Positions 1-40,493 of a DNA stretch of 40,493 bases are shown here, in pieces. Within the stretch, counting starts at the first letter, position 1. The number at the start of each line of letters is the position of its first letter. The stretch covers positions 1-40,493 of the forward strand of contig SDNY01000018.1 in NCBI GenBank assembly GCA_004524535.1, in the 5' to 3' direction. Below the pieces are notes generated by a model. It was not told the DNA's origin, made no database searches, and was given only the letters and a program-made list of their open reading frames with translations. Source of the DNA: Promethearchaeota archaeon. Its GTDB lineage: Archaea > Asgardarchaeota > Lokiarchaeia > Sigyniarchaeales > SOKP01. Both the position numbers and the translations under genes were made by a program.

Positions 1-215
1 AGAGGTAATAACTCGGTGAGTTGAGATGTGATATGAGATTTAAACCATGCTATTCTGAGGAAACTTGTTTTACGCTGAAGATAAGTTGAAAAAAACACAA
101 ATTTTGTCGTATAAAAAGATTTAAGTAATTCTTCAGCTATTCTTTAATATACATACTCAAATAATTAATAAAATTTGAATCAAACTTTTTAATTAATCAT
201 TCTCTTTTATTTTCA

Positions 216-1526
216 ATGGATATTTATAACAGTGATCTCCACATTCATTCACCTCATTCTATTGCTGTCTCAAAAAGTTTAAATCTCGATACGATGGTTC
301 AAACATGCAAAAAGAAAGGGTTAAATATATTAGGTACAGGAGACATTTTGCAACCAGAATGGCTTAAATATATGGAAAGTAATCTTGATAAAGATGAAGA
401 TGCCGCTTTTAAGTATAAAGATATTTATTTTATTCTGCAAACTGAAATAGAAGATCAAGAAAGCATACATCAAGTTGTTTTTTTCCCTGATTTTAACTCG
501 GTTAGGGAAATTCAAAAAAAATTAAATCCTTATTCAAAAAATATCTTAGATGAATGGGGTGGGCGCCCTAGAGTTAATTTATCACCTGCAGAATTAGTTG
601 ATATAGTGGCTGATTCGGGAGGATTAATTGGTCCTGCTCACGCTTTTACGCCCTTTAAAGCAATCTTCCGTCAAAATAAATTCAAAACTCTTAAAGAATG
701 CTACCAAGATGCAATAAAAAAAGTTACTTTTATTGAATTAGGTCTTTCTGCTAATACAGATCTAGCAGATAGGTTATCTTGTCTAAAAGATGTGACTTTC
801 CTAAGTAATAGTGATGCTCATTCTCAGAACCCTCGCTCGCTAGGTCGAGAATTTAATAAATTTGATATTGATTGTCCTTCTTTTGAAGAAATTCAATTAG
901 CATTAGAACGTAAGAATAATAGAAAAATCACGCTCAATTTGGGGCTTTCTCCTATGCTTGGAAAATATTATAATATGTTCTGTCATAAATGTAGAAGAAG
1001 GGTATTATTTAAAAAAGTGAAAAAAAAAATAGATACAATTTTTACTCAGTATTCTATTTCAGAAAATTTTATTATATTTTACACTAATGATCCTGCTAAA
1101 GCTAAAGAAAACTATATAGACCAAACAGCAAAAGATAAAATGATATGTCCGGCTTGTCAAGAAAAATTAAAAAAAAATTTTAAAATTAAATTGGGTGTGA
1201 GCGAAAGAATTGATGTCATATCTACTTACGATAAACCTCAACATCCTGACCATAGACCACCATATATTAACGCTATACCTTTAATCGATATCATTCGTTC
1301 AGTAAGGGGTATAAAAAGTACAAGTAGTAAAACAGTTTTAAATTTCTACGATAAAATTATAAAAGAACTTGCTCCTGAATTTGAAATATTAATTGATACA
1401 CCAATAAATCAAATCGAAAATTTCGATAAAAATCTTGCTTCTGTAATAAAAGCCTTTAGAAATAGTGAGATAGATTACACTCCTGGTGGAGGAGGAATAT
1501 ACGGACAAATAAAAATCGATTTATAA
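216..1526 (+). CDS. PHP-domain TIGR00375 / endonuclease Q-like protein
   Basis: N-terminal DLHIHS..S.AVSK..KKGL.ILGTGD, GPAHAFTP, ELGLSA.T, SNSDAHS..LGREF, CxxC...CxxC-KLGVSERI and C-terminal PGGGG.YG match the EndoQ/TIGR00375 pattern. Confidence 0.85.
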   Translation: MDIYNSDLHIHSPHSIAVSKSLNLDTMVQTCKKKGLNILGTGDILQPEWLKYMESNLDKDEDAAFKYKDIYFILQTEIEDQESIHQVVFFPDFNSVREIQKKLNPYSKNILDEWGGRPRVNLSPAELVDIVADSGGLIGPAHAFTPFKAIFRQNKFKTLKECYQDAIKKVTFIELGLSANTDLADRLSCLKDVTFLSNSDAHSQNPRSLGREFNKFDIDCPSFEEIQLALERKNNRKITLNLGLSPMLGKYYNMFCHKCRRRVLFKKVKKKIDTIFTQYSISENFIIFYTNDPAKAKENYIDQTAKDKMICPACQEKLKKNFKIKLGVSERIDVISTYDKPQHPDHRPPYINAIPLIDIIRSVRGIKSTSSKTVLNFYDKIIKELAPEFEILIDTPINQIENFDKNLASVIKAFRNSEIDYTPGGGGIYGQIKIDL

Positions 1527-1543
1527 AAAATTAGAAATTATTG

Positions 1544-1783
1544 TTAAATTTCAAAATCTAAATTTAAACTAAGTAGCTCGCCGCAGCTACATGTCATGTA
1601 GTCAAAACATTTCAATGAGACAATCATATGCTCTATATTTTTTAGACGAAATTGATTTTTGAACGATTTTTTATAAGAACAACTAGGACAACTCAGAGTG
1701 GCTCTAACCTTGATTAGGTCAGAAGCCAATTTATTTGTAGATTTTATGTCATTTCCGTTATTATTATTATAATCAATTTCCAA
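1544..1783 (-). CDS. small Zn-ribbon protein
   Basis: TTG start with purine-rich SD-like sequence upstream; CPSC...CSCG cysteine pairs; divergent from ftsZ. Confidence 0.65.
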   Translation of the reverse strand: MEIDYNNNNGNDIKSTNKLASDLIKVRATLSCPSCSYKKSFKNQFRLKNIEHMIVSLKCFDYMTCSCGELLSLNLDFEI

Positions 1784-1799
1784 AATAGCAACCCTTCAC

Positions 1800-1817
1800 T
1801 TTCTAATATATTAGAAA
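1800..1817. promoter_or_regulatory. perfect 18-bp palindrome TTTCTAATATATTAGAAA, candidate operator
   Basis: Exact self-complementary sequence in the divergent intergenic region between the Zn-ribbon gene and ftsZ. Confidence 0.4.
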
Positions 1818-1956
1818 TAATTTTTGTTTATAAATCTATGTGCAATATACTTATCTTTTATTTCGCACCATCAAAGAGAATACTCAAAAATTAAAAATTA
1901 AGATCTTTAAGCATAATATTTAGATATTACAATCAAATATTATTCTGATATAATTT

Positions 1957-3138
1957 ATGTATTATGATTATAAAACAATATCGGAGATGACAAATTTGAA
2001 GGAATTTCGATTTAATGAAGGATCACAATTGCCCAATTTTTCACTATCTGAAACAGCAATAACCTCAAGATTTAAACAACTCTCTAATCTACAGAGAAAT
2101 GCAACTTCAAATCATATTTACGATAATGACGATTATTTATCGGATTTATTAAAAGTTTTAAAAATTAAGACGCTTGTTGTCGGTGTTGGTGGAGCAGGAA
2201 ATAATACTGTTTCGAGATTACAAGAAATGGGTTTAGTTGGTACTGAAACTTTAAATATAAATACAGATGCTCACGATTTATATTATTCTAATGCGAAAAA
2301 AAAATTATTAATTGGTAAGGATCAATGCAATGGTACAGGTTCGGGAAATAATCCTCTTATTGGTTCAAAAGCTGCTGAGGAGGATGCTGATCGGTTAAAT
2401 AAAATTCTAAATGCTGATGTTGTATTTTTGACATGTGGATTGGGCGGTGGTACGGGAACTGGAGCGGCACCCATTATTGCGAGAGAAGCAAAAAAAAACA
2501 ATTCCTTGGTGGTAAGTTTTTGTTCAATTCCCTTTAGAAGTGAAGGAAACCAAAGAAGATTAAGGGCGAAATTAGGACTCAAAAAACTTGCCAAATATTC
2601 CGATTCTATTATTCCAATACCTAATGATAATCTATTACAACTGATCCCCAAAGCACCTATTTTAACATGCTTTAAAGTTATGGACGAAGTGTTAGTTAGA
2701 AGCATAAGGGAAATTGTAACTCTTATGAATAACTGCGGATTAATTAACATCGATTTTGCTGATGTAAAAAAAATTCTCGAAAGAACTGGAAATTATCCTT
2801 CTGGTCTAATCGGAATAACTGAAACATTAGGAAATGAACATGATATCATTCATAAGTCAAAATTAGCTATACATAACCCTCTTTTAAAACCAAATACAAA
2901 TGAGGTCGATCGTTGTTTAATTTCAGTTTCAAGCAACCATAAATTATCGTTATCAAATGTCGATAAAATAGTATCAACCATCTCAAATGAAGTTCCTCAG
3001 AACGCAAAAATAAAGTTCGGTGCTAATATGGATCCTAATTTGGATACAAAAATAAGAATTATGGTCTTAGGAAAAGGGCCAATCTCTCCTTATGTAAGAT
3101 CTGCTGTTAATGCTGCTGATGATATTCCCTTTCAATAA
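1957..3138 (+). CDS. ftsZ: cell division GTPase FtsZ homolog; start may be TTG at 1996
   Basis: VVGVGGAGNN, INTD, GLGGGTGTGAAP tubulin signature, PF..EG..R, T7 loop NIDFADV; GGAGATGA SD-like sequence at 1983-1990 precedes the in-frame TTG at 1996. Confidence 0.93.
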   Translation: MYYDYKTISEMTNLKEFRFNEGSQLPNFSLSETAITSRFKQLSNLQRNATSNHIYDNDDYLSDLLKVLKIKTLVVGVGGAGNNTVSRLQEMGLVGTETLNINTDAHDLYYSNAKKKLLIGKDQCNGTGSGNNPLIGSKAAEEDADRLNKILNADVVFLTCGLGGGTGTGAAPIIAREAKKNNSLVVSFCSIPFRSEGNQRRLRAKLGLKKLAKYSDSIIPIPNDNLLQLIPKAPILTCFKVMDEVLVRSIREIVTLMNNCGLINIDFADVKKILERTGNYPSGLIGITETLGNEHDIIHKSKLAIHNPLLKPNTNEVDRCLISVSSNHKLSLSNVDKIVSTISNEVPQNAKIKFGANMDPNLDTKIRIMVLGKGPISPYVRSAVNAADDIPFQ

Positions 3139-3407
3139 ATATTATCTCAGCATTATTATATGAATCTTTATTACTAATTCATTTAAAGAAATAAAAGAAA
3201 TTTTAGGCAGTTTTAAAATGTTAAATGATGATAAAAATAAGTTTAAATATAAAAATTTAGATTGATTTATTAAAGACTTTATGGTTAAAAATTTTAGATT
3301 ATTAATTTTACTTTTACTAATTTCAAAAAATTTAAGATTACTCTTTACCAAGGTAATAAATTAAAATATTTCATAAGAAATAAGAAAATCTTTAGGAGAT
3401 AAAAAAT

Positions 3408-4733
3408 ATGCTACAAAAAGTCCTTATAACTAAAGATGATAAAATAATTTATCGTAGAGAATTTGGAAAAGCTATGGGTGAAGAGGAGCTTAAATTTCTT
3501 TTAATGCAACTGAAAAAGGAGGTAAATTTAGATCTAACAAAAAATTTGGGTAATTATATATCGTTTCAAAATAGACTTTCATATATAATTGAAAGAGATT
3601 TTAATTTATTTTTTATTTTAATATCAGGTTTAGGTGATGAACCTGAAGATATTGAAATTGAGTTAAAAGAATTTAGAAATGAATTTTTAAATATATTTGG
3701 CGAAGTGCTTACAAATACTATAGATAGTTCATTATTAGAATTATTAAATCCTATTGTTGATAAAATCTTTGTAAATCTGAGACCTAAAATATCTCTAATT
3801 GGTTTTTCTGGAGTAGGAAAAACTACAATTTCTAAATTAATTAGAGAAGAAGAGATTCCGACTGTACATGTTCCAACAATTACAGGGAAGAGGTCAATAA
3901 TTAAAATAGGAAAATTACAGTTTATTTTATGGGATTTTGCTGGTCAAGAACAATTCAGCTATTTATGGAATAGTTTCATTGAAGGTTCGGATGCTGCACT
4001 TTTAATTACAGACTCAACTTTAGAAAATGCAGAAAAAAGTAAGTTTTTTATTGAACTTATACATGAGGAAGCGCCTTATGCAAATTCAGCGATTATAGCA
4101 AATAAACAAGATTTGCCTGGTGCCTTAAAACCTGACGAATTGGAAAAAATTCTTGGATTAAAAGCTTATTCTATGGTAGCAATTGACCCTAAAAATCGAG
4201 AAAAAATGATTCGAATTATTTCAGAGATTCTCGCGATAAGTACTGAATCATCACCTTTGTTAAGACCTATATTTGAGAGAGACCTTCTGATTTTAGATGC
4301 TCAGAATGCCTATGACCGGGGCAATTATGATAATGCATTATGTTATTTTGAAAAAATTGCCACTATTTGTCTTGAATTAGGCGATGATTCGCTAGGAAAG
4401 GAATATTACGAGAAGGCTCATAATTTAAGAATACAATTGAGTGAAAATTCATTTCCACCGGCTCAAGTATCCGAAATTCCAGAAGAACCTGAAATGCCGG
4501 AGATAACAGAACCTAATCCTTCACCGACTCAAATATCTGACGATCCAGAAGTATCTTTTGCACCTGAAGTTTTAAAAAACACTGACCCCCTACCAGAATC
4601 ACACGAAAAATTGAAAACATCCACAACATTAGACTCCATTGACGCAATTGAAATACCAGAAAACCTTCAAAACCCTATTGAAAAAAATAAAACTAAAAAA
4701 AGGTTTTTTCATAGAAGAAAAAAAGCTCGTTAA
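3408..4733 (+). CDS. longin/roadblock-fused Arf-like small GTPase with helical domain and low-complexity tail
   Basis: G1 GFSGVGKTT, G2 PTIT, G3 WDFAGQE, G4 NKQD; about 120-aa N-terminal domain; TPR-like helices; Pro/Glu-rich then basic C-terminus; AGGAGA SD. Confidence 0.85.
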   Translation: MLQKVLITKDDKIIYRREFGKAMGEEELKFLLMQLKKEVNLDLTKNLGNYISFQNRLSYIIERDFNLFFILISGLGDEPEDIEIELKEFRNEFLNIFGEVLTNTIDSSLLELLNPIVDKIFVNLRPKISLIGFSGVGKTTISKLIREEEIPTVHVPTITGKRSIIKIGKLQFILWDFAGQEQFSYLWNSFIEGSDAALLITDSTLENAEKSKFFIELIHEEAPYANSAIIANKQDLPGALKPDELEKILGLKAYSMVAIDPKNREKMIRIISEILAISTESSPLLRPIFERDLLILDAQNAYDRGNYDNALCYFEKIATICLELGDDSLGKEYYEKAHNLRIQLSENSFPPAQVSEIPEEPEMPEITEPNPSPTQISDDPEVSFAPEVLKNTDPLPESHEKLKTSTTLDSIDAIEIPENLQNPIEKNKTKKRFFHRRKKAR

Positions 4734-4962
4734 AATGAAAATTCTCTTCGAAAAAGCTCTAAAAAAAAGAAAACGCAAATAGATTCTCTCAATAGTTATA
4801 AGAATGAATTAATTTTTATTGTTATATAAAGTAAAATTAAGTTGAAGTTTTTTGAATTAGATAGGATTTAAATACATACTTTATTACTATTATAACTAAC
4901 AAATATTTTGTTATATTTTAATAAAAATTAAAATCTCATTTTTTTAAAAGAGGTTTAAGTTA

Positions 4963-7900
4963 ATGACAAAAAAGACTAAATTTCAGAAGCAAATAACAAC
5001 ACTGACACTTCTTTTAACTATCTTTCTTTCAAGTTTTTTTATGATCTTTCCAATGAAAAAATCTGATTTAGAAACAGATTCTAATCTAATATCTAATGAC
5101 AAAAAAATTGACACTGAGCTTGATACTATTGAAAACATAGAGAGCCCAAGAGCAAGCCTTACGGGAAATGACACATGGTGGCACATAAATTGGAATTATA
5201 GACAGTTAATTACTATTGAAAATCCTTATGATGTAGGTTTTGAAAATTACCCTGCAAAAATTGAATTCAACTATACCGGATTAGTTAATTTAGAAAATGG
5301 AATGAATTCAACTTGCAAAGATATCAGAATTGTGGAAAATGGAGTATTAAGAAAATATTACTTCCAGCAAGATTATCCTACTTCTGAAAACGTAACAGTA
5401 TGGTTTGAAACAGATATAGCTAAAGGGCCAGGGACTGTAGAATATGATACTTATTTGTATTATGGAAATAAGGATGCTAAAATTGATACAACTTATTTTA
5501 TGAACGAGTCCTCTTCAAACTCAGGAGATGCATTTGGAGTAATTAGAAATGGTAATTTTGAATGGGAATACCAAGGGGGAAATAAAATTAATAACTTTTT
5601 TGGTTGGTATTATACAAATAATCCCCCATCAGATCTTTTTGATGTTATAGATACAGAACAGTATGGACCTAGTTATGAACATCGTTTAGTATATTATAAT
5701 GATATAGAATTCCAAGAAAGAGTGCCTGAAGGCAATTATTCATTTAAATGGGGGGATGTCGATGGATATGTTGATGATTCTAAGATAAATCCTAATGGTC
5801 AAGATTATCAAGGAACTCTCTATAGTTATCCTTTTATAATTCCTACTCTAGTCGATGCCGATATTAATGATAAATTATATATTAGTTTTTATGCAAATTT
5901 TAGAAGCTATACTGACCAACCTCAAAATCCCAACGGTTTTAACGTAAGGGTTAGTGATGTTTCCAATTATGGCGCTGGGGGGAGTTCTCCAGGTACATAC
6001 ACAACTTATCATAATTATGAGACAGACAATAAACAAACATCAGACACATTATTGAATCTTATAGAAGGTTCTGGCCCTGCACCTGCTGAAACGAGAGATC
6101 TAACTGAGCCAGGTCCAGACTATTATAATGATGGTGATTTAACAAGATATTTTACTGATTTTGATGTGACTGCCTTGCAAGGAGATTGCGTATTTTTTGA
6201 AGCTTGCACTTATGGACCAGAGGGTGGGAAAAAACGATCTGTTTACGCTCAAATAGATGATATTAAGTTTAACTATGAATTAGATGTAAATTTAGAAACT
6301 GAACCACAAGCAATTCAGACAGAAGTATATGTTATCACTAAAGACGTTGATGGAAGAATTGTACCAAATGCCGAAGTAACACTTGTATCAACTTCCCTTC
6401 CAAGGACACAGTATACAGATGATGGAGGATCCACTCTTTTTTCAAATGTTGGATGGGGAACTTATAATTTTACGGTTAATTATACATTATCTACAGGAAA
6501 GGAAGCAGTAGTTTTTGATAGTACTAAACCAGGAGAAGAAAATTTTATATTTAGTTCAGATGAATCATATTATGATGTTGTACTTATATTAAACATGTCA
6601 ACATATGATTTCGAGATTGTTGATTGGGGTGGAAGACCATTAGATTATGGTTTTGTAAATATAAAGGAAAGTAAGAGTGGAGAATCTCTGGGAAATTTAA
6701 CTCTTGATTCTATAGGAACCGCAACATTTCGTTGGTTAAATGTAAGCAGTTATTATTACGAAATATATTATAATAATACAGATTATGCGGGGATTCCAAT
6801 CAAGTTAAATGAAAGCATTATATATAGATCTGATTATGTAAAAGCAAATGAAAAATTCAAGACTCACACATTTGATGTTAATAAAACAAATATTACGCCA
6901 GGAGGTACAACATTCGAAGTAAATCAATACTTGTATACAAATGGATCAACGAGAGAAATAGGGAATAAGAAAATTATTAATTTCACTGTTATATTAGAAA
7001 ATATGGAGGAGTATCTAACCAATGTTTCCATCTATTATATTAATAAAGCTAACTCAACGGCGGGAAATCTTATTTTCACAGAAATTGATGGATATATACC
7101 TCCCCCTGTTAAGGATGATGTAATAGAAATAACTATAAGAGATCCTCCTGAAGAATGTGCTAATTTGGTGGCTGATAATTATGAAGTTTATGGCCTCTTG
7201 ATCGTTGTGAAGGGTATAAATACGTCAACACCATGTAATGGCAGAATAAAAGTTGATTTAGTCGAAACATGGAATATATATAATAAAACTGCATTGGCAA
7301 GAATGAATATTCGAGTAGAAGATAAAGGAATACCAGTAGATGTTGCCAGAGTATATGTTAAAGATTTAAGTTCTAATTCAATAGTAAATCTTTCATCCTA
7401 CGTTGACAAAGGAGAGGAATTATTAAATAGCGATGGATGGGTATTTGGTAGAATTAATTATTTAATCCCATTTTGGTATATAATTGGAAAAACATATAAT
7501 TTTACAATAAAAATTTCTGGGCAGGATATGGACTTCAATGTGACTGAAACACTTACTGGTGAATGGACGGCACCGGAAGAAATATTATCATGGTATAATT
7601 TAACAATGTCTTACGATGATGGTACACTGAAATTTGATGTTGGAGTAGAAACATTAAATCCACAAACCAAATTTGATAAATATACAATAACTGAAGAAGT
7701 GACATGGAAAGAATTTATCTATGTTAATATATATTATAATTATACAGTTGATGGTATTTCATGGAATCCAATACCATATACGGGGAATGTAAAGATAAGT
7801 TTTAAAACTACTGGGATTGGAAGTAGAGTCTATTATACAAGTACAATGTTAGATGGAGGAGCTGCTGGTTGGCTAACATTTACTCTAAATTCAAGTAAAT

Positions 7901-9336
7901 TAACAGCTGGAACGAGTGCAGAAGATTATATTGTGACAATATCTGCAGATGAGGATGATTATCTTAATCCATCAGATGCCATTAATTTTACGGTTGTGAA
8001 TGCACTAGCTACGGGTCTAAGTATTCATGAATATTCCATAGATTATAATATACAAGAAGGAGAATATTCGCAATTTTTTGGTGAATCAATTAATATATCA
8101 ATTAAATATTATGATAATTTAACGAAATCAGCTATAACCGGTGCTAATCTATACTATAATTGGCTTAATTTAGGTGATATACAATTTTATGAAGATCCAT
8201 TAAATACTTCATTTTACACACTTACTCTCAATACATCATTGGCGGGGTCTATTGGATTACAAACCATTAAAATTACTACTTTTAAAGAGAATTATACGTT
8301 TCAGCAGAAATTTGATATTTACCTAAGAGTAAAGGAGAGACCTACGTATGTAAATAATAAAACAGGATTCATATATGAGTTTTATCAAATTTGGGTTGGT
8401 GATTCTCATAATTATACATATGTTTATAGAGATATACGGAAAGATGTAAGAATTGGAAATTTGAGTGTTTACAGTTACGCTTGGCAAAGAACTGATTCTT
8501 CGGGGAATCCATTAGGACAAAGTGGAACAGATCAATTAATATCAAAAAGTAATGATGACTATCTCTTAGATTTTGATACAGAAAAAAAGGCTATTGGTTA
8601 CTATTTAATTTATATAACTATGCACAAGGATAATTACGAATTAAGGACAGTGGTAATTAATCTAGTAATTAAAATTAGAATTTTCGATGCAGATTTGGAC
8701 GCAACGAATTTAGACGATGATATAATTACAGTAGTTCATGGAAAAAAGATAGAATTTGAAGTGAGTTTAATAGATACAACAAGGGATAATATCCCCTTAA
8801 AAGAAGCAATGGTCACAATTGAAATCGGTAATAAAGAATATGACATGGATGAAGATGAGCGTGGTGTGTATAAGTACACATATGATACAGACGATGTTGA
8901 AGCTTTCTATACATCTAATACTTTTACAGTCACTATAACTATTGAGAAAGTGGATTTCGATAGCGATGAAATCGAAGTAACTGTTGTCGTTGAAATGGAA
9001 GAGATTTTCCCTGGAATGCCAACATTCTATTTTATATTGATTATAGCTGCTATTATTGGTATTGTGGGCGCTATTGTGGGATATAGAATCATTCAACAGG
9101 CTAGAATTCCTAAATTCGTTAAAAATATTAGAAAAGTAAAAAAATCAATTAAATCAAGAAGTTCTATTCCTTCAATTCCTATTCCTACAAAGAATAAAAT
9201 CTTTTTGAAAGAACTTGGTAGAGAATGGAGCCAACTTGGAATCCCACTTAAAGATATATTAGGAATTAAAGAAATAAAATCGCCAACTTTAGGTAAAGCG
9301 AAAGATAAAATTAGAAAAAATGGAGGTGCTAAATAA
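4963..9336 (+). CDS. large membrane-anchored surface protein (DUF2341-like N-domain, beta-rich repeats)
   Basis: N-terminal signal/TM segment; WW..NWNYRQLITI...DIRIVENG pattern; many N-x-S/T sequons; C-terminal TM (FYFILIIAAIIGIVGAIVGY) and basic cytoplasmic tail. Confidence 0.8.
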   Translation: MTKKTKFQKQITTLTLLLTIFLSSFFMIFPMKKSDLETDSNLISNDKKIDTELDTIENIESPRASLTGNDTWWHINWNYRQLITIENPYDVGFENYPAKIEFNYTGLVNLENGMNSTCKDIRIVENGVLRKYYFQQDYPTSENVTVWFETDIAKGPGTVEYDTYLYYGNKDAKIDTTYFMNESSSNSGDAFGVIRNGNFEWEYQGGNKINNFFGWYYTNNPPSDLFDVIDTEQYGPSYEHRLVYYNDIEFQERVPEGNYSFKWGDVDGYVDDSKINPNGQDYQGTLYSYPFIIPTLVDADINDKLYISFYANFRSYTDQPQNPNGFNVRVSDVSNYGAGGSSPGTYTTYHNYETDNKQTSDTLLNLIEGSGPAPAETRDLTEPGPDYYNDGDLTRYFTDFDVTALQGDCVFFEACTYGPEGGKKRSVYAQIDDIKFNYELDVNLETEPQAIQTEVYVITKDVDGRIVPNAEVTLVSTSLPRTQYTDDGGSTLFSNVGWGTYNFTVNYTLSTGKEAVVFDSTKPGEENFIFSSDESYYDVVLILNMSTYDFEIVDWGGRPLDYGFVNIKESKSGESLGNLTLDSIGTATFRWLNVSSYYYEIYYNNTDYAGIPIKLNESIIYRSDYVKANEKFKTHTFDVNKTNITPGGTTFEVNQYLYTNGSTREIGNKKIINFTVILENMEEYLTNVSIYYINKANSTAGNLIFTEIDGYIPPPVKDDVIEITIRDPPEECANLVADNYEVYGLLIVVKGINTSTPCNGRIKVDLVETWNIYNKTALARMNIRVEDKGIPVDVARVYVKDLSSNSIVNLSSYVDKGEELLNSDGWVFGRINYLIPFWYIIGKTYNFTIKISGQDMDFNVTETLTGEWTAPEEILSWYNLTMSYDDGTLKFDVGVETLNPQTKFDKYTITEEVTWKEFIYVNIYYNYTVDGISWNPIPYTGNVKISFKTTGIGSRVYYTSTMLDGGAAGWLTFTLNSSKLTAGTSAEDYIVTISADEDDYLNPSDAINFTVVNALATGLSIHEYSIDYNIQEGEYSQFFGESINISIKYYDNLTKSAITGANLYYNWLNLGDIQFYEDPLNTSFYTLTLNTSLAGSIGLQTIKITTFKENYTFQQKFDIYLRVKERPTYVNNKTGFIYEFYQIWVGDSHNYTYVYRDIRKDVRIGNLSVYSYAWQRTDSSGNPLGQSGTDQLISKSNDDYLLDFDTEKKAIGYYLIYITMHKDNYELRTVVINLVIKIRIFDADLDATNLDDDIITVVHGKKIEFEVSLIDTTRDNIPLKEAMVTIEIGNKEYDMDEDERGVYKYTYDTDDVEAFYTSNTFTVTITIEKVDFDSDEIEVTVVVEMEEIFPGMPTFYFILIIAAIIGIVGAIVGYRIIQQARIPKFVKNIRKVKKSIKSRSSIPSIPIPTKNKIFLKELGREWSQLGIPLKDILGIKEIKSPTLGKAKDKIRKNGGAK

Positions 9337-10455
9337 ATGCCAGTTGGAATAATAGTCATGAGATGGGATAAACGTCTTGGTACGAAAATTGAAGCCATAT
9401 ATCCAGAAGAGATTGAAATAAGTGAAGACACATTGATGCAGATCTACAGTGCACACGAATATAGCGGCGAAGCAGGCGTAATCAGTTTGCTGGTTGGTCC
9501 TTTAAATCTCATTTCTTATTATAGTGGCCCTGATGTGGGTTATTACATTGTCTTACTTCTAAATTTAGATGAAGATGCAGATGCTTATGAGGGAGGATTA
9601 TCTGACATTAGTAGAATGATTTTACAAAATATTGAGGAAAAAACCTTTAAAACATTGTTACCATCTCTTTTCCATCGTATTTCTGTTTATCCAAGTCTAT
9701 CTGAAGAATTAAGACTTGCTATTGCTTACGAAGATCAGGTTAAAAGAATGATTATCGAACGGCTCAGAGAAGAAGGTGTATTTACTAAATCAGAATTAGT
9801 TATCTGGCTTAAAGACAAATATCGACACGGATATGTGGATATAAATGCGCTTATCGTCGATTTAATTAAAATTGATATTATAAAGGAATCATCTGTAAAA
9901 GGTATGCCCTCAGAGTTGATTTTTTTCATTAATGATTTGTTAATATCTCGAAGACCTCCTCCAAATAAATTGCTGAAAAATTCTCTAGAGCTAGGCTTGC
10001 CAGAGAATTTTGCTAATGATTATTATATAGAAGTAAAAAATTTTTTCCAAAATTATCGTCCATCAGAAGAAGACAATTTAAAACTGATAAATATTTTGAT
10101 GGATCCTCAAGTTTATGAGACATTAAAATTGTTGAGAACTTCTATTTGTACTAAAAACGAAATTGAAAAACTTAAAAAGAAAGGCGTTGAGGATGTCGAT
10201 GGGGTACTAAAAATCTTATGGGAGAATCAAATAGTCCATGTCTTCCAGAGCTCTAAAGGTATTGAATATTATGCACTGCTCTCTGATTTTTACATTGCCA
10301 AAATTTTTCCAAAATATATTTTACAAACAATAATTTCAGAATACGATGTAAAATCAAAATCAGATAGAGTCTTAATAGAATACTTAAATGTGCTGGAAGA
10401 TGCTTATTTTGAACACAAAGCACAACTAAAAGCTAAAAGTAAAGAATCTACTTAA
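9337..10455 (+). CDS. conserved hypothetical protein, uDENN/longin-like N-terminus and possible winged-helix C-terminus
   Basis: Starts immediately after the upstream stop (TAA ATG) with GGAGGTG SD inside the upstream gene; GIIVMRWDKRLGTKIEAIYP resembles uDENN first strands. Confidence 0.6.
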   Translation: MPVGIIVMRWDKRLGTKIEAIYPEEIEISEDTLMQIYSAHEYSGEAGVISLLVGPLNLISYYSGPDVGYYIVLLLNLDEDADAYEGGLSDISRMILQNIEEKTFKTLLPSLFHRISVYPSLSEELRLAIAYEDQVKRMIIERLREEGVFTKSELVIWLKDKYRHGYVDINALIVDLIKIDIIKESSVKGMPSELIFFINDLLISRRPPPNKLLKNSLELGLPENFANDYYIEVKNFFQNYRPSEEDNLKLINILMDPQVYETLKLLRTSICTKNEIEKLKKKGVEDVDGVLKILWENQIVHVFQSSKGIEYYALLSDFYIAKIFPKYILQTIISEYDVKSKSDRVLIEYLNVLEDAYFEHKAQLKAKSKEST

Positions 10456-10460
10456 AAATC

Positions 10461-10472
10461 TTTTTTTTTTTT
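10461..10472 (+). terminator. oligo-T terminator
   Basis: T12 run just after the stop at 10455. Confidence 0.55.
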
Positions 10473-10629
10473 ATAAAAATTATAGGAAAGCGTTAATTTT
10501 AAGTTATAATTTATAATCATTTTTAAGAAAAATTAGGCAATAAATAAAAAAAAGATTAATATTGTTACGTTCATTAATATTTATTATATACTCACTGGAA
10601 TTAATGTATATACTTATAAATAGCCAAAA

Positions 10630-13600
10630 ATGCAAACAACTGAAAGCCTAAAAACCTTTCAAATACAACGTACCTGTGTTTATGACGGCCCCGGGATTAA
10701 TACCACATTGTTTTTCAAGGGGTGCAATTTGAGATGTTTATGGTGTCAAAATCCAGAAATGCAATCATTTCAGGGCGTCATGGCGTCTGATTGCAATTAT
10801 TCAATAGACGACATAATGGAAGTGGTTTCGAGAGATATTGATTATTTCCGCTCAACCAACGGTGGAGTGACGCTGAGCGGCGGGGAGCCTCTCTTACAAG
10901 ACCCGAATAGTCTAATAGATTTATTGAAATTATTAAAAAAAGAGAATATAAAGATAACCGCTGAAACATCGCTTCATGCGCCTTGGAAAAATATCAGTAA
11001 AATCGCACCTTACATAGATCTTTTTCTCGTTGATCTTAAGATTGTCGGTGACGACAAGCTCCATATAAAATACACAAAACAAGACAGCACCTTGATCCAT
11101 AGTAATATAAAGAAATTAATTGATTTAAACGCCAATATTAGATTTCGCATGGTGATGGTGCCGGGATTCACCGATAATGAAAGCAATATACAAAGAACTT
11201 CCGATTTTTTAAAATCAATCAATTATGACTCAATTGAATTAATGAAATACCAAAACTTGTATGAAGAGAAAGCCCAACGCCTTGGTCTAAATGTAGTTTC
11301 ATTAAATATCACCCCAGAACAAAGCCTTGAATCACTAAAGAATGGGGTAAAATTATTCAACTCTTATGGAATCAAGGCCGAAAACACGGATCTGGATTCT
11401 TCCAGACATCAAACCGTCTTTACTCAGCGCGTTAAAGAGATACAGAAAGATATAAGAGAGAGTAGGCTAGCTCTTTGTATAGAAGCAGCTAAACTTAAAA
11501 CAAAATATTATAAGAAGCATGGTTTTAAAAAACCGACCCCTATTCATAGAGCGGAACGCCTTTCATATGTTTTGCGAAATAAAAAAGTTATAATCTATCC
11601 CCGGGAGCTACTCGTTGGTAATTTTACATCCAAAAGAACCGCTGGCCAGCTTTGGGAAGAGTATGCTGGCACTTCGGCTATTATGTTTCTCTATAAAATA
11701 AATCGCCAAAAACCAGTTTCATTTCAAATTTCTCGTAAAGATAGGCTGTACTTTTATTTTCATTTATATCCTTTCTGGTCGAAACATAGCCTTTTAAAGA
11801 AGATATATCCAAAATTATCTAAATTTATCTTCTATCTGGGGCGAACTTCAGAGATGGATTCTGGATTTAATAATAATTTAGTATCGATAGCACATTTTAT
11901 TGCAAATTTTGAACCCATTCTTAATCTAGGAACCTCTGGTCTCATAGAAGAGATTAGAGCAAAGCAGAAAAAAAAGCCAGAGAATAATCAGGACTTTTAT
12001 AATGGTACTATAATTGCTCTAAAAGGATTGGAATCTTTTGCGCTGAAATATGCTGAAAAATTGTCGAGTTTGAGCAAGAAAGAAAAAGATCCGGAGCGCC
12101 GCAGGGAATTGGAAGAAATGGAAAGGATCTGTAGGCATGTTCCTATGTATCCCGCTCGCACATTTCATGAAGCTTTGCAATGTATATTGTTTATACAAAT
12201 AGCACTTTGCCTTGAATGTTTTGAAAATGCGATATCCTATGGACGTCTTGATCAGATATTATATACTTATTATAAGAAGGATAAAGAAGCAGGGTTAATT
12301 ACTTACGAAAAAGCAAAAGAACTTCTTTGTTTATTTATTCTCAAAATGGACGAAGTATTTTTTATAAATGATGGCAACTCATTTTTAAATCTTTATAAAA
12401 ATTTTGAGACACTCTCTACTGATCAGGCTTTGACTTTTGGCGGTGTTGACAAGGAAGGCAAGGATGCCACCAATGACATTACCTATATGCTGATTGATGC
12501 CTGTGAACTGCAACCACGCTGTATAGATATGGCAGCACGAGTTCATAAGAACAGTCCTGTTCAATATCTGGAAAGAATTGCAGAGGGATATATCAACGGA
12601 TGTCCTATACCACAATTATTCAGCGATGAGATTTACATAGAAACCATACAAAGACATTATCCTACTACTCTGGAACATGCAAGAAATTACGCAATAATAG
12701 GATGTGTTGAACCAAATGCTTCAGATGACCATTTTGGCAATACAGATTGTGCTAATATGAATCTCGCTCTTCCTTTCTTGCAGGCACTTAGAGGACATGA
12801 ACATGATTTATGGAACTATGAATTTCGTTTAGGATTGTTGCAATTAATAAAAAATTTTAATAAATATTTATATTCATACAAGAAAAATATAATTTCCAGA
12901 TACATTAATACTGTTTTTAACAAGATAATTAAAAGACGTAATATTAAGAAAGGTCTCTATATTTATAACCCACCATCCAGTATGGATGAATTGCTTGAAC
13001 GCTTCCAGACACGATTGAACCATCTGGCAAATTCAATATTGACTGATCACCAGAAAATTGAAAAAGAGCTTTGTAAAAATTTTACCACACCTCTTGCTTC
13101 CTCACTCTTTGATGGATGTATTGAAAGTGGAAAAGATGTATACGAAGGCGGTACAACGATTAACAGCAGCGGTATTCAAGCACTAGGGGTCACGGATGTT
13201 GCAGATTCGCTACATGCTATCAATGAGGTTGTATTCAAGAAAAAACTTTATAGTATTAATGATATCATTAATGCCATTGAAAAAAATTTCCAAGGAGACT
13301 ATAACCAGAATATCCGGTCTGCATTGCTCGCGGTACCGAAATTCGGGGATGATTCATCTCGTGCAGCTACAGAATGGGTGAGCAAGGTAATGGAGATTTA
13401 TAACAATGCCCTGGACTCTGTGAAGAATTGTCCGCGTAACGGCAGATATTCAGCTGGGTATTATGCCTTGAATGTCTGCACTAGTTATGGTAAAAATACC
13501 CCAGCCCTACCTTCGGGAAGATTAAAAGGCGTCCCTCTTGCCAACAGTGTTATTCCGCATTATGGAATGGAACAATCGGATCTATTTTCAGCCCTGAATT

Positions 13601-13908
13601 CTATCGCTGGTGTTAATTTTACGGATCATGCTGAGAATGGCACAACGGTTACGTTTACTATTGATTCCTCATTATTTCAGGGCAAAGAGGGTGTAAAAAA
13701 TCTGGCAAGTATAATCAAAACATTTCTTACAAAAGGGGGAATGGAACTTCAACCTAATGTCATTAACCGTGAAATATTACTGGATGCCTATAAAAATCCA
13801 GAAAAACACCCCTACCTTTTGGTTCGTATTGCCGGTTACTGCGCATACTTTAATGAGCTTTCTGATGAGATGAAACAGATTATTATCAATAGGACCTGTT
13901 ATTCCTAA
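10630..13908 (+). CDS. fused glycyl-radical activating enzyme (radical SAM) and PFL2-like glycyl radical enzyme
   Basis: N-terminal DGPGI.T.LFFKGCNLRCLWCQNPE and GGVTLSGGEPL; C-terminal part with Cys loop IGCVEP and Gly-radical loop LLVRIAGYC; no stop between the domains. Confidence 0.9.
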   Translation: MQTTESLKTFQIQRTCVYDGPGINTTLFFKGCNLRCLWCQNPEMQSFQGVMASDCNYSIDDIMEVVSRDIDYFRSTNGGVTLSGGEPLLQDPNSLIDLLKLLKKENIKITAETSLHAPWKNISKIAPYIDLFLVDLKIVGDDKLHIKYTKQDSTLIHSNIKKLIDLNANIRFRMVMVPGFTDNESNIQRTSDFLKSINYDSIELMKYQNLYEEKAQRLGLNVVSLNITPEQSLESLKNGVKLFNSYGIKAENTDLDSSRHQTVFTQRVKEIQKDIRESRLALCIEAAKLKTKYYKKHGFKKPTPIHRAERLSYVLRNKKVIIYPRELLVGNFTSKRTAGQLWEEYAGTSAIMFLYKINRQKPVSFQISRKDRLYFYFHLYPFWSKHSLLKKIYPKLSKFIFYLGRTSEMDSGFNNNLVSIAHFIANFEPILNLGTSGLIEEIRAKQKKKPENNQDFYNGTIIALKGLESFALKYAEKLSSLSKKEKDPERRRELEEMERICRHVPMYPARTFHEALQCILFIQIALCLECFENAISYGRLDQILYTYYKKDKEAGLITYEKAKELLCLFILKMDEVFFINDGNSFLNLYKNFETLSTDQALTFGGVDKEGKDATNDITYMLIDACELQPRCIDMAARVHKNSPVQYLERIAEGYINGCPIPQLFSDEIYIETIQRHYPTTLEHARNYAIIGCVEPNASDDHFGNTDCANMNLALPFLQALRGHEHDLWNYEFRLGLLQLIKNFNKYLYSYKKNIISRYINTVFNKIIKRRNIKKGLYIYNPPSSMDELLERFQTRLNHLANSILTDHQKIEKELCKNFTTPLASSLFDGCIESGKDVYEGGTTINSSGIQALGVTDVADSLHAINEVVFKKKLYSINDIINAIEKNFQGDYNQNIRSALLAVPKFGDDSSRAATEWVSKVMEIYNNALDSVKNCPRNGRYSAGYYALNVCTSYGKNTPALPSGRLKGVPLANSVIPHYGMEQSDLFSALNSIAGVNFTDHAENGTTVTFTIDSSLFQGKEGVKNLASIIKTFLTKGGMELQPNVINREILLDAYKNPEKHPYLLVRIAGYCAYFNELSDEMKQIIINRTCYS

Positions 13909-14054
13909 AACTATGTTTCTCTTTTGATAAAAATTTTGATTTTAAATATAAAAGCGCAAATTGTTATATTAGGAATAATAATAATAGTTTTAGGAAATGT
14001 TTTATTTTATTTCTTAGTAGTCATCTATATTTCAAGATTATACTTTAATGAAAC

Positions 14055-17018
14055 TTGATTAAAATGCCTTCTAATGACCTTGAGACACAGCTTAAAAACA
14101 GCAAAACAGATAAAGAGCTGAAAAGCGTCTTCAAAAAAATCGCTTCAAAAGAACCCGAGAAATATTTTCCTACTGAAGAGCTCAAAAAACTTGGATATAT
14201 GAGAAAATTGTGTAAGTGCGGGACCTATTTTTGGACTGTTCATAATGATAGAGAAGTTTGTGGAGACCCAGCTTGTTCAGGAGGATTTCAAGTTGTTATA
14301 GATAATCCATCAGCAATAAAACTATCATTTATCGATGTTTGGAATAAAATTGTTGAAATTTTAGAGCCAAGAGGATATCAACCAATAAAAAGGTATCCCT
14401 GTGTAGCAAGGTGGAATCCCACATCTGAGTTTACTATAGCCTCAATTTCAGCATTTCAGCCATACGTCATAACAGGTGAGGTAGAACCACCAGCAAAAAA
14501 ATTATTAATCCCTCAGTTCTGTTTGAGATTTAATGACATCGAGAATGTAGGGGTTACTGGAAGTCATAACACTGGTTTTGTAATGATTGGACAGCATACG
14601 TTTGTTTCACCCGAAGAATGGGATCAAGATCAGCTTTTTATGGATATGCATGATTTTATCCATAAAGGGGTTGGTCTTGCGAAGGAAGAGATTACTATTC
14701 ATGAAGACAGTTGGGCAGGTGGAGGCTCTTTTGGATGTAGTCTTGAATTCTTTAGTAGAGGTGTTGAACTTTTTAATCAAGTTTATACTATGTTTGAACA
14801 AACCCCTGAAGGACCACGTGAATTACAGCTTAAAGTCTTAGATATGGGCCTTGGACAAGAACGAGTTGCATGGTTTTCACAGGGTACTCCTAATATGTAT
14901 GAAGCAATTTTTCCTCATGTCCTATCAAAATTAAGAGAAATCACAAAAATCGAATTAGATTTAGAGCTATATAATAAATTCTCTCAATATTCTGCGTATT
15001 TAAATATCGACGAAGTTGATGATATGGATGTTGCTTGGAATCGCGTTGCCAATGAATTAAAAATAGATGTTAAAGTTTTAAAAGAAAAAATATTACCAAT
15101 GACCGGATTATATTCAATTGCTGAGCACGCTCGAACTTTATTGTTTGCAATTAATGATGGTAAACTTCCCTCAAATGTAGGTGGTGGTTATAATTTAAGA
15201 GTAATCTTTAGGCGTGCCATAAGCTTTATTGACAAATTTGATTGGAATATTGATATGGCGGATGTATGCTCTTGGCACGCTGAAGAATTAAAAGATCTAT
15301 TTCCTGAAGTTTCTGAACATCTTGAAGAAATTAGAGAAATATTAGATGTTGAAAAGAAAAAATATTATGCTACTAAGAAGAAAGCTGGAAAAATTATAGA
15401 AAATATCATTAAAAAAGGTGATATTACCACAGAAACTTTGATTGAATTATATGATTCTAATGGAATTAACCCAGACATGGTTAAAGACGCAGCTAAAAAA
15501 TATGGCAAAAAAGTGAAAATTCCAGATGATTTCTATTCTTTAGTTGTCGAAAGACATGAAAAAATTGAACAAATTCATGCAACTGAAAGAGAAATTGAAT
15601 TAGATTTAACTGGTATCCCTGAAACCGAATCACTATATTATTACGATTACACGAAAATATCAAATGAGGCAAACGTATTGAAAATCTTAGGTAATATGGT
15701 GGTTTTAGATAAATCAGTAGCATATCCCACTTCCGGAGGACAGCTGCATGATATTGGTATGATTAATAAACAAAAATTTAGCGATGTTTTCAAACAAGGG
15801 AATTACATAATTCATGTTTTAGATGAAAAACCAAAATTCAAAGAAGGAGATATTGTAAAAATAGAAGTTGATAAAGAATGGCGTAGGCAACTCTCTCAAC
15901 ATCATACAGCAACTCACATTGTTAATGCAGCTGCTCGAGATGTTTTGGGTAGCCATGTTAATCAGGCTGGTGCTAAAAAAACGCTTAAAAGTTCTCATTT
16001 AGATATCACTCATTTTGAACAAATTCCACGTGAAAAACTTAAGGAAATTGAAAGAAGAGCGAATGAAATTGTTGATCATGGAATTGAGCTATATCTTGAT
16101 TTTATCCCAAGAACAGAAGCGGAAAAAAGATATGGAATGACAATATATCAAGGAGGAGCTGTTCCTGGTAAGAATATTCGAATAGTGGAAGTTCCAGGTG
16201 TAGATGTAGAGGCATGCGGAGGTACGCATTTAAATAATACAAGTGAAACTGGAAGAATTAAAATTGTAAAATCACAAAAAATCCAAGATGGAGTAGTAAG
16301 ATTAAAATTCACTGCTGGAAAAGCTACTGACAGAATTAAAAAGAGAAATGCTCAAATTTTAAGTGAATTAAAAACACTTACAAAAGTTGAGTCAGAGAAG
16401 ATGGTAGGAAGAGTGAAGGAGCTTTTTGAAAAATCTAAAAACCTCAACAAAGCTTTAAGGACTGGCAAGGTGGATGAGATAGATTTGGAATTAATCTCTG
16501 ATGAAGTTTTTAAGGGAGATGTCTTAACTGAAATTTCACACTTTCTCAACATTAGTAAATACCAAATTCCCTCAAAAGTAGAAAAGCTATATATAGAGTG
16601 GAATGACGCTAGGGGGAAGATTGAACAGATAACGAAGCTTTTTAGTGATGAAAATATAAAAAATCTGATAAATAATGTTCGTGAATTCAATAATTTTAAA
16701 TTGGTTATTGAAACCTTTGAAAATCTTGATCAAAACGACCTAAAGAATTTTGGAGTTAAAATATTGAAAGATAAAAATGATTTAATAATTATATTTTTAA
16801 ATAAGACCCAAAATGGAATATCAATTATGGGAATGTTGGGAGTACGTCCCTCAGAGAAATTGGAGTTTAATATGGGTAATTTTGTTAGCAAATGTGTATC
16901 TCAATTTGGTGGAAAAGGTGGAGGCAGGAAAGATTTTGGACAGGGCTTCATCTCTAGAAATGATTTAAAAGTAGATGATATAATAAATTATATCAAAAAA
17001 CAACTTTTTGAGAGTTAA
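14055..17018 (+). CDS. alaS: alanyl-tRNA synthetase, archaeal type; start may be ATG at 14064
   Basis: C.CG..FW....R..CGD..C Zn motif, RYP.VARW, ASI..FQP, DMGLGQER, editing HHTATH / EACGGTH, C-Ala GGKGGG. Confidence 0.97.
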   Translation: MIKMPSNDLETQLKNSKTDKELKSVFKKIASKEPEKYFPTEELKKLGYMRKLCKCGTYFWTVHNDREVCGDPACSGGFQVVIDNPSAIKLSFIDVWNKIVEILEPRGYQPIKRYPCVARWNPTSEFTIASISAFQPYVITGEVEPPAKKLLIPQFCLRFNDIENVGVTGSHNTGFVMIGQHTFVSPEEWDQDQLFMDMHDFIHKGVGLAKEEITIHEDSWAGGGSFGCSLEFFSRGVELFNQVYTMFEQTPEGPRELQLKVLDMGLGQERVAWFSQGTPNMYEAIFPHVLSKLREITKIELDLELYNKFSQYSAYLNIDEVDDMDVAWNRVANELKIDVKVLKEKILPMTGLYSIAEHARTLLFAINDGKLPSNVGGGYNLRVIFRRAISFIDKFDWNIDMADVCSWHAEELKDLFPEVSEHLEEIREILDVEKKKYYATKKKAGKIIENIIKKGDITTETLIELYDSNGINPDMVKDAAKKYGKKVKIPDDFYSLVVERHEKIEQIHATEREIELDLTGIPETESLYYYDYTKISNEANVLKILGNMVVLDKSVAYPTSGGQLHDIGMINKQKFSDVFKQGNYIIHVLDEKPKFKEGDIVKIEVDKEWRRQLSQHHTATHIVNAAARDVLGSHVNQAGAKKTLKSSHLDITHFEQIPREKLKEIERRANEIVDHGIELYLDFIPRTEAEKRYGMTIYQGGAVPGKNIRIVEVPGVDVEACGGTHLNNTSETGRIKIVKSQKIQDGVVRLKFTAGKATDRIKKRNAQILSELKTLTKVESEKMVGRVKELFEKSKNLNKALRTGKVDEIDLELISDEVFKGDVLTEISHFLNISKYQIPSKVEKLYIEWNDARGKIEQITKLFSDENIKNLINNVREFNNFKLVIETFENLDQNDLKNFGVKILKDKNDLIIIFLNKTQNGISIMGMLGVRPSEKLEFNMGNFVSKCVSQFGGKGGGRKDFGQGFISRNDLKVDDIINYIKKQLFES

Positions 17019-17218
17019 TATTATTTTTGAACGAAGAAATAATAGGTTAAAATATAAATAGATCATATCTTATTTATATAGAATTAATTTTCTTAATCTT
17101 ATTTTATGCCAAATCGTTTTCATTCAAGTAATTTCTCCTATATAGAACTATATAGACATTATATTTTATAAAGAAACTACTTAAAACTGTTTAATTATGA
17201 TAGTTACTTAGATAGAAA

Positions 17219-17386
17219 ATGATAAATGACGAAGAATTAATTCTTTTCCTATTAAAAGAAAGAGAAGAATTTGTAAGACTTAATGATTATATTTCTGAAA
17301 AGAAGCTCAAAAAACCTGTTAATAAAATTATAAAAAGAATAAATCGAAAGTTAGGAAGAGCTTTTAAGAGAATCTTCGTCAAATGA
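17219..17386 (+). CDS. small basic helical protein, 55 aa, absent from the ORF track
   Basis: ATG...TGA: MINDEELILFLLKEREEFVRLNDYISEKKLKKPVNKIIKRINRKLGRAFKRIFVK; ends 13 nt before the next ORF on the same strand. Confidence 0.5.
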   Translation: MINDEELILFLLKEREEFVRLNDYISEKKLKKPVNKIIKRINRKLGRAFKRIFVK

Positions 17387-17399
17387 ATAAAATTGAAAT

Positions 17400-18125
17400 G
17401 TGAATGAGTTTAAAATGGAAGAATTAATAAAAGAACAAGATTATAATGAAATATTAGAAAATATAAAAGCGCCTCCTCAATCAAAATCACCCAAGAGTTA
17501 TAATATTAAAACTCTAGTTTTTGATTTAGGAGGGGTTTATTTTACTGCTGGGACTCCCATTGCTATAAAAAAAATAGAGAGTCTATATGGTATTCAAGAT
17601 AAAAGATTACTAAAATATCTCTTTAGTTCAGATACTGATTCTATTGGATCTCAGGTAAGACTAGGATTAATTACAATTGATGAATTTGAAACTCAATTTA
17701 GATCCAAACTTAGAATTCCTAAATCTAAAAATCATAGTATTTGGCAATTTTGGTTTAATTCATATGTTCCAAATCCTAACATGCCCGAATTAATTCAAAA
17801 ACTGTCTAAATCTGGAAAATATAGAATGGTGATTTTTAGTGGAAATGTCAGAGAGAGGATTGAATTTTTAGATAAAAAATATGACTTTTTAAAATATTTT
17901 GATGATACTGTATTTAGCTTCGATTATCAATATAATAAAAGACATATTGAGTTTTATCATGAATTATTAGACCATATTAATTGTAAACCTAAGCAGGCAT
18001 TAATTATTGATGATCATAGATCCGTTTTAGAAAACGGTCAATCTTTAGGTCTTAATGGCATCCAATATTCTTATACAGAGCAACTTATCGAAGATTTTGA
18101 AAAGTTAAATGTCTTAGTTGAATAA
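17400..18125 (+). CDS. HAD-family phosphatase (YihX-like); start may be ATG at 17415
   Basis: VFDLGGV motif I; IIDD...LG in motif IV region. Confidence 0.8.
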   Translation: MNEFKMEELIKEQDYNEILENIKAPPQSKSPKSYNIKTLVFDLGGVYFTAGTPIAIKKIESLYGIQDKRLLKYLFSSDTDSIGSQVRLGLITIDEFETQFRSKLRIPKSKNHSIWQFWFNSYVPNPNMPELIQKLSKSGKYRMVIFSGNVRERIEFLDKKYDFLKYFDDTVFSFDYQYNKRHIEFYHELLDHINCKPKQALIIDDHRSVLENGQSLGLNGIQYSYTEQLIEDFEKLNVLVE

Positions 18126-18200
18126 AATTTATTTTAATTCATAAAAGTTAATTTAATCAAATTTTTTTACTATTTTTTTAATCAGCAACTAAAGTTTTTA

Positions 18201-18641
18201 ATGCATATAATCTATAATTTATTTATGCCTAGACCAATATGTCCACTTCTTACAGTCGATGCTGTTATTTTATATGAAAAAGATAAATTAGTTTTAATAA
18301 AGCGAAAAAATCCTCCATTTCAAGGGGAATATGCGCTCCCAGGAGGATTTGTAGATATTGGAGAAACTGTAGAAGACGCATGTATCAGAGAAGCTAAAGA
18401 AGAAACGAATATAAACGTCAAAATAACAAGATTAATTGGAGTATATTCGAATCCAGCAAGAGACCCAAGAGGCCATGTAGTTTCAATAGCATATCTATGT
18501 GAACCCAAGACAAAAAAAGAGAAACCAAAGGCTCAGGATGATGCTATGTCTTTGGAAATTGTCCCGTTTTCAAAAGTTCCTTCTTTAAAATTAGCTTTTG
18601 ATCATATGGAGATTTTAAAAGATTCCGGTATTATCTTATAA
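18201..18641 (+). CDS. NUDIX hydrolase (ADP-ribose pyrophosphatase-like); start likely 18225
   Basis: Nudix box PGGFVDIGETVEDACIREAKEETN; RDPRGH; LAFDH. Confidence 0.92.
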   Translation: MHIIYNLFMPRPICPLLTVDAVILYEKDKLVLIKRKNPPFQGEYALPGGFVDIGETVEDACIREAKEETNINVKITRLIGVYSNPARDPRGHVVSIAYLCEPKTKKEKPKAQDDAMSLEIVPFSKVPSLKLAFDHMEILKDSGIIL

Positions 18642-19412
18642 TTTCTCCATCGAAAAAATCATTTTGAAACAGGAACAGCACGGAATTCCTACAATCATCT
18701 TATATCTCTTATTAAAATCCATTGATTTTTTCACTATTTTCAATAGATTTTCTTTTATCCTCATCATATCCTGATTTTTACTGAAATAGAATTGTTTTAA
18801 CTCTTTAAAATGATTTTTACGATTACAAATAGGGCATACTGAAAATAATTCGAGAAAAGTTTCGAAATCATAATCGTACTCAGTTAATGGAATACTAAGC
18901 TGATAAATGTGAGGAAATTTTATACTTTCTAATAAATGTTTAAATATCTCTATATGATTCTTTTCTTCAATTGTCGTAAAAAAAATCCCATTTAGCTGAT
19001 TTTTTTTAACGTATTCGTTAATTTCGTTATTTGGCACAGTCTGATCATTTCGATCACGTTTAGTGCCTATTAAAATAATTGGAATGCAACCTGCCATTTT
19101 TCTTATAATTTGAATCCAGTAATTCAATTCGTTAAAAGAATTACGATCAGTTATATCGAAACAAACTAGAGCTCCTTTAGCTCCTTTACAAAAGCTCGGA
19201 TATAGGCTTTTTAATACGGAATTCACTTTTAAATCCCATATCTGTAGCAGACAGGAGTCTTCATTATTTATCAGACAATCTACTAATTTGAAGGAGACCC
19301 CTATCTGAAGATACTCACTATCATTAAAAGGATAAGACAATCCGTTTAAAAACGAGGTTTTTCCTGAGCCAGAAGCTCCCGCTATAATAATTTTAAATAC
19401 ACTATTCTTCAA
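18636..19412 (-). CDS. Rab-like small GTPase with degenerate G3 and C-terminal Zn finger
   Basis: FKIIIAGASGSGKTS, LQIWD, FDIT.RNSF, LIGTKRD; C-terminal CPIC...CCSC. Confidence 0.8.
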   Translation of the reverse strand: MKNSVFKIIIAGASGSGKTSFLNGLSYPFNDSEYLQIGVSFKLVDCLINNEDSCLLQIWDLKVNSVLKSLYPSFCKGAKGALVCFDITDRNSFNELNYWIQIIRKMAGCIPIILIGTKRDRNDQTVPNNEINEYVKKNQLNGIFFTTIEEKNHIEIFKHLLESIKFPHIYQLSIPLTEYDYDFETFLELFSVCPICNRKNHFKELKQFYFSKNQDMMRIKENLLKIVKKSMDFNKRYKMIVGIPCCSCFKMIFSMEKL

Positions 19413-19523
19413 ATTTTCACTTTTATCCTTTTTATTCCAAATATAACATTTATTTAATCTAATTTAAAAATATTTTAATTATTCTTTTTTACTATACCCG
19501 CAACGAATTAATTATATGACTTC

Positions 19524-19904
19524 TTATTTGATTTCATATAAATTTCCAAACGAATCCTTAACAAAAGAATAATATCCTTCCCCATCTTTCCGTTGGACTT
19601 TTATCGTTTTAAATCCCATTGACGATGATTTCTTTATGAAAGCCTCTCTATTCTCTACTATTAAGCAGGAATGCGTAAAAACATCAATAGCTTTACTATT
19701 TTCATTTGAAATGATTACCTCGACTCCTAAATTATCGTTTTGATATCTTACAAAATTATGTTCTTTATTTATTCCGAAAAATTGTTCCATTAATTCTGCT
19801 GAAACTGTGAAAGTTTTGCTCTTTTTTAGGCCTAATAATTCCATAAAAAATCTATCGCTAGCTTCAATCGAGTTTGATGCTACTGCTATATGATCAATTT
19901 TCAT
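19524..19904 (-). CDS. VOC/glyoxalase family protein
   Basis: IDHIAVAS..IEAS.RFF..LLGL; FVKDSFGNLYEI. Confidence 0.85.
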   Translation of the reverse strand: MKIDHIAVASNSIEASDRFFMELLGLKKSKTFTVSAELMEQFFGINKEHNFVRYQNDNLGVEVIISNENSKAIDVFTHSCLIVENREAFIKKSSSMGFKTIKVQRKDGEGYYSFVKDSFGNLYEIK

Positions 19905-20021
19905 TATTTTAAAAACACCAACATCTTTTAGATTTAAAAAATAATTTAATCTAAATAAATTAAATAATTTTAATCTGAATAAAAACTCATATATAAAACA
20001 ATAAGAAAAGTAAATTATTTT

Positions 20022-20381
20022 ATGGAAAATAGAGAAAAATTGAGAATTTTTGCTGGTATTTTATTAATAATTTCTACAATAACCCATGTTTCCCAAATAT
20101 TTTTTTATGGAACTGATTGGCATACAATTGGTGCTGCCATTTATGGTTCAGTTTATGCTGTGCTTGGAATTTTACTAATATATTACAGAGAAAAAAAGAT
20201 TGTTGATTTGTTATGCATAATCATTCTCACAATTGGTGGAACCTTAGGATTAATTAGATTTATAATCGTTTTAACAACAGAAAATATTTTTAATGTGTTA
20301 AATCTCTTCCATGTAATTGTAGATATTATCGTAGTACCTATCTGTATTTATTCTTATTTAATATTAAGGGAAAAAGATTAA
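20022..20381 (+). CDS. small 4-TM membrane protein
   Basis: Four hydrophobic segments; 13 nt upstream of the sulfatase. Confidence 0.7.
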   Translation: MENREKLRIFAGILLIISTITHVSQIFFYGTDWHTIGAAIYGSVYAVLGILLIYYREKKIVDLLCIIILTIGGTLGLIRFIIVLTTENIFNVLNLFHVIVDIIVVPICIYSYLILREKD

Positions 20382-20394
20382 GGAAATAATTATT

Positions 20395-21894
20395 ATGAGT
20401 GAAAAGATGAATGTTTTGTTTATTATAACGGATCAGCAACGGGCAGATAGTTTAAGTTGTATGGGAAATCCCGTCTTAAAAACACCTCATATTGATAGTA
20501 TAGCAGAAGGAGGTGTTAAATTCACAAATTATTACTGCAATACACCAATTTGTATGCCAAATAGAGCAAATTTCTTTACAGGAACCTATCCAAGCGTGCA
20601 TGGGACGCGATCAAACGGTATCAATTTAAATCCTAATAGACCCGTAATTTCAGAAATTTTAAGAAAAAGTGGATTTCATACTGTTAGTGTTGGAAAAACA
20701 CATTTTCATTTTTTTAGTCGTCCAACGTCAAGAAAAATAGTTTCATGGGAGAATATAGTCGGATGGTTGCATGGAAACCTTAAAGCTAAAGACTTTCCTA
20801 GCCCTTGGTATGGTTTTAATGAAGTCTATATGACAGCTGGACATGGAGATTTCATGGCAGGTCATTATTCCGAGTGGTTAGAAGAACAGGGATGGAATCA
20901 ACATGAATATGCTTTAGAAAGACCTCTAACTCTGAATGAAAATTACTGTGAAACTGAACTGTCAGAAGAATTATATCCTTCAAGCTATATTACTGATAAA
21001 ACTATTGAATATCTTGAAAGACATGTAAAAGAAGGAAAGAATAATCCGTTCTTCATCCATTGTTCTTACCCCGATCCACACCATCCCGTTTGCCCCCCTG
21101 GAAAATATAGAGATTTATATAAACCAGATGATATTGAGTTACCTTCTAATTTTGATGACGTAAAAAATTTACTAAACCATGAATTTTTAGGACCTCATAT
21201 AAAAGATGCACGTTTCCGGCAGTTATTACCCCAAATAGTGACAAGAGACGAAGCAAAGATATTCACAGCTCTAACCTATGGCTCTATTGCTATGATTGAT
21301 GATGGAGTGGGAAAAATCTTAGCTAAATTAAAAGAATTAGATTTAAATAATGATACAATGGTTATTTTTACTAGCGATCATGGTGATTACGGCGGTGATC
21401 ATGGTTTTCTACTAAAAGGACCTGCACATTATCGAGGCATTATTAATATGCCTTTGTTATGGAGAATTCCAGGAGTAACAGAAACTTCTACCTCAGATTC
21501 TCTAATTAGTACAGTAGATCTACCAAAAACCATTCTTAACTTATTAAAGATTCACCCAAAATTTCATCCTAGGGTATTTCAAGGTTATGATGCTACTCCA
21601 ATTTTGAAAGATCCCTCTGTTAAAATAAGAGATCGAGTACTTATAGAGCATGATGAAGAAATAGCTAAAGATAAAATTATACGCCTCCGAACCTTAGTTA
21701 CTGAAAAGCATAGACTAACAATTTACGATGGGCACGATAATCTTGGCGATATTTTTGATTATAAAAATGATCCAGATGAAGTCAATAACTTATGGAATAC
21801 AGATAAAGAATTAAGGAATAAACTTTGTGAAGAGCTTTTAAGAGAAATCATTAGAGTCCGACCAAGATTTCCTAAAAGAAATGCTTATAATTAA
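20395..21894 (+). CDS. Cys-type (formylglycine) sulfatase
   Basis: NVLFIITDQQRAD, CMPNRANFFTG (CxPxR), GKTH, DPHHP, FTSDHGD..GDHG..LKG. Confidence 0.92.
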   Translation: MSEKMNVLFIITDQQRADSLSCMGNPVLKTPHIDSIAEGGVKFTNYYCNTPICMPNRANFFTGTYPSVHGTRSNGINLNPNRPVISEILRKSGFHTVSVGKTHFHFFSRPTSRKIVSWENIVGWLHGNLKAKDFPSPWYGFNEVYMTAGHGDFMAGHYSEWLEEQGWNQHEYALERPLTLNENYCETELSEELYPSSYITDKTIEYLERHVKEGKNNPFFIHCSYPDPHHPVCPPGKYRDLYKPDDIELPSNFDDVKNLLNHEFLGPHIKDARFRQLLPQIVTRDEAKIFTALTYGSIAMIDDGVGKILAKLKELDLNNDTMVIFTSDHGDYGGDHGFLLKGPAHYRGIINMPLLWRIPGVTETSTSDSLISTVDLPKTILNLLKIHPKFHPRVFQGYDATPILKDPSVKIRDRVLIEHDEEIAKDKIIRLRTLVTEKHRLTIYDGHDNLGDIFDYKNDPDEVNNLWNTDKELRNKLCEELLREIIRVRPRFPKRNAYN

Positions 21895-22231
21895 ATAATA
21901 ATAAAGAGTATAAGAAAAGAGTAAGGAGAAACATTGAAATTACTAAATTGATGCCATAAAATAAAAATACTATAAAAATTTGTTTCTTTTTATTAAATAC
22001 TATCTATTTGAAAAGAGTTTATAAGATTCAAAATTTCTTTTAAAAAATCTCTTCTTTCTTCTGTTTTATTCATTTTATTTATATTAGAAGGATTCTATCT
22101 GAACTTTACACTACTGATAATCACTAAGAGTAATCTTTAAATAATTAATAATCATAATAAACTCAATAAAAAAAAAATACTGCATTAAAAGAGCTTAAAA
22201 AAATAACATAAAAGAGGTATTTTTAAAGAAA

Positions 22232-23320
22232 ATGATTGTAAATGAAGAACATAGAGCAGATTTGATAAAATTGGCTAAAGAATACAAAAATTCTGCGCAA
22301 TCTTATCCGGCAGATGAAAATGGGGAGCCGAAAAAGGCTTACCTTGAATATTTAAGCTTAATGTGGGATCCAGAACTCGTGAAAATAATGCTGGAACTTC
22401 CTATTATGCCTAAATTATTAGCTATAAGAAAATTAGCAAAAACATTAAATATTGATAAAAATAAATTAAAGGCTAAGTTGGAAGAGCCTGCAAAAAGAGG
22501 ATTTGTAGTTAGAGTAGGAAATCTTTATGCTCGTCCTTCTCCTTTACAGATCCATGATATGCCGTTTATTCTTCAAAAGAATCTGGATCGGGAGGATGTT
22601 GTGAAATTTGCTAATTTAAGTAGAGAATATTTTGATGGTGGTTATTATAAAACCTGGGAGACTAGTAGATCCGGGATTCCTCGCACCAGAGTTTTAACAG
22701 TACAAGAAAAAATAGAACCTAGTCAGGAAATTATTCCTATAGAAGCTGTTTATGAAGTAATTGATGGTCAAACAGATATTGCACTTTTTCCTTGTCCTTG
22801 CCGTTCTAGAAGGGAAATCGAGGGAAATAGAAAATGTAAAGGAAAATATCCAATTAATAATTGTATTACTTTTGGAGTTTTTGCCAAAGCATTGTTAGAG
22901 ATGGGAGATCCGGCGATAAAAGCTATAACAAAAGAAGAAGCAAAAAAAATTACAAATGAAGCTAACGAACTTGGGCTTGTTCATATGTCAGATAATAATG
23001 CTCCTAACGCTCATATTCTTTGTCAATGCTGTGAGTGTTGTTGTGGAAATTTAGCTGGATTGACAAGATTAGATAATCCTAGATGTATAGCAAGAGCAAA
23101 TTATATCTCTAGTATTGATGAAGATTTATGTGTTGCGTGTGGAACTTGTATTGAGAGATGCAAGTTTGATGCTATTAAAGTTGAGGAATTTGCACAGATT
23201 AATCCCGATAAGTGTGTGGGGTGTGGACTATGCGCTGTAACATGCCCCGAAAATGCAATTACTATGAAAAGATTTGAAAGAGAAGATATTCCCGCAAGAA
23301 GGGAATGGTCAGAAACATAG
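22232..23320 (+). CDS. 4Fe-4S dicluster domain protein
   Basis: CPCR, CQCCECCC, CVACGTCIERC and CVGCGLCAVTCP. Confidence 0.88.
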   Translation: MIVNEEHRADLIKLAKEYKNSAQSYPADENGEPKKAYLEYLSLMWDPELVKIMLELPIMPKLLAIRKLAKTLNIDKNKLKAKLEEPAKRGFVVRVGNLYARPSPLQIHDMPFILQKNLDREDVVKFANLSREYFDGGYYKTWETSRSGIPRTRVLTVQEKIEPSQEIIPIEAVYEVIDGQTDIALFPCPCRSRREIEGNRKCKGKYPINNCITFGVFAKALLEMGDPAIKAITKEEAKKITNEANELGLVHMSDNNAPNAHILCQCCECCCGNLAGLTRLDNPRCIARANYISSIDEDLCVACGTCIERCKFDAIKVEEFAQINPDKCVGCGLCAVTCPENAITMKRFEREDIPARREWSET

Positions 23321-23408
23321 AATCCGATAAGTTTAAAAAAATATTGAAAAAAATATTATTTAAATCTTACTTAAAATATAACAAAATAAGTAAAAGAGGT
23401 TAAAAAAT

Positions 23409-23921
23409 ATGAAAATATTGGTATGTTATTTTTCCGGAACTGGAAATACTAAAAAGGTGGCTGAATCAATTAAAGAAGGATTAGAAGGGCAAGAAGTGGA
23501 TCTTCAAAAAATAAAAGATGTAGATCCTGCCGAGATTGGTAAATATGATCTTGTTATTTTAGGCTCTGGTATTTATGGAGGAATGGTTAGTAAAAACATT
23601 TTTACAATGATGAAGAAAATTACAGAATTCCCTCCAAAAGTAGCCTTTTTCAACACACATTCGAGTCCAATGAGTTACAGCAAAAAAGCGTACAAGAGAA
23701 TAATAAAAAAGTTCGAAACTGAAGGATCAAAAGTTGTTGGAAATTTCGAATGTATTGGTGAAAATATTGGTGTACCTAAAGAAGTTCAAGAAAATATGTT
23801 GTCTAATTTACCTCCAGAGGAACAAGAAAAACAAAGAAAGCGTTTGGAAGAGATTAAGGGTCGTCCAAACGCAGAAGATCTTGAAAATGCTAAGGAGTTT
23901 GCTAAATCGATTATAGAATAA
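23409..23921 (+). CDS. flavodoxin family protein
   Basis: YFSGTGNTKKVA, LGSGIYGG, RPNAEDLENAKEFA. Confidence 0.9.
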   Translation: MKILVCYFSGTGNTKKVAESIKEGLEGQEVDLQKIKDVDPAEIGKYDLVILGSGIYGGMVSKNIFTMMKKITEFPPKVAFFNTHSSPMSYSKKAYKRIIKKFETEGSKVVGNFECIGENIGVPKEVQENMLSNLPPEEQEKQRKRLEEIKGRPNAEDLENAKEFAKSIIE

Positions 23922-23937
23922 CCTTGGAAATAGAATA

Positions 23938-25080
23938 ATGAAAACAATTAATGAAAAAACAGAAGAAATTTCAATTGAAGAACAGATAAAATCCTTAGCA
24001 AGAGCAGAAGGAGCTGCTTTGGTTGGCATTTGTTCAGCAGATAGTATTAAAGATAAAGAATTTTCAGACTCTAATTATTTATTACCGGGAGCTAAATCAG
24101 TAATAAGCATTGGAGTTAATATGGATGACGAGATTGTTAGAAAATATTTATCCAAAGAAGATTATTTATCTCTATGTGAAGAAGAAGGGCATCTCACTAA
24201 AGATTTACTTAGAATAGGAGAAAAAATTAAGAAATTTTTAGAAGAGAAAGGATTTAAAGCTTATCGATGTCAGGTCAATTTTAACTATCGAAATGTTAAC
24301 ACTTCAGGTAAGGCAGCTATCCCCGCAATTCGAAATCTAATTGAATTAATTAATAAAGAAAAAGATCAAACAACGAAATTAACTCAAAAAGATGAAAAAT
24401 CTCTTATTTTTTTAAAAAAAGCGATACTTCCTGCATTAAAGAATACCCCCATGCATTTAGTTCCCAATTTTTCACATAGGTGTGCTGCAGTAGCTGCAGG
24501 ATTAGGCCGTATAGGTTGGAGTGGAAATGTAATTACGGAAAAATATGGTGCAAGAGTTTTATTCAACTCCATATTAACTGAAGCAGAACTAAAACCAGAT
24601 CCTTCTATGGAAAATAATCCTTGCGTAAACTGTAAACTCTGTGAAAAATCCTGTCAAGGAGGGCTTTTTGCAAGAGATGAATCAGAATCAGTGAAAATCG
24701 CCGATGTAGAGGAAACCATTGCCAAGAGAAATAATTATGCTTATTGCATTGCCATTTGTAGTGGTATGGCAGGTCAGAATAAGTTTAAAGAGTGGTCCAC
24801 TTGGTCTCCATTTCGTTTTGATGATATTGAAAGACTTCCATTAGATGATTCTGTGGTCGATTATGTTAAAAATATGTTTGCTAAAGCTATTGAAAAAGGG
24901 GGCAAAGAAGCTGAAAATGTTCTTAGATTAGTCGAAAACACTTTTCTGGGACGTAATGATAAGCCTCCAGAAGATTTTAGACCGAGCTGTGGGTTTTGTC
25001 AATTGGTATGTGGACCCACAATGCAAGATAAAAAAGAAAGCTATAAATTAATTATAGAATCTGGATGTGTAAATGAATAA
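23938..25080 (+). CDS. QueG / reductive dehalogenase-like Fe-S (probably cobalamin) protein, copy 1
   Basis: GA.LVGI, LLPGAKSVIS, SHR.AAVAAGLGRIGWSG.VIT.KYG, CVNCKLCEKSC, CGFCQLVC. Confidence 0.75.
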   Translation: MKTINEKTEEISIEEQIKSLARAEGAALVGICSADSIKDKEFSDSNYLLPGAKSVISIGVNMDDEIVRKYLSKEDYLSLCEEEGHLTKDLLRIGEKIKKFLEEKGFKAYRCQVNFNYRNVNTSGKAAIPAIRNLIELINKEKDQTTKLTQKDEKSLIFLKKAILPALKNTPMHLVPNFSHRCAAVAAGLGRIGWSGNVITEKYGARVLFNSILTEAELKPDPSMENNPCVNCKLCEKSCQGGLFARDESESVKIADVEETIAKRNNYAYCIAICSGMAGQNKFKEWSTWSPFRFDDIERLPLDDSVVDYVKNMFAKAIEKGGKEAENVLRLVENTFLGRNDKPPEDFRPSCGFCQLVCGPTMQDKKESYKLIIESGCVNE

Positions 25081-25159
25081 AAATCCCAATTAAAAATAAA
25101 TCTAAATTAATTTTTTCCTTATTTTAATTAAAATATACAGAAAGCGAGTCTGAGATAAA

Positions 25160-25984
25160 TTGGATGATTTAGAAAAATATAAGAAAATTGGAAAAGAATT
25201 GATGGATAAATTGAAACTTCTAACTTATCCCGTTGCTGTAAGGTTAGTACCTCCAGATGAAGAAGTTTCTACAAACGCACTTCGACCTCATAAAGTTTTT
25301 GGTTCAGAAGTTCCAGCTTGTTTAACTTATACTTGGTGTAGACGATCCGGATTTTCTTTTTTCTTAAAAGGTGAAGATATTGCATGTAAACCTGCCTCTA
25401 TACGCTATTTTGGTTTAGAAGAAACTTCTAATCCGGATGATGTTTTTATAGCATGGGAAAAGAAGGCAGGATACAAAAGAAATGGAGAAGCAGAGAAAAG
25501 ATCTCGTGAATTAGATGCAGTTTTAAAACCAGGAGAAATTAAAGGGATTATAATTTCCCCTTTAAATCTGACTATTGTTAAACCGCACTTGGTTATGATC
25601 TTCTGTACACCATTAATCCTTTCGCATTTGATTTTAGCCTATTGTTATGATGGAGATCACATTACTAGTCATTTTAATGGAATGGAATCTTCTTGCAAGG
25701 AAGGTATTATTAGAACTTTTAAGACCAAGCAGTGTCAAGTAGTTTCACCTGGTATGGGGGATCGTGTGATGGCAGGAGTTCAAGACAATGAGATGCTCTT
25801 CTCCATTCCGGAGAGTAAAATCGAACTCGTGGTTAATAATCTATTTAAAGCAGGAAGTAAACTTCCAATGCCTGCTTTTGGAATTCCTCATTTAAATGCT
25901 AGTCTTGGTCCAATTTCTATATATGGATCCCCTGTTGAGCCAGGAGTTTGGCCATTATTAAGAAAAAAAATAAAAAAGGAGTGA
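25160..25984 (+). CDS. DUF169 family protein
   Basis: L.L.TYPVAVR, conserved Cys, PL....KP.LV.IFC.P, G.GDR..AGVQDNE. Confidence 0.75.
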   Translation: MDDLEKYKKIGKELMDKLKLLTYPVAVRLVPPDEEVSTNALRPHKVFGSEVPACLTYTWCRRSGFSFFLKGEDIACKPASIRYFGLEETSNPDDVFIAWEKKAGYKRNGEAEKRSRELDAVLKPGEIKGIIISPLNLTIVKPHLVMIFCTPLILSHLILAYCYDGDHITSHFNGMESSCKEGIIRTFKTKQCQVVSPGMGDRVMAGVQDNEMLFSIPESKIELVVNNLFKAGSKLPMPAFGIPHLNASLGPISIYGSPVEPGVWPLLRKKIKKE

Positions 25985-25989
25985 AAAAA

Positions 25990-27117
25990 ATGGATTTAAT
26001 AGAACTTAAAGAAAATATAAAAATAATAGCTCTCGATTCAGGAGCGAATTTATTTGGTGTTGGGAGTCGAGAAAGACTTGAAGGTAATCCTCCTTCTGCT
26101 GATATGGATTATTCTCTTCCTAGAGCTCAGAGTTGTATTATTTGGGCATATCCAAATGATATTGAAGCATTAGAAAATTATTTCTCTAAGAAAGAAAGAT
26201 GGAGCATTAAAGTATTACAAGACTTAGGTTATGCAACTGGTTGGAGAACTGCTCAACAGATTGCTAAGTTTATAGAAGATAATACTGATTATAAGGCTCA
26301 TCCAATAATTCCGAATGGAAAATATAGAGGTGGTATTGGTAGTGCAATGAAAAATGCAGAATCCTTCCCACCGTTCTCACTTCGGTATGGCGCTGTTGCT
26401 GCAGGACTTGGTCATCTTGGATGGTCTGGAAATCTTGTTAGTAAAGAATATGGAGGTTCATTATACTTAGATGGGGTTCTTACAACCGCACCCCTCGAAG
26501 CAGACCCTATGGCAGAAGAAAATAATTGTAATCAATGTAAAATTTGCCAGAAAGTGTGTACTACGGGATATGTAGCCAAGGAAGAACCTGAGGAACGACA
26601 ACCCGTAGTTATTGGAGGAGTAAAGCAAACTTATGGAAAGAGAGGTACATACATGAGATGTGGAGTAGGATGTGCGGGGTTTACTGGATTGTCGGAAGAT
26701 GCAACATGGAGTACATGGACAGCAGACCATACATGCTTAAAAAAGATCCCCGATAAGGATTTAACAAGAGGATACATGCGAAATTTAGTGCAACAATTAA
26801 TGTCTGGAAGGGAAACACCCCGACAATTACGTAAATTTAATCAAAGAATTGCAGCCTCCTTTGCTAAAGTGGGGAAATCAGAAAATGTTGGGCTACGACC
26901 AATTGAAGATACGAACCCTCGCTGTGGAAACTGTAATTTTATTTGTGTCGCGGATCCTAAGAAAAGAGCAGAACTTTATAAAATGTTAAAAACTTCAGGA
27001 ATAATGTATCTCGACGATAAAGGTCGAGAATACGTGAAAAAAATAGATGAAAATGGAAAAGAAATAATATATTATCCTCCAACATGGGAGGAATATAAAA
27101 AAGAAAAGGGGATTTGA
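25990..27117 (+). CDS. QueG / reductive dehalogenase-like Fe-S protein, copy 2
   Basis: ATG at 25990 after GGAGTGA SD; SLRYGAVAAGLGHLGWSGNLVSKEYG, CNQCKICQKVC, CGNCNFIC; shares WSTW with copy 1. Confidence 0.75.
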   Translation: MDLIELKENIKIIALDSGANLFGVGSRERLEGNPPSADMDYSLPRAQSCIIWAYPNDIEALENYFSKKERWSIKVLQDLGYATGWRTAQQIAKFIEDNTDYKAHPIIPNGKYRGGIGSAMKNAESFPPFSLRYGAVAAGLGHLGWSGNLVSKEYGGSLYLDGVLTTAPLEADPMAEENNCNQCKICQKVCTTGYVAKEEPEERQPVVIGGVKQTYGKRGTYMRCGVGCAGFTGLSEDATWSTWTADHTCLKKIPDKDLTRGYMRNLVQQLMSGRETPRQLRKFNQRIAASFAKVGKSENVGLRPIEDTNPRCGNCNFICVADPKKRAELYKMLKTSGIMYLDDKGREYVKKIDENGKEIIYYPPTWEEYKKEKGI

Positions 27118-27124
27118 GAGAAAA

Positions 27125-28411
27125 ATGAAAATGTCAACCGAAATAGCAAATGCGATGATGGGAAATACACCCGCCATAACTTTTGCAGAAGGCACTTGCC
27201 ATATTATACCTGCTTTTGGGAATATGGGCGTTTTAGAATCGGATGAGGGATTATTAATTTTTGATACTCCGATTAGACCAATGGCACGGGGAGCATTTCG
27301 TAAGCTAAGAGAAATCACTGATAAGCCAGTTAAATATATCATTTATTCCCATGGACATATAGATCACGCATATGGATTTGGACCAATCATACAAGAAGCA
27401 GAGGAAAAAAGCTGGGAAATGCCTTTAGTAATAGCGCATGAAAATTGCGTGGAGAGATTTAAAAAATACCGCATGCTGGATAAATATCACGAGTGGTTAA
27501 ATCAACAGCAATTCTCATCTTTAACTAAAGGGAAAGGAAAAATTTTTCCCGCTCATGATGAATTAGAACCAAATATAGTAATTAAAGGAAAAGATGTTTA
27601 TAAATTTAAATTTGGGGATTATGATTGCGAGATATATCACGATTGGGGAGAAACTGACGATGCGATTTGGTTATGGGTTCCAGAAAAAAAAGTAATCTTC
27701 GCAGGAGACCTCATGGTAAGCCACTTTCCAAATGTAGGTAATCCATATAAAGTTCAGAGATATCCAAAACATTGGGCTTTAGCAATGGAAAAAATGATGG
27801 AAAAAAATGCTGAATATTTATTACCCGGACATGGCCTCCTAATAGAAGGAAAAGAAAAAGTCAAAGAAGTATTATCTATTACAGCAGAAGCATTAAATTT
27901 CGTTCATGATGAAGTAGTAAAGAGAATGAATGAAGGCAAATGGTTTGAACAAATTTTTCACGAATTACTTGAGATTTTTCCAGAACATTTGAAAAAGCAC
28001 AAGAATTTACGCCCTCTATATGGTTGCTTCGAATTTGCCATACATGCGGTATACAGAGAATATCATGGATGGTATAACACAGGTAATCCTACGGATCTTT
28101 TCCCAGCAAAATCTCAAGATGTAGCAAAAGAATTTTTGAAAGTTGCGAATGAAGAAAAGTTTTTAGAACAAGCCAAGAAGAATTTAGAAGAAGGTAAATT
28201 ACAACTTGCATTGCATTTGATAGACGTGATAATTAAAGGAACAGATCCCGAGAACTATGAACTCCTATTAGAAGCTTATTCTTTAAAAAGCAATATCTTA
28301 AAAAAATTATCTGACGAACAAACATCTTTTATTGCTTCAAATATAATTGCTAATGGCGCAACAGTTCTAAAACCATTAATTAGAGAATTAAAGAAAAAAG
28401 TAAGAAAATAA
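27125..28411 (+). CDS. alkyl sulfatase-like metallo-beta-lactamase (SdsA1/BDS1 family)
   Basis: YSHGHIDH.YG, GETDD, AGDL....PN.GNP.KVQR, PGHG, Y.GWY..GNPTDL.P dimerisation region. Confidence 0.85.
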   Translation: MKMSTEIANAMMGNTPAITFAEGTCHIIPAFGNMGVLESDEGLLIFDTPIRPMARGAFRKLREITDKPVKYIIYSHGHIDHAYGFGPIIQEAEEKSWEMPLVIAHENCVERFKKYRMLDKYHEWLNQQQFSSLTKGKGKIFPAHDELEPNIVIKGKDVYKFKFGDYDCEIYHDWGETDDAIWLWVPEKKVIFAGDLMVSHFPNVGNPYKVQRYPKHWALAMEKMMEKNAEYLLPGHGLLIEGKEKVKEVLSITAEALNFVHDEVVKRMNEGKWFEQIFHELLEIFPEHLKKHKNLRPLYGCFEFAIHAVYREYHGWYNTGNPTDLFPAKSQDVAKEFLKVANEEKFLEQAKKNLEEGKLQLALHLIDVIIKGTDPENYELLLEAYSLKSNILKKLSDEQTSFIASNIIANGATVLKPLIRELKKKVRK

Positions 28412-28453
28412 AATATTTTTTTTTTTATTTTTAAATAATTTTTTTGTTATAAT

Positions 28454-29260
28454 TTATATTGATGATTCATCTTCTACTTGCTTAATTAATCCCAATAAGT
28501 AAGGAATAGCTAAGAAGGGCAAATATATAAGAGCAATCTCTACAAAAGCGTTATAAAGTATTACCATTAACTCTATTATCGGAGGTGCTCTTCGTAAATT
28601 AGAATAAGTTCCGTCAGGATTTTTTGTACCAATTTCAACCCACCTTTGACCAGATAACCAATATACAAAATACCATGCACACCCTAGAAAAAACATTATA
28701 AGAAACATATACAATCCTCTTTTTCTCGTATCTTTATCTGTTTTGATTAACCAATATATTGCAGGAGAAACAAGCGGAATTATAAGCAATTCCCAGATAG
28801 GAAAGACATCTCTTCGACCTGGAACGTCTCCTCCTATATTCGGAGTATAAATTCCATGACTAAACATAATTAAAGAGATAGTAATCACCACGATCCCCAG
28901 AACCAACACGCTATATTTTCTTGTTTCCTCATTTATATATAAATCTGTTATAAATAATGCCATTATCCCTACTGTAGTTCCTTCAGCAAGCCCTTGAAGT
29001 GGAATAGAAAGCCAAATCGGGATCTCCATCCCAAATAGAAATCTGTGCGGCATTTCTCGAATACCCATCAAATTAATTGCTAATTCAACTGAACTCCAAA
29101 AAAGAAAACTTGTTATATATACACAAAAATAATCTTTTCTCCCTTTCCATTTCCAATCTATAATACAAATACATAAAGCAACAATGGCAAATAATAGTTT
29201 GAAATCGTATTCTTCTCCCCAAAATCCTCCTCGCACAATGAAAATACTTTCAAATAGCAT
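28454..29260 (-). CDS. multi-pass membrane protein of unknown function
   Basis: About 7 hydrophobic segments, 268 aa. Confidence 0.7.
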   Translation of the reverse strand: MLFESIFIVRGGFWGEEYDFKLLFAIVALCICIIDWKWKGRKDYFCVYITSFLFWSSVELAINLMGIREMPHRFLFGMEIPIWLSIPLQGLAEGTTVGIMALFITDLYINEETRKYSVLVLGIVVITISLIMFSHGIYTPNIGGDVPGRRDVFPIWELLIIPLVSPAIYWLIKTDKDTRKRGLYMFLIMFFLGCAWYFVYWLSGQRWVEIGTKNPDGTYSNLRRAPPIIELMVILYNAFVEIALIYLPFLAIPYLLGLIKQVEDESSI

Positions 29261-29356
29261 AATTATTAATAACTAGAGTAAAGATTATAAAAAACTTATT
29301 TAATTTAATCCTTCTTTTATTATCATAAATTAAAACTCATTAAAATAAAGAATTAT

Positions 29357-30547
29357 ATGTCAGATAATTATTCGAAATTTATTGAATTAGAAAAACAGCA
29401 TCACACAAAGCTATACTCTAAACGAGACTACGTTATAATAAAAGGAAAAGGCGCTCTCCTTTATGATGAGAAAGGAAACGAATATATTGACTGTATAGCG
29501 GGGCATGGTGTATTAAATATAGGTCATAGTCATCCAAAATACATTGAGGCAATAAAACAACAAGTTGAAAACTTAGTTATGGTGCCACCGGGATTTGTTG
29601 TTGAAGAAAGAGCCAAATTACTCCAAAAATTAGCAGATATAACTCCAAAAAATTTAACGCAAACTTTTCTTTCAAATAGCGGTACCGAAGCAACTGAAGC
29701 AGCAATTAAATTAGTATTAGCTAGTAATAGAGACAAAAAAAAACCTGAAATAATAGCTTTTAGAAGAAGCTTTCATGGTCGGACATTAGGTTCTTTATCA
29801 ATGACACATAATATAAAATACAGAAAACCCTTTTTATCTTGGTTATCCCCCCACGTAAAATATGCCTCATATGGAGATATAAATTCTGTAAAAGAATTAG
29901 TTAATGAAAATACCTCGGCAATTTTCTGTGAGTTGATTCAAGGAGAAGGAGGGGTGAATCCTGCTCCAGAGGACTTTCCTAAGCAATTAAGAGAGTTATG
30001 TGATGAAAAAGATTTAATTTTTGTGGACGATGAGGTTCAAACTGGATTTGGAAGAACAGGAAAGATGTTCGCATTTGAACACTACGGTGTTGTACCAGAT
30101 GTTATATGTATGGCTAAGGCTCTAGCAGGAGGATTACCAATAGGAGCAACTATTGCTTCCGAAGATTTATATAATAAATTTAACGTAGGAGAACTTAATA
30201 CAACTTTTGGAGGTAATCCCTTAGTATGCGCTGCCGCAAATGCAACTATTGACATTATAATCGAGGAAAATCTCATAGAGAATTCATCAAAACAAGGTAA
30301 TAAAATATTTTCAAATCTACAAGAATTTGCCAAAGATTGTGACATGATACGGGAAATACGAGGTAAAGGTTTAATGATTGGAATTGAATATAGAAAAAGA
30401 GTGAAAGATTTAATAACTCAGGCTGAGAAAAAAGGTGTGTTAATGTTGAATGCAGGATTAACAGTTATTAGATTATTACCTCCATTAGTTATTAATGATA
30501 GTCAAGTAGAAAAAGTTATAGAAGTTCTTCACCACATTTCAGAATAA
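29357..30547 (+). CDS. class III aminotransferase (ArgD/LysJ-like)
   Basis: SNSGTEATEAA, FHGRT.GSLS, E.IQGEGGV, DEVQTGFGRTG, MAKALAGG, TTFGGNP. Confidence 0.9.
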   Translation: MSDNYSKFIELEKQHHTKLYSKRDYVIIKGKGALLYDEKGNEYIDCIAGHGVLNIGHSHPKYIEAIKQQVENLVMVPPGFVVEERAKLLQKLADITPKNLTQTFLSNSGTEATEAAIKLVLASNRDKKKPEIIAFRRSFHGRTLGSLSMTHNIKYRKPFLSWLSPHVKYASYGDINSVKELVNENTSAIFCELIQGEGGVNPAPEDFPKQLRELCDEKDLIFVDDEVQTGFGRTGKMFAFEHYGVVPDVICMAKALAGGLPIGATIASEDLYNKFNVGELNTTFGGNPLVCAAANATIDIIIEENLIENSSKQGNKIFSNLQEFAKDCDMIREIRGKGLMIGIEYRKRVKDLITQAEKKGVLMLNAGLTVIRLLPPLVINDSQVEKVIEVLHHISE

Positions 30548-30632
30548 TCATTTTAACAAATACATAATAAGAGATATTTATTCATAAATAGGCCAAAATT
30601 AATTTTTGAGTTATTTCTAAGGTGTTTTAAAC

Positions 30633-31499
30633 ATTACAAAAATAACAGAAAAAGAGTTTCTAACAAAACTATTAGAAGTTGTTGCTAAGCTCGTAAGCAT
30701 AGTAAAAGCACAAGGATCGCGCTTTGAAAAAATGTGGAATGAACATTTAAAAAAATTTAATGATACGCCTCATAAAATACGTCAAATTCCTCTAAATGAG
30801 GAAAATTTTCTCAAGGACATCGATTATCGAATCAAAATTTTAAAAATAGTAGAAGCGTCTCAAGTAGACGGTTTTTATGCTATAAAATCAATATTAGAGA
30901 CTATCTATAATTTATATTTTAATTCTGATTTATTTAAAAACACGTTTTCCCTCATAGATCAAAAAATGATAGAATATATGACTGCGAGGGAGATCCTAGG
31001 AAATTTAATTCAATATAACAAAATGGATCATGAAACTGTGCCATTAAAATATAATATTATGGCTAGAAATTATCTACTAATTAAACTCAAAGGTCAAGTG
31101 GACGTAGATATTCTTGAAAATATGAAAAAACTGAACTTAGATCTAGATTTAGTTGAATTGGACAAAATAATGGATGAAATCGTAGCAGATGGCTTAATTA
31201 ATAAGGAAAAACAAGAAGACAAATATTTCTATAAATTAGAAAAAGAACTGAAATTGAGTGAAGAAGGAGAGATAAAATTTAATGAGAGTGGAATAAGAGC
31301 TATTATCCAATGGCCCACTCAATTTTGGAGAAGCTTCTACAACTTACGGGAATTAAATATAACAGTAGAAGAAAACGTTAAACATCGTGATTTTCTCCAT
31401 CAAATCCTAAGTAAATCGGCAACACAGGGTTTCGGACCTACAAATTTCGTAATTAAGAATTTAATCAAATATTTTGAAAAAATTAAAGAGACACAATAG
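30633..31499 (+). CDS. hypothetical protein, possible winged helix; proposed ATT start at 30633 (track start 30732)
   Basis: Frame open upstream with protein-like ITKITEKEFLTKLLEVVAKLVSIVKAQGSRFEK; AAGGTG SD-like sequence 8 nt before ATT. Confidence 0.65.
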   Translation: MTKITEKEFLTKLLEVVAKLVSIVKAQGSRFEKMWNEHLKKFNDTPHKIRQIPLNEENFLKDIDYRIKILKIVEASQVDGFYAIKSILETIYNLYFNSDLFKNTFSLIDQKMIEYMTAREILGNLIQYNKMDHETVPLKYNIMARNYLLIKLKGQVDVDILENMKKLNLDLDLVELDKIMDEIVADGLINKEKQEDKYFYKLEKELKLSEEGEIKFNESGIRAIIQWPTQFWRSFYNLRELNITVEENVKHRDFLHQILSKSATQGFGPTNFVIKNLIKYFEKIKETQ

Positions 31500-31504
31500 A
31501 AATA

Positions 31505-32413
31505 TTAGAAATCTTTGGTTTTCTTAATTGGTATATCGAATTCTTCTAATAATGGAATTAAATGTTTTTTATCATCTGAGTTTGTACCTTTCCAATCAAT
31601 TAAAAAACAATTTATTTGTTCCAAGTTATTAGAAATCATTTGTTCAATCATCTCCTTGTTCAAATCTCGAATAAAGTATTTAGGACATATAAATGAAATC
31701 GCTACGTTCTTATTTGAAATTAATTTTTGAAATTGAGGGGCATAATGTGGTCCTCCAAAACCAATGCCAATTTCTGGAGGTTTTTTTTTTCGAAATTCGA
31801 CATATTCTAAGCAAGTATCGAGAATAGCATGCCCCACGACAAGAGCGCCTTTTTCGATTTTCCATTCCTTTTCACTACTGCCCAACTCCAAAAATATTAA
31901 TGGTTTTTCTAAAGATGTTGGTCCATGGTGAGTTACTTCGATATCTAATGAGAAATCCAACATTTGTTTTTTAGATCTTTGTGATTCTAAGGAGACATAA
32001 GCCGATTTAAGCAAGATTGCGCTTGATTTGGACAATACTCGTGGTTTGCCTCCAAAATCTGCTTTATTACTCCAATTTCCTGTAGTATGGACTAGAAATG
32101 CCGGGCGTTCTGTCTCTGACTTATGCCGACTGGCAAAAATAAGCAAATCAGGATTAATGTCTGACTCATCTAATTTTAGCTCATTTAAATGAATTAAAGG
32201 ATCATCAGTTAAACCAAGATATATCTGATTCTCGTTTAAATAACTATTTTTTTTTTCTGGATCTGATGTGAATCCTTCAAATATAAATAGAGGATTATTA
32301 TGCCACTTATCATCTATTTTTTTGAACGAATATAACGCTGAATTTAATAATTTATCGCGTATATTCATAGAAGCTATATCCTCTGTTGAAGTTATCACCA
32401 AAAATTGCGTCAA
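31505..32413 (-). CDS. dtdA: D-aminoacyl-tRNA deacylase (archaeal DTD2/GEK1 type)
   Basis: S..D.AS.NI, FASRH.S, HTTGN, EVTHHGPT, ELGS.E.EW, GFGGPHYAP. Confidence 0.92.
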   Translation of the reverse strand: MTQFLVITSTEDIASMNIRDKLLNSALYSFKKIDDKWHNNPLFIFEGFTSDPEKKNSYLNENQIYLGLTDDPLIHLNELKLDESDINPDLLIFASRHKSETERPAFLVHTTGNWSNKADFGGKPRVLSKSSAILLKSAYVSLESQRSKKQMLDFSLDIEVTHHGPTSLEKPLIFLELGSSEKEWKIEKGALVVGHAILDTCLEYVEFRKKKPPEIGIGFGGPHYAPQFQKLISNKNVAISFICPKYFIRDLNKEMIEQMISNNLEQINCFLIDWKGTNSDDKKHLIPLLEEFDIPIKKTKDF

Positions 32414-32528
32414 ATTTCTACCACCAGAAAATTTTTATAAAACTACGCCTAAAAATTCAATAAATTATATTTATAAAAAATTATATTATTATTGAATTAA
32501 AATTATAGCAAATTTATATTAAATAAAA

Positions 32529-33500
32529 TTGATAGAAATAGATTTAATAATCATCATAATAATAGCAATTATTTTTGGCACTGCATTCTTTATAGCTGAT
32601 TTTTTTGAGCACAAGCATCATCAATTACATATTTCTCTAATCGCTGGAATATCCGTGGCCTATTTCTTTCTTGTAGTCCTTCCTGAAGTGGCTTCAGGAA
32701 TGCCTGAGTATCTATTAAATTTCGAAATATTTGAATATTTTTTCATTCTAATGGGCTTTATTTTTTTCCACGTGTCTGAGAAATTAATCTTACAAAAAGT
32801 TGAGTCTAAATCACAAAAACGAATGCGTAAATTACTAAAAATGGAAAAAGATTTAGAGTTCGTAGAAGAAAATATTGAAAATGTTTTGGAATCTGAATTG
32901 CAAGAAGAAAAATTAGATATTGCTGCGTTAAAAAATTTAAATGAGTCTATTTTGGGATTAAAAGAGCAGGAAAAAACAATAAAAAAAGAAATTGAACAAT
33001 ATAAATTAAAAATCCAGAATCATCTTAATAAAGATTTATCCGAATTCAGATTTTTCACTAATTTTACTTACCATCTTTTAGTGGGGATTATTTTGGTTGG
33101 GCTTCTATTTATAGAATTCTTAGCAGCATTTCTTTTTTTTATTTTTGCGTGGTTCAGAATAATCATTTCTAATAGATCAGAAAGACACATAATATTCACT
33201 GACTTAGAAATTTACGAAGAAACCGATTATGGCACTAATTTAATTAAAAAAACATTATTAGGATTGGCAGCACTTACAGGCGTCTTTATTGGTTTGGTAT
33301 TTGAACTGGTTCTGCCAATAAAAATTGAATTAGAATTAATTTATATCTTATTTTCTTTTATTTCTGGTGTGATTTTATATACGATTGTTCGAGAAGTAAT
33401 TCCAGAGAAAGAAAAAGGTAATCCGTTGTACTTTTTAGTCGGAGCGGTTGGTTTCATAATTATAATACTCTTTATTAAGATTTTCACAACTTTAATATAA
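32529..33500 (+). CDS. ZIP-transporter-like membrane protein with coiled-coil insert
   Basis: AGISVAYFFLVVLPE and SGVILYTIVREVIPE resemble ZIP helices; long charged heptad loop. Confidence 0.6.
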   Translation: MIEIDLIIIIIIAIIFGTAFFIADFFEHKHHQLHISLIAGISVAYFFLVVLPEVASGMPEYLLNFEIFEYFFILMGFIFFHVSEKLILQKVESKSQKRMRKLLKMEKDLEFVEENIENVLESELQEEKLDIAALKNLNESILGLKEQEKTIKKEIEQYKLKIQNHLNKDLSEFRFFTNFTYHLLVGIILVGLLFIEFLAAFLFFIFAWFRIIISNRSERHIIFTDLEIYEETDYGTNLIKKTLLGLAALTGVFIGLVFELVLPIKIELELIYILFSFISGVILYTIVREVIPEKEKGNPLYFLVGAVGFIIIILFIKIFTTLI

Positions 33501-33628
33501 ATTTAAAACATATTATTTTTATCATAAAATCAAAAATAAAGCTCTAATAACACTCAGTTATTTTACAATAATGTAATCAATAATTTCAAAGATAAAAAAA
33601 ATATATAAACTTATTAAAGGAGAACAAT

Positions 33629-34030
33629 TTGGCTAAAATTATTAAAGATATCTGGATTTTAACCCAAACAGGTACAGTTGTATTCAAACGCGTTTTTAAC
33701 TCTAATGTTAAGGCTCAGCTTTTTGGAGGGCTTATGAGCGCTCTAAACTCTTTCGCAAATGAACTTGAGAGTGGAGGGCTTACTAATTTTGGATCGAGCT
33801 CTATGAAATTTACACTCTTAAAAAACCACGATTTTTTATTTGTATGTACAGCTGAAAAAAAAGTTAAAGAGAAACGCCTTCATGAAGTAATAATAAAAGT
33901 AGCTGAAAAATTTTTTAATCTGTATCCTGCAGAATGGTGTAAAAATGAATGGGATGGAGATATCTCTATTTTTGATAATTTTGTAAATGAAATCAAATTC
34001 GCTCTTCAACAACCGGCGAAGAAGGTTTAA
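33629..34030 (+). CDS. longin/roadblock-fold protein
   Basis: IKDIWIL...G.VVF.R, QLFGGLMSALNSFA.E; AAGGAG SD before TTG. Confidence 0.75.
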   Translation: MAKIIKDIWILTQTGTVVFKRVFNSNVKAQLFGGLMSALNSFANELESGGLTNFGSSSMKFTLLKNHDFLFVCTAEKKVKEKRLHEVIIKVAEKFFNLYPAEWCKNEWDGDISIFDNFVNEIKFALQQPAKKV

Positions 34031-34313
34031 GCCGGGCTTTAATGATTATACAAAAACAAAAGTTCATGATTTTCGAACCGACAAGTCTTATAAAAGTTTG
34101 AAATAAAAAAAATTTTCATCTGTTTTTGGATAGATAATTATAATTTTTAGAAAGGCAATCATTATTTTGTCTTTAGATTTTTAAGCAAATTTTTAATTAT
34201 CTCCATAATTAACCTATATAAAAATATTAAATATATTGTTTTATGAAGTCAATCTATTAAATTAAAAATTAATTAAATTAATTGAAATGTTAAAATGAAG
34301 GAGGAAATTAACG

Positions 34314-35762
34314 TTGGCACGTCCTAGCCCTTTGGACATTTATAGCTTACTCGACAGGAGTAATTGTGGTGATTGTGGCTACGCAACATGCATGGCGTTT
34401 GCCACAGATCTCTTAGAAAGAAAAGTTACATTAGAAGATTGTACTCATCTTATGCAACAACCAAAGCAAGCTAAAAACCTTGCAAAATTAAGAGAAATTA
34501 CAACTCCTCCACAGAAACCAGTAATTATTGGTGTAGGTGAGCGAGCTTGTATTTGCGGCGGAGAAGAGGTCCTTATGAGGCATCAACTTACATATTACAA
34601 TGAAACAGCTATTTTTATGGAAATTGCGGACGATAATCCTGATTTAGAAGAAATTATAAAGTATTTAACTGATTTAAAACTTGAAAGAATGGGAGATGTC
34701 CTTAGAATTAATGGTATTGCATTGAGATGTGTTTCTGGAGACCTTGACCAATTTAAACTCGCTGCGAAGAAAATTTCAGAGATAACGGATCTTCCAATTA
34801 TGTTATGTTGTATAATGAATCCAGAGATCTTACTAGCTGGTGCCACTGAAATAAAAGATAAAAAGCCTTTATTATATGGAGCAACTAAAGATTCATGGGA
34901 ACAAGTTGGAACATTTGCCGTACAAAATAATTTACCAATTGTGGCTGTATCAAGTGATTTGGATGAATTGATTTCTTTAAGTGCGACCTTACAGAAATTA
35001 GGCGCAAAAGAAATCGTTTTAGATCCGGGAACCTTCTTTGGACCTGGTAAATTAGCATTTACTTACGATAATATTCTACAATTACGAAATGCTGCTATTG
35101 ATAAGGAAGATCCCAACGCTGGTTGGCCAGTAATGGGTGTTCCAGCAGCTTATTGGGTTCAAATGGATACTAGTCAAGGAGATTTATGGACTCATCAATA
35201 TCAAGAGGTTATCATGGGAGCATTAATGGAATCAATTGATACGTCTCTCATTGTATTACATACTGGTAAAAAGAAAGACGATATCTGGGCTTTATTGGCG
35301 TTAATGACTTTACGCCAAAGTGTATTCTCTGATCCACGAATATATCCAACAGCAGATCCTGGTTTAATTCAAATTGGAGAGCCTGGGGATATGGCTCCTA
35401 TTTTTGTTACTTCAAATTATCGATTAACTAAAATTCCTGTCGAGATTGACATTAAAGGAGCCAATCTTGATAGTTGGCTCTTAGTGGTTAATAGCGAAGG
35501 AATCGGGATCGAGTCTGCTGTCGCGGGAGGACAATTTAATGCGACTTCCATAGCTGAAGCTGTACAAGAATTCAAGGCATTTGATAAAGTGAAACATAGA
35601 ATACTAATAATTCCTGGCATGGCTGCTAGATTAAGTGGTGCCCTAGAAGATGAAGCTGATGCTGTTGTATTAGTTGGACCACGAGACAGCTCAGGTATAA
35701 AAAAATTCTATGATACTCGATGGGATCCTGAAAAAGATATGAAAGAGTACGCAGAACGCTGA
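34314..35762 (+). CDS. cdhE: CODH/acetyl-CoA synthase gamma subunit (corrinoid Fe-S protein large subunit)
   Basis: NCGDCGYATCMAFA, GGEEVLMRH, PIFVTSNY, IIPGMAARLSG, VGPRDSSGI; GGAGGA SD before TTG. Confidence 0.92.
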   Translation: MARPSPLDIYSLLDRSNCGDCGYATCMAFATDLLERKVTLEDCTHLMQQPKQAKNLAKLREITTPPQKPVIIGVGERACICGGEEVLMRHQLTYYNETAIFMEIADDNPDLEEIIKYLTDLKLERMGDVLRINGIALRCVSGDLDQFKLAAKKISEITDLPIMLCCIMNPEILLAGATEIKDKKPLLYGATKDSWEQVGTFAVQNNLPIVAVSSDLDELISLSATLQKLGAKEIVLDPGTFFGPGKLAFTYDNILQLRNAAIDKEDPNAGWPVMGVPAAYWVQMDTSQGDLWTHQYQEVIMGALMESIDTSLIVLHTGKKKDDIWALLALMTLRQSVFSDPRIYPTADPGLIQIGEPGDMAPIFVTSNYRLTKIPVEIDIKGANLDSWLLVVNSEGIGIESAVAGGQFNATSIAEAVQEFKAFDKVKHRILIIPGMAARLSGALEDEADAVVLVGPRDSSGIKKFYDTRWDPEKDMKEYAER

Positions 35763-35775
35763 GTTTAATAACTTA

Positions 35776-35797
35776 TTTTTTTACTTTCTTTTTTTTT
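35776..35797 (+). terminator. oligo-T terminator after cdhE
   Basis: T-rich tracts between convergent genes. Confidence 0.45.
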
Positions 35798-35818
35798 AAC
35801 CATTCATTTATGTGTATT

Positions 35819-36460
35819 TTAAAATAGAGAATTTATTAAATCAACCGTAATCTCATTCACGCTTTTTAGAATTAAAACATTTGAATTCTCATCCAGCCTT
35901 AATTTTTTTTCATTATGGAATCCCGTTAAGACTCCAATAAATGGACAATTCAACATTTCTGCGAGTTCTCTATCCTTTGGGTGGTCTCCAATAATAACAA
36001 AATTATAGTTGGGATATTTTTTGAACAAATACTCTTTCAGCTTTGGATCAGTCTTTCTTTTTCTCGATTCGGTTTCTCCTAAGATATAATCAAAATGAGT
36101 GTCAATTTTTAAGTATTTCAACAATTTTACGGCGATCTCCTCCTTCTTCGACGTAATTACTCCTAAGATGAATGATTTTTTTAGCTCCTTCAATTTATTT
36201 TTTACTCCTGAAAATAACCTTACTTGGTAAATCCCCTTCGAGCTATAATATTCTCGAAAGGTAGATGTTAATATTGAAGGGTCTATATTGGAAAATCGAG
36301 CAAATACATCATCTAAAGGCATTCCTATCGTTTTCTCAATTTCAGATCTATCTAATTTTGGTAGATTGAACTTTTTCAAAGCATACTTAAAGGAATTTAT
36401 AATTCCTTCTCTATTATCGATGAGAGTAAAATCTAAATCGAAACTTAATATTATTTTCAT
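35819..36460 (-). CDS. HAD-family phosphatase (phosphoglycolate phosphatase-like)
   Basis: FDLDFTLID, GVITSK, IGDHPKD. Confidence 0.85.
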   Translation of the reverse strand: MKIILSFDLDFTLIDNREGIINSFKYALKKFNLPKLDRSEIEKTIGMPLDDVFARFSNIDPSILTSTFREYYSSKGIYQVRLFSGVKNKLKELKKSFILGVITSKKEEIAVKLLKYLKIDTHFDYILGETESRKRKTDPKLKEYLFKKYPNYNFVIIGDHPKDRELAEMLNCPFIGVLTGFHNEKKLRLDENSNVLILKSVNEITVDLINSLF

Positions 36461-36540
36461 CTTTATTTAATTGAGATTTATTGTTATGATTATGATAATT
36501 AAAAAAAAAAAGTTAATTGAAAAAATTATATTAAAATAAT

Positions 36541-37794
36541 TTATGTCATATAAATCGTAGCAAAAGGATCTCCCAGTATTGTCATACCATAGTAGTTAGG
36601 TTCTTTATTAAGCTCCTCAATTTCGGGATTTTGAAGCCAAGTATAAAAACCCTCTCCAAATGTTTTTCCTTGCTTTAAAGCATCGTAATAAGGTTCATAT
36701 AAATCAACTCCGCCACTTCTTGAACTTGCTACAACTGTTATTGTTGATCCCCCTGTGAAAAGATAATGAGAAGCAATATTATTCTTAATGGTATGATTAA
36801 ATATCGTACAAGCATACATCATGTAAAACAGCGGAGTTGTATTATTAGATATAATATCTTGGTATCTTAGAAATCCTTGTGTCCCTGAAGGAGGTCCAGC
36901 AGGTCCAAAAGCATGTTTTTCTGGATATGAATGAACTAAGGGATGAACAAGTTCATAACAAATTTGAGTTAAATTATTCATGTAATTTGTTGAGTTTGTT
37001 AAAGCATTATTACTATGCACAACCCTTTGAGTTCCAGTATAAGCTGTAAATGCACCCGCCCATTCTGTTGTCCAAGTTGACCAATCATCATCAATATAGA
37101 GCATCGCTTTATGTGGTCGAACGAGGGTTCCGTTTCTAAGTTCACGAGTTCGTTTAAAAAAATCTTTAATTGAGTTGATATAATTGAAACCAGCATAAGA
37201 AATGGAATAAGGATCTATCCGAGCAAGCCAAATTTCAGGTCCCCAATCACCCGTTCCATTACCATGTTCTAATTTAAAAGGAAGATTGGGATCAAAATCA
37301 TAAACATTATCACCACTAAAATCAGTCCAATTCCCATCTAAATCCATTAGATACATATCTATAGGACATACAAAATTTTTCGAAAAGGGAGGGACCGAAT
37401 AAGTTTCTTGATATCTCCCCATAGCATACGGCATCTTACCAATAAGTATCACTCCACTAATACTATTGTTACCATATTCGTTAGTTATGTTTAATTTAAG
37501 GGTATCTACATCTGGAATAGACCAATTTATTACTTTTATTACAAATCCTTGGCTTGTCGCATTCTGTACATACTTATCAACATCAGTTTTAATACTACTA
37601 TAAAGGGTTGAATTTACATAAATATTTACACGAGGGTTTGATGTAGGGGGTCCAAGTAAAACTCCATCATCATCATCGTCATCTCCACCACCAGATTTTT
37701 TCAATGAATTTATATAAATAACACCCGCGATAGAAGCAATGATTATCCCTCCAATAATTATAAAGACTAAAGCGTATTTTGATGAACTATTCAA
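36541..37794 (-). CDS. membrane-anchored peptidase C25 (gingipain-like) protein
   Basis: N-terminal TM with GGGDDDDDD linker; GVILIG..P, D.Y..DLDG.W, PEIWLARI, VHS...YACT candidate His/Cys, LGDP. Confidence 0.7.
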   Translation of the reverse strand: MNSSSKYALVFIIIGGIIIASIAGVIYINSLKKSGGGDDDDDDGVLLGPPTSNPRVNIYVNSTLYSSIKTDVDKYVQNATSQGFVIKVINWSIPDVDTLKLNITNEYGNNSISGVILIGKMPYAMGRYQETYSVPPFSKNFVCPIDMYLMDLDGNWTDFSGDNVYDFDPNLPFKLEHGNGTGDWGPEIWLARIDPYSISYAGFNYINSIKDFFKRTRELRNGTLVRPHKAMLYIDDDWSTWTTEWAGAFTAYTGTQRVVHSNNALTNSTNYMNNLTQICYELVHPLVHSYPEKHAFGPAGPPSGTQGFLRYQDIISNNTTPLFYMMYACTIFNHTIKNNIASHYLFTGGSTITVVASSRSGGVDLYEPYYDALKQGKTFGEGFYTWLQNPEIEELNKEPNYYGMTILGDPFATIYMT

Positions 37795-37903
37795 GTTTTA
37801 AACCTTTTTTATTTTTTTAAAAAATTTCTATTAAAGAATAATAGGGCATAGATAATATAAAAAACTATTCTCCAATAATGTAATTTTTTCTCTGAACTAA
37901 TAA

Positions 37904-39589
37904 TTATGAAAGAACCGTAGTAGGAGGTTGCAGGTTTTTAAATAATCCAAGTAAGTACATAATTTCTTCTGAGCCATTAATGATTCTCTTTATATGATAA
38001 GGAAAGCTTTCAAATCTAACTTTCTTTCCTTCATTAACCCAATCAATTATCAACTTAACCATTTCTTTATATTTATTGATGGTATTCCCTTCAGAATCTA
38101 TTTCATCCATGATTTTCCATGCTTTCCCTAATTTACCATTGAGAATAAGGGATAAAGAAGCTAATACGTAAGAATGGACTATGTGTGAGTAGCCGATTTT
38201 TTTTAAATTTGCGGCTCTATAATAATATCTATACACAGATCTAACCATTTGCCTTAAAAAAATATCTTGTGCGATATCTAATTGCTCGTAAAATTTTAAA
38301 CTCTCTAAAATAAGTGTTGCTGAGGTGTAAAATTGTTTATTTTTCACTTCTTTTTTTGCAATTTTACTCAATCCTCGGATAATTTGATTAAATATTCCAT
38401 ATCGGTTAAATTCAAGGTTTCCTTCAACTGCTATGTCGTATGCATTTAAAAAACATTCAGTCGATTGATTTAAATCCCCGATTTTCCAAAAGTTATGTCC
38501 TGCTTTTACTAAATGCTTATAAGCCATTTCAAAATTATTTAAATCCTTAAAAATATTTGCCGCATTAATAAAATTCTCTGCCGCTTCGGAATAATCTTCA
38601 ACCTTTTCAATATAATTTCCCGCTAAAACAAAACACGAAGCGGATTCAATTAGATTATTATTGATCTCTTTATAACATAATCCTGCTCCTCGGTAATAAC
38701 TGGCAATTTTTTGAAAATTCTGTGTATTTTTTTCTAAGCTTTCTGCTAAATTGATATATGCACCTGCTTCTCTTTTAGTGTAATTAAGATATTGATCTTT
38801 ATCATCCAGTTGATTATAGAGATTTTTTAATATCTGACATATTTGAGCTAACCCCAAATTTATATTCATTTCTTCAAATTCATGAAATAAATTTGAGAAA
38901 AAATCTATTCCATCCAAAATAATATTTTTAGATTGGTTATAACTGTCTAATTCCTCATAACAGAGGGCAAGTTGTTGATAGGAAAAGGATAAAATATCGT
39001 AATAATTATAAGTTTTTGCGAATTCAATTGCTTTTTCGTAAGTTTTAATGGCTTTTTTAAAATCAGACGATTTTACGTATAATTCCGCTATATTTTGATA
39101 ATTTTGAGTCATTTTTCTAGTTCCAAAGTTACTTGTATCGTTAAAATCGTTCAAAAGTTTGTTTTCTTGGTTCAAATACTCGATACTTTTTACTATATTG
39201 TCCTTTTGTGATTTGCCGTCTTGAAATTTTTCCTCATAAATATCAGCGATTTTTAAATAAATCTCAGCAATTTCGTGTAGTTTAGCTTGAATGATGAAAT
39301 TCTCAATTAATTTTTCCCATAATTTAATATTATGCTTATATAATTCAAGAGCGAAAGAATAATCAAGATCCTCTAATATTTCGGCTGCTGAATTTATAAA
39401 CTCTCCTGCTTCCCAAATATCTCCTGCTTCAGCAAGTTTGTTCGAAAATTTAACTGAGATTTTAACAAGCTGTTGAAGTAAATTCTTCTTTTTGTTTTTA
39501 TCACTGATTTTTTTTATATTTCTAACGTAATCTCTTAGACGCTCTAAAAAATCTATGTAATCACTGTAATCCTCTTCTTCCTCAAGAAT
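37904..39589 (-). CDS. TPR / alpha-SNAP-like helical repeat protein; proposed ATT start at 39589 (track start 39175)
   Basis: Frame is open from 39601 to 37904; repeats such as ESASCFVLAGNYIEKVEDYSEAAENFINAANIFK. Confidence 0.7.
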   Translation of the reverse strand: MLEEEEDYSDYIDFLERLRDYVRNIKKISDKNKKKNLLQQLVKISVKFSNKLAEAGDIWEAGEFINSAAEILEDLDYSFALELYKHNIKLWEKLIENFIIQAKLHEIAEIYLKIADIYEEKFQDGKSQKDNIVKSIEYLNQENKLLNDFNDTSNFGTRKMTQNYQNIAELYVKSSDFKKAIKTYEKAIEFAKTYNYYDILSFSYQQLALCYEELDSYNQSKNIILDGIDFFSNLFHEFEEMNINLGLAQICQILKNLYNQLDDKDQYLNYTKREAGAYINLAESLEKNTQNFQKIASYYRGAGLCYKEINNNLIESASCFVLAGNYIEKVEDYSEAAENFINAANIFKDLNNFEMAYKHLVKAGHNFWKIGDLNQSTECFLNAYDIAVEGNLEFNRYGIFNQIIRGLSKIAKKEVKNKQFYTSATLILESLKFYEQLDIAQDIFLRQMVRSVYRYYYRAANLKKIGYSHIVHSYVLASLSLILNGKLGKAWKIMDEIDSEGNTINKYKEMVKLIIDWVNEGKKVRFESFPYHIKRIINGSEEIMYLLGLFKNLQPPTTVLS

Positions 39590-39859
39590 CTTAAGATCAA
39601 CTCATTAAAACTAAGTAAAGATCACATATTGAAATTAATTGAAAAATAAAAAGAAATGGTTTTTCAGAATTAGTTTTAACCTCTTAAAAACAACGAGAAT
39701 GGAATTCCGAAAGAATTATCTATTTCACATTAATATATATGCTGCCAACTTATAATTCTAAACAATAACTATAAAATATTGTGATGTAATTAATTATTTA
39801 AATGAAAATTATCATATAATAAATATATAAATTACATTACTAAGGATGGTATAAAAAGA

Positions 39860-40102
39860 ATGAAACAAGTAAGTGAGCTTTTAGAGACAGGAATATACGA
39901 GACGTTTACCGCTGAAAAAACAATGACTGTTAAAGATCTTCTAAAAGAATTGAATTTAGAAGGAAAATACTTCGGGATCCTCATTAATGGGAAGAAGGCA
40001 ACCGAAGATCAAAAAATAACAGCGGAAGATGAAATCGTCATACTTCCTCACAGCTAATTTTACTTAAAAATTGGCGTGGAAATAGCGGGTGGCGATTTCT
40101 AG
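39860..40102 (+). CDS. ubiquitin-like MoaD/ThiS/SAMP protein, split: exon 1 39860-40051, exon 2 40082-40102 (70 aa spliced)
   Basis: TVKDLLKELNL...ILING.......I..EDEIVILPH beta-grasp pattern; the missing IAGG lies in frame 30 nt downstream. Confidence 0.85.
40052..40081 (+). other. candidate bulge-helix-bulge (tRNA-type) intron in mRNA
   Basis: 9-bp hairpin 40053-61/40067-75; bulges ACA 40050-52 and AAA 40080-82; central CCUC/GUGG; exon-exon stem 40031-41/40089-99; in-frame TAA inside. Confidence 0.75.
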
Positions 40103-40115
40103 AGAATAAAAATAA

Positions 40116-40124
40116 TTTTTTTTT
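40116..40124 (+). terminator. oligo-T terminator downstream of exon 2
   Basis: T9 run 13 nt after the TAG at 40102. Confidence 0.5.
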
Positions 40125-40308
40125 CTCTTATTTTTAATTTATAGAGTTTACGATATAATTTCAATTTTAATGTTATCCTTATTAGATCCTTAAGTAATAT
40201 TTTCTTCACTTTTAAATTAAAATTTAAGCTTTATTCTAGTTAAATTTATAATAAGCAAAGAATTCATTAAAAAATGAATTTAAATGATAAATGGAGCTTG
40301 AATAGATC

Positions 40309-40493
40309 ATGGAAATATTTAATGAAATGGAAGAAAGATTTGTTGAAATTAATGGAATAAAACTTCACACTGTTATAATTGGTTCAGGAGAACCTTTAAT
40401 GCTATTACATGGCTTTCCTGACTTTTGGTATGGATGGAGAGATATAATTCTCGGACTAAAGGACAAATATAGATTAATAGTTCCAGATATGCG
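40309..40493 (+). CDS. alpha/beta hydrolase (epoxide hydrolase-like), 5' part only
   Basis: MEIFNEMEERFVEINGIKLHTVIIGSGEPLMLLHGFPDFWYGWR...PDMR; HGFP motif; runs off the window end. Confidence 0.88.
   Translation, partial: MEIFNEMEERFVEINGIKLHTVIIGSGEPLMLLHGFPDFWYGWRDIILGLKDKYRLIVPDM

Follow-up and report, generated by a model that had tools for sequence, protein, structure and literature searches.

Near one end of the window, by which we mean the entire stretch of 40,493 nucleotides analysed here, lies a short open reading frame (ORF) of 65 codons (39860–40057, + strand), which ends in ILPHS followed by the stop codon TAA. In the same frame further downstream, the codons for IAGGDF are followed by TAG (40082–40102). 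The C-terminal Gly-Gly contained in IAGG (40082–40093, then Asp-Phe) thus belongs to the spliced reading only and is missing from the unspliced ORF. Proteins of the ThiS/MoaD/SAMP type need this C-terminal Gly-Gly for activation and conjugation. The unspliced ORF matches the Pfam family ThiS (PF02597) with an E value of 4.7e-7 and 30.7 bits against a cut-off of 22.5, and since the match ends at position 71 of the 76 in the profile, the C-terminal end of the family is absent from it. The score against SAMP2 (PF21965) is 25.0 bits, below the cut-off of 27, and for this reason we call the gene SAMP-like and not SAMP2. The original prediction had described an Asgard ubiquitin-like gene, which stands as far as a beta-grasp protein of the ThiS/MoaD family (SAMP-like) is meant but not for ubiquitin proper. 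Family membership suggests that the product is a sulfur carrier, a modifier or both, and the Asp-Phe tail after Gly-Gly would presumably be removed. The gene is single-copy in this genome. Runs of T resembling the one at 40116–40124 are also found 3' of the stop codon in orthologous loci. The features are collected in the table below.

Table. Features of the interrupted ThiS/MoaD-family gene in the window, followed by candidate inserts in five other genes on further contigs (C numbers) of the same genome.
Feature	Position	Strand	Basis
Exon 1: 64 codons (Met to His) of the ThiS/MoaD-family SAMP-like gene	39860..40051	+	ORF list, Pfam
Outer exon-exon helix, window-specific, 11 bp (40031-41 with 40089-99), enclosing the whole motif	40031..40099	+	MFE fold
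Central 4-bp helix, 5' strand (exon CCUC), partner 40076-40079	40046..40049	+	pairing
5' bulge ACA, predicted cut after 40051	40050..40052	+	geometry per bioRxiv 10.64898/2026.10.13.758758, section 4.8
Predicted 30-nt mini-intron of bulge-helix-bulge type, in-frame stop TAA at 40055-40057	40052..40081	+	sequence, covariance model
Inner helix h', 9 bp (40053-61 with 40067-75), and loop ACUUA (40062-66)	40053..40075	+	fold
Central helix, 3' strand (intron GUGG)	40076..40079	+	pairing; GAGG or GGGG in other loci, matching exon CCUC or CCCC
3' bulge AAA, predicted cut after 40081	40080..40082	+	geometry
Exon 2: Ile-Ala-Gly-Gly-Asp-Phe and stop TAG	40082..40102	+	sequence; uninterrupted orthologs end LPHIAGG + 0-5 residues
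Run of nine T 3' of the stop, possible archaeal terminator	40116..40124	+	sequence
Candidate insert in cdhD, 30 nt	C8 3057-3086		Pfam profile 7-135 then 138-227; open frame 167 aa here vs 397-406 in relatives
Candidate insert in MoxR-type AAA_3 gene, 29 nt	C26 5940-5968		profile 1-88 then 89-131; open frame 184 aa vs 276-340
Candidate insert in Elp3 gene, 31 nt	C98 11116-11146		ELP3_N then Radical_SAM 73-158; open frame 154 aa vs 491-571
Candidate insert in CODH/prismane gene, 30 nt	C100 12004-12033		exon 2 matches profile 128-485; open frame 82 aa vs 786-819
Candidate insert in DeoC aldolase gene, 32 nt	C16 3517-3548		exon 1 matches profile 32-220 of 229; open frame 228 aa vs 261-268

The inner 9-bp stem of the window includes one G-U pair, and the central helix CCUC/GUGG consists of three C-G pairs and a U.U opposition at 40048/40077, that is, three pairs out of four. 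In each bulge, the cleavage point of the archaeal splicing endonuclease follows the second base. Cleavage after 40051 and after 40081 would link CAC directly to ATA, and so His to Ile. The two 3-nt bulges hold these predicted cut sites, and excision would give a sensible product. What the original prediction had drawn at this locus is all present in the sequence: the ORF stopping at ILPHS without a di-glycine and IAGGDF in frame downstream, the TAA and the 9-bp stem within the 30 nucleotides between them (40052–40081), the bulges ACA and AAA around a CCUC/GUGG helix with one U.U, the CAC-ATA junction, and an 11-bp pairing between the exons, which the minimum free energy (MFE) fold also contains. 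The region 40020–40110 folds with -24.8 kcal/mol (z = -3.2), and 2 of 200 shuffled sequences fold as well. In the MFE fold, the register UCAC/GUGG (40048–40051 with 40076–40079) with a 1-nt bulge is favoured and competes with the bulge-helix-bulge arrangement. The helix adjoining the 3' bulge is weak in the window, being formed by a mismatch and then two pairs.

As for the helices on either side, h' contains 9 bp, well within the two or more contiguous pairs asked of a flanking helix, and h lacks any contiguous pair starting at the bulge, and it is on this basis that the window motif is assigned to class HBh'. No Rfam family matched anywhere in the window at gathering scores, and none in 39200–40300 at E values up to 1. 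Under the definitions in section 4.8 of a preprint on Asgard tRNA introns (bioRxiv 10.64898/2026.10.13.758758), the motif in the window counts as relaxed owing to the U.U, and motifs of the relaxed class often arise by chance. A relaxed motif in a single sequence is weak evidence when taken alone, and the case against chance rests on the comparative data.

A protein search returned 341 homologs. Among the 120 of these that were listed, the names given are MoaD/ThiS family protein, the source bins are Lokiarchaeota, Promethearchaeota, Thorarchaeota or Hodarchaeota, and the proteins carry PF02597; it is on account of these bins that we call the lineage Asgard. We fetched 37 proteins, namely the top matches and those of odd length or coverage, and of this selection 29 end in LPHIAGG plus 0–5 residues, whereas seven (P0014, P0045, P0051, P0057, P0066, P0068 and P0086) end 0–5 residues past LPH and one (P0091) has a 10-residue in-frame insert, free of a stop codon, between LPH and IAGG. 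DNA of the P0091 type was absent from the 160 genomes of the class covered by protein search. At the DNA level, 110 loci (30 from 60 related genomes and 80 from metagenomes) were classified by script: 98 are uninterrupted, ten, including the window, have an insert directly after the His codon, one is cut by a contig end and one could not be parsed. Two further candidates, L130 and L131, turned out to be uninterrupted on inspection.

In total, 17 loci (14 distinct) have the insert, always at one and the same codon boundary between His and Ile-Ala-Gly-Gly; it is 30 nt long in 14 of the 17 and 32 nt long in three. A covariance model (R1) built from nine inserts matched eight of the 150 genomes of the class searched with it, these being the genome of the window and 7 of the 50 genomes of one genus (g11). 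Each matched genome gives one match, so that no second copy of the intron was found among the 150. In the window the model matches 40039–40095 with 60.7 bits (E 1.2e-13), the second-lowest score of the 17 loci. When all 160 genomes of the class were searched with protein P0091, an ortholog was found in 122, and the same eight genomes read through an insert. The original prediction had proposed to align orthologs and look for contiguous LPHIAGG or for variable inserts with a covarying fold, and both exist, the former in 98 loci and the latter in 17. It had also named, as grounds for giving up the idea, an insert unique to this assembly and devoid of conserved structure or read support; there are 16 other loci.

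How often the insert came or went can only be bounded, since the tree built from the 195-nt exon (113 rows) is weakly resolved, with 41 of its 102 inner branches open. On this tree parsimony counts 11 changes of intron state, at least four of which are forced by well-supported branches. The window sits in a supported group of nine rows, the other eight of which have no intron, and the insert is absent from all six genomes of the same genus with a readable ortholog. The intron of the window may either share its origin with the introns of g11 or represent a separate gain at the same site.

All 17 loci share one plan. The exon sequence CCYC is followed by a bulge AYA, a stem arm of 9–11 nt, a 5-nt loop, the second stem arm of 9 nt, the sequence GRGG (GUGG in the window), a bulge ANA and then the codons for Ile-Ala-Gly-Gly. 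The 5' bulge AYA and the 3' bulge ANA are each found in 17 of 17 loci with the junction after the second base, and the predicted cuts give a His|Ile junction in every one of them. The central helix has all four pairs in 16 loci and three of four in the window. By the definitions of section 4.8 (bioRxiv 10.64898/2026.10.13.758758), 16 of the 17 loci fall into class HBh', and three count as full hBHBh' motifs; an h helix of three pairs is found only in L051, L080 and L121. In the other loci, the outer helix is formed by AUCCU with AGGAU (alignment columns 2–6 with 56–60), with 92.9% of cells paired.

The pairing is maintained while the sequence varies. In the alignment of the 17 loci (14 distinct), 94.4% of cells pair. 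The alignment fitted to the model (A4) leans towards structure, and the one made with MAFFT (A2) gives the same result: here 93.2% of cells pair, a value which none of 500 shuffles reaches (80.1% with shuffled sequences), and sliding the partners by 1–3 columns leaves 43–56% paired. The observed covariation score was likewise equalled by 0 of 500 shuffles, and RNAalifold, run unguided on A2, predicts the motif. Two-sided, compensatory changes occur in 8 of the 9 stem pairs and in 1 of the 4 central pairs, and in 9 of 18 pairs overall. The third central pair is C-G in eight sequences, U-A in four, U-G in one and unpaired in one, the window. The relaxed character of the motif, which the original prediction had itself pointed out, is therefore particular to the window, the sole carrier of a mismatch in the central helix among the 17 loci.

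What argues that the insert is removed? The three inserts of 32 nt put the IAGG codons out of frame, so that only excision restores them. Exon 2 keeps Ile-Ala-Gly-Gly and the stop codon in 17 of 17 loci, its codons varying only at synonymous positions. On the other side of the insert, the Pro codon, part of which belongs to the central helix, is CCY in all 14 distinct intron-bearing loci compared to 45 of 90 intron-less ones, and the Ile codon pairing in the outer helix takes the form ATC in 13 of 14 compared to 29 of 90, although in both comparisons the sequences are related to each other and not independent, and p-values would overstate the difference. Between exon 1 of the window and the nearest intron-less relatives there are 19 synonymous and 4 non-synonymous codon differences, a pattern which indicates that the gene has stayed under selection. 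The agreement between the cut rule and the protein motif on one junction, on which the original prediction was built, holds in the window and in 16 further loci (13 further distinct). Its larger proposal, splicing of an mRNA by the tRNA machinery, is supported at the level of sequence by the recurrence, the compensatory changes, the 32-nt inserts, the enzyme genes and the five other genes described below.

The enzymes that such splicing would call for are encoded in the genome. EndA (PF01974) is found at two loci with 107.9 and 70.7 bits, as two paralogs of 201 aa each on contigs C100 and C84, and RtcB (PF01139) gives one match with 561 bits; a cognate endonuclease and ligase are thus both present. 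We take the paralog on C100 to keep the Tyr/His/Lys pattern and the one on C84 to be without the His, a distribution that fits a catalytic subunit and a structural one. Asgard archaea have an (alpha-beta)2 EndA with an L1 insert, and (alpha-beta)2 enzymes of broad specificity cut relaxed motifs, according to Kaneta et al., 2018 (PMC5829648). In the same genome, aragorn finds 12 tRNAs and the Rfam tRNA model 15.

We therefore regard 40052–40081, with a probability of roughly 0.8, as a bulge-helix-bulge mini-intron of class HBh' in the coding sequence of a single-copy ThiS/MoaD-family gene. This reading draws on the sequence itself, the recurrence at one site, the covariation, the selection acting on both exons and the enzyme genes, all of which are observed directly, and from them we infer cleavage and ligation at the predicted sites. 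In the pre-mRNA, exon CCUC would pair with intron GUGG, leaving a 3-nt bulge on each side, and the 9-bp hairpin of the intron would stack on this helix. The two-subunit splicing endonuclease would then cut after 40051 and after 40081, and RtcB would join the exons. The spliced message would give a protein of 70 aa ending in Ile-Ala-Gly-Gly-Asp-Phe, and the unspliced message one of 65 aa without the di-glycine. Contigs of two RNA-labelled runs (shares 0.07 and 0.04) match the window at 39654–39842 and 40334–40493, outside the gene.

Several other readings have to be weighed against this one. The insert could stay in the RNA and be passed over by the ribosome, either by bypassing as in phage T4 gene 60, by reading through the stop or by frameshifting. 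The stop codon lies inside a hairpin directly after the last sense codons, similarly to the arrangement in T4 gene 60, and the in-frame insert of P0091, which has no stop, could be read in the same spirit. Bypassing, however, needs matching take-off and landing codons. In all 14 distinct loci the 3' junction is preceded by GAA, GAG or GAC and in none by a His codon (CAY), and this lack of a matching landing codon makes bypassing unlikely. The 32-nt inserts would demand a frameshift in addition, and neither bypassing nor read-through explains why a 4-bp helix between exon and intron covaries or why the 3-nt bulges are placed so exactly, and we consider translation across the retained insert as a whole extremely unlikely. 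It could also be that the short protein ending in LPHS is the working product, that the IAGG codons are a leftover and that the hairpin serves as a terminator or a stability element. Gene callers do report short forms, 7 of the 37 fetched proteins end just past LPH, and a run of T lies within 20 nt of exon 2, but a leftover would hardly have kept Ile-Ala-Gly-Gly and a stop codon through synonymous variation in all 17 loci, the family needs its C-terminal Gly-Gly, as is well established, and a terminator hairpin would need no helix that covaries with Pro-His codons. We hold this reading to be highly improbable. An error of assembly or sequencing in a metagenome-assembled genome deserves hardly any credence: 16 loci in other assemblies have an insert of the same structure at this site, and an artefact would carry no fold complementary to the flanking exon.

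More serious, though in our opinion still unlikely, is the idea that the intron family is real but the copy in the window has decayed, with the U.U and the competing register blocking cleavage, so that the gene is inactive or being lost and yields the 65-aa product only. The window copy is indeed the most deviant of the 17, combining the only incomplete central helix, an MFE fold that favours UCAC/GUGG with its 1-nt bulge, the weak helix at the 3' bulge and the low model score of 60.7 bits. Against decay, exon 2 and its stop codon are intact and the inner 9-bp stem is perfect, exon 1 shows the excess of synonymous over non-synonymous differences (19 against 4) given above, and the gene, single-copy here, has been retained by 121 of the 133 other genomes in the family. 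The mismatch itself need not be fatal, as relaxed motifs are substrates for broad-specificity (alpha-beta)2 enzymes (PMC5829648). A functional mini-intron thus remains the reading that we prefer.

Similar inserts appear to exist in other genes of this genome. We scanned it for a strict motif, with all four pairs in the central helix, 3-nt bulges, an inner helix no shorter than 6 bp and an insert of 20–130 nt. As a second filter, excision had to link an open frame of 60 codons or more to another of 30 or more. The scan gave 34,623 motif matches, of which 449 passed the frame filter, and Pfam analysis covered 11 of these 449, chosen by eye. Five of the 11, with inserts of 29–32 nt, have the backing of Pfam and also of the open-frame lengths seen in relatives. 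In these five split genes the Pfam profile positions continue across the gap, and most of the same-genus relatives searched have undivided frames. Two rows among the relatives are short, one for the CODH gene (G007) and one for DeoC (G005). Among the remaining picks, those on C164 (PTH2/TruD), C165 (two VWA genes), C77, C48 and C90 proved by Pfam to be mere neighbouring genes, and the pick on C190 had no Pfam match. By its design the scan misses the ThiS intron, which has six downstream codons and 3/4 central pairs, and since this intron falls outside the criteria, the result is a lower bound. The absence of the five inserts from most same-genus relatives points to recent gains in this lineage.

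This leads to a wider and tentative proposal, namely that a population of mini-introns of about 30 nt has recently been expanding in protein genes (at least six here), that the tRNA machinery routinely matures mRNAs, and that removal of the SAMP-like intron is a gated step in making the Gly-Gly end, a counterpart of HAC1/XBP1 splicing. Taken together we think this doubtful, though worth stating. If the inserts are introns, an Asgard archaeon would need splicing of the tRNA type for its ubiquitin-like modifier, for cdhD and CODH/prismane (two subunits of the acetyl-CoA pathway) and for Elp3. Intron-bearing and intron-less alleles in close relatives would allow the gain and loss of introns to be studied directly, and such gain and loss would be visible in the nearest prokaryotic relatives of eukaryotes. 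The position of the intron, just before the activating Gly-Gly, would make a splicing-dependent switch testable. There would also be a practical side for gene annotation, in that callers give a truncated protein here: 7 of the 37 fetched homologs are cut at this site.

How does this compare with systems already described? The closest is the pre-mRNA intron of cbf5, on which Watanabe in 2002 and Yoshinari in 2006 have reportedly worked. In Crenarchaeota this intron has a bulge-helix-bulge-like structure, is cut by EndA and is patchily distributed, with lineage-specific loss or gain, as described by Yokobori et al., 2009 (PMC2738675). Our case resembles it in being a short intron within a coding sequence, with a bulge-helix-bulge-like structure, a host with a two-subunit endonuclease and a patchy distribution. 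The differences are the Asgard phylum, the ThiS/SAMP-like gene and the position six codons before the stop, by which the Gly-Gly tail is withheld, and, in contrast to the cbf5 case, at least five other genes in this genome have similar inserts. Splicing of cbf5 has been demonstrated experimentally, as that literature describes, whereas ours is deduced from sequence comparison. In Haloferax volcanii, endonuclease processing of an intron in the 5' UTR of HVO_1309 was demonstrated by circRNA-seq and in vitro (Schwarz et al., 2020, PMC7714728), and according to the same paper cbf5 is the only bulge-helix-bulge mRNA intron reported besides its own 5'-UTR case. The authors also point out that circRNA-seq disfavours short circles. 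An mRNA acting as substrate of the splicing endonuclease is common to HVO_1309, where it was demonstrated, and to our gene, where it is predicted, but the H. volcanii intron lies in an untranslated leader, in a euryarchaeon, and is handled by a different type of enzyme. With the tRNA introns of Asgard archaea (bioRxiv 10.64898/2026.10.13.758758; PMC5829648) our inserts share the definition of the motif, the (alpha-beta)2 EndA with its L1 insert and repeated gains, as far as these two sources describe them; in contrast to tRNA introns, the host here is an mRNA and excision restores a reading frame. The word mRNA occurs 0 times in the main text of that preprint, supplements aside. In the open literature that we searched, crenarchaeal cbf5 is the single example within a coding sequence, and neither Asgard archaea nor ThiS/SAMP genes turned up with an intron of this kind.

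A more distant parallel is offered by the eukaryotic HAC1/XBP1 mRNA, whose coding sequence contains a small intron close to its 3' end. This intron is cut at stem-loops without the spliceosome, a tRNA ligase (RtcB in animals) seals the exons, and the protein acquires a different C-terminus. There the endonuclease is Ire1 and the process is regulated by stress; a study by Tanaka in 2011 is said to have dealt with RtcB and HAC1. By analogy, our gene would likewise have a small non-spliceosomal intron near the 3' end of the coding sequence that alters the C-terminus of the protein. It is, however, not a member of that system, since in HAC1/XBP1 Ire1 and stress regulation operate, whereas here EndA is the predicted enzyme and regulation is hypothetical. 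The mechanism is that of the known cbf5-type class of pre-mRNA introns; what is new is the lineage, the gene, the position that withholds the C-terminus and the presence of several more such inserts in the genome.

The ThiS-like gene is not the only protein-coding gene in its genome (G000) with a predicted insert of this kind. A motif scan combined with Pfam searches points to bulge-helix-bulge-shaped inserts of 29–32 nt, with approximate borders, in five more protein-coding genes, found among 11 candidates that we checked out of 449 scan candidates in G000. The Pfam profile positions continue over the gap, and the frames are undivided in most same-genus relatives.

Predicted inserts in five further protein-coding genes of G000 (borders approximate)
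Feature	Contig	Position	Strand	Basis
cdhD insert	C8	3057-3086	-	motif scan, Pfam
MoxR AAA_3 ATPase insert	C26	5940-5968	-	motif scan, Pfam
Elp3 insert	C98	11116-11146	-	motif scan, Pfam
CODH/prismane gene insert	C100	12004-12033	-	motif scan, Pfam
DeoC aldolase insert	C16	3517-3548	+	motif scan, Pfam

Short frames like those in G000 are also seen in two same-genus genomes, where the homolog of the first CODH/prismane exon is a frame of 89 aa (G007:C220 6030-6239) and the DeoC homolog a frame of 225 aa (G005:C1 320560-321210). These may represent additional inserts, or the ends of contigs.

At the intron site of the ThiS-like gene itself, the homologous protein P0091 carries an insert of 10 residues without a stop, the ninth of which is alanine (GCN). 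If the plan seen in the other loci holds, with exon CCYC pairing to intron GRGG, this alanine would imply that the central helix is CCGC/GCGG, which, as read from codons alone, would add another compensatory variant. Intron-bearing and intron-less copies of the gene are both present in another genome bin of the same class (G079, contigs C140 and C603), which could reflect either a strain mixture or two alleles.

The end of the protein differs as well. The stop directly follows Gly-Gly in 9 of the 14 distinct intron-bearing genes (L031, L046, L051, L056, L063 and others), and one residue lies beyond Gly-Gly in 83 of the 90 intron-less genes. Since in intron-bearing genes GGAGGAU, which spans the two Gly codons and the stop, base-pairs with AUCCU in the codons for Ile-Leu, the RNA fold may shape the C-terminal end of their product.

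Upstream of the ThiS-like gene, and divergent from it, is a gene for a SNAP-like TPR protein (PF14938), both in the window (37904-39175, minus strand) and in L031, a locus like those of genus g11 (586-2121, minus strand). It is a conserved neighbour; no E1, E2 or JAMM genes adjoin the ThiS-like gene. The intergenic stretch just upstream of it (window 39654-39842), 79–94% alike in three same-genus syntenic loci and with no match to Rfam families, is covered by a contig of 190 nt from run X2, an RNA-labelled library, with seven differing letters and one gap. This contig ends short of the gene, covering only the upstream stretch, and could derive from a leader or a small RNA, or from DNA carried over.

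Across the whole of G000, rated 99% complete, aragorn found only 12 tRNA genes, eight of which contain introns; with the tRNA model of Rfam there were 15 matches. Such a low count at this completeness agrees with what a preprint describes for some Asgard archaea, in which most tRNA genes are interrupted and missed by annotators (bioRxiv 10.64898/2026.10.13.758758).
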